Positions 1-64,000 of a stretch of DNA of 64,000 bases are shown here, piece by piece. The translations under genes were made by a program, and so were the position numbers. Source of the DNA: Dimorphilus gyrociliatus (Eukaryota; Animalia; Annelida); NCBI GenBank assembly GCA_904063045.1, contig CAJFCJ010000024.1:434001-498000 (forward strand), read 5' to 3'. How positions within the stretch are numbered: the first letter of the stretch is position 1; each line of letters opens with the position of its first letter. The notes below the pieces were generated by a model, which saw only the letters and a program-made list of their open reading frames with translations, ran no database searches and was not told the DNA's origin.

Positions 1-539
1 TCAGTCTCTATATAAAAAATTGAGGAATACTTAGGAAATGCATCGCTGAGAAGCGGAAAGGATTATGTAGATTATTCGATTTGTTTAGGAGGAATGCTAT
101 TACAGAAGGACGAATTGGGGTTTCTTTTTTTTTTACATTGATAATATTTTCGTGAGTTTATGCTTAGAAGCTAAAATTGGTTTGTTAGTACTCTTTTCTA
201 AAGTTAAATAAGGAATATTTCAGATATTCAGATCGCTTCTCCACCAAGAAATGTGGGAATTAATCATTTAGATTAGTGATCATGACTTTGTCATTTACTT
301 CCTTTTTCGACTTCCAAAATGTCGAATATATCCGATCAATTTGACTTTGATAGACGTGTTTATTTTTTAAAGGAAAAGATTGTGTAGAAGGTTTTTGTGG
401 AAAGTTTCAGAATGGCTACAATTCTGATAGTCACAATTAATACTGTTTAAGAATCTCCGTATACCATTAATGTCAACTTAATTTATTAAAAAAATTCGTC
501 CTTAGCAACGCTTCTAATTGTTGACTTGTTTTTTTTTAG

Positions 540-3500
540 TTATACGAATTAATGGACATAATAAGTTACCAAAACCTCATGGATTTGATGCTACCTCTAG
601 TATATTGAGTTCAGACTTAGAAACGACGAGTTTTGTTGATTCAGAAGATGATGCCTACAGTCGGTTCTCTTCGGCCACTGATACAACGTGTTCAGCGTAC
701 ATGCAACGATATCGCCAAAGGCGTCGACGGCGTCATCGACCGCCACCAATTAGTCGAGCCTCCTCCTTCTCGTCCATTACCGATTCAACTATGTCCCTTA
801 ACATAATTACCGTCACTTTGAATATGGGTAAGTTTTTTTTTTTACAGCCAAGTTTATGTTGTTGTAAAGTGATCAAGATTGGGAGATGGCCAGTATTGAT
901 CGGAAGCTTGGTGTCCGGGGGGTGTTTTTTAATTTCCTCTCTTAACGAAAATATCGATGAAAGCGTCAACCTTTCTTTTCCAATTTACTACAGATACCAT
1001 CAACTTCCTTGGAATAAGTATAGTTGGACAGAGTAATAAAACAGGAGATGGTGGTATATATGTTGGCTCAATTATGAAAGGAGGAGCCGTAGCTCAAGAT
1101 GGGCGAATTGAACCTGGTGATATGATATTGGAAGTCAACGGTGTCAGTTTTGAGAATATGAGTAACGACGATGCTGTTCGTACTCTTAGGGAATCCGTAC
1201 TCAAACCTGGACCTATAACGCTAGTCGTGGCTAAATGCTGGGATCCCAATCCAAAAGGTTACTTTACAGTACCCAGACAAGAACCTGTCCGGCCAATAGA
1301 TCCTGGTGCATGGATAGCACATACTACAAATGCTCTCCAGGGACGATATACTAGTACATCTTCCATGACATCGTCGAATCCCGATTCCGAACGGTCAATT
1401 CAGAATCTCACAGCAGATGCTGATATGACAACTGTAGTTAGAGCTATGGCCCAGCCTGATTCTGGTTTAGATATCAGAGATAGACAATGGCTAAAAATAA
1501 CAATACCTAACGCTTTTATCGGTTCAGACCTAGTCGATTGGCTGAATACGCATGTTGAGGGATTCGCAAGTAAGAAAGATGCTAGGAAATATGCTTGCAA
1601 CTTGCTTAAAGCAGGTTATATAAGGCATACAGTAAATAAATTAACGTTTTCGGAGCAGTGCTATTATGTATTTGGAGATATTTGTGGAGGTTTGTAAAAT
1701 TATTATTAGCATTCATTATTCATATATAAGGGATATAGGATATTAGATGGGCATCTTTTACTTGATTTCTGAACATTTTCTATTTATTGATATTTTTTTT
1801 GCCATTTAATTAATTGTTCTTTCGATTTCATCTTTACTAGAATGTGATGAAATCGTAAAGAAAGAGAAAGCACATATCTCATATATATATATTTATATAA
1901 GATATATTTCATTCATTCATTAAACATTAATATCTTTTATGATTTTAGTTTCCATATTTTATTCTACCCAATTTATATCTTAATATATAAACATAATATC
2001 TCTTCCTTATATATGTAATTATTTTCTTGTTTTTTTTTATTACTATTATTCTTACCCTTAATTTATATGAGTTGAAAACAATTGAACAGCCTCGAGCAGA
2101 GATTTAGATTCCCAGACAAGTTTGACGTCGAGCGGGTCGAGCGTGTCTAATTTTATGCCGACTATGACTGGTAGTTAGTATAGACGGAGCTTTATTAGGA
2201 TTTTTTTTTTAACTAGACAGAGACAATTAACGCTTTCGTTGTTTATAAATATATACAATATGTATATAAATATCTATATAAATGATAAAAAGACTTTATT
2301 TAGTTGAACAGTTTACTAGCTTATATATATTTTTTTCCCTCTTGATTCTTTCCTGAATTTTTTTGTTTACATTTTCCGTTTTTGGAAATTTCTATATTTG
2401 TTTATCTTTCTAATTAATCAGTTTTATTTTCAAGAAAATTCTGTACTTGTTAATTCTAAAACTAATAATGCTGCTTTTTTTCTACTTTTTACTTCTTCTT
2501 TTTAACTAGAGAGTAAGTAGAGAGATGATGAAGGAGAATATTTATTTACTATTTTAATACTAAACTATCTGATGGAAATATTCATTTATAATTATTATTC
2601 TCCTTCCCCTTTCACCCCTCTACGTACTAACTGGTCGTAACATAATCTTTTTCTATAAATATTCAATTCGTCGTTTGCTACCTCAGATTTATCATCCTTG
2701 ACTCTGGGGGATATCGATTCTGTATCCGAGGTTAACAATGAAAGAGATACGCTTGGACCTTTACCTCCACCGCAATGGGCTCCCCACGGCTATACTCATA
2801 ATCCTTACGGGCCCTCACCCTTTGTACCACCTAACCCACAAGCCCCTAACTTCCTACCTCCCCCACCAAATATCAGACCAGCTGCTCCAATGATGATGGG
2901 AGGATTAGGAGTGGTAAATACTGGTGGAGCGGACTCTGCCTCTTACGTTTCAATGCCTCCTCAAGCAAACGGTGCTGATGCTGCTACTAGCGTTTATAGT
3001 GGATCTGGTGCGTTTTTTTATTCAATTTTTTTTTTGTACATTACTGTCAATATTGTCATTCGTTGTTGCATTATTTGCATGGCCTTGACTTTTATAATTG
3101 GATTATCATTTACTTACTTTTTGTCAGAAAATTGTTGGCAAAAAAGTCCAAATATTTTATTAAACCAAGCTAGTTGTACGTAAAAACGTGGAGTAATTAG
3201 TTAAAAGGAAACTCATTTTCTATCTACTAGAGCCAAGAAACCAGGTTTCCATGGTAATAATATTTAGAAAAATTCGGCTGATCTAATTTAGCTGGGAGAA
3301 ATTTGACAAGATCAACCTATTTATATATAAAAATTATATATATATATACATATCTATAGTTGTAGATTTAAACATAAAATTTTATATATATATATATATC
3401 TCTCTATATATATATATAAAAAAAACAAACGCACTAAAATAACATTTGCCAACAGTTTGCCTCTCTTTTTATTAGTTCTACCGAAATAGTCTTTTTTTTC

Positions 3501-5827
3501 TGTTTCTGCAACAGTTTGTTGTTTATTTTTTTATTCAGGTGGAAAAAACAATGCTTGTGCATGCTTCGTGTCTCATACTTATAAGCAGCTGAAAAAATTA
3601 TGGATTGACAAGGGTAAACAACAACAACTGCAGTGTCCACACGGAAAAACTTACAAATTACCTTCCTACTTTGATCCGGATATTGATAGATCGACATCGT
3701 CTAGTTGCGGTTCGTGTTAGATATTTTATTTTCACCATCCCTCCTAATCATTTTTTTTACATTCTCATTTATACCTCTCTAATTTTGTTATTTTTTAATT
3801 ATAACTTTAAATAACACTATAATCTGCGCCTTTTTTACACCTTCAATTTATTTTATATATTTATACCTACATCTCATTTTTCTACCAAATGTTAAAGCTA
3901 TTTTTCTTCTTTACGTTGTTGTTTTGTTGTTGTTGTTGTTGTTGTTTTGACTTTGGCGGCAGTTCTGTTTTTCTTCAGGTCTTGAGAGACTTTACTTAGA
4001 TGTTTTATTTATTAATTGAACATATAAACACCACACAAACACACAAAATTCAAAGGTTGCACAAATTACGTATACTATATAAATAACGGAAATATTAATG
4101 CATATTTAACCTCTGATGGGAAAAAAGAGTTAGTGAAGCGTTCTCAAGCAGATGGCAAAAATCGGAAAATTCAATTAGGTTCTTGCCATTGATTGAAAAC
4201 GTTATTAGCTTGACCTTTTTTCAAAAGCAAACCCAATAATTTGATAAATTAGTGAACCTTTGGTTAACTTAAATTATAGCTTATTGAAATGGGGATTGTG
4301 TTGATAGGAGCAACCTATTAATTCTTTTCAAAAAAGAGAGTGAAAAAAAAACATCAATCTAACTTTGCCCTTTACGCTTCTACCATAAAAAAATCAAGCG
4401 TCAAAGTTTTTTTTGTACACGAAAGATAAAAGATACAGTCAGAATAGAAAAAAAAAGGCAAAGAGAAGGAAGTGGAGCGAGTACTGGGTGTGGGGAGAGA
4501 TAGACAGCAGCACACAGAGTAAAGTGAGAGACAGAGAATAAAAAAATGGGAAAAGCTTGCATTTCTATGATAGACAGAGAGAAAACTGAGCAGGGATCCG
4601 TTTATTTCCAATAGAGTTTAACAATTTGTATAAAAAAAGGGGGAAAATATGCAGAGAATATGATAATGTCAAACAATGGGCCAAAAGCTGCTGAATATGA
4701 ATGAAATATTATAAATTTTGAAGAGCTAAGATTTAAAACGTTATTAGAAAAAAAGGCGAATGAAATGTTTATTAGGTTATAGGATTTGAAGCTTAATAAC
4801 GTTTAATTTCCGGTATAGAGTACTATAAATAGTTTGGATCGGATTCTTAAGAAGAATTTACTAATTTCTTACTAATGTACCTAAATATTATTAGGAAGCA
4901 GCGCATCGGATCGAAGCCAAAAGAAGATAGAAATAAAGGAGCAAATAAATGTTCCCGAAGAAAGTGATGGTAATAATAGCGTCGTTGAAAGGGCTTTACC
5001 CCCGCCTCCAAGGCAACTACAATTGCAGAATGATGATATATCGGCCAGCAGGCAAAGTTTTCGATTAGCTATGGGAAATCCTTGTAAGTTTATATATTAT
5101 TAAATAAGACATTTTCTTTCTATTAATAAAAACTTTTCCGTTCCGCTAAATGTTTATAAAAACAGGCAGGTAAAGTATAAAAATGGGAGGGACCTATATT
5201 GTTAATTGCACCTATCTTATGCCTATACTTTTTTTTATCTACTAAATGTTATTTCTTGTACGTTAATCAATTAAAGCATGAATGTAAAGTGAACTTTAAA
5301 AGGTTATAGAAAATCGGTGTTTCTTCAACGGTATAAGGAAATAATGAACAACTATTACATTTCTGTGTTCTAAAATAGCCGATTTTCAAAAGCATTTAAA
5401 TGAATAGTATTAGCAAAAAGTAATATAATTAGGACAAGAGAAAAAGAAAACATATATGAAATTTTGTTTTCCTTTTCTTTTCTCTCGCTCTCTTTTCTCT
5501 TTATCTCTCATTATCTCCACTTGTTAAAATCGTATTAACTTTTTATATTTTTTTGTACAAATAAGCATATTTACACAGCATCTCTATTTATATTTATTAT
5601 ATTTATTATATATATTTATTCATAAAATTGACACGCTTATTTTTTCCCTCTTCCAAAACTAAAACAATCAAACAAACCATTTAATTGTATTTATATATTA
5701 AATATTTATGTAAATTTATATATTAAAACAAAGCACTATTAACCTTAGAAGAACTCTCTAATTGACTAATTCTCTTTCTATTTCATTTTCAACAGGCGAT
5801 GACTTTCAAGATATGGGCCGAATCTAG
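540..5827 (+). CDS. dsh: Dishevelled (PDZ, DEP and C-terminal regions; DIX exons not identified, probably upstream of the window)
   Basis: Exons 540-827, 994-1689, [2090-2170 optional], 2687-3007, 4895-5083, 5796-5827, all GT-AG and phase compatible. Motifs: [91 protein letters not shown]...[32 protein letters not shown]. Confidence 0.95.
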
Positions 5828-6710
5828 TCCACACAGTATTTAATACTATATTTAAAACTATTTAAAAACAAAAAAACAAATAAGCCTCTAAAAGAAACGA
5901 ATGATGAAGAAAATAAGCCAAATTGACTTAGACTGACTTTTTTTTTGCCTGAAAATTATTTAACTTTATACTTTATACTGTTTGTTTTTTAAAAAAAAAT
6001 TCATTTATCGACACTGTTCTCTCTCTATATATATATATCTATATATATCTATATATAACAAATATGTAAATCATTTTTTGTTTTCGATATATTTATAATA
6101 TCATAGACAAAACTTTGAAAGGAAACAAAAGAAAACAAATGAAATTCAAAGATGAAGATGAAGATAGCTTTTTTTTTGTTACTATATTTTTTCTTTTTAT
6201 TTTGATTTATATCATTTTACATATTTATATACATATAGAAAAAAGACAAAAACAATACTAAACCTTTTTTTGCTGCAGTTGTACAAGAGTTATAAAAGAA
6301 AATAATAATACAGGATTGTCGTGTGCATCTTTTTTTTATTTTGTTCTTTGGATAGAAATCATGCTCTACCAATATATATATATATATATACATATATACT
6401 AAAATATATATATATATGTGTATATATGTGCGTGGACAGTTTGTTATTTATATTTAATGTTTATATTTTTTTATCAAATAATTGGCTATATATTCGGATT
6501 TGAATAATTCCTTGAACATTTTATAACTATATAAATATTATTGAATTGAGTGTTCTATTCTCTAATTTATTTGTTTACACTTTTTCATTTATTTTTTTAA
6601 GAAAGTGAAAGTTAACATCATTTTTTATTAGTTGAATCTCAAAAAAGGAAAGAATAATCATTCTGAAACGAGAATAAAGTAAATAAAGAGAAGAAAACAA
6701 TATTTTCCTA

Positions 6711-9093
6711 TTATAGAATAATCGGAATTGATTTTAATAATTTAAAGACTAATTTCTTTAAAGAATCTTCTAACAAACCACATAAAGAATTTAATCTTTT
6801 TATAATAGTTTCGTTAAAATCCATCATTTCTTCTGTGCATTTAATTAGCTTCTTTGTCTCTAATCTAGCGAGTTCTATTTGCTGAATGATATCCTTGACA
6901 ATAATGTTATACTTCTTTGTTCTTTGTAATAAATAGCAATAGCAAGTTAAATAATCAGCCCTATATAAAGTTATATAGCAAAATTGAAGGCTTTTTAGCG
7001 CATGTGCATATAAATCAGCGCTAAACGCTTGCCTTCTCCTATTATATTGAGGATTTTGAGATGAACACCGCCATCTATATGCTATAAATTTCGCTTTACA
7101 TTTGACCACCTTAAAATTAAACCTCTTGAATGAATCGTACGCTTTTATTGCCTTCGATAAATTATCATCAACTGTAATCTCATCTTCCAATTGCCAATTA
7201 TCAGATTCCTTGTACTCAATTCTTTGAATAATTTTCTCAAAGATGCTATTCTCTTTACAATTTAAAGGCCAATGACAATCAAGTTTACAAATACAGCAGA
7301 AAAATTCCCCGCAGTCGCATTCCAGAATTCCCATACTATTGTTACAGTTTTTAATAAAAACCATGCAGCATTCGTTATTCCTACATCTGGGTCCTAATTG
7401 ATAAATTTTCTCTAAACTTCTCCTTTTCTTTGTTGTAAAATAATGATGGAAGCCATACATTGATATTAAGATTGGTAGTGGTATTTTCTCTTTACATTCA
7501 GTTAATATACATTCAGTATTATTAATATCGGAACGCATCCAACAGTCCTTGCAAAACCGATGTCCACATTTTAATCCATAACCATCATTTTTCGAGTAGC
7601 AAATTGCACAAATAAAAGTGAGATCTTTACTAAATTCTACTGGAGGTATTTTATCAAGTAACTTGAAATGTTCATCCTCCTTTTGATCATTTAAAAGTAA
7701 CTGTTTAATACTAATAGATTCCTGAGTACAATTAATAAACGATAATAGCCAATTACTAATAATCTTATCTGTTTTGTTTCTAAATAGTATATTATCATTC
7801 GTATTGGTTTTTCCTATTAAATTATCGTCATCTCCAATTAGAGAAAATAGTTCCGATTGATGAATCCATTTTGAATATTTTCCAATGAGAAAACCTAATA
7901 GTTTTCGAAAGGATTTTACTTTTATTGTATCGGTAAATTGAATATTAGAATTAGGAAAACATTGAAGATTGGTACCATTCTCTAATTTAATAACAATATC
8001 TTTTGAACTGTTTGGACACTCTGTTAGTTCTAGCTTAGTCATAAATATAAAGTTGTTAATAATACATTCTGAAACGTTCTTTCTCTTAAAGCCTTTAGAA
8101 AGTCTCTTTGAAAAGTCAAGCATTATTGTTAATGGTTTAGTAGAATATTCATCTAAAATTGCAATATCTTCTGACCGACTATCTTTAATAAATGAACTAA
8201 GAGCTTCCTTAGGAATTATAGCAAATGGTTTATTCAATATATTCTCCTTCCTTTTCTCCTTTTCTCCTATTTCTATTTGTTGGCATAATCTTAAATTTCT
8301 TAAAATTCTTATCTGTCTTTCCGATTCTTTATCGAGCGAATTTTCATTAATAAAAGAATCTATAATAGTTAATTAATAACAATATTATAAGATAACATCA
8401 ATTAATTAACTTACCAATCAAATGTTTGAATACGGGAAGACATCTACGTTTTCGTTTAGGTTTCTTTTGCAGTTTTTTAGTTGATTGATAAGAAGTAATA
8501 GGACTTTTACGATACATTTCGTAGAGTATTTCGAAATCATAAGTACCACGAAATTCTTGAATATGAGGATCATCTCCACAAAGATAATCTACATATAAGT
8601 CTTTATCGTGGGAAAACGTTTTTACCGCAGATCTAGATAATCCTTTTGAATTAGTGTAGGAAAAGGTCTGACCCCGTCTCCTAAAATCTACGGTAGTCTT
8701 GTCTATCATACCAATACTATAGCTATTTCCACATAGATACTTATTCTTTAAATGAGCGTCTAGCAACCATCTTTTCTGCTTGTTTAACGAATAGAAAAAG
8801 GGGTCTGAATGACCATATTCCTCTGGATTTCGAGCAATATTTAATACTAAACTATCATGAATTATAAAATGATTCCCTTCAATATTATTGAGAGATTCGT
8901 CTACAGTTATATCATTATTATTGAAGACAATCCATTTTCTTACAAGTTCTTTGTTAGATAAACGATCTGCATCACTACTCTTTCCAGTCCTTATAGTATT
9001 GCCGGTTCTAATGTTGCAGCGATGTTTTTTATGAGGATATGCTCTAGTAGGTTTTTCGAAGAAATTCTCGTCGCACCCATCATTATCGAGCAT
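6711..9093 (-). CDS. Ariadne-like RING1-IBR protein without RING2 (about 775 aa, two exons)
   Basis: ORFs 8398-9093 and 6711-8237 join in frame through a 55-nt intron (GTAAGT at 8414, TAG acceptor at 8360): exons 9093-8415 and 8359-6711. RING1 CAIC..CGHRFCKDC..C..C and IBR C-x4-C..CDCGEFFCCICKLDCHWPLNC are followed by a helical C-terminus. Confidence 0.75.
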
Positions 9094-9248
9094 AATCAGG
9101 ATACTCTTCTATATGCAAAAGTATATAGCGCTGTTATAATTATCTTGCAGGTATAAGCTTTAAAATAATTGCCCATTCAGTAAATTTTTCATTCAATAAC
9201 AATATGCCTCAACGTACATAGTTACTGTTGTAATGGCAACACGTGATA

Positions 9249-9260
9249 TTTGGCGGGAAA
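9249..9260. promoter_or_regulatory. E2F-type site TTTGGCGGGAAA in the divergent intergenic region
   Basis: Exact match to the E2F consensus (TTTCCCGCCAAA on the minus strand), about 160 nt upstream of the RBR-like ATG. Confidence 0.4.
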
Positions 9261-9702
9261 TATGAAATTAACAAAGTACTGTTGTAGCATATTGTTTAAA
9301 GAAACTAATTAATTAATTATTAGTTGAATTTAAAACTTGTTTATTAAGAACTTATTAAATATTAGATAATTGAAAGAAATATCAAAGAAATTTATATGAA
9401 AAAGTGATAGAAGAGTCTTTAAATTAAGCTTTTTAGATAATCCTTTTAAAATGTATATTAAATATTCTTTTTAATATTTTTTAATAATCTATAAAGATTA
9501 TAAAAAAAGTTAATATAATCATATGTTAAGATGAATTTAAATCATTGAGCCTAGGTAGAATGACTCAGCTCCATTTTAACCATGAGCGGTGTCCACATTG
9601 AGATGATATTTGCACACGCTCGTGTAGGGTTAAAACCAGCCTGCCTTACCTCCTCACCTCTCTGCCTATCTGTACAGCACCGCCTTTCACTCCCTCTCTT
9701 TC

Positions 9703-9738
<36 letters not shown>

Positions 9739-9820
9739 CACTTGCGTGTTCTCGTTTATACTTTTTTGTACTCAAGAGTAGGATAATTCTGCTAAATCGG
9801 CTGATTACTACTATTTCTAT

Positions 9821-10482
9821 ATGGCTTCCGCAAATTCAAGAGAACCAACTGTTTGTATGTAAAAGCTAAAAGTTTATATGATCTATAAATGACATTTTAC
9901 TGATGATTTTTTTGGATATTTTGTAGATGAAAGGCCTCATAAGGACGATACCACTGCTATAATTGTTCTAAGTCTTCCTAATTATAAACCACAGCGTTCA
10001 GGTATTTTTGGCAAAAAGGAATCAAATGCAAAAGAGCCAACGATAACTTTTACTGAAAAGTACGTATATCAAGTACAGAATAGATAAATAATTTAAGTCA
10101 TATTAAAGAGTATTAATTACGGAAAATTTCAAATAAATGAGGCAAATTTATGACCACTAGAGGGCATTCTATTTCCTGTGAAAACAAAAGTGTTTTAATA
10201 GTATAATTTTTTATGTATCTATTTATTATATTGTTGTTTTTTTCTTGAAATTTAGTTCATTCGAATTTCAACTGGAATTTAAAGATAATAAATATACACC
10301 GTTTTATCTAGAGAAGAGTTTGCCTTATAAAATACTTCCAGACCAGTGTAAATGGACTCCGGTTAGATTTGCACTTTATCTAATTACTTGTCGTTTATAT
10401 ACCAATTTCTTTTGAATAACAGGTTCTAGCTAAGGGTAAAGAGCCGAATGCAATAGAAATAACGTTAAAAAAGGCAGAATAA
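9821..10482 (+). CDS. Small stand-alone CS (p23/HSP20-like) domain protein, 110 aa; absent from the ORF track
   Basis: Exons 9821-9854, 9927-10059, 10256-10361, 10423-10482 (333 nt, GT-AG) give MASANSREPTVYERPHKDDTTAIIVLSLPNYK...TITFTENSFEFQLEF...LPYKILPDQCKWTPV...NAIEITLKKAE, which fits the CS pattern L-x3-I-x-P-x2-[SC]-x-W..IEITLKK. Confidence 0.7.
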
Positions 10483-11484
10483 TAATTGATTTGTTATTTT
10501 TGATACAATAAATAGAAAATTGATAACAAGAAACATGGGAATTTCTACAATTGTATATTATATAAACATTATATAAGCATAGGTACTTTCTATATTATAC
10601 AGTACATGAAAAAAATTCAACATTAATTGAATTGTTCCATAAATGCGTTCTTGGTAAAACAAAGAAATTCAAAAATGAAAATTTAAGTTTCTTTAATTGT
10701 TGTACATTTACAAAAATTTATCTGTATACACCAACATATTAGGCGTAGACACGTAAAGAGATTCATTACAGTTAGAAAATGAAATGAAACAGAGAATATA
10801 AACATTTAATGATAAACAACATGAGCATAATATTTTGCAGGTATATAAATTAATAATTAACTGGTGGAGGGGGGGAATTGATAAATTTTTTGAACATATT
10901 AATATGTGAACCTTTATAAGCATTCTTATAACTTTACAGATTGAATTTCGAATGGATGAGAAACTCATTAAAACCACTGTAAATAAAACACTGTAAGAGT
11001 TAGAATAACTTTATAAATGAACATAAATGCTTTCTATTAATTTTAAATCTATTTTCAAAAATCTATTCAAGTTTTTTTAAAGCTATCTTAACTATTCTTT
11101 TCTTTCACTTTAAAAAATGTTTTAAAACGTCTTCACTTGAATCTCTAGAGAAAAAGAAATCATATTAAACATATATCTAAGTTTCAATATATATCTCTCT
11201 TTAAATATAAAAAAATCTTTATATTAAATAATAATTATAGCAAGAAAATAATTATGATATTTAATATAATTCAAGAATAATTTAATGCTTATAGAATTCA
11301 GTCCTAATTTTATGCTAGAATTCTTAAAAGCCAATTACTTTAAAAGTGCAGAATCAGTAAGTAAATTATTCATTTCTCTCACTCTTTACTCCCATAGTTT
11401 CTCATCCGTCGAAACTCTATTACAAAGTTTTAGAATGTGAACAAAGAAATATTAATCTCTCTTCACCCTCTTAACAATAGTCTT

Positions 11485-12841
11485 CTAAACTCGTGGTGCA
11501 ACATCGTCGTCTTTATCATCGTCCACTTCTGTTTCTTCTGTATCGCTATCGTTTGGGACCAATCTATTATTGTGTATATTAGCATATTCTTCTGCTAGAA
11601 CATCGTTTGATACCAGATCTAAACAATCCTCTGCTTCTCTTCTACTATGTTGTTGATAGGGAGGTGGTAATTCAAAAGTTGAACTGTTTCTGACACTACT
11701 AGCGTCAATCTCCTCTTGATAAAGGGGGGGAGGCTCCCAAAATGGGGCTATTATAGCCGGTGTGACTAAAACATTCTCTGCAATTGAGGCTCTTTCTACT
11801 TGAGTATTTTGACTATTTTCCCTCCTCGATGAATTAGAATTAGTTAATCTAGTATTAATAAGTATTCCAAGTATATTTTACTAATAGTAAAGTAATATAT
11901 ATTTAAAATCTTACTTTGATCTTTGAATACAGACTATTCCCAGCCATAAAACAGCTACAAGAAGAATAAATATAGCTACGATGCAACCGAGTACTAAACC
12001 AATATCTATAGATCTATAGGTCTTTTGATATTGTTTCCTCCCTAAATTCAACAAGCTTGTTAAACCATATTCGATAGTTAAGTATCTCTAAATATCGATT
12101 ACTGACCTGGTATATCGCTAGTGTCACAATTTTCATTGTTTGAGTTATCTTCTAATCCACAATGCATGTAACCGTCGCACAAAAGATTTCTTGATATGCA
12201 TATTCCAGATAATCTACACAAGAATTCACCTTCTTGACACATTTTGACTTCATAGTTTGGTATTGAGAAGGCTGTTACAATTGCTATAAAGCCTGTAAAC
12301 TCTGAAGTGATTTTTCCTTGAAAAAACAATGCTAAGTCTGAAGAGGGAAAACTGGCATATTCCATTAAAACATCTTCACTTCCTTTCCATTTCCTTCCTA
12401 TTCTATCATAATTACCGTAAACTCCATAATGACTTTTAGTAAGACGTTTTTGCTTTGAAAACCCGGCATATATTTCAACACCATCGTTTGTTTGCGTTCG
12501 ATCATCAATTCTGACTTTTTCAAAGTACATTCGAAGATGACGTTTACTGTGAGTTTGATTTTGATGGGCTTGTAAAATTGAATAGCATGCGATCATTTCA
12601 TTCGGAATTTGTTCAACTAATTCCAATTTAATAGAGTCAATAACATGTATAACACCTGGATTTTCTGTATAGCTATTTGGATCTCTACAATTGTTTTTAT
12701 ACATATAAACCGTTCTTAGACCTGTAAGGGAAGAAATGCGTCATTGAATAGTAAACAAATAAAATGGTCTGACAAAATACCTTCAGCAACATATGACAAT
12801 TGTAGGCAAAATAGTGGCAAAAGTAAATATCCAACGAACAT
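11485..12841 (-). CDS. Type I membrane protein: signal peptide, CUB-like, LDLa, TM, cytoplasmic PY motifs (about 388 aa)
   Basis: Exons 12841-12781, 12721-12107, 12041-11915, 11848-11485. Signal MFVGYLLLPLFCLQLSYVAEG; LDLa CQEGEFLCRLSGICISRNLLCDGYMHCGLEDNSNNENC; TM IGLVLGCIVAIFILLVAVLWLGIVCI; tail motifs PPPLY and PPPY. Confidence 0.8.
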
Positions 12842-13992
12842 GTTTTTATCAAGTATTTTAGTATCTAAGAAAGGAAAAAATATACACAAATTGGAGATAG
12901 TTAATCTGTCATCATAGTACCGGAAGCGGAATAGATATAATGTACAGCGCCGTCTACAGGGACTAATTTTACCAGACAGACGGCGCAGAATCCTATAAAA
13001 GGCTTACAAACTTCCTTGTTTAATTTCTCCAACAAAAAACCCTTAAGAAAAAGTTATCAAAATAAACGTACTTTTACAATGAATTAAATAGCCAGAAATC
13101 TATGCATAGAATATTAATATAATAGTCATATACTGTATAATATTGCATAGAAGGAAGAAAGGGGTATGACGTAGTTTAAATAATTATCCTATTAATTTAA
13201 TCAAATTTTTACAACCGAAATAAGCTATTAATCCAGAATAATCTTTAAATCCAATAAAAGGTGCTCTAAATTTTTTCATATAATTTTCTCTACTCTAGAA
13301 GAAGAAACAAGGGAACATTTTAAATCTATAAAGTTTCCTCTTTCTAATTAATTTCCTTATACAATTCAACGATTGATATATACAGTAAACAAATACATTA
13401 TACGCATTTGTTTATATATACATATTACATTAAGGAAAAACGGAACCTTAAGCGCTATAATTGTAATAATTCCCATTACACTAAGTTAATTTCTACTATA
13501 TTATCTATAAATAAAGATCGTATCACAAAAATAGGACAGTAAACTTAATTTATTTTTAAAATCTCGGTTAGAAATTGCCATTAACTTTATTTTTTTAGTG
13601 AAGACCGTCTTATACTATTGTAGTTTAATGACCGTTCATACATTGTAACATACTATACAAAATTTAGGTCATACAGGATGGCGTTCTCTTTATTAACTTT
13701 ATTAAATGTAGTGTCTTTGATTAACATTCAAAATATTAAAAATAATATTTTGTCGAATTCTTATTTAAAGCTCCTTAGAAAGATAAATTAATAAGAACAT
13801 GTAAATAAATGACAAATGGCTTTAGTGTTCCTTTCAGAACGTTTTTTTTCTCTTTTCTGCTAATTTCTTTTATAGATCAAAAGGTTTAATATTTAAGATA
13901 AAACTTACTTGTTTCTCCTATTTTTTAAGTTAAATATTACAAATACAGCAACTTATTTTTCGAGGTTAATTGTCACTATTAACTGATTCTTT

Positions 13993-14594
13993 TCCAATTT
14001 GATCGTCAAATACAGAATTTTCGATAGAGGGAGCTTCGAATGTTTACATTGATGGTCTGGTTATATTATCGCTCACATGTGCTCTGATTGATCTCGTAAG
14101 AAGCTCTTAAAAGATGCCTAATCAAAACAAAAATAAACGAAAGAGTGAAACTGCATTAGTAACGAAAGCTGCCGTGTCAAGTCGATTGATGAAAACGTTT
14201 AATAAACGAAATAAAACAGAATTAAATAGTAAGATGTTAAACAACCTTTAAATAATAAATTGGCCGTTACTTATATGAACTGAATTCGTAATGTGTAATA
14301 TATTAAGTACATTTTACAGATGAGCCTCTCTTCCAAAATAATTCTTCCGATAATGACGATTCTGAGTCAGAACTTGCTCTACCGGAAATAAAATTCGTAG
14401 TGTCAAATGAACCAACATCTCCAAAAGAAGTATTTTTACGAATGTGTAAAGATAACAATATCAAAGTAGAATTTTTGAACGAAGAAATCATAGAGAAAGC
14501 GGTCAAGAAGAAAAAGACTAAGAGAAGAAGTAAACAGAAAAATAGAAAAAGAGATAGTAGACCGAGGAATGAAGATGGAAGTTTAGTAGGATAA
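13993..14594 (+). CDS. Probable 3' exons of an unidentified gene
   Basis: Acceptor TACAG at about 14319 opens an acidic-then-basic frame (DEPLFQNNSSDNDDSESE...KKKKTKRRSKQKNRKRD) that ends at 14594. Upstream exon-like segment about 13993-14095 (SIEGASNVYIDGLVILSLTCALIDL) ends at GTAAG. I could not build a full model. Confidence 0.35.
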
Positions 14595-14856
14595 AACACG
14601 TTCATATAATATTTATATGTATATATTGTTTATTTTATTGATATATTTCGTTTAAAATAAATTCTCTATATATAATAAGTTCAGACTGTTCGTAAAATAA
14701 TGGTAAAAAGTTCAACTATTAAAAAACAGATAGGTGGATTCTATAATAGAGTCCAACTAAAACTTTACTAAAACAAATGTACGAAAAATTCAAGCTTTCT
14801 ACTTCTCTCAAAGCCTTCTGTATTTATATTAATATATGTTTTTCTTGTTATTGTTA

Positions 14857-16932
14857 TTATTTTATAATTGCTTTTTGAGCTTTTCTGACGTTCCAATTAA
14901 GGCAACCAGCCAGGGATTCAAACCAATCAGACATTTGATCGCTAGCGCAAATACTTGGAACTGGATAAATTGAAGTCGTTACTCTTACTGAATCTCCAAC
15001 GTTTAACTCCTGTCTATTTCGACCATCGAAGGAAACCCATGCCGAAGTTCTCGATTGAGGGGAAACCGATAGACGTATTTCAACACCAGCCGGCACTACA
15101 ATAGGCCTGAAAGATAGTGAATGGGGGCAGATTGGCGTTATTAGTATTGCAGGAATGTTCGGATGAAGCATACTGGCTCCAGCAGCGGCAGCATAAGCCG
15201 TACTTCCTGTTGGCGTTGCAATAATGATTCCATCACCCTGAACTGAAGTCACGAGTTTTCCTTCAATGTATAAGTCAATATTTCCCAAATAAGATGAGGG
15301 TCCTCTATCCAGGACAACTTCATTTAGCACCTTATCGTATAAAAAACATACTTAAATTTATGAAATTTATAGACTTGTTTATGTCTAGTCTACAAAATGT
15401 TTCATTGATCCTTTCAATACATTATCAAAAGAAACAACTATATTCATTCAAAATCGGCCGTAAAAAAAGTTTATTTTATTTTAGACTAGGCAAAATAATC
15501 TTGGGAACGTATCTGCAGTTTGAAAGAGTTCAATTCATTTAAAAAATAGCCCTATTCATTAACTATAAGGAATTTATATATCTTATTGGCTGGATAAAGC
15601 TAGGCTTTGAATGAAACCTATAACATACTGTAACGATTTAACATAGTAAGATTGTAAGGGTAATTGGTGATTTAATAGCTTACAACAAATACATTTTTAA
15701 TGTTAGGAATAGCAGGTTGTTTAATAAGCGATCGTAATAAAAACTTACCAGAATGTCTTTGCTCGTGTCAACCGTTTTGAAATCATGATTATTAATGTCG
15801 CAATGCTTTTCCTCATTTCCATCTTTACAGATTACACACTTTAGGCGAGTTCTTAACGTCAAGGCAGCGTTCCCTGAAAAGAAATACGTTAACAATATAG
15901 AGTATGAGTATTCAACAAAAACTAGAATAAATAATAACTACCTTCAAGAACCGAAGATACTCTCTCTTTAAAATCAGAAAAGTCAAAGGGAATAAGGAAA
16001 CCCAATGATCCTAAATGAAATGCCATAACTGGTGGAACACTTTGCTGTTTGAATTATTGAAAATGATATAAAAGTCTCTAATTAATCTATTTGTAATACT
16101 TGGAATAATGACGAGACGTAGAGTAGAGTGCCATCTCCTCCAAGGCAAATTACGAAATCAATTCGATTGGTCAAATTATCTTTTTCTTCTTCAAAAGTCT
16201 TGACATTGTGCTATTTTAAATAAAAGTTTAAAACAAATACCTCTCAAATTGAACGACATAAAAATATATCTTACGCAAATGTAGTTGTAGTGTTCATGTT
16301 CCATCAGGTGATCATCGTTTAAAGCTTTCTTTTCAACGTGAACTACCATCTTCTTTACGGAAATTAACCATCTAACCAAGTCAACAAAAGGCTGAATAAC
16401 TGATGCATCAAAGATTTTCTTGATAACGAGTACGGCGAATGGAGGTTTTGACCAAGCTAAACGTTGACTACTTGGATCCTGAATTGTGCTTTAAGAATGC
16501 AATATAAATCAATAATACATACACACAAAAACAGCACCATTACTTTCGATTAATAAAAAATTCATTATATACTTACAGGACGGCTGATTGTGTATGAACA
16601 ATGCAGGCTTTAGGACCGAAATTAACGTTTTGGGATGCGCCATAAAGTGATTTAGTTCGTCTGAAAATACACAATATAGAAAAAAACTTAATTATTTCAG
16701 TTACTATTTTTCAAAGTTAGCTTTTCTACTAAATAAATTATATTAAATAAGAGCGTTTTAATATATTTAAATAATTAAACAGTTTACTAATTGATTATCG
16801 CTATTGGTTTTATTTATTTTGGTAAACCTTTTATAACTATTAAAATGTATATTCTTTTTATCCTCTTCCTCTGTAAAAACATCCGAATAGTCGTTAATCT
16901 TCGATAAAATCATCATATCTTTACGACTCTTG
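14857..16932 (-). CDS. NADK: NAD kinase (5' end uncertain)
   Basis: Exons 16932-16828, 16660-16577, 16488-16275, 16210-16100, 16044-15942, 15873-15749, 15330-14857. Motifs RRTKSL, FGPKAC, IQDPSSQRLAW, LGGDGTLL, FHLGSLGFL, LNEVVLDRG, GDGIIIATPTGSTAY, PICPHSLSFRP. Confidence 0.95.
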
Positions 16933-19592
16933 CTGCAGAATTAATGAATGCAAACAGCGTCCAGTAAATTATGATTAAAGAAAGTAGAGTAAAGAGCGAA
17001 ATGAGATGCTTTTACTATAGGTGGTCTTTCCGTCATTATACTCAGGGAGTATCCTTAAAAAAAGACGACGCTCTGTTTAAAGATTTTTTTTTCGAATAGG
17101 TATGTTCTATGTGAAATAACTTCAGATACCCTAGAGAATTCAATATAGAATTTTTCAATAGTAAAAAATACCTAACGATTCACAAAAGGGCTGTTCAATT
17201 CGATACTGGACATAGTTAATACTTAAATTAAAAAGAGCCTTTATTTTCTTCCCATATTTTTTCTTCTACTCGGATGAATAACAACTATTTTGTAAAAAAG
17301 TTATCTATGAGAAAAACGAGCTAATAATTCTCATATTCTCAATGACTGACAGTTATTAGTATACTAACAAAGAACTGCTGTATAATATTTTGAAAAAAAT
17401 TCAAAGAAAACCTAAAAATGAGAGATTTTCAATTATTCCAAGTACAGTAAACAGACGTGTATAAATGTTTTTAAACGAAAATTTGTATACAATCAGCCTG
17501 AACAGGCGAATTAATTTATCGAAAACAAGAAAGGAACCTGTTCTTTGACCCATTGGAAAATACCCAAAATTTGAAAGCGAAGACAAAAGAACACTGGTTA
17601 TAGTTAACAAGACAGATATATAAATAGCAGTGCCACGATAAACCCTCTGTTTTGTTTTACTACCTTTTGAATAGCCCGGAAAAACTGTTACGATAATGAA
17701 GAATGAAAAATTAGAGCCATTAACAACTATCACAATTAATAAAAGTTAATTAATATAACATATTATAGCTGTTCCGTTAACTTAGAATGCTTGTTTAAAG
17801 CGCTATTGTTTTGATGGACAACACATGATGTTTTCGCAATAAAAGTACATTATTTTTATTAAATAGAAAAACCATAGGTATCTTATTAGCAATATAACAG
17901 TCTTGTTATTATTACCATTATAATATTATAAATAGCTCTTTAAGAAGCCTAAATCTTCTTTTTTAAATATTCTAACAAACATTCTTTATGATATTGTTAA
18001 AATGATTATTTATAAAGGGACTATTAATGGATAATTTACAAAGCACTCTCGGATAAATGATTTAATTATCAAAAGAATATCTATACCTGAGAAAATTTTT
18101 CAATCTTATAACGCAGCCATCTTTCAAAACTGTTTTAATATCATCTATATCTTTATTTTCTTCAATTGCTACCATCCTTGGCCAAGTATTACTACTTTCT
18201 AATCCCTGACAGTCAATTTCTTGACTGTCAATATTGAGTTCTTCTCCTTGTTTCAATATATGCAGTTCAGATTCTTCGAAAAGATATGAGGTTCTCTTTC
18301 TTACTTTGTTTGGCATGTTGCATTCAACAGGTCGTTTGAAACAGTCAGTTCTACTCTGGACAGCCATTCATGTAGATTCATTAACCTTGGTAACACATGT
18401 TTTTTGTCAGATCCCACTAATGCAACAATAAACTTTAAATTTCAGCTTTTGTATGCTGCATTGATAGCTAAAATTATCATGCGCCCCACATTCGATATTC
18501 AGTGTTTTTACTATAATTACGCTGTAATATTCGTCTGGTGTTGACAATAATTTCAACAACACATGAAAGAGGCCAAGAATATCGATCTTAATAAATGGAC
18601 AACTTTCAAAGAGATTATTATATGCAAGAATGTAATTCCTAGTTAACCAAAATATCCAATAAGAGTAGACTGTCCCAAATATTGAGATCAGGTGAGGTGA
18701 AATAGATATTTCTCAACTGAAAGATAAGATGCTCTACGGTTTTTTTTTGTCTCCAATAATCAGTTAAAAGAAGGTGTAAGGCTTATTTTAAGCAGCAGAA
18801 TATCAACTTATATAATAACCTTTGAATTGTTACTGATTGTGTAAATACTACACTCGCTCCATCTATTGAAAAAGGTTTCAAAAAATTTCAAGCTTTTTGC
18901 AGAAGGTTTTTTAAAGTTTGAATATATTAGTATGTATAGGCATATACGCAAAAATGCATCTTGAAATACCTTTTACCATGCAAATATATCTAATTTTCAT
19001 AATATAAACCATATGAGACCTAATTCTTACACTTTGGATTGAACCTGTCCCACTTTTGAACTTAGAAAATTTTGCTTCGAGTAATTACAACATACTATAC
19101 AGCATACTGTAAAGTACATGTACAGTTTATTTATATAATAAATTTTTATCTTACCCGCAAAGATGGAGACTTTCGTTTCTATTATATCTTGAGTCCCAAC
19201 AATTTGCTTTGAAACTATTTCTCATTGCTGCAGATGAATCGAGTATATCAGATTCTGAGATGCTTCTACTGGTTGATTCCCTTGTAGGACGAACATCTTT
19301 GTGGTGGTCATTTTCAAAGGAATTATCAGCGAATTTTACACAGTTATTCGGCTTTGATTTTAATCCTTTACTGTTACAGTTAATCATCGTGGGTTGGAAT
19401 TCTTCGATGGAATGATAATATCTTGATGATTCGAAACCAAAAATGAGATGATTAAGAGAATTAGAGTTGCATCATCTATGATACTCGTTCTCTGATTTGA
19501 TAAACCGTAAAATCCATTATTAAATACATCCTGATTGCAATAATATGATTTGTCATAATTGGAAAGTAAGCAGTATAAATGATAAACTTTAA

Positions 19593-19612
19593 AACATTAC
19601 TGCTTCCGGTTT
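19593..19612. promoter_or_regulatory. ETS-like CCGGAAG core in the SDHC upstream (possibly bidirectional) promoter
   Basis: CTTCCGG at about 19602-19608, roughly 75 nt upstream of the SDHC ATG. The motif is short, so support is weak. Confidence 0.3.
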
Positions 19613-19679
19613 TTACATAGTACAATTCGAATCGGAAAAATTACTCCAAGGTTAAGGTGAAGGTTCTTTAAAGGACAAA

Positions 19680-20946
19680 ATGGCGTTATCAACACTTCGG
19701 TGAGATATTTTTTCAATGATTTTCAATGATAAGTCCCTTTAAAATATTCGTTTTTTAATTTAGAAGGCTTTAAAAATTATAAAAAATAAAAATTTATATT
19801 TGATTTTCAAAATTGTGTAATAATCTTATTATTATCTGGGTTTTTTCAGTGCTGCAAGATGTTCTTCTCTTTTCTTAAAGCAGAGCTCCTTCCTGATGAA
19901 GAAGTAAATAGTTTTTTTCATATTCACAATTGTCTCTTTTTCTATTTAAACGTAGTAATGATGCATAGTAAGAATTATCTTAAAATTATATTTTCTTAAC
20001 CTTAATATGCAAATGAGTTGTGAAGCAACTTTCTCCTTGCCATTTATGAAGGATATATAAAGGATAGCAGTACTATATATGCATAGGTTTGGCGTAAAAG
20101 CTCGCATCAGAGGTCACAGACAGGTACTTGTTACCTAATAAAGGCCTGTGGGAAGGTCTGAGAAGGCCGATTTCTAGGCTCTAGAAGGGTCCCAACTGTA
20201 AAGTTGGGTGAGGGAACCAGAAAATGACCGGCTGGACGCGAATATGACGCGAGACGTCTAATCCCCCTGAAAAGGGATAGACGGATGTCCGCGTTGCAGT
20301 TAGGTTGGAAGCTCTCACGGCCGGCTATGTGAGTCCGATTTGCGAGGTGAACTTGGTTCATAACTCGATTCAGACTACTCTTACGCCAACCTTTTTTTTT
20401 TAAATTTTTTGTTCAACTTTTAAGTATTTTTGTTTCCCCAGCTCTGCTGCTCCGATGGCTCTATCTGCACACGATCAAATGAAAGAGTTTTGGAAAAAAA
20501 ATGAAAAGTTAAATAGACCATCATCACCATGGATTATCTATTGGCCACATTTACCCATGATGACATCTCTCGGTCATAGAACTACTGGGATTGTTTTAGG
20601 AACTGGCTTGTATGGAATTTCCATCGGTGTATTTTTAGCACCTGGTGATTTTAACTCAATAATACAAGGTATTCAATCGTTGGAAATAGCAGCACCAATT
20701 ATGTGCGCTCTCAAATCAATTGTTGCTTTTCCTTTGGTTTACCATTACATAAATGGGTTAAGACATTTGGTTAGTAAAATTAAATATGCAATTATGCAAT
20801 CAAAATCTTTATTAATATATAAATATTAACAGTCTTGGGACGCTGGATATGGATTTAAACTTAACACGCAATACAAAACTGGAATCTTGGCATACGGATC
20901 AGCAGCAGCTATTGCTCTTCTTTTGGGGTCTCTATCCTACTGGTGA
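19680..20946 (+). CDS. SDHC: Succinate dehydrogenase cytochrome b560 subunit (171 aa)
   Basis: Exons 19680-19699, 19850-19903, 20442-20769, 20833-20946. Transit-peptide-like N-terminus, FWKKNEKLNRPSSP, GHRTTG, YHYINGLRHL|SWDAGYG. Confidence 0.93.
20007..20061 (+). promoter_or_regulatory. Putative type 3 Pol III promoter of the RNase P RNA gene
   Basis: Octamer ATGCAAAT at 20007-20014 (about -76) and TATATAAA at 20054-20061 (about -29) relative to the predicted 5' end. I could not recognise a PSE with confidence. Confidence 0.55.
20083..20392 (+). ncRNA. RPPH1: Nuclear RNase P RNA (RPR/H1), intronic in SDHC
   Basis: P1 helix AGGTTTGGCGTAA (20085-20097) pairs with TTACGCCAACCT (20381-20392). 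CR-I GGGAAGGTCTGAGA at 20150-20163. Hairpin CCCAACT-GTAA-AGTTGGG at 20191-20208. AGAAA, TTGGAA and CTCACGGCC..GTGAGT follow in the expected order. CR-V ATAACTCGATTCAGACTACTC at 20360-20380. Confidence 0.95.
20392..20401 (+). terminator. Pol III terminator (T10) of the RNase P RNA gene
   Basis: Run of 10 T starting at the last base of the P1 3' strand. Confidence 0.7.
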
Positions 20947-21780
20947 GAGAAGTGTTAACGAAGAAACCGTTTTCATTAGACTGAACGCTTGATAACATGA
21001 AAGATGATAATATTGTATTAAACTTGTATTTATAACAGAAATATTATCAAATGATCCAACAAGATAAACAAAAAGATTTGAATATTTTTGATGTTAAAAA
21101 GATGTAGTTCACTTTTTTCCCTTTTCAATTTACATATTCAATTTTTCCACAGAAATGAACACAACTTTTAATTTGAATATTCAGGCATTAGCGGTATTTT
21201 TTAAGTTTAAGTAATCACAACTGAAATGAATGAAATAGAAAATCTATTTTGATCATTCTGTTCTATATTCTATTTTTAAATAGAACAAATAATGTCCAAC
21301 TAGATATTTTGATGCTTCTTAATGAAATACTTGTAGATACGCACTCTTAAGGAATGATAATATACAAGTAAATATACAGTATATATACAGTATATAGAAA
21401 TTTATACTATAAAGTATACATAGATGATGTTTTCATAAGATTATTTTGTTAGGACAAAACAAATTTATGAATAATTAATATTCATAATTAAATTAATTAA
21501 CATAGTAGGAGATCTTTATTTAGTGAAAGCGCTCTCGAATGCCATTGAATTGAACAAACAATTAAAAGGACCGTATCCTTTGTAAGGAAATTTTCCATTG
21601 CACAACTCAAAACGGCGCCAACCATCTTGGCGCCAAAAGCAGCCGACGATCGGCACCCCAAGTCAATTAGGCTACATTGAAATCTCCATTACTTGAACAG
21701 CATCTGGCGTAAGTTGAAATCATTTTCGCTGAATAAATACAACATAATTGTATAAAATTATATATCAGATAGAGAAAAAA

Positions 21781-23812
21781 ATGAATTTAATAAAGATTAT
21801 GAGCATTTTCCTTTTTCAATTATTGGTTAGAACAGGTTAGTATAAAGATTAGAATCAGCTTTTGTTCGCAATTCAAAAAAACTAGAGAGAAAAATGGCCT
21901 ATGTATGAATATATGTGTAATATATCTTTTGCAAACAAGAGAAAATTCATTTCGTTAATTCCTTTACTTGTTAAAAGAAAGAAAACGAAGATAAAACTCT
22001 TAAATATTTCTCTCTTCTTAGATTCAAAGAAATGTAAATTTAAGGATACTGATTACCAAATTGGAGAAAGTTGGCGATCGTCATTTATATCTATGAATAA
22101 AATTTGGTGTATAGAGTGTGAATGTTTAAAGGTTAGTTAGTACGATTTAATAAATTAAATAGATATTGTTACATAAAATTACAGAAAATTGGGATAAAAT
22201 GTTCAAGTAAACTATGTTCAAAGCTAAATTGTAAACGAAACGAATTATTTTACAAAAGCCAAGAATCTTGTTGTTCACTTTGCTTAAGTAAGTAAAAAAA
22301 AAAGCTTTCATTTATTTTATTATATATATATACTGTATATATCTAATATTTATGAAAGAATTATTCTATAAATCAATACAGTAGATATATCTTTTCTATA
22401 TTATTAAAGAAGAGTTTACTTTAAAAAATAATATACTAACTTTTACATTCAATTGATATAATATAAGCTTTTCATATGCATTGTTAACCTCATAATCATT
22501 TCCCGCAATTGTAACAATGTAAAAAGTTGAATGATGACGTAAGAGCAAAGGGGGGCTACTTTGTAACAATTTGGCCTAATTTGCATTTTAAAGTCTTGTC
22601 TTTAAACAATTATCAATGTAGTAAAAGATTATTAATTTTTATAGATACTAAATCTAAGAGAAAAACTTTTGAACAATATCCTGCGAATCAACCGAAAGTA
22701 GAAGTAAATTCTACTAAATTTGAAAAAATAAAACATCAATCAACGTGCCAGATTATTAATAAAAATGGGAGAAGGATTAGAGATTGGACAGCTGAAATCT
22801 CATTTACAAATCCTTTCCAATGTAAATTGTGCTCTTGCGTTGTAAGTATCTTTTTCATTTTTTATTATTTCGTATCTCAAAGGATATTTACCTTGTTATG
22901 CCATCTGCCGACTATCTTTACAATTAGACTGTAACAAACTATTTTGCTATCTCTCATTAATTAAACAGTTATATTACTTTATGTAATCAAACAGATAAAA
23001 TTAGATAAGAAAACTTGATTTAATCGAAAGTTCTTTTATAATTAAACGTTCTTTTATTTTTACTTTTTAAATAAAACAGGGCAGTTTCCAATATTGTTTC
23101 ATTCAGTCATGTCCGAATTTAGACTGTCACAGAACCTCTAATAATGTCAGAATTTGCTGCCTAAATTGCCTAAAAAGAGGTAAATTTTATTATATAAATA
23201 AAATAAGAGAATTTAATAAAAATAGATTTTCATTCTAGAAATCAGATTAGAGAAATGTGAATCAAGATTATATACAGTTAGTAGCCATAAAGAAATGAAT
23301 GGATCGAAAATATCATTGAAAGTTCTATTCGAAAACTTAAGGAGGAGGAAATCGGTCCTTTTTATATGGTCATTTCAATATGGTAAGTCCTTCAGCGACT
23401 AATCTATAAAGCACAAAAGATCTCAAAAAAAGTGTACGCGTTTAATTCACTTCAATAATCCATAAATCTGATAGATGAATTAACTTTTAGAGTATCAAGG
23501 TGGCGCTACGCAACCTTAATCTCTTTTAGTACGCTTCAGAGCGATTCTTAAGGGATTACTATACTATTTTTACATTCTTGGTATTATTTTTCTCCATCAG
23601 TTATTGGTAAATCTTTCCGAGTGAAGAAGATTACTTTAAAAGATCGTACTCGTTTACCTAATTCAATAAAATATGGCCTTACCACTAAGGACCAATTGAG
23701 AACCTTTAAAAGGCAAATGAACCGAATGTGGAGATCGAAACCCGTGACTCTACTAAGCTCAATTTATAACAAACTCAATCAATTACGCTTCTTGAGAGAA
23801 ACCTACTGTTAA
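21781..23812 (+). CDS. Secreted chordin-like protein: two VWC repeats plus a CHRDL-type C-terminal region (about 324 aa)
   Basis: Exons 21781-21835, 22022-22131, 22185-22287, 22645-22841, 23080-23179, 23239-23382, 23475-23528, 23601-23812 (975 nt, in frame). VWC1 CKFKDTDYQIGESW..WCIECEC..C..LC..LNC..SCCSLC; VWC2 CQI..CKLCSC..YCFIQSCPNLDC..CCLNC. Confidence 0.75.
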
Positions 23813-26800
23813 ATTTAGGCGTCTAGGCGCCTTTTCTTCTTAAATTTTCTCGGCTAATCACTTTGTACCCTTAAGAACTGCTTTGCACTGAAAAGAAAAG
23901 AAAAAAAGAAAATACTCTTTATTAAAGTTTTTTTTTACACCTTCAAAAGAGGTCCAATATTCTAAGTGAAGGCGCCATCTCTAGGTGTTGTACACGACTT
24001 CACCTACACTTTAATTATCATGTGTAAAATGTACTATGTATGCACGCGTGTGCGTGCTTGTTTTCATCATTGATTTTCTTTTTGTAAAAGTAGGAAAGAT
24101 ATCATTTTACATAAATTTCAGCGCCACCTGGAACAATAGGTGTTGAGATCTTTTTCCCCTTAATTTCATCTTATATTAAGTTGATTGCTGAGGAAATTGT
24201 TTAAAAAGATGGAAAAATTGGGAGGGGGCGCGGAAAGAAACGAATATAAGCTGAAAAAATATAGAAAATAAGATACTTGAAAGAAAATATTTCAAAGTAA
24301 AAATTCTAATCACGCAACTCGTGATAGTTCGACTCCGCCTATCAAAGCCTGTGCTCGTTAGGCGCTAGTAAAGGTAATTATTCGACCGCCATATTAGCCA
24401 AAAGCTAAGCTGAGAAATAAGAAGCTTAACAGCTAGTGAAAATTACCTTGAGAGCAAATACACGCCTTTTTTAATGTCAACAATAGTAGAAAAAAACGCA
24501 CACATTCGACAACTTATTTCTTTCTTTCCCCTTTCTTTTCTTTTCTTTTTTGCAGTATAGTGTATATATAAACACATATAGGCCACGTGACCTTTCTTAT
24601 TTAACTAATAGACTCTAGTCTATCGGGAGAAAGAGGGCCTTAGGCTACCTGTAAGCAGCTGTCGCACCTGTTCGCATTACATAGGCCTATGTGGGGCTTA
24701 AAAATAAGTATAGAGACAACAAGAGTCATTTAGTAAGGTTGTCACGACAACATATCTGCAAATGACTAATCGATGCAAAGTGTATAGTCAAAATGGCTGT
24801 AATTGCCGCTGTTTCGCATTACTAATGCATCGAGTCTTCCAACGATCGCAGATGTTTATTATGGGCTATGTACAAAATATACTGTATATATGCATATATT
24901 TATACACGCACGTGTGCTCATAAGGTATGAAGAGAGAAAGAAGAGGGGAAAGGTAATATGACAGAACGGTTGAATGGTTTAATATAGCTTTTATACCCTT
25001 GTTCTCCTTTATAAAATAAGTTACGTCGGCTGGGCGAAGAAGTGATAAAGTTAGGGTAAGAGGAGTTAAAGATGGGAGGTAAAAAAGAAAAAATGGTGTT
25101 TCACAGAACATTAATCACAGATAGGCAGAGAGGTCAAGCGAAACGGAGAGTGAGTGAGTTTTGGGAAAGTAAATGCAAAAACGATGTCCGTTAGTAAAGC
25201 CATCCGCAGTGTAGGAAATCACGAAAGGATCTAGGGAAAACGAGATGTATCGATTCCGGGCTAAAATTCCTCTACAAAACTCCCTTTACCCTTCTTCCCT
25301 TTTTCTTATCCATATTTCAAGTACACGTCTTCTATCTTTTCTTCCCTTTCTATCGACCTTTTCTTCGTACATTTCTTTTCACCTATCCCTCTCGATTAAG
25401 CTCAATTTTTTCTCTCTTTTATGCTTACAAGTTATTTATTTCCTTTCCTTTCGCTACAGTCTTCTTTGGCCTTTTTTATTAACTAGATACTTGCAATAAA
25501 TAACCTTTTATAAATTAAACTAATGTCAACCGAACAATTTAATATTTTGACTTATGATACAACTCCTCCCATACACTTCATTACTCTTTTATCCCCCTGC
25601 GTTATAGTCTCCACCTCTTTTTATGTCCGAGCACAAATCCGCACAACTTCTAACAATAATAAACAACAATAACAACAAAAAACCCGACAGCTATCGCTAC
25701 TCGGCTACGCACAATAGAACGTGCGTCCTTTTACCGAAGATTAATTGGCCGACTAAGGGATACTAATGTTTGGGCCCATTTTAAATACGATAGTTAGATT
25801 TGTTTGTAAATAAAAAGTCAAGTTTTCTCCAAGATGAATAAGTATTTTCTCTTTCGTTACAACAAACTGTACAAACTAAAAATCTGCTGTTATAATAACT
25901 TTCGTTTGCTTATTTTTCATTATAAGTTCTTGGTAGACTGCAGAGTAAACCATCCCTCACGGTAATGGACCATTGGCTTATCACCTATTGTCTTATTTAC
26001 TCTAGAGATAAAAGAGAAAAACGTATACGGATTAGGGGAGAAAGGTATTCTCTACTTTATTTATCCTTCCCGCGGCTCAGGATGCTCTCGCTAACTCTTT
26101 TTCTTTCCGCAAACTGATAAGCCTATCATGTAGTTTAAGCAAACGAACTTTACCGTATTTATTTATTTATTTGGTCTGTTCATTCTTTAGTGTTCTCTCT
26201 AGATTTGGAATCTGAATAGAAGAGAAAATCCATGTTTTTTTGGGCCAAATACTTCTTCAAACCGTTCCGGTAAAGGGACAAGGGGGTAAAAGAGGGGCGG
26301 ATTATTTTTCGGTTGGAGGAACTGCAGGGGGTTACTGTATGTTTAAGGCAAAATGACGAGAGCGGAAACGAAACGGTTGAATGATAGCGGAACGAGAGAG
26401 TAGGCCTATTTTTCTTTATGGAAACGCTCGAATTCTTATACGAATTATTCATTGCTATTCATCTTATTTCATTTCAAAGCCATCTAACAGTCCTCATAGC
26501 ACCTCATACTCTCTTCTTACCTAATCAGTTATCGAATGTTTCTTTTAGAAGCGTAACTTAAGCTGCTAACGATCGAAATCGAATACGAGCCCTTATCTGC
26601 ACGACTGTAGGAGGGTGGCGAGGTAAAAGAAAAAAATTTCGACAAGGGGAAGGGCGTGACGAGATATACGATTCTTTGTCTCCCTAGGAAGATAGACGCG
26701 GAAAAAGAGATTAAAGCAGTCGCGTATAGAATGTCCCTCTTCCTCTTATCCATAAATATACAAGTATACACATTTAGAAAGTATAGTTAATACAAAATAT

Positions 26801-27181
26801 AGAAGATAGACGATAAATGACAGAATTTACTGCGAATGAGGTTTATTATAAGTGAAAAGTAATCTCTGAACAATTTCAACAACAACGCTTGCCTGTACAA
26901 ATATACACAACAAAAAAGAAAAACATAAACGGAACAGCGTAGCCGCCTTTCTCCCCCTCCGTTTCCTCCCCTCACTCCCCCCTCGCTGTTGTACATAAAG
27001 GACAAGAGAAGAATGTTGAGTGAGGGGTAAACGGTTATAACGTTTGAGAGAGAGAGCGAGAGAGAGATTGAAATAACCCTGAAAAACGGGGTGGAGTTGA
27101 CGTAATTTCTCACACCGCCCCCTTTTTACATCATTTGTCATTATTAAAAAATACAAGTAGATAAAGATCATTCATGTTTTT

Positions 27182-32547
<5,366 letters not shown>

Positions 32548-34650
32548 TCAACATTTTTTTTTCAACGCTGCAGCACTCGATCACACTCCTTGAAAAATCT
32601 AGCGGCACAATGAAAAACGTAAGCGGATCACGTGACTTTATAGCGGAGACGGGGAGAGATGATTGGCTGGCGATTTTGTTGGCAGCTTTGAAAAACTGAC
32701 AAATGACATAGCATAGAATTTCGTTTTTTTGTTTGCCGTTATAGGCTGCAATCGATTTCTGTTGAAGAATATTAAAAAAGAAGGTAAAGAGTCAGATTTA
32801 TATATGAGAATGATCATAAAAAGAAAAAGAGTATTTATTTTTTTTTCATAGTCTTTTAACTAATTTCCCGAGAGAGAGATAAAAATTTCATAAGTGTGGA
32901 AATCGCTAAAGTAAATTTAATTCAATATTGCACACTATAGTACGCTTTGAAGGTGGCGCGGGATATTAATAATAGGCCTAAGAAGCCCCTGAGGTGAAAG
33001 AGTATATTTATTAAAGAACTCCGCCGTAGGCCTGTATACGTCCGCCGCTAATGGGGATGACCGCGTGAAAATAAACCAGTCATAAAATAGTGAATGCGAT
33101 AGGTTGTTGATAAACCATATAAGAATATATATATGTCTATATATATATATATATATACATATAAAATGTAATAAGTTTTCTTTTACATTGGATTATGCAA
33201 CACATATTACAGTTATTTGATTTGAGATGCAGAATTGAGCAAACTACCTGAAATATGTACTTAATTTCCGTCTATATGCCTTTTTATTACATATTATCTG
33301 TCTTATTTATTTTATGGATCATTCATTGCTATTTCACTTAGCATAATTGCTATTTCTGTTACAAAGTTCCTTGTACTATTGTAAACTTAAGAGGAAAGAT
33401 TTTATTTATTGCTAAACAACAGATTTGGGTAAGTATAAGTTTCTTTTCTTCCCTTCTCTGTCTCTTTCTCTCTCTATCTCTCTCTCTCCCAGTTTCCCTA
33501 TCATTCACCCTCTCTCCCCCTCTCCTGCCCCCCTTTTTTTGTATTTATTTTTAGGGACAAAAAACAGTGCTGACATCTTGTTTCAGTTTATTCGGAAAAG
33601 AGATGAGAAAAGATATATAGATTTATGAGAGGAAATGAAGAAGAAAGAAAAAATCTATTAGATGCTTTTGATCAATTTCTACTAGATTTATTGGTGAACT
33701 TTGAAAATCATGTGATAATATCGTCATAAATTCATTAATAGGCATTGAAAAAGACAGAAGAAAAACATTTAATATTTAGCAGATTTCTCTTTATTTACAT
33801 GATACCACGATATATAACAATATATCTTATAAATAGCATCGCCTAATTTGGGCCTATACTGAAAAGAGTCTTTAATAATTAAATTCAAACCAAATATATA
33901 CTTTTTTCGGTCTCTTGACGAATTAAAAAAGATCTCTGCAAGAGGTGCCAAATGTCCGTCCAACTGAGATTTTTCAATATTTCAAGTGTCTTGGGAAATT
34001 CTTTCTAGTTTCCAAACAATTCATTAAGAATAATAGAGGCTTTATCATAGGTAGTTTTATTTCAATCATATGAGGCTTATTAGTTTCTTACAATTTTATT
34101 TTTACTTTAACGAGGAGCGAGAGAGAGAAGGAGAGAGAGATAAATAAATTAGGAGATAGATAAAGAGTGTAAAACAATGCATGAAATATGAGAGACAGAG
34201 AGGCAGATAGAGGCAGAGGGAGGGAGAAAGGGAGGGAGGGAGAGGGGGAAATAAAGAGGAAAGAGAAAAAAGATCGATATTTAGCAATCAGATCAATTCC
34301 AATCAAGCGATATTGCCGCTCGCTTGCCTCGTATATTCATATTTATTTGCGACATTTCATTTATAGGAAGAGTCGCTTCCAGTTAGTATTTTTAGCGGTC
34401 AATTTTTCTCCTCTATTCATTTTTCTTGTTTTTCTTTCTCTCTGCCTGTCTCTTTCCCTCTTAAGCTTCTCTTTCTCTATTTTTTCTCTTTACCCCCATG
34501 CTCTTGCTCTTTTATACTAATGTCCGACGATCGCAAAAGGCGTCACGTGCTCTATAATGTAAATATATTTACTTATTCGACACGCTTTCTTTTGTGAGAC
34601 GTGATTAAATTTATAAAATAGAGAAAAAGAGCGGGAGTGCTAGAGCCAAA

Positions 34651-34654
<4 letters not shown>

Positions 34655-34689
<35 letters not shown>
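34655..34689. repeat. (AG)n microsatellite
   Basis: About 17 perfect AG units. Confidence 0.9.
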
Positions 34690-34691
<2 letters not shown>

Positions 34692-36190
34692 AAAGAAAAG
34701 GACAGAAGAACAATGAGAAAAAATCTGTACGTACGTGTACGAGAAAGAGAAAAAGAGACAGAGATCGGTAGATGATTTCTAGGGTTTATACCAATTGTTT
34801 TCTATCATACAAGAGGTGCTTTTTTTCTCCCGCTACCATCTGTTTTAAATACGCATCTGGAGTTGGCTCCGGGCAAGATTGTGTATCTTATCGTCTATCA
34901 GTGATTTTTGATAAAATCGACATGTCCAAGTTGTCTTTTGAAGGTGGCGCTGTTGAACACCCCTAATTAACGTCTGCCGCATTGATTTCGCTTCTGGCAA
35001 GGTGATATCTCGCGAAATTATAATTGGCAGAAAAGAGCGAAAAAATTATATCTGTCACCCGTATAGAATAATTTTATACAGGCTTAATAATTTATACATG
35101 AGCTCTATTCATTTTGAGAATAAATTGTAAAATCTTTCAAAGGATGCAGCCGTGTAAATTTTTCACACTTTATAGCCTTTCAACACTATTCAGCTGTAGT
35201 TTTTTCTCCCTTTATCAACTGAATTATTCAAAGCCAAAGGGACTAGTAAAAGAGATACATTTTCTCCCACCTCCGTCGTTTATCGAAACCCCGAAAGATT
35301 ACGAGATGCTAATGCAAATCGCCTTTGTATGAATATATACATGCTGTGGGGATTAAATATAATTTCGGACACGTGAATTTCATTAGGAGCCGTCAGGACG
35401 GTTGGTAGGAGAAATTGATTAAGGTGGCTGCAGGAAAATTGATAGAGTATTTACATCATAAATGTAAACTTTGCAATTGGTAAACGTATGCTTTTTTCCC
35501 TTCGTGTAATAAGATACGCGTGCATTTTATAAAAAGGAAATTACTGAACGAAATTTATACAGAAACGCCATCTATCTCCATAAATTTAGATAAATTCAAT
35601 AAAGCGTTTAATATGTAAAATAAAAGGAGAACGAAGAATGATAATGGAATGAAAATTGACTAGATTTATCCCTTTGTTTGATAGACAGTTACACAAACAG
35701 CTAATGAGTTAAAACTCTTTTATTGTACTGGTTTTCCGATGGAAAAATCCAAAGGGAAAGGCACGTGATTTTTCTTTTCAAGTACATAAGAAATATATAA
35801 ACAGAAATTCGCGTTAAACAGCCAATTTTAGAAGTTTTCCTTTGTAGTTTTATCAAGGTGTCACTTATCGATTTTGACCCTATTTGACCCTCCGACTACA
35901 CTAAATAATCAGGAAACTCATTTCCTAAAATTTGCTTATTCAAGCTTACACTCTTCAGTTTTCAATGCTTTGTAGAGAATCGATAAGAAATGGGGAGGAA
36001 GTTCATTTTTCCACCATATAATGAAGGCATATTTTTTGTGTAACTTTTATATAACAGTTTTTATATTTTTAACGATTTCAATAACAGTCTACGCTTTTTT
36101 TTATAACATTCTTTATACAACGAAGAATGAAAATATTATATATATAGATATAGATATATCTTTTGTTTTTCTTTGTTTATATCACATTTA

Positions 36191-38025
36191 TCAACCCAAA
36201 TGATATTCACTTTGACGATTAGCTTGAGTAGGTTCAAGGGATTCTTCGAATTTACGAACATCTTTTGATGACATTTTTGAACAGACAGTTGCCCAAATGA
36301 TTCCTATTACTGCCCCACCAAACACGTCTGACCAGTGGTGTTTATGGTCACTTATTCTACTTAAGCCGACGATAAAGGGCCAAAGTAAAAAGGCAATTTG
36401 TGCGGCTCTGATTAAGGTATCACGAATAGAGCCAAATTGTGTCCTATATTCCAGATAAATCTGTAAATGAAAAAACTGTAATAAATATACAATAAAAGGC
36501 GAAAAAGAGATTATCGTCTAGTTCTCGCTTTTTTTGGACGAATAACGCCACCTACAGCTTGTTTTCGTTGACAAAAGAGCTAAAAACGGGATATGAGAGA
36601 TAAAGAATAAAAGAGAAATAAAGGAAAAGCGTCAGCCCATACCCTTTCCCCCCCATCATATCCGGTATTATTTACGGTCAACAAACCGAAAATTTCTTCC
36701 CTCATCAATTTTCACTTTGCTGTTTTTAACATAGCGTTTTCAACCAGTGTTTTTAGCAGGGGTTAAAAAAAGGTTAATTAATCTGAATTGACAAAAGATC
36801 TAATAATTTCGAATTCGCTTTCACCTAAAATAAACGAAAGCTTACACTATACTATGTTTTTCTTATTTGTTCAATAATGCATACTTTGACAATATTTACA
36901 GTTATTCTATATTATTCTATGTATTAAATAACTATTTTTTGAAGGGAACGAAGAGTTAGAGAGAGAGGAAAAGAAAGAAAGAAAGAAGGAGAGAGAGAGA
37001 GAGACAAAGAAAAGGGGAGAAAAGCTCTCTTTCCACCTCTCTCTATTTAATTATCACTGGTACTGATAGCCTATGTCTGGAAAAATATCAATAAAACTAT
37101 GTCCTCTATCTAAATAATCTGCTTTTTAGAATCTATAAATTAATATAATGATTTTTTTATAATAATAAAAACTTACTACTAAAAAAAGCATACAGAATGT
37201 TGAATATGATGTATGACCAGATGGAAACGATACTCTCCTTTCTTTTTCTTGTTCGTGGCTTGTACAAAATTCTCTTTCAGTTACGTAACGATAACTTTCA
37301 GCAGGTTGTGTCAAATTTTCAAAACAATATCTTTGTATTGTTTGACTAGAGGGTTTACAAAGACTCCAATAGTTTGGCCTCAATCTTCCTACCATAACTT
37401 TTCCAATTTGTGTGAAGCTCATTGTAACAAATAATCCAAAGAGAAAAGCGGCAATCAACTTTTGGATAATAATAATATAGGATTTCAATCCTATTGAACG
37501 GTACTTTACAGCTTCATTTAAACAAATCAAAAGAATAGGTATTATTCCTCCAATTGTTATATAGACTATAAGGAATATGATTGAAGATAAGATATGAGCT
37601 ATAAGCTGTAAATATGATATAATCTTGACTAGGTAAAAATAAAATTTATAGATTTTTAATGATTTTGTTCTCCAATTCAAATATATAACTTTAAATGATA
37701 TGATTGAATAAATAGGAATTTTGTCAAGTGTCCTACAACTCAGTTATCTTCAATAACATTCCTGGTGTAGTTATAGTGCTTTTTTTGAATGGCAGTTTAA
37801 TCGATTCATCGTTACAAAACATTCCTCTTTGGTAGGGATTTATTTTTCCTGCTCGAATAATTATCCAGGGGAGCCAAGCTATAAAAATACAACATAAAGC
37901 ATATTAATCACGGAAATGATAAGAGGATGGTAATAAATATAGGATATTTTACCTATAATAACGCAAACCACATTTATTATCGAAGACACTAGTAGGCCTC
38001 TGTTAGTTATATTTATCCTCTCCAT
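36191..38025 (-). CDS. PLPP: Phospholipid phosphatase (PAP2/LPP, wunen-like), about 282 aa
   Basis: Exons 38025-37953, 37878-37762, 37565-37177, 36460-36191. Catalytic motifs KVMVGRLRP, PSGH and SRISDHKHHWSDV; N-terminal PYQRGMFCNDESIKLP. Intron 2 needs a non-canonical donor (see findings). Confidence 0.9.
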
Positions 38026-38154
38026 TCCTATTTCCCTCGATTACCTATGATAAAGCCATAAAATTACGATTTTTGATCGGAGGTGACTACCACTAGATCT
38101 AACTAGTAACCAGTCTAATTTAGAATACAAACCATTCTTCGAACCGAAACGTTT

Positions 38155-38546
38155 TTTGGCGCCAAAGTTTCAAAGAGATGCTTTAGTTATACTGTATTAT
38201 TATAGTGTTATTGTAAAAAAATATGCTAAATAACAACTACTACAATAATATATAATATGCGATTGTTTAGAAAATTTTCAGCTATCCTATTTCTCCCATC
38301 CATCCATCCGTTCATTAATCCATATATTCGCTCCCTTATTTTATAAAAGTTTACTACTTGAAACGCTCTGACAATATATAAAAAACAATTAGAATGATAA
38401 ACAATGATTACATCTTTTTACATTGAACACTCTTTTAGATGAAAAAGGCAAAAACCCATGAACATAGAGTTTTCTATTGATATATTCTTGTCTATTAATC
38501 ATTTTGTAAATTGGATATAATTTAGATGTTATTTTTGGCGCCAAAA
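38155..38546. promoter_or_regulatory. Two palindromic E2F-type sites upstream of PLPP
   Basis: TTTGGCGCCAAA at 38155-38166 and TTTTGGCGCCAAAA at 38533-38546. Confidence 0.4.
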
Positions 38547-39304
38547 TTTAAAATTACAAGATAGAATTTAGAGCACGATTATATTGTAAATATAACTTAG
38601 TTAAACAATGAGCTAGATCAATTATGCAAATGCAAACATTCGAACGTAGAAATGTTTGTACAAGTTGACAGTCAGCTAACGGTGAATGAGAAATACTTAA
38701 AAAAAGAAAGAAAAAATTGGAATAGGATAAGAAACAGGGAAAAAGACAAGTTAAGCTAGTCTGTCAGTGTAGTTTAAATAGGATTGTTGTACAAGGAAAT
38801 TGAGTCGTTAATTCATACGTTTAATTAGCATAATCAAGTGCTTTGAAAGAGTTTGCCGTGTGACGTCAGGGGTTGCTCATCTGACACGTGCGGTTATTCG
38901 TTGTTTCGTTGCTGTTGGAATAAAACCTCTCACTAATTTGCCATAAGGATTAATGAAAATTGAACTTCCTCCTATTAATGGAAAATGTTTTTATACTACC
39001 TTTTTTATATATTTTGTAAAATACTATGGATTACGTGTATGAATATTCAATCAGAGTGTACATGGAGGTATGTAATCAATTAGTTAAAAGACAGATAGAT
39101 AGATAGACAGATAGGTAACAGCTATACATTTGTATCTCACTAAGTAATCTTTATCTTGTCTTTTTAATATAAAGTTATAGATAAAATTAACAATTTTTGA
39201 CATTAATTGAAAATAGAGGAAAAAGGGAGATAAATCTTTAAGAATAATGTTTTTCTTATATTTGCTTGCTCTTTAAATAAGTGTTTACATATAAAGAGAG
39301 ATTT

Positions 39305-39310
<6 letters not shown>

Positions 39311-39362
<52 letters not shown>
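39311..39362. repeat. (GA)n microsatellite
   Basis: About 26 perfect GA units. Confidence 0.9.
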
Positions 39363-39369
<7 letters not shown>

Positions 39370-39969
39370 CCCAATTTTACTGACAAATAGTTTTTAGCTT
39401 TTCAATGTATCCTCATTGTAAATTATCGTCTTTATACTTTTCTTCCGACTTAGGATACTTAATTAGTTAGGATAAAAGAGACAAAAACCTTATATAATAG
39501 GAATTCTATTTATATAAATAATAAGACTTATATAAAAAGTTAAGAAATTGCAATTTCTGTTTCTATTCTTATAATATATTGCCTGAGTTGACTATACATA
39601 ATTTAACTTTGATTAAATGGCGGTTTATATAAAAACGGCAAACATTTAAGTATTTATTATTAGGCTTAACAAACATTTGTATAAATCTAGCGCTTTAATC
39701 CTCTTCTTTATCCTTTGAAAGACTTGTTAAAATTGAAGTTCTGGTTGAAAGTATTTTTTTTATAACGAAAAATTGTATGGAGAAAGTAACAATTTATTAC
39801 GTTATTTATAAGTGATAGCCTTCGGGCCTAGGAATAATAAAATCTTTTAAATCTTTCATTAATATTCTTATGAAAAGCTTATAGGTTTTTCCTTCTCAAC
39901 TTTAGAAAGTCTTTTTAGAAAAATTTCTAACAATTAATCACTTTATTTCTTCTTCTTTTTTTTTAATAG

Positions 39970-40297
39970 AACATCCATGTCAGCTAATATGCCAGAAATA
40001 CAAGAAATAACAACCTATTCACACTGCAAAATTGGTTCAATATACTGGAATAATCCAAGAAATACAACGTTAAAATTGACATTTCAAATTCGCCGTGGAA
40101 ATTATAAAACATGTATCGAATTGAATCCGAACTACCTTCGAAAGATGTTCATAGAATATTCAGATGATAAAGTTCAACGATTTAAAAATCGTATAAAATG
40201 TTTTAAAGATGGAGATAACCATCGATCATTGATATATTTTTATCCAAATGCTGTTTTGTCACCTTCAGTTATTCATATAAAATTTCGAAGATATTAA
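39970..40297 (+). CDS. Probable coding exon resembling the N-terminal domain of meteorin-like proteins
   Basis: 106-aa ORF after a T-rich TAG acceptor (39968-39969). Pattern C-x2-G-S-I-x-W-x2-P..L-x-L-x-F..CI..F-I-E resembles the meteorin CxxGxVxWxYPxGAL..CI..IFxE region (by eye). No signal-peptide exon found. Confidence 0.4.
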
Positions 40298-41119
40298 AAT
40301 AACAGTCTATTTTTGACTTTCTAACTTTTACTTTTTTTTTTAAATATAACCACACAATTCTTATCTTTTTTACCAAAAAGAAGTTTACCTTAAATGAATG
40401 AGTAACATGTGAAGAAAAACAAGAAGCTACTTAAGAAAAACCAAGAAAATTGTATTTTATTAAAAAGATAATAGTATTGTTAATAAAACATATGTCAATA
40501 AATTTATATTTGGTATCTTTGAAAACGACATCTAGAGGGTAAATCATGAATGAAAAGTATAATAAAAAAAAGAAATATCATAAGAAGTGTAAATAATAAT
40601 TCTTTGCTGCTTACTTTAATCGACGATATTTCTTTTACTGCTCTAGTAGAATGGGAAATTCGCAAAGAGTACTAGGTTTACCCTTTTTATTGCGAAACCT
40701 CTACCGGTTTGAAATGTTATGGTTTTTTTTCTTTTCTTTTTCCAATTGAGTAATAACCGTGTTTACTTTTTGGTTCTTCGATACCTGTTTTATAGATATA
40801 TACAAATCAATCTTTAATAAATTGTTGATTAACCATCAGCCTAAGTTCTAATTTATTTTAAATTATTTAAAAGATGATAAAGCCATCTAAAATTATATAC
40901 AATAAAGAACCGTTACCCTCGAATGTTTGAGCAGAAATTATTTATATAAACGGGAAGGTTGAAGATATCGGTTGTCATAGGGAAAATAGTAAATTGACCG
41001 AATCGCATAATTTTTTGTCATCAAAGAGAAGTTTCTTGGTGAAAGCAGGGTATTTTTTCGTTAATGTTATAACTGAACTATATTTAGCCGGTTGGATTAG
41101 ATATTTAACTGCTATCAAA

Positions 41120-41154
41120 GACGTCACGGAATTTCCACACGAAGAGTATAAATA
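41120..41154 (+). promoter_or_regulatory. IL-17 core promoter: CRE-like GACGTCA, kappaB-like GGAATTTCC, TATAAATA
   Basis: GACGTCA 41120-41126, GGAATTTCC 41128-41136, TATAAATA 41147-41154, then a non-coding exon ending CAG|GTAAGT at 41259 and an acceptor just before the ATG. Confidence 0.5.
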
Positions 41155-41324
41155 CGGTTAATAATTCAAGTTGATCTCAAAACCAAATTTACTATCAAAC
41201 AGAGAGGGTTATATAACCGACCATTAACAAACTGTTTTAGACATATTAATTTATCTCAGGTAAGTTATTATAACATATATTCATAGATAAATTATTAAAA
41301 TGATGTTTTTTATCCTTCAGAATT

Positions 41325-41921
41325 ATGAATATGATTTTTCAATTATTGTCTTTTCTTCTATTTCTTCAACAAGTTCTTCTTGTTCCTATTGGAAATAGTT
41401 CAGATTGTCTTGATCCGCCTAATTTAAAAGGAAAACTCATTCAATATCGTCTAGAAAATGAACCCTATCCCACTACACACAGTGAAAGACATTCGGCTAA
41501 TTTTGGCAATCTCTTGAAGGATATTGGCGAAAATTCTACTTGTCCTGCCTCTCTTAACGAATTAATTGAAACGCTACGAATTAAGAAAGCTTTATACAAA
41601 TCTTTAGGAAGTAATAATTTCGATACAAAAGTTTCAACCTGCCCAACTTATCCCGCAGTTAGTTTTAATAAGAATCGATATCCAAAGGCAATTAAGCAAG
41701 TTATGTGCCGTTGTACATCTTCCGAAGGAAGTGGGTGTCTTAGAAAGAACGGGAGAACCAATTTAAGATTCGAGTGCGTACCTGTAGTTGCAAAAATATT
41801 GGTTCTAAATAAGATAGGCTGTAAAGGTCATTACGCTGAATACGTTCCGGAATGGGAAGAACAAAGAATCGGATGTAGCTGTCGTGCCTCCTCACTCTTT
41901 GCTTATATAGGAAACAACTAA
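41325..41921 (+). CDS. IL17: Interleukin-17-like cytokine (198 aa)
   Basis: Signal peptide; STCP..FNKNRYPKAIKQVMCRC, C..C-x-PV..ILVL..GC, E-x2-IGCSC cystine-knot pattern of the IL-17 family. Confidence 0.88.
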   Translation: MNMIFQLLSFLLFLQQVLLVPIGNSSDCLDPPNLKGKLIQYRLENEPYPTTHSERHSANFGNLLKDIGENSTCPASLNELIETLRIKKALYKSLGSNNFDTKVSTCPTYPAVSFNKNRYPKAIKQVMCRCTSSEGSGCLRKNGRTNLRFECVPVVAKILVLNKIGCKGHYAEYVPEWEEQRIGCSCRASSLFAYIGNN

Positions 41922-42645
41922 AGGTAAAAAGTCAAAATGAAGAAATATTGTTTTAATATTTCTAGTCTTGTCATATACAGTATATATTAATATTTATGAA
42001 TATTTATGATTTATATGTTACTCTCTCGTAAAATGCTATATTTTATTGTTATAATGAATACAACTATAAACAAAATGTGATACAATTTATTAAATTAAAT
42101 TGATTTTATTGAAAAATTTGAGGAAAGCCAATTTATTCTCATTAAATTAGTTAATTGATAATTCTCTGATTATTATATTCCTGCCTATACAGTTACTTTC
42201 TTTCTCATTTTATTTTGTACATATATCATATCTTATAGTATTTAGACCTATATACTCAGTTTCCTGTTTATTGTTATACCTACTTTCATTTTAAATGTAG
42301 GTTTTTTATGTGTAAAATATTGTCTAATTAGCAAATTAATGAACGATGGTGAATAATAAAACGTTTATCCTTATAAATAACCTTATTAAATACTTAGGAT
42401 GAAATGTATCGTTAAGTAACGTTATACTAGAAAATACTTTTATAAAATTTGTAGATGTCGCTACTTTACAGTACAATTACTATTTATAAACGAAATTTCA
42501 TTTTATAAAGTGCAACAAACTTTTTAAGCCTATACTGGAAATTTAGTGCATCACAACATATATGCTATTTTGCAATACAGACGAATAGATAATTAAAAGT
42601 AGATACGAACGGAGATAAGACAAATTTACTTATTATTTGTAAAGC

Positions 42646-44018
42646 ATGATATCATTATATAGAAAATTACTTTATTCTATAATTGTCTTACTGTTCGTAA
42701 CGAGTTTATCGATTAGTTTACTGATGACGTTTATGCACGAAAAATTATTAAAAACTGGATATATCTCCTCTAAAGCCGAAACATCGTCTGTAGCCGGATT
42801 CAAGTTAACAGATAAAATAGAATTAAATAAAATAAACAAGAAATACGAAGAATCTTGTGGAAGATTTTTAAAAGATATACAAATATTGGATAGTTGCCCT
42901 TGTCTATCGAATAAATTAGGTAAGTGAAAACAGAGATATCTTGGAGTTAAACTGTAGCATTGTAAATAGAAAGATAATCAATTAGTAACATATGCTATTA
43001 AAGTTAGATATCTCATCAATTAAATAAACAATAATAGTCGTTTCACTACATAGTATTGCTGTTATGTTTGTAGTTGGCAGAAGAAAAGCGCTTGTTGTTC
43101 CCAGAAACTGGTCAGATATAGAGATCGCATTTAAAGGAACTCTCCAAACAAATGGCGAATTTAGGCCCCATTGCAACAAATGGCAGACTATCGCTATAAT
43201 AATACCTTTTATGAAAAGAGAAATGCATTTACGATTGTTCATCGATCATATTCATCCGATATTACAAGCCCAACAAATACATTATAGAATATTTGTTATT
43301 GAACAAAATCAACCAAATATATTCAACAAAGGTACATTGATGAATAGTGGATATTTAGAAGCTAAGAAACATTTTCAATTTGATTGTGTGATCTTTCATG
43401 ACGTTGATATGTTATCTGAAGATGACAGGAATATTTATAATTGTATAGATTCTCCTAGGCATATTGGAAGTCACGTAGATATTTTTCAATATAGATTGTT
43501 TTATGATAAATTGGTGGGTGGCGCTTTGGCCTTTGAGATAAAAGAATTTGAGAATATTAATGGGTATTCTACAAAATTTTTCGGTTGGGGAGGAGAAGAT
43601 GATGATATGTACAATAGGTAAAGAGAATATACTTTTCACAACACTCTAAAGTTCTAATAAAACATTCCTTGATAAGGCTCTTTTACAAAGGACTCAAAAT
43701 AACCAGATACGATGAACAGTTTTCAAAATTTCGTATGATTCAACATAATAGGGATGCTCAAAATCCTAATAATATTTATAAGTAAGTAATAGTGCAGAGA
43801 TAAATAACTGTTAAAGGAAATTTTCCATTCTCTCTATTTTCTTCCTCAATCCCGCCAATTGCTCTGCTTATAGGTTTAATTCATTTTATCCGAATCCGTC
43901 CCATTACAACACCGACGGATTGTCATCAACGTATTACAAAGTTGTTTCCGTTAAAGAGGGTCCTCTATTTACAAGTATTAAATTAAACTTAGGTAGTAGT
44001 ATAAATACAAACACGTGA
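42646..44018 (+). CDS. GT7 beta-1,4-N-acetylgalactosaminyltransferase (bre-4-like), 355 aa if exon 4 is read to its stop
   Basis: Exons 42646-42919, 43074-43617, 43677-43781, 43874-44018. TM anchor, AIIIPFMKREMHL, FNKGTLMNSG, FHDVDML, GWGGEDDD. YDKLVGG places Leu at the position of bovine B4GalT1 Tyr289, which predicts a UDP-GalNAc donor. Confidence 0.92.
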
Positions 44019-44063
44019 CCATTAATTATTAAGTTTATGCAATCGTTTTTGTATACAAAACAG

Positions 44064-45050
44064 AAGTTGCTCAAAATACCGAATATACAAACGAAGAATT
44101 CGAAATATCAAGGAAGCCAATTGAAAGAAATACAAGTGTTGAGAATGAAGAACAATGCGCTGTTGATTGCTACAGAAAGCCGATTTGTTATGGTTATAAT
44201 TTTATGGGCAAAAAATGTTATTTATGGAGTAATCATATTCTCAATTCAACTAAAACTCAGTTTAAGACTTTAAAACGGAAGATAGCGAATGGTATAGCAA
44301 TTTCGTAAAATATGTATAACATTCTCCTATTTGATTTTTATTTGTTTCTTAGAACAACTGCTATTAGTGGACTATCAAAGATTTGACGGTTTATGCAAAG
44401 GAGAGTCATCTATTTATCGGCAGATGTCGCCAACAGAGTGCTCTAGGACTTGTAAAAATGACGCTACCTGTCGGCTATTTTCTTACAACTATAACGAGGA
44501 CGCAGTAGAACCTTGTTTAAAGATTGATAATTCAAATTGTTCGAAGTCTAATTTGCATAAGTTAGATAATATATTCACCTACTTTAAAAAGAATTTAAGT
44601 TAATATTTTATTGATTTTTGCTCAAACTACATCAATTAGTGTTGTTCTTTTATTATTATCTTTAGATAAAGTTAGATTTAATGACGTGAACTTTTCGATA
44701 AAAAATGGTGATTGTTTTCAAGAGGATATAGCTTCCATCAGAGATTTTCCAGCAGATGAATGTTCAGGTGAAAAGAAAAAAAACAGCAGACCTCTAAAAA
44801 TATGAATATTATATGTCATACTGTTTTCAAGCTATATTTAAATAAAGTATACACGTTTCTTTTTTTTTTCTTTCCAGTAAAATGTAAAGAAACTAAAGAA
44901 TGTGAAGGATACGTTATATCCTATCAGAGTTGTTATCTAAAGAAGAAAATCCGAGAATGTGTACCAAAATCCTCTACATTCTCTTATGTAATGAAAAACT
45001 CGACACTCGAAGAAATAGATATGAATAAAATATTATCTCAAGGGGATTAA
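44064..45050 (+). CDS. Three PAN/apple-like modules with no start codon or signal peptide; probably 3' exons of the GT7 gene
   Basis: Exons 44064-44291, 44353-44598, 44666-44767, 44878-45050, all phase 1. C-x3-C-x5-C..C patterns: CAVDCYRKPICYGYNF..CYL, CSRTCKNDATCRLFSY..CL, CSVKCKETKECEGY..CYLK. Confidence 0.75.
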
Positions 45051-46319
45051 AACAAGAAGTATTGTAGATATTGTTGAAGAAAACGGCAAGAAGAGAAGAT
45101 TGAGAGAAAGAAAGAAAGAAAAAAGGAAAAAAGAAATTTTTATCCCTTGTATAGAAATAAAAAAACGAAAAGAGACTGTATCAAATGAACGAGTTATTCG
45201 TTGTTATTAAATTTATTTCTTATTATTATCATTATGACAAAGCTTTGCTTTGGTTAGCTTTAACCTTATTAATTAATTAAGTATATAAATAGTTAGCAAT
45301 TAGTCATCTTTCCATGTTAAAAATAGCTTATATAAACATTTGAAGTAAAACATTTCGATTATTCTAAACCTTTCGGGAATTTTAGTAAGGTTCATTTAAC
45401 TTGAAATTCTCTACAGTATCCTTTTCTTGTTGACTCTGCAGCTTTTCTAGTAATAACTAATTAATTAGCAATAATTCTAAGCAGTTGGATGTTTTTGTAG
45501 AATGATTATAATAATCATCCTTATTACAATTATGTATAAATTGTTAATATGATATATCATGTTGTAAGATAAATATTATCTTTCCTCTCATTTTGTGTAT
45601 ACTATTTAACAGTATGCACGTTATATTCAAGTGTATATTTAATTTTGACGTATTTGCTTTATACACTATCTGAACAGCTAAGAAGTCATTATGGATTAAA
45701 AAGTTTGATAGAGTATCATCTACTTAAATTTGATGTATTGCATAAAATATCTTTATAAAAAAGTATGTCAAATATTTAAAAAGCAGTTAAAAATAGAATA
45801 AAATCGTTGGGGGAGTTTTCTTTTCAGTCCCCTGTTGCTTTTACTAATAGCATAAAGTATAAATAAGTTTTAGAGTATATGCTTAAATTTCTTCGAAAAC
45901 TGCATTCATCATGAATATTTAATGTGGAAATGATTTTAACAAGGTGAAGTATCATGTGAAGGAAGCTAAATAAAGAAGTTGAAACATTCTTTTTAACTGA
46001 TAATTGAGACAAAGAGAGAAGCTAGGATGGAGGGAAGAAGGAGTAGAGGATAGGGAAAGACAAGAATAATAATAAATTAAAATAGAATATAGAATTATTG
46101 CCTCATTTTCAGTAATCATTAGTATTATAACTATTTATTAGTAGAATTCATTTAACGTATATTTCTTAGAGTCCAACTAAACAAACCTATTTAGTCTATA
46201 ATTTTACTAAAAGGGTTTCTTGAAAAGCTAAATGTCGTAAGATAACATATTTTTATCATTCATGTCCAAAATATTCCTTAATTATACTATGTAGAGAAAT
46301 AATTCTTTTTAAGTATCTC

Positions 46320-47299
46320 TTAGGCTCGAGAATCTGATTGCAATTGCTGTACATAATTATAAATTATATCTCCGGAAATCTGTATGCAATCAAATAAAGG
46401 TATTTATTAAGTAAATTAGCTAAACGTTGCTATTTTGGTAAATATCATGCTTACTCTAATATTATTTCTACAGCAAATTGCTGAGCAGCAGAAAGACGAG
46501 GATATAATCCCCAAAATACCTTCTATTATAGCTGAGAGTAACATAATTGAATACATAGCCATGACGATGTCCTTCAAGGAAAAAAAGGGGAGATAAAATG
46601 GAGTAACCACATATTAATCGGAAACATGTTTACAATTATTCATATACATACGTAATTTTCATTTTTTGAAAAATAATCATAAGTACGCGTTGAGTTGGTG
46701 ATATGTCTTGTCTCTCTGTCCATGCTGTCAGGTCCAACGACTGACAAACCAATTATACCCATTGATACTACAACGGTTGAAAAAGCAGCGGAGATAATAG
46801 ACATAATTAAATAGGCAATCACCTAAACAATACAAAAAGAATTTTATCTGATTGATTTCATTTCTAAATGATTCTCGAGCTATCTTACTAAGGTTTTTTG
46901 CTTATTTCTAGAAGATAGTAAGCCAATAAAGGCACATGTCATGAATATTATTCCGCACCAATAGGCCGAACCAACAAAAGCTGGAAAGCCCCACATCTCG
47001 TAATTATTGTCATCCGTAGGACTTCGATTATTTAAAACGGCTATTATAACTGTGTTTGCAAATATTGCTAATAAAGCGAAACTTAATTGAAGTAGTCCAA
47101 CAAGTTTGGAAGCTGATGAATTATAATGAGTTATCACTGAATTATCGATCTGATTTGGTGGAAGGATGATTCTCTAAAAAGATTATTAAACGTTTATAAT
47201 GTATTGAATATATTTAGTTTTTAATTATTTATTGCATAATCGAGAATGACTTACATTCGATTGATTCGGAGATCGATATTGAATATTTTGATAATCCAT
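46320..47299 (-). CDS. MS4A/CD20-like four-TM protein (225 aa)
   Basis: Exons 47299-47255, 47173-46889, 46822-46652, 46571-46455, 46379-46320, all phase 0. Four hydrophobic segments; G-x-AYWCGIIF and LGIISSSFCCSAICC motifs. Confidence 0.8.
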
Positions 47300-47637
47300 T
47301 GCGCTACTTTAATAATTTTATTCTCCTTTTCGATTAGCTTTAAACATTTTCCTAAATGATTTTACCAAGAGTTTCTTTTTTTTTGTAAGCGTATGGTTTC
47401 TATGCAAATAAAAATCAATAGAACTTTCAATGTTCATCCATACGTTACCAATTAATAAAAGGCCTATTAATAATTATTCAATTGTTAAAGTATTTTATTG
47501 TTGTTATCATTTTTTGTATATAATATACCCAATGCAAAGTATATACTCCAGGTGCTGTATATATATATATACAACATACATATACATATAGCAGATCTAA
47601 GCAAGGAGAAAGGGAACTGAAAGGCAGGATAGAAGAG

Positions 47638-47684
<47 letters not shown>

Positions 47685-50600
47685 GGGACCGAGAGTGTAA
47701 AAAAATCACCAAAATAGATTAATTTAAATCTATTCATAGTTTAAAAAATAGAAACTAGGTTTCTACAATACAAGTAAAACATCTGTTACTTTTTATTATA
47801 TTTTAGATAACATATTGTTTTAAAAATAGATTAATAAAAAAATGCTCTATTGAAACTGAAAATGCGATTTATAGTCTAAAAAGGAACAAAACCTTTAACA
47901 TCTTGAATAGATAATTTATAGTGTAAAATCCGAAGAATATTTATATCGTAATTAGTCTAATATTAAAAAAGGATAGGAAATACCGGTATTCGTATATAAT
48001 TTGGCAAGATGAAATATCGACAGTATTCCCTTGTTACAACCTCCAATTAGCATTTAATGAAGGAGGAACCAAAGGCGGAGATGCTTCTAAAAACAGTTTA
48101 TAAATAGCTACCCAAAATTTTAACTGGCTGGTTTCAATATTCTCCGATATATAATTTATACAGACTTTCATGATTACAATAGACTAATATCCTAAAAACT
48201 AGTAAGATAAGGAGAGAGAAGGGAGGTGTTAAACAGCATTAAAATAAATGACATTGTCTATAAATCATGACTTTTCGTTTTGTTAATAAACTGCATAATT
48301 TTGAAAAATGGAGCTTATTTTTTCATTTAATTTCTGAGAGAAGGCAAACGAAAGAAATTTTTTACTATGTATTTATATTTTATGTTTCTTATTTTGTCTT
48401 TCTCTATCTGTCTGTCCTTTTCTCAGATGACCTTCTCTGTCTCTGTCTTGTTACTCTCCCTCTCTTCTACTACAAAACAATGCACACACACTCCCTCCTT
48501 CCCCCTCTCTCTTTCTCTCTCTCTCTCTTTCTTTTCTATACATTTTATTTCGTTGCAAATAATAAAAGTAAATGGACATGCTGTTTTCTAAAACTTTTCC
48601 TTCTTTTGGAAAGTCACTTTTACCCAAGTTTTTTTTCTAAATATCAACCTTTAGATGTAATAAGCGGTTTAACTTCAAAAAGAGTGACTATAAATCCCTG
48701 TAGATCTTGAAAACGTTTCGGTTCTAATACTTTAGAGTGTTGATTGCCATCGCTTTACAGCCATAGCATAAAAAAAGAAATACTAGATCTCTTTTTATTC
48801 TTCTAGACTATTCAATGCTTATGAATAATATTATAATGTATTAGATATCAGCGTAGTTCATATAGAGTTTTTTTCATAAGTAAATTTTTAATGATTACTT
48901 ATAATATCCTCCCCATAAAATATAATAACTCCTTTTATATTTTCTAAATGGCAGTAGGTTGTTTAAACGATACTTTATAATATTATATTGTCATGGCTAC
49001 AAAAAGATAAAACATTATAATTATATTCCCAAGTTTATCTTCAACCGTTAAAAATACTTAAGTAGCTAGAGCACGCTGATATACAGTATATATAACGTAT
49101 ATTTTATTACGTATTACTTAATATATTATAAAAAAATGAATTGGATTTTACAAGTGTTACATTAGTAGAGTATTTAGAAAAACTAATACATTTTGATAGA
49201 GAATACTGTATATCGTACTGTATCTATTAGTGAAAAAAAGATCTTCATTATCTACAAATAGAGAATATTAATATTAAAAAGAAACTTTTTTTCTGTTAAG
49301 CACTTTTCACTTAGTCTATAATTTTCATGTAGATTGATAATTGTATAAAAGACATTGAAGTATTGAGTATAAGAAATAGATGGGTATTACGTAAAAATTA
49401 CTTTGCTACTTGTGGAAAAAGGATACATGATGGATAAAAGACAATTTGAAGCGTTAGTGAGAATTGTTGCAAACATTTAATCAATTCAAAGGGCCTTTTA
49501 TATAGTAATACCAATTATAATTTCCGTTGTATAATTAGGTTTATTTTCAATTTCAAAAATAAAGGCACGAAGTATTGCTTTTCTTACGACAACATTTTAT
49601 TCATTAATTTTTATAATATGGTTATTGACATACAAGAAAGAGAGAAAGAGAGAGAGAGATAACGTCTGAACTATATAGTTTCAATATAAGTTATACTGCT
49701 AATGGGTTTCAAACTATGAAAAGTTATTAGCAACTTTATTTATACCTCAAAAAAAGTAACCTAAAGAGTTGGATAAGAATCGTATTATCTATATTACGTC
49801 TTCCTTTCTGAAAATAAAACTTTAGTATAAAATAGAGTAGGAGCTGTATGTTGTTTTGCAAGAATAAAAACATGATTACAAGAATTGATGGAGTTTCATA
49901 TAAGTCAAATGAAATATAATCCTTCAGTAAGCAAAAAAAAGGAAAAATAGAAAAAAAAACTCTATCATAATTTCTTTGGGGAATTTATATAAACTTTTTT
50001 ATAACTTACATATTTTGATCTTTTTTTTGTTGTAATTAGGAAAGTCATGTTTAAAGTAATTCAATGTCATATAATACATTAAATGAATATACGGAATATT
50101 GAAAGAAGAGAAGGATACTTTCAATATATATACAGTATATGTCTATATAAAAGAAAAACACTGAGATAATCGATTTAGATACTTTCGGAAATTCTCTTCC
50201 TTATTCTATTTTCATACAGTTAGGAAGATGTTTAAAATTACTTTTCATGCTTTATGTTTTACTGTATAAGAATATTAAAAAAATTGAATGAGTGTATCTA
50301 AGATATCTATGTTTAAATAAAGGTTGTCAGCTTGGATAAAGTCATCCGAATTAAATTTCAAACATTACAAAGATGTTCATCTGTATTACGACGTAATATT
50401 TATGCATTAAAAAAATATTACATTGAATATGTAATCATAATATAAAAAAAGGAGAAATGAACTAAATGATTTTTTTATAATGCTTATTTGTCTTAATATT
50501 TTTCCTGCAAGGGAAAGCAACTTGATAATTGTTATTGAGCTTTTTACATATTTTTTTATAGATTTTTTTCCCTCCCTCGTTTATTTCTCCTATTAATATC

Positions 50601-53600
50601 TGTGATACGCTTATTCTTTTCTTTCCTTTCTTTCCTTTCTTTCCTCTAATGTTTTTATTGTATTTTCGCTATTTTTCATAGAAAATATTTTAAGGTGAAA
50701 AACAAAAAAAACGGTTGAAAGCTTTGGTTTTACTTTAAAAATTATATTACTATGTTTTTCTGTTATTCTATTTCTTCCAATTTTCTTTAAAACTTCTAAT
50801 GAGATTTCTTTTGGTTTCTTGTCCTTTAAATGGCATACTTCTCTTGTCTTTATTTACGTACTTGATTATTGTAATTAGATAATTATTTCCTTTAACATTT
50901 TTACCCTCAACCTTAGAGAATTATTTTATAAAAAGTACACTTCATTCATTTCCGGTTAGCTATTCTTCTCTTTGTTTTTCTTTCAGAAATGTGTCATAAG
51001 GTTGGATTTATATTTCATCTTTGCATCACTTGGACTATCCAATTGTTCCCTCAACATCGACCCTTTAGATATAGTTTGGTAAAATAACAATTAATTTCTC
51101 CCACACGTTTTCATAGCTCCTATAAAATTAGTATAAGACAAACATCGTGAAATAGGCCTGAGTATCGTATTTATTAATATATTTTTGTGTACTATACTAT
51201 ATAAAAACAATATGTAAATAATATACAGAATACTAGGTTAACATACATATTAAAACTTTTACGAAAGAGAGAATTCTAATTAAATTCTTTGATTAAAGAA
51301 ACTTAATTTAAAAGTAAAAAAGAAAAAAAAAACACTTTAATTGAGTAGGACGAGGGTGATTTTATTCTTGGATTTAAAAGGAAAAACGTGACTATTACGT
51401 TGGAGAATACTAAGATACAACTCTTAAAAGTAATGAACTTCCGGTCATTCAAACTGACAATCTATAAAATAAATCACTATTGTAACATTAACAACATTAA
51501 GAATAATATTTATTTTAAGAAAAAAAAAATATTCTAAGAAAGGTTGAATCAATGTTAAAGTAGGATTATCTGCATTATCTACGTCGTTTGTCGTTTCCTT
51601 TCCATGGTAAGTATTATACTTAATTGACTGAGATATATGATATGATAAATATTTCATCATAGAAAGACATCAACCCGATAAAGAATTCTGCTTTAATATC
51701 TTTTATTACAAGTGGATTTGTATATAACCTATAATATTTATATTAACCAAGTTATATATATACATTTGTATATGAATATAAAACGTATACAGCATATACA
51801 GTATATATTAGCTTGTATTTATCATTCTATAATAATTCGGAGAAGGATGAAAAAATACATTTATCCTTGATAATTTATGTTTTCAACTTATTATAACTAT
51901 TAAATTTATGAATGTCTTTAGGTATTGTCATCAATATCGTATTTGTAAACCAATCTATAAAACTTAAATAGAAAGATAAATGATGATGCCTCCAATTAGG
52001 AATATGACGCCTTATGTAGTGGGAATGTTTACCATATGAGTATACTTTTCATTTCAGTGCTGTGAGCTCTACCACCCTTTGCCTTTACTTATATTACCAT
52101 ATTTCCCCTCCACTTCACAATAAATAAATAATTTTACGAACTTTATTAATGAAGTATAGTTGACTTTTAGTTTTCTTTTAAGGAGCATCCGTTCTATATT
52201 AGCGAAATGTCATAAGGTGTGAAAAGAAAAGAGATTGTTGTCGGAATTGTTATAGACTAGTTAGTATTATTTTTAGATTTAATATGTTTATTAGTATTAC
52301 ATTACACATGAATAATTGTATATCAATAAATATTTTTATTTTTTTCGCAAACTATTAAGATAAACTAGATAAAAAGAGATAAAACTGTTGCCAGCTATTG
52401 ATTTTTTTTATTTCGTTATTGTTTGTCTCCTTTTGTTTCATCTAAAAGTATTGTAATACATATATATATATATACAGTATATAGATATCTATATGCATAT
52501 TTAAAAAGAATAAAGCACTATTACCAATTACTTTTTCATGACTATTTTAAATAATTTTCATCAGATGTGTTATGTAATTACAAAATAATAATTTTTTCAA
52601 TTTTTTATTTTTTTTTAAAAAGAAAAATATTACTTATATTTCTTCCATTCATAAATGAATAATATAGTTACGGTATGGTATATTTTCTCATTTTTCTCTA
52701 TTTCCTTCAATTCCGTTTCTCTAACTTTCGAATAAATGATTAAAACCCGAGAGATTAAACTAAAATGAAGAAATTTTTAATAAATGATATTTATGCGTAA
52801 GAGAAAATACATTTATTAAGCCTTATTTTTACTAGCAGTTTATGCATGAGGTGAGAGATGACTAGAATATTAGTTGAGTCATTATTGCATATCATTCATA
52901 TTAATTAGGAATGGAAAAGAGAGATTGACCGAATTAGGAAACAGTCTCACAGATATTTATCACATTTCCCAATAGTTATTTTATTACAGTAAAAAAAAAG
53001 CTGCATGTAGGACATAATCTTAGTAGATGGAAGAGGAGTGGAGTGGAGATATAGAGGGACCGATTTAGACAGTTACACAAACATACATGTATAATAAGGG
53101 GGGATAGGAGAAAGAGAGAGATAAACATCTATATGTCTATATATATATATACTCAGATAGAGAGAGAGAGAGAGAAAGCGATAGATGGATAGATATAGAG
53201 ATAGATAGAAAAACAGTAAGAAAAGGAGAGAAGGAAGGGAAAAAAGTTTGTTTTCATTTTTTTCTTGCATGCTTTTTTTTCTTTAGCATATTATTTTAAT
53301 GATTTTGTCCATCAGCAGAACTAAGAGAACACTAGAGTAGGTTGGATAGAAAACATTAAATATCATTAAATAGATGTATAAAACACTGCAACTATAACGA
53401 TAATAATAGTAACAGTATATAGAAATTGTTTGCTTTCAAGTTTTGGTATATTTAGATATAAATTTTGAAAAAAATTACATAAGTAATTTTATTATTATAG
53501 ATAATAATTGTAGAAACTGGTAGTATATAAAGACTTAAAGAAAGAAAAGTAAGGTGTATATTGTAAAAAAGACGTCAAATAAAAATCGTGACTACTAGCG

Positions 53601-53652
53601 ACTTAAATATATAAATTTTCCAGTAGCCAACGCCACTCGGCAGCTTCTCGTT

Positions 53653-54801
53653 ATGTTAGATAAGCTAACGAATTCCTGTTTTACCCATACTCTTACTGAC
53701 AATAAAAACTATAGTTCTGTTCCGGATTCGGAAGGATACTTAACAAGTGGATTTAATTCGGTTGAGAATTATGAAATTACAAAGCATATACTTAAGATCT
53801 ATGTTACACCAGTTATATGCTTCGTAGGAATAATTGGTAATGTATTAAACCTGTTAGTGTTAACAAGGAGGCGGATGCAGACAGGCATTGACTCGATGAA
53901 GAAATCCGCTCATTTGGGATTAATTGCCCTAGCTGTTGCAGATCTTCTCTATTGTACATTCTTAATAATCCTTACCTTTACGGATTCTAATCTAGTAATA
54001 TATGGTTCTTTTTCAATATTTCTGTTTTCTAAAATGTTTGGAATGGCAATTAAGAATATTTTGAGCATGTTTTCAACTTACATAACTGTCATGATTGCTG
54101 TTGGAAGGTATGCGGCAATTTGCTACCCTTTACACGCTAAGCAGTTTGTCAATGTAACTGCAACTAGAATGTTTATTTTGGCCTGTTTCTTATTATCAGT
54201 CATAATTTTTACACCGAATTTTTGGCTTTTCCGATTACACACCTACTCTTGTTATGGGGAACATGGAATAGAATATAGATATTCTTTGGATACAGGTTTC
54301 TTATCAGAGAGGCCAGTAGCTAAGAAATCAATTGATTCAATTCAATTAATAATCAATTTCATAATTCCTTTTATCATTCTCTCATTCTGTAACTTTAAGT
54401 TAATAATGGCTCTAAAAGCGTCATGGAAATTTCGACAGGCTCAAAGCGTTCCCGTTAGTCAGAATCAATCGAAGCCAATTACACCTACACTTATTGCAAC
54501 TATATTCTTATTTTTATTATTATCGTCACCCTCTGAGTTCATAAATTTATATTCTAATGTTGCAGCAAAAGATAAAACTGAACTTGTATTAGTTATATTA
54601 GAATTTGCTAATGTGTTGCAAACATGTAACTTTGCCGTCAATTTTATTTTGTACTGTGTAGTTAACGTTCATTTTAGAGCTACGTTGGCTGATAGTTTAA
54701 GAAGAAAGCGTGGTTATAATGAGATAGAGGGACAAAGATTACAAAATATGACAACAACAACAAACGTTAATATGTCAACCAAAGCGGTGCCATGTGCATA
54801 G
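53653..54801 (+). CDS. Class A peptide GPCR, FMRFamide/sex-peptide-receptor-like, single coding exon
   Basis: Seven TM segments; GIIGNVLNLLVL, LAVADLL, GRYAAICYP, FIIPFIILSFCN, NFAVNFILY; CAG acceptor at 53621-53623 before the ATG. Confidence 0.9.
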   Translation: MLDKLTNSCFTHTLTDNKNYSSVPDSEGYLTSGFNSVENYEITKHILKIYVTPVICFVGIIGNVLNLLVLTRRRMQTGIDSMKKSAHLGLIALAVADLLYCTFLIILTFTDSNLVIYGSFSIFLFSKMFGMAIKNILSMFSTYITVMIAVGRYAAICYPLHAKQFVNVTATRMFILACFLLSVIIFTPNFWLFRLHTYSCYGEHGIEYRYSLDTGFLSERPVAKKSIDSIQLIINFIIPFIILSFCNFKLIMALKASWKFRQAQSVPVSQNQSKPITPTLIATIFLFLLLSSPSEFINLYSNVAAKDKTELVLVILEFANVLQTCNFAVNFILYCVVNVHFRATLADSLRRKRGYNEIEGQRLQNMTTTTNVNMSTKAVPCA

Positions 54802-54849
54802 TTCAAAGAAAACTGTTTAGTCTTATCTTGCTATAGTTGTGTATATACA

Positions 54850-54852
<3 letters not shown>

Positions 54853-54890
<38 letters not shown>
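54853..54890. repeat. (TA)n microsatellite downstream of the GPCR stop
   Basis: About 19 perfect TA units. Confidence 0.9.
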
Positions 54891-54896
<6 letters not shown>

Positions 54897-57800
54897 GTAA
54901 TGTACTATCTTTTATAAAGCTATAAAAGAGACCTTTGAAATTAAATGGGATTGTATATTTCACTGGTATAATGATATTTGTTGTGTCAGAATCAAACAGA
55001 AAATTAGTGACAACATGCAATCATACTTATGTTTTCATACCCTTTGTTTCTATACAAAAAGTGTAAAGGCATTTCAATTTTAAATAAATCCTCAGCAATT
55101 GTATGTAAATATATTAGTGTTATACTGTATATACAGCATATATTTATATTGTAAAGAAAAACAGAAAAAAGGATCGGTGTATAGTAAATTTCAAAACGAA
55201 AAAAGAATAACATTTTTAGCATTCATAGGCTAAATATGATTTGTATTATTCGATTTGGCTGATTTGCTTGATTTATTTAGGAAAAAAGTGACACTTATAG
55301 ACGAGGTATTTACAATTCCTATCTTTAAGACAGCTGTATATATATATACTCTATATATATATCTTTATGATATCATTTGGTATATTTACTCCTTTTCACC
55401 ATGTATCAATCTGATGTTTGTATTTGTAAACAATCTCTTTTGGTATCACTTTCTTTTTAATATGTAAGATATTAAAAGCTGATGAATTACTTTCTGTCTG
55501 AAATTTATTCTTATTATATAATCTCCGTCCTATATTTACTGTTGAAATGATACAATATATTACCATTTGAAATGAATGATTTTCAATAACTTATAATTTA
55601 AATCACGTTCTCCTCCTCCTCTCAATATCTCTAAAAGGGCAATCGTTAAAGACTTGTATGCAATAATTTATTTATTGATATTACTTCCAAGCGAAATAGC
55701 AATGTTTACGCCTATATGTATATATCATTTTCTATCAAAAAGTTCCCTACCCCTTCAGTACTCTTTATTTTGGAGACGGAACAAGCTTTTTCGCTTTGTC
55801 ATATTTTATATTGCGAATTAAATGCCCTAATTTAAGACTGATGACTGGTTGAAGTCGCATAATACCATGACAAGGGGGAATACATACAATACCTACTTCC
55901 TTCGCTTTAGGCATTATTTCTATCTCTTTTTCCTATCTCTTTAAAATAGTGTCTTAATACTTCGTTTTTTTTTCAGAACTGTTTTAAACTCTGACAAGAG
56001 ATGTTTTAGAAATAGTTGTAGAATAAAAGTTTTATGTTAAAAGTGCTTTCTAATCATTTTTTTTCATAATTAATCCTGTCTCTCTTTTACCCCTTGTTCT
56101 CCATATTTATTATTAATAATTCATTAATTAACCTTTCATTTAACAGATTTAAAAATAGGGTCTTTTACATCATTCTTTTAAGAGGGAGAAAGAGAATGAG
56201 AAAGTGAGAGAGAGAAAGCTATAAAAAGAAGCCTACACATAGAGAGATAGGGAAATGGTGAGAAAAATGTCTGTAATAAATTATTAAACATTCGCAAAGA
56301 AACAGAAACGCCAAAAGTAAAACAAGACTACTGACCTAAAAGAAAAAGTATATCAAAAAGAATTATTATGTACACTGCTTCTCCCCTTTCACATCTTTAC
56401 TGAAGATAACAATAACTCGGTATTATTCATTTTGAAAATATTAAAAAGAGTAAATTAATTTCTTGATAAAGCCTTTTAACCTATTTATATTATTAAATAA
56501 TAGACAGATTATATTTTAAGATTGTATTTAAATAGACGTATTTGGCTTTGATTAAAGATCATTCTTTTAGCTTAATTAATATATATCTAAATCAAAGTTA
56601 CAAAATTGTGGATAAAGTGTAAGAGTATATATATATCAAAGAAGCTTAGTTACATTTATAGTGTAAATGAATGGCTAAAACATATAAATATTTATGTATT
56701 TAAAGTATTTTTAATGGCGGAAAAATGATGCAGATTCTAGAGAATCTATTAGAAATATGGTATACAATAACTTGTTTTTTTCTCTCAAAGGCAGTGGGTG
56801 TGTATGGCGGGGCGGAGGTGCTAGAGGAAGGCTGAACAAAGCATATATACTACACATTTCTTTTTGTTGTATAAATTTGATGACAATAGTAATGTAATGT
56901 TATTGTCTATTTACTGTTTTTCATGTTTGTCATGATATACTATAGATAAATATAGAAATATATATTGTTTTTTAATAATATGTTCTATAAAAAGGAAAAA
57001 TAAAACTGTAAAAAACTAATTAAAATGATATGAATGTTTCAGGAATATATATTGTATCGGAGGTGGAAATGTCACTATTTCTTATCATTTTTCTCATCAA
57101 ATGTTTTAGATGTGTTTGTTTGTTTGTTTGTTTGTTTTTTGTTCTATAAAAAAATAAAAATTAGTTTAAATTATATAAAAATAAATTAAATAAATATATA
57201 AAAATTGTTTGCTAGTTTATTCGATGCACAGAATAAATTGAAAGGTGTATTTCACTTTTCTAACTAATATAAAGTGATCTAAAACTATAAAATATTAGAT
57301 TAATGCTTCTTTTTTTTTTTAAAAAAAAAAGACATTATTCCTTTTATATTATTTATTTGACATATATATTACTTCGAATATCTTCTTTCCATATTGATAT
57401 CCATGCAGACTTTCTGAACGCCATGTATTCTGACGCACCAATGGGTTTCCCCGCAGCATTCAGAGTCCTCATTACAGTGGTAGGTGGCGCAAGCAGGCTT
57501 TCTGGAAGTTTAGAAAATTCGACATAGTGGATATGGATGAATGGTATTTTCATGGTTAGAAGCAAAAAGACATTGCAATATTTAGCTTAGGAGAAATAAT
57601 AGAAAAGAAGGGAGAGGGATGGGGATGGAGGGGGTGGGCTGGAAGTAGGAGTAGAATTGTAAATGAGATAAATATAATAATTATATTCCATATAACAGAA
57701 AAAAGATAGTTGATTGTTTCTTACCTCACTCTTTGACTATTTATTAACGTCAGAAGTTGGTATAATGCATATGACATTTGGGGTCTTTCACCCCGAGACG

Positions 57801-60800
57801 GCGACCGAACTTCTGCTAAAAATAAATAGAATTCCTCTTACTTCATTTTTCTTTTCGTTCCTATTTTACTCTCTAAGTACTTAGTAAAATATTCATATCA
57901 ATCAAAGCGCTTTAATTAATAGCTATAATGAAAAGTCAAAAGTCATGCATAATATGTTGTTGAATCTATTTAAAAAATAGCCAATAGATGGCGTAATCGG
58001 ACAAGAAGTTTTTTTCCAAAACTTGCAATAGATGTCGTTTAGATATCATTGAATACCATTTCTCATTTCTATTTCTTATCGTGGTCAAAAAATTTTACTT
58101 TTGGCATAGCACGACAATAGTCCAATTAGTTCTATAAAACTCTAATTAAATAGGAAGACTCACGCCGTGAAAGAATCCGAAAACATGCCGATGTTGTAAA
58201 AAGGGCGAAGAGTAGACATTGGAATGCAAACAAGTGACGCTTCTCCATTCATTCGCTTTTTTCGACGCAATGACGATTCAGCCTAAAAATAGATAGAGAA
58301 AGGGGCGTAAGTCAGGCGAGAACAAATTCAATTCGCTCCTAAACGCCCTGAATAACAGCGCCCATACCTATTTGCCTATTTAGCCTCTGGCATTTTTAAT
58401 TATGAGATGATTGCTGTTTTTTTTCACAAATTAGATTCTTTTATTCCAAGCTTTATATTAGTTAAATAACAAAAGATTGTCAACTTTTATAGCTCGATCC
58501 TCGTACCCTTTTGTATTAGAGAATAATACCCAATTCAGACTGAGAGCCTTATATAAACACGTATTGCTGTATTTAATTAAAGAAGTGATGGTAGGAGAGG
58601 TCGTCTTATATACACATATAAGAGAAGAAAAAGAAAGAGAAGAGCAGGAAAAGTGGAAAAGTCTGCCTAGTTGAATATTTGAAGAAAACGTGACATTTTC
58701 TACATATTTTCTATTAATTTACAAAGCTCTTAAAAGTATTTTCTAAGGATTGACTATTTGAATAGTAATAATCATAATTATTATTATATAAGTTATAAAT
58801 TATACACATCTCTTTTTCAACTTTTACTTAAAAAAATACTTACTTTTTTCTTTTAAAAGTAACTTTTTGTCTTTTTTTTTCTTTTTACTTTTTCAGATTT
58901 TCTCTTCAATACTTTGCATTGAGATAAACAGACTAAATACGAGATTTAAAGCCGGGATAACAGAGATAGATATTCTTCCAGTTAAGTCTATAAGAATAGG
59001 TGTTAAATATAATCTTTTTCAATCTCATCACTTAATATTTATATTTGTTTTATAAACATTATAAAAGGTTTAGCAACTGCTCAAATGTCAGTTTTTCCAT
59101 TTTTATAAATTGATTATGGCATGGTAAAATATACTACTAGTCAGTTTAATTTCATACAATCGCTTCCCCTTTTTCTCTTAATGCTTTTTATTTCTCCTAA
59201 TTATAATCTATTTTCTTCAAAAGTGTCAAATGAGTACTTTCTATACTTTCCACTCGATACGATCACACAAGCTTTATATATATATATAAAGTATATGAAA
59301 TTCTCTTTGTTTAAAATGAGACTATTTAATTCAAAGCCACAACTAGTTGTTTACAGTTAAAAAAAGATACAAAATCATCAATATATCAGAAGATAGGGTT
59401 GATAATTAATGGAAAGAAAGAGAGGAAGAGAGAGAGATTATTTCATAATAATAGTAATTAAAACAATGTTTCATTTTATCGCGTAGAAAGTTATGGATTA
59501 GTATAAAAAAATAACAAACGTGAAACATATCACTATTTCGTCTACGTACAGGGAATTTGAAAGATAGAGAGACGGATAGAGAGAGCAGAGGGAGAAGGCT
59601 GAAAGAGAGTGGAAAAGAGAGAGAGAGAGAGAGTAAAAAAAGTTTCCATTTTAGCATCAATGATGCTCAATCTCCATAAATTGACTATTTAAATGTAAAA
59701 ATTTGCAATTTTATAGTAAATCTCTTCAAAAGTATTTAAACTAATTGAATATTCTCTTTTTTACTTTTAAGAAGGTATAAATAAATAGGTTTTGCTTTAT
59801 AAATAAAGATTTATTAACTGCTTATACTTTGATTGGAACGACATGGGTAAAATTTTTAATTTAGCAACTACAGAGTTTTAATTAATTACATAACTATATA
59901 TATATATATAATCTGTATATATATAAAGACAGCTTTTGCGAAAATACTCATTAGATAATATAGCAAAATGTATAAAATCAAGATCGTTACTTTATATAAA
60001 TCTATTAATGGATATTTTTAGCAACTTGTTGGCCTCTTTTTATAACTTTTATAATAGAAATGGGGGAAAAAAACATTTAAGTTATAAAGTAGAATAATTG
60101 AGGTGGAAAACTTACATTCAAAGAATTAAAAGCTACTTCTGTTGATAAAAATCCATAAAAGTCTCTAAAAGATTACCATACATCTATCAATTTCTACTTT
60201 ATATATACTTTGTTTGAGTTTACTTGACAAAGTTTTAAAAATATAGAAATATATGTAGTTATCGTTATAAATATACATAAATAAGGGTGAATAGATTATA
60301 AATGAGAGAGTAAAGACTTATTGACATACACAATTACGTAAATAGTCACTATATCCGCTGCTTACTGAAATTGCGGGTTTCTTTTTTGCTGGTGCAGCAA
60401 TACTACAGTGATATAATCTATTTAAATTGGAAAGGAAAATGATACGGTTCAGCCTCTAATGACGTACCCATCATCATATATAAAAACAAACTTCTATGAA
60501 ATAGAAGGAATGTGGTATTTGGATAATTTATTCTCTTTTCAACGTCTTACTCTCTCCGTCCCTTTTCTATTTGAAAGACATACTACCCCACGGGTCTAAT
60601 ACGTTAATCGACCAATCCAAACCTTCTCTATAACATGCCTAAAACCTCTAATTTTTTTTCTCTCTCTCTTTCTATCCTCCCATTTCCTCTTTTCTCCCCA
60701 TCTCTCTTTCCCTTTACCCGTCACTCTCTCTCTCTCTCTCTAACTTTGTCTGTGTTGTCTTCCTGTTTTCTCTCTTTCTCTCTCTCTAATTTACTTATTG

Positions 60801-62066
60801 TCCTTTATTTCACTGTCTCCTCCACTCGTTTATCAATCGTCTATCTTATTTTATATGTCTGCTTTGTGTCCAAATATATTAACTATTTCCTTCTTATCAT
60901 GTATACTACAGAAATTAAAGTTCCTAATCTTGTGTTTTTCAGTTCCTTCCTTATAGTGAAGGAGATAGTAAAGATAGGAATAAAAGGAAGAATATGACAG
61001 AAATTAACTAGCAAGTTTAATTATTCCATAGTTATTTACATGTAATGAAATTGTAAATGTAAGCTAGAATGTTCATCGTGAAATGTTACAATTGCTCCAA
61101 TATTTTTTTTCAGTTTTTTAATGAGATATGACTTTTCCTCGCTTTCGCTCTTTATTTTCCCTCCCTCTCCCTCTCCGTCTCCATCTCCGTCTGCATCTCC
61201 GTCGTCTTCTCTCTCTCTCTCTTTCTCTCAATCTATCTGTCTGTATATTTATCTTCCAATCTACCCACCTCTCGTATTCCCCTTTCTTCTCTCATCTGCT
61301 TGCACTATATTTAGTTAACTCTTTTGTAATCTTTTAACAATATTTTAATTATTTAATTACAAGTAAAAGATATATTGGCATTTCTAATTATCTCTTTCTA
61401 TCTTTTATGTATGCAAAAAAAAAAACAGGAAAAAAGGAAAGTAAGAGAAAATATAGAAAAAAAGGAGGGTAATTAATTGTATGAGACTTGAAAGATCTTG
61501 TCTTGAATAATACTTTGACTTTAATTTTTCATTAGCTAAGTAATACTTTATTATAATTATTATAATTTTATTCTTTTATATCGTTACAAGCCGAAAAGTA
61601 AATATATATATTTTACGACTGGTATTTTATTGCAGATTTTCGACTTTATGATGAAGCTTTAATTACGTATCTGATTATGAAAAGTAGGAAACTGTAATGG
61701 AGAAGAGATTTAAAAAGTAAAATAGAAAAGAGACTTAAACGATTCTCTTCGCTATCTTTCTGATCCTCTTTCTTTTTTTAACTGAATATGAACATGAATT
61801 GATATCATCAAGTACTTACAATGTTAAGCTTCCTGTTATATTTTCTTTCTATTCTGTGTACTTGGATTACTAACCCTTATTAATTAGACGTAACAGTATG
61901 GAAATATATGGTAAGCTTACAACCATACAAAAGCTGGTACTTTGTCAGATTACTGTTTGTATATTGCAGTTGGATGCACCCGACAATAGAATTGAGCAAT
62001 AGTATAACTTATTACAGAATGTTTCTAGTTTTTGGAGGATTAAAAATCCTAATCTATAAAGCAGTT

Positions 62067-62170
62067 ATGTCTGGTGATAGTGATAGTGAAGTATTCAATA
62101 CTAAACAAAGACATTATTTCAAAGGTTTATCTGATAATTTTTTTCCACAAAATTCCCAAGTTAATATCCG
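62067..62170 (+). CDS. Possible first coding exon of a gene continuing past the window
   Basis: ATG followed by MSGDSDSEVFNTKQRHYFKGLSDNFFPQNSQVNIR ending at CG|GTAAGG. No family recognised. Confidence 0.3.
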
Positions 62171-64000
62171 GTAAGGAACAAATACAATAGATATTTGATT
62201 TTTTTTAACAAACGTTCAATGATTATCATGATAAAGGAACCTTTCAAAAAGGCAGAGATATAAACTTTTTTTAACCGTATCCTAAGAATACTTAATTGTT
62301 AATTGTTTATTTTTCATGAATTTATAGCTATTTTACTTGTATTAGGAATACTTTTATTACGCTATGGAAGTTATATCAGACAGATACTATATACATATTC
62401 AAGCTAAATTTGAAAATGGCTAATATATCACTTAAATTTTTATCTTATTAAGCAGTAATTATAAGTAAAATAACTATGTGGGCGTTATTTTTAGATTCCA
62501 TAGAGCTTTATGTTTTGTAAGAATACAATAAAAACAGGTATATTTCTAATTTAAAGTCTTAAAATAAAATGATAAATTCCATATTATATTAAAAATATAT
62601 GTAATTGATTAATTTTCTTTAATTTTCCTATATAGAATAATATTATTTGGGGTTAAAACAAGTAAAATAAAACTCACCAAAGTTCTCAGTCCTTTATATC
62701 ATCACGTACGTTAAGAATATACGCTAAACTCTACCAAAGGGTGGCGCTTTCTGTAAAATTTTCAGCGGAACATTAGTTAATATCAATCGTGTGGAACAAA
62801 TTTTTTCCTGTTTTTTTTTTTTAGACAGTGTAAAACAATAACGGAACAAGGGGAAGAGATGCATATAATATATCAATAAATAATATACATCCTGTATATA
62901 GAATATATTATATTTTTCTTTTTCGTTCCTGCCTTTTCTGTTATATCTATGGATATGTATTTATAGTCATAGAATAAACTGCATATGTAATATAAGCCGA
63001 TTTTCAAATAAAGATCATATTCATAGAAATAGAATTACAAAAATATGCAGTTTATATAAAGTTTATTTTTATATATAAATATGTATTTATTACATTCACA
63101 GTAAAGAGAGAAAGAATAAATGGACAAGATAATTCATTATCCTCCTTCTATTTCCTTCCCTCTCTTTTCTACTTAAAGCAATGTTTCGTCCTTGAAACTA
63201 CCTTTTTTTTTCTTTTCACCAAGATAATTGACTTCTTTTAGTCAAATAATGAAAATGAATGATTCTGAAATTTTCTTTTTTCTCTTTTTCATTCTATTCA
63301 ATAGATGGCGCATTTTTTGCCGTTTTTTAAAAGTGACTGTAATTGATTCGTAATCCTTCCTATTTGACTCATTTTTTTATTGTTAATTCTACTCCGCTTA
63401 CACTTAATTATTACATCTATTTATAATATTGCATCACTAATCAATTAAATCTTTTATTCGCTTTTTTAAAAGCCTATTTTTAACATATGACGTCTAAGCG
63501 TTACTAACTAAATGAGTGCTCGGTTTTGCGCACTAAGAAAGCAAGTACGTCAGACACTAAATGTGTCATCTTTATCTCTACCCTTGAAATATGAAAAATA
63601 ATCTTGTCAGCTACTAAAGTTAATTAAAGATCTTCAATTTGTGAAATACGAAACAGGTAGATCGAGACTCGTATTGTTTATATTGCTTATATACTCAAAT
63701 TTATTTAATGCATCCTATACACGAAATAAACAATGACAGAGAGAATTATTTCTTAAAAAGAAAAAATGAAAAAAAGCTTCATTTTCTGTTTTTTTTTTCT
63801 ATGTGAATAACATTAATTTTTAAGACGAGGAAATAGGAAAGAAGATCTAAGATTTGAGAAAAAAAAACTTATTAAAGATCTACTTAGTGTTATATATTTA
63901 ATAATGATAGATATTTAAAAATACTTATAATTTTATCCTTGTTCCCATTTTACGCGTAGACTTTAGAAAATATAAATAAAAAATAAATTTGTCCGATCTG

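What the first reader, a model, noticed from the sequence alone, without database searches (positions are those of the whole stretch)
19904..20441. RNase P RNA gene nested in SDHC intron 2 with its own Pol III signals
Seen: the 538-nt intron is mostly one cassette in the host's sense orientation: octamer (20007), TATA (20054), a complete RNase P RNA of about 310 nt (20083-20392) and a T10 tract ending 40 nt before the 3' splice site. Established: most animals transcribe RPR as a free-standing Pol III gene; human H1 has a compact octamer/PSE/TATA promoter. Insects and crustaceans instead have RPR in introns of Pol II genes without Pol III signals, processed from the host transcript. Inference: this locus combines both states, intronic yet apparently Pol III-competent. 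It may be an independent embedding outside arthropods, or an intermediate in the Pol III-to-Pol II switch. It could couple or interfere with expression of two essential genes, tRNA maturation and complex II.
Basis: partly seen in the sequence, partly recalled or inferred. Interest (0 to 1): 0.85.

Follow-up and report, generated by a model that had tools for sequence, protein, structure and literature searches.

The report
RNase P RNA gene inside SDHC intron
In the tiny marine worm Dimorphilus gyrociliatus, the gene for the RNA core of the tRNA-trimming enzyme RNase P sits inside an intron of a respiratory-chain gene yet keeps its own conserved promoter and stop signal, so it is most likely a self-sufficient gene lodged in another gene, not one that depends on its host as in insects.

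Summary
Window 20086-20391 (+) is a complete nuclear RNase P RNA (RF00009, 159 bits, full model). It lies in the sense orientation in the 538-nt intron 2 of SDHC. The genome is Dimorphilus gyrociliatus, a miniature annelid.

Upstream lie an octamer (-79/-72), a PSE-like block (-56/-48) and TATATAAA (-32/-25). A T10 run abuts the last P1 base pair.

An unidentified close relative (Logan contigs) has the RNA in the same intron. In an otherwise about 48% identical intron, exactly these three upstream blocks are perfectly conserved (runs of 15, 9 and 17 nt; shuffle P about 2.5e-5). A T-run is kept at the same place. The RNA shows four compensatory pair changes and no broken pairs.

Capitella has the same exon structure with a 54-nt intron 2 and no RNase P RNA. 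The cassette therefore entered an ancestral intron within the dinophilid lineage, independently of insects and crustaceans.

Best reading: an independently Pol III-transcribed gene nested in a Pol II intron of a very compact genome. Dual (Pol III plus host-intron) production is possible but untested. I found no paper describing this. The public gene model wrongly starts SDHC inside the RNA gene. Interest is moderate.

The parts
20086..20391 (+). Nuclear RNase P RNA gene (about 306 nt; P1 helix 20086-20098 with 20381-20391)
   Evidence: RF00009 at 159.4 bits, full-length model, with CR-I (GGGAAGGUCUGAGA) and CR-V (AUUCAGACUACUCU) matched. Against the relative's copy there are 102 predicted pairs, 4 compensatory, 11 one-sided and 0 broken. 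There is no internal T4 run.
20004..20018 (+). Conserved block AATATGCAAATGAGT holding the octamer ATGCAAAT (20007-20014, -79 to -72). Candidate distal element (Oct-1 type site).
   Evidence: 15/15 identical in the relative, within an intron that is 48% identical outside the blocks.
20030..20038 (+). Conserved block TTTCTCCTT (-56 to -48). Candidate proximal sequence element (SNAPc site).
   Evidence: 9/9 identical in the relative and at the position expected for a PSE. Its identity as a PSE is inferred, not tested against U6/7SK/MRP promoters of this genome.
20045..20061 (+). Conserved block TATGAAGGATATATAAA holding the TATA box (TATATAAA 20054-20061, -32 to -25)
   Evidence: 17/17 identical in the relative, while the following 21 nt up to the RNA start are only 38% identical. 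The gap of 24 nt to the RNA start falls in the 21-27 nt range used for Pol III RPR genes in PMC4287351 (S2 Fig legend).
20392..20401 (+). T10 run directly after the 3' strand of P1. Candidate Pol III terminator. A second run, T6, lies at 20405-20410.
   Evidence: Read directly from the sequence. The relative has T5 at the same position, while the rest of the 3' flank is 55% identical.
19904..20441 (+). SDHC intron 2 (538 nt, GT..AG, phase 2), the host intron
   Evidence: The spliced model gives a 171-aa SDHC collinear with Capitella SDHC. Capitella has a 54-nt intron at the same position and phase. The median intron of this genome is 66 bp (PMC7854359).
19680..19699 (+). SDHC exon 1 (ATG, 20 nt)
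   Evidence: 100% identical in the relative. Same length and MALS.. start as Capitella exon 1.
19850..19903 (+). SDHC exon 2 (54 nt, presequence)
   Evidence: 81% identical in the relative with the reading frame and splice sites kept. Same 54-nt length as Capitella exon 2.
20442..20769 (+). SDHC exon 3 (Sdh_cyt domain)
   Evidence: Pfam PF01127, E 3.8e-12. 100% match to DgyrCDS13226.
20833..20947 (+). SDHC exon 4 with stop codon. Intron 3 is 20770-20832 (63 nt).
   Evidence: The model translates to the C-terminus of DgyrCDS13226 (sequence).

Best explanation
This is the functional RNase P RNA gene of Dimorphilus gyrociliatus, and it is an independent Pol III (type 3, external-promoter) transcription unit nested in the sense orientation inside ancestral intron 2 of SDHC.

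Inferred mechanism:
- An Oct-1-type factor binds the octamer at -79/-72.
- SNAPc binds the conserved block at about -56/-48.
- TBP/Brf2-type TFIIIB binds TATATAAA at -32/-25.
- Together they place Pol III at the G at about 20086.
- Pol III stops in the T10 run that directly follows P1, giving an RNA of about 306 nt with mature ends and a short U tail.

Pol II transcribing SDHC reads through the whole cassette, which is removed with the intron. The cassette, from promoter to terminator (about 400 nt), moved as DNA into a pre-existing short intron in the dinophilid lineage. That is plausible in a genome whose intergenic spacers are only a few hundred bases.

Shown: the RNA, its position, the conservation of the flanking blocks, and the ancestry of the intron. 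Inferred: which polymerase and which factors use those blocks.
For: - Full-length RF00009 match at 159 bits.
- The organism and host gene are identified.
- The same nested arrangement occurs in a second species (L001-L003, 157.6 bits).
- The RNA structure is maintained there: 4 compensatory and 11 one-sided changes, 0 broken pairs of 102.
- Footprint: upstream of the RNA the intron is 48% identical outside three perfect blocks of 15, 9 and 17 nt. These blocks contain the octamer, a PSE-positioned element and the TATA box. Two runs this long occur in 2.5e-5 of column shuffles.
- TATA-to-start spacing is 24 nt, within the 21-27 nt reported for Pol III RPR genes (PMC4287351 S2 Fig legend).
- A T-run sits immediately after P1 in both species (T10 and T5), although the rest of the 3' flank has diverged.
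- Neither RNA has an internal T4 run. The Pol II-dependent Drosophila virilis gene, by contrast, carries internal polyT stretches (PMC6797745).
- Other annelids examined have Pol III-type RPR genes (PMC4287351).
Against: - There are no expression, Pol III occupancy or end-mapping data.
- The PSE assignment rests only on position and conservation. I could not reach U6, 7SK or MRP promoters of this genome to derive its PSE consensus.
- PSE-to-TATA spacing differs by 1 nt between the two species.
- Only one relative was available, so the footprint rests on a single pairwise comparison.
- The individual motifs and T-runs are common in this AT-rich DNA.
- Absence of internal T4 is weak evidence: 35-53% of composition-matched shuffles also lack one.
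- The conserved blocks could in principle serve SDHC, for example as an intronic enhancer.
Confidence: 0.75

Rival explanations
1. Dual production. The gene is Pol III-competent, and a meaningful share of mature RNase P RNA is also released from the spliced SDHC intron by debranching and exonuclease trimming, as in Drosophila. The two essential genes would then be partly coupled.
For: The RNA is in the host's sense orientation, so every SDHC pre-mRNA carries a full copy. The trimming nucleases and protecting RNase P proteins are conserved across eukaryotes. The authors of PMC6797745 propose exactly such a transition state. SDHC is a housekeeping respiratory gene, like the insect recipient ATPsynC (PMC4287351).
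Against: No data bear on it. Strong purifying selection on promoter blocks and terminator shows that the Pol III route matters. That would be unexpected if the host route sufficed. Sense orientation has a 50% prior by chance.
Confidence: 0.15
2. Arthropod-like, host-dependent gene. The RNA is made only from the SDHC intron by Pol II, and the conserved upstream blocks serve something else, such as an SDHC intronic enhancer or processing signals.
For: Intronic and sense-oriented, the same topology as insect and crustacean RPR genes (PMC4287351). Octamer and TATA motifs also work for Pol II. About 40% of insect and crustacean genes also have some poly-T nearby.
Against: The defining feature of that class is absence of a PSE and a correctly placed TATA. 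Here a TATA 24 nt upstream and two further blocks are perfectly conserved, while the neighbouring intron is at random-level identity. The T-run abuts P1 in both species rather than lying at a variable position. There are no internal T4 runs.
Confidence: 0.05
3. Silent or secondary copy. The working RNase P RNA gene lies elsewhere in the genome, and this one is a decaying duplicate.
For: Only 64 kb of a 73.8-Mb genome could be searched. Crustaceans and some insects carry several copies (PMC4287351).
Against: Both species keep the full-length RNA at 157-159 bits. All 102 predicted pairs are intact and 4 are compensatory. The RNA is 87% identical against about 50-60% for the surrounding intron. 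The flanking signals are conserved too. This is the pattern of a gene under selection.
Confidence: 0.04

Closest known systems
Free-standing Pol III type-3 RNase P RNA genes of most animals (for example the human H1/RPPH1 compact promoter, and Capitella and Helobdella RPR)
   Same: An external promoter with octamer, PSE-positioned element and TATA within about 80 bp of the start. A T-run terminator at the mature 3' end. The same RNA family (PMC4287351). The compactness of the human H1 promoter is from my own knowledge.
   Different: Those genes are intergenic. This one lies entirely inside a protein-coding gene's intron on the same strand, about 400 nt downstream of the host's start codon.
Strigamia maritima (centipede) RNase P RNA gene
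   Same: A Pol III-type RPR with typical signals, located inside an intron of another gene (PMC4287351).
   Different: In Strigamia the gene is antisense to its host, so the host transcript cannot yield the RNA. Here it is sense, so it could.
Intron-embedded, Pol II-dependent RNase P RNA of insects and crustaceans (Drosophila ATPsynC intron)
   Same: Sense orientation in an intron of a ubiquitously needed, nuclear-encoded mitochondrial membrane protein gene (PMC4287351).
   Different: Those genes lack a PSE, a positioned TATA and a fixed terminator, and they depend on the host promoter and exonuclease trimming (PMC4287351; PMC6797745). This one retains conserved Pol III signals and arose independently in an annelid.
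Nested tRNA and snRNA genes in introns of compact genomes (Caenorhabditis)
   Same: Small RNA genes wholly contained in introns of other genes (PMC3342880).
   Different: That study does not mention RNase P (0 occurrences).

Membership tests
Nuclear RNase P RNA (Rfam RF00009) | Covariance-model score above the curated gathering threshold over the full model | tested here: met
   159.4 bits against a threshold of 28, model 1-301/301, not truncated.
Nuclear RNase P RNA (Rfam RF00009) | Conserved regions CR-I and CR-V forming P4, with P1 closing the molecule | tested here: met
   GGGAAGGUCUGAGA and AUUCAGACUACUCU align to the consensus with P4 brackets. P1 has 11 bp.
Nuclear RNase P RNA (Rfam RF00009) | Structure maintained in evolution | tested here: met
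   Against the relative: 4 compensatory pairs, 11 one-sided changes, 0 broken of 102. Only two sequences were compared.
Nuclear RNase P RNA (Rfam RF00009) | Catalytic activity and assembly with RNase P proteins | not testable with these tools
   Needs biochemistry.
Pol III type-3 (external promoter) gene | TATA box about 21-30 nt upstream of the start | tested here: met
   TATATAAA at 20054-20061, 24 nt before the first P1 base. It lies within a 17-nt block identical in the relative.
Pol III type-3 (external promoter) gene | Proximal sequence element matching the species' U6/7SK/MRP consensus at about -50 to -65 | tested here: inconclusive
   The conserved TTTCTCCTT at -56/-48 is at the right place. 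No other type-3 or snRNA gene of this genome was reachable to define the consensus.
Pol III type-3 (external promoter) gene | Distal element (octamer) | tested here: met
   Perfect ATGCAAAT at -79/-72 within a 15-nt conserved block.
Pol III type-3 (external promoter) gene | T-run terminator at the mature 3' end, and none inside the gene | tested here: met
   T10 (relative: T5) starts at the base after P1. The longest internal run is T3 in both species.
Pol III type-3 (external promoter) gene | Pol III, SNAPc and TFIIIB occupancy; 5' triphosphate transcript | not testable with these tools
   Needs ChIP or end mapping.
Pancrustacean-type intron-embedded, Pol II-dependent RPR | Located in an intron of a Pol II gene, same orientation | tested here: met
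   SDHC intron 2, + strand like the host.
Pancrustacean-type intron-embedded, Pol II-dependent RPR | Lacks a PSE, an appropriately placed TATA and a fixed terminator | tested here: not met
   All three are present, and conserved in a second species.
Pancrustacean-type intron-embedded, Pol II-dependent RPR | Expression depends on the host promoter and on splicing and trimming | not testable with these tools
   Needs reporter or knock-down experiments.
SDHC (succinate dehydrogenase cytochrome b560 subunit), the host gene | Sdh_cyt domain and collinearity with animal SDHC | tested here: met
   PF01127, E 3.8e-12. 57% identity to Capitella SDHC, with shared exon 1 and 2 lengths and shared positions of introns 1, 2 and the last intron; Capitella has one further intron inside the region matching exon 3.

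The most novel reading that the evidence does not exclude
The locus is a living example of the 'transition state' postulated for the origin of insect and crustacean intronic RNase P RNA. It would be a sense-embedded gene that still fires from its own Pol III promoter while a second stream of mature RNA is trimmed out of the spliced SDHC intron. Supply of a tRNA-processing ribozyme would then be partly tied to expression of a respiratory-chain gene.
Probability: 0.15. Interest if true: 0.7.

Novelty: new variant of a known kind. Interest (0 to 1): 0.45.

Why it matters
All non-pancrustacean animals examined so far have an RNase P RNA gene that stands apart from protein-coding transcripts or, in one centipede, lies antisense in an intron. 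This annelid locus shows that a complete Pol III cassette can enter an intron in the sense orientation and stay there across a speciation event.

That is the starting configuration from which the insect and crustacean Pol II-dependent form is thought to have evolved. The step becomes testable in a living animal for which RNA-seq, CAGE and ATAC data already exist.

It also has a practical consequence. The public gene model of SDHC begins inside the RNA gene and should be corrected, and the RNA gene should be annotated.

If the gene proves to be only an ordinary nested Pol III unit, it is a modest addition: one more consequence of genome compaction.

Tried and rejected
- Comparison with other type-3 promoters of this genome was not possible. 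Rfam found no U6, 7SK, MRP or snRNA gene in the window and ARAGORN found no tRNA. The scan's notes gave only an unverified MRP-like island in a CtBP intron on another piece, which I could not fetch.
- The PSE-like-plus-TATA-flank pattern occurs only once in the window.
- The annelid panel of the PMC4287351 S2 figure is not held as text, so the Capitella and Helobdella promoter sequences could not be compared.
- More relatives: seven further genomic contigs carrying SDHC exons, from unidentified animals, have no RNase P RNA. Some have under 750 nt upstream, so absence there is weak.
- The D. gyrociliatus exon-3 ORF is not on record in the contig index, so no transcript-level contigs were found.
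- The relative's species could not be identified. The run accessions appear in no held paper.
- No convincing target-site duplications or flanking repeats around the cassette.
- The bacterial-type promoter and terminator scan is irrelevant to a eukaryote and gave nothing.
- A retroposed origin is rejected, because an external promoter is not part of the transcript.
- A pseudogene reading is rejected on structure conservation.

Full report
**The observation**

The sequence between 19904 and 20441 begins with GTAAAT and ends with CCCCAG. Rfam places a full-length nuclear RNase P RNA (RF00009) at 20091-20387 on the + strand. It scores 159.4 bits against a gathering score of 28, covers model positions 1-301 of 301, and matches the CR-I and CR-V segments that form P4 almost letter for letter.

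The closing helix P1 can be extended to 20086-20098 paired with 20381-20391. That gives an RNA of about 306 nt.

- ATGCAAAT lies at 20007-20014.
- TATATAAA lies at 20054-20061.
- A run of ten T starts at 20392, the base after P1, and ends 40 nt before the acceptor AG.

**Organism and host gene**

The exon after the intron carries a Sdh_cyt domain (PF01127, E 3.8e-12). It is 100% identical to DgyrCDS13226 of Dimorphilus gyrociliatus. This confirms a lead from the scan's notes.

Splicing 19680-19699, 19850-19903, 20442-20769 and 20833-20947 gives a 171-residue SDHC. It starts MALSTLR and is collinear with Capitella teleta SDHC, which starts MALSVMR and has 170 aa.

Capitella has the same exon structure at this end of the gene:

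- A 20-nt first exon and a 54-nt second exon.
- An intron at exactly the same position and phase as intron 2.
- That intron is only 54 nt long.

Rfam finds no RNase P RNA within 10 kb of SDHC in Capitella or Helobdella. The intron is thus ancestral, and the RNA gene arrived in it later. This is an embedding event independent of the one in insects and crustaceans.

The published genome paper gives a median intron of 66 bp and 209 genes per Mb for this species (PMC7854359). The 538-nt intron is a strong outlier, and the cassette accounts for most of its length.

**A second species**

A protein 89% identical to exon 3 comes from Logan assemblies of three sequencing runs of an unidentified close relative. 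All three contigs carry a full-length RNase P RNA (157.6 bits) about 55 nt upstream of the same exon, on the same strand. Exons 1 and 2 are recognisable upstream, so it is the same intron.

Between the two species the RNA is 87% identical. In the RNAalifold consensus, 102 pairs are predicted. Four changed on both sides and stayed paired, eleven changed on one side and stayed paired, and none is broken. Both copies are therefore under selection as structured RNAs, which argues against a decaying duplicate.

**Phylogenetic footprint of the flanks**

This is the key result. Intron 1 and the 5' part of intron 2 are about 60% identical in the alignment, which is near what two AT-rich sequences give.

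In the 178 aligned columns between the donor site and the RNA, matches cluster into three perfect runs:

| Block | Coordinates | Position | Content |
|---|---|---|---|
| AATATGCAAATGAGT | 20004-20018 | -82 to -68 | octamer |
| TTTCTCCTT | 20030-20038 | -56 to -48 | PSE-positioned element |
| TATGAAGGATATATAAA | 20045-20061 | -41 to -25 | TATA box |

Outside these blocks identity is 48%, and the 21 nt between the TATA box and the RNA start are only 38% identical. In 200,000 shuffles of the match/mismatch columns, runs of at least 17 and at least 15 occur together in 2.5e-5 of cases.

Downstream, the relative keeps a T5 run at the same position as the T10, while the rest of the flank is 55% identical.

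The conserved pieces are exactly those expected of a type 3 Pol III promoter and terminator, at the expected distances. Manivannan et al. used a TATA box 21-27 nt upstream and a 3' poly-T as their criteria (PMC4287351, S2 Fig legend). Here the gap is 24 nt.

Neither RNA contains an internal T4 run. This fits Pol III transcription but is weak evidence, since 35-53% of shuffles also lack one. The Pol II-dependent D. virilis gene does carry internal polyT stretches (PMC6797745).

**What chance alone would give**

The motifs by themselves prove little in a 30% GC window.

- Eight octamers are present where 5.5 are expected.
- An octamer followed by a TATA motif within 25-55 nt is expected 0.19 times per 64 kb.
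- T>=4 runs occur 13 per kb.

The argument rests on conservation and position, not on motif presence.

**Most likely mechanism**

The gene is an autonomous Pol III unit. Octamer-binding and SNAPc-type factors and TBP/TFIIIB would assemble on the three blocks. Transcription would start at the G near 20086 and end in the T10 run, producing the RNA with mature termini as in other non-pancrustacean animals (PMC6797745).

SDHC transcription by Pol II passes through the cassette, and the intron is spliced out. I put this reading at about 0.75.

The polymerase and factor assignments are inferences. I could not compare the -56/-48 block with U6, 7SK or MRP promoters of this genome, because no such gene lies in the window and none could be fetched. 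The spacing between that block and the TATA block differs by one base between the species.

**Rival readings**

- **Dual production (about 0.15).** Because the RNA is in sense, each SDHC pre-mRNA contains it. The debranching, Rat1/Xrn2 and exosome pathway that matures the Drosophila RNA is universal (PMC6797745). A second, host-derived stream is therefore possible. Nothing here tests it, and the strong conservation of the Pol III signals shows that route is not dispensable.
- **Purely host-dependent, arthropod-like gene (about 0.05).** This fails the defining feature of that class, which is absence of Pol III signals.
- **Silent extra copy (about 0.04).** This is contradicted by the conservation pattern. 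It cannot be excluded without a whole-genome scan.

**Comparison with what is known**

Manivannan et al. examined two annelids, two molluscs and other animals. They found intergenic Pol III-type genes everywhere outside insects and crustaceans. The exception was the centipede Strigamia, where the Pol III-type gene lies antisense in an intron (PMC4287351).

The present case is closest to Strigamia but in the sense orientation. Its host is a housekeeping mitochondrial membrane protein gene, like the insect recipient ATPsynC.

Nested small RNA genes in introns are documented in compact nematode genomes (PMC3342880). Full-text searches found no paper linking D. gyrociliatus with an RNase P RNA gene, and none reporting an embedded RPR outside arthropods.

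I therefore class it as a new variant of a known kind. It is real and conserved, mechanistically probably ordinary, and useful as a natural analogue of the proposed first step towards the intronic form.

**A by-product**

The public protein DgyrCDS13226 starts MSALQLGWKLSRPAI. This is encoded by 20285-20328, inside the RNase P RNA, joined from a GT at 20329 to the normal acceptor. Rebuilding that model reproduces the database protein exactly.

The true exons 1 and 2 are conserved in the relative and match Capitella in sequence and length. The public model is therefore wrong at its 5' end, and its coding sequence runs through the RNA gene.

**Limits**

- Only one relative of unknown identity was available.
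- No expression or occupancy data were used.
- No genome-wide copy count was possible.
- No same-genome PSE consensus was available.

The scan's notes list no earlier report of this locus.

Noticed in passing
window 20285-20329: The public gene model DgyrCDS13226 (161 aa) takes its start codon and first 15 codons from inside the RNase P RNA (ATG 20285, donor GT 20329). It omits the true exons 1-2 (19680-19699, 19850-19903). Rebuilding that model reproduces the database protein exactly. The conserved exons match Capitella SDHC.
   Followed up: yes
window 19713-19731 (SDHC intron 1): A 19-nt block TCAATGATTTTCAATGATA (two copies of TCAATGAT) is perfectly conserved in the relative, inside an intron that is otherwise 61% identical. 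It lies 14-32 nt after the donor site. No Rfam match. Function unknown; it may be a promoter-proximal or splicing element.
   Followed up: partly
window 19645-19679 (upstream of the SDHC ATG): The leader TCCAAGGTTAAGGTGAAGGT...TTAAAGGACAAA is nearly identical in the relative. It contains three AAGGT repeats that resemble nuclear-receptor (ERR-type) half-sites, which are known regulators of respiratory-chain genes. The resemblance is from memory and untested.
   Followed up: no
window 18062-19387 (- strand): A minus-strand gene appears to start at the ATG at 19387, only 292 bp from the SDHC ATG. This is a head-to-head pair with a very short shared promoter region. The relative's contig has matching ORFs in the same order (77 aa and 94 aa in L001). 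No Pfam domain was found in the two exons tested.
   Followed up: partly
window 19879-19887 and 20440-20448: A 9-nt perfect inverted repeat (AGCAGAGCT / AGCTCTGCT) joins the end of exon 2 to the acceptor junction of intron 2. About 0.7 such matches are expected by chance in this stretch, and it is only partly kept in the relative. Probably chance.
   Followed up: partly
another piece of the same genome (scan note s1-082911): A first-stage note reports a GC-rich structured island with RNase MRP-like motifs in a CtBP intron. If real, a second type-3 Pol III RNA gene would be nested in an intron in this genome. Its upstream region would give the PSE comparison missing here.
   Followed up: no
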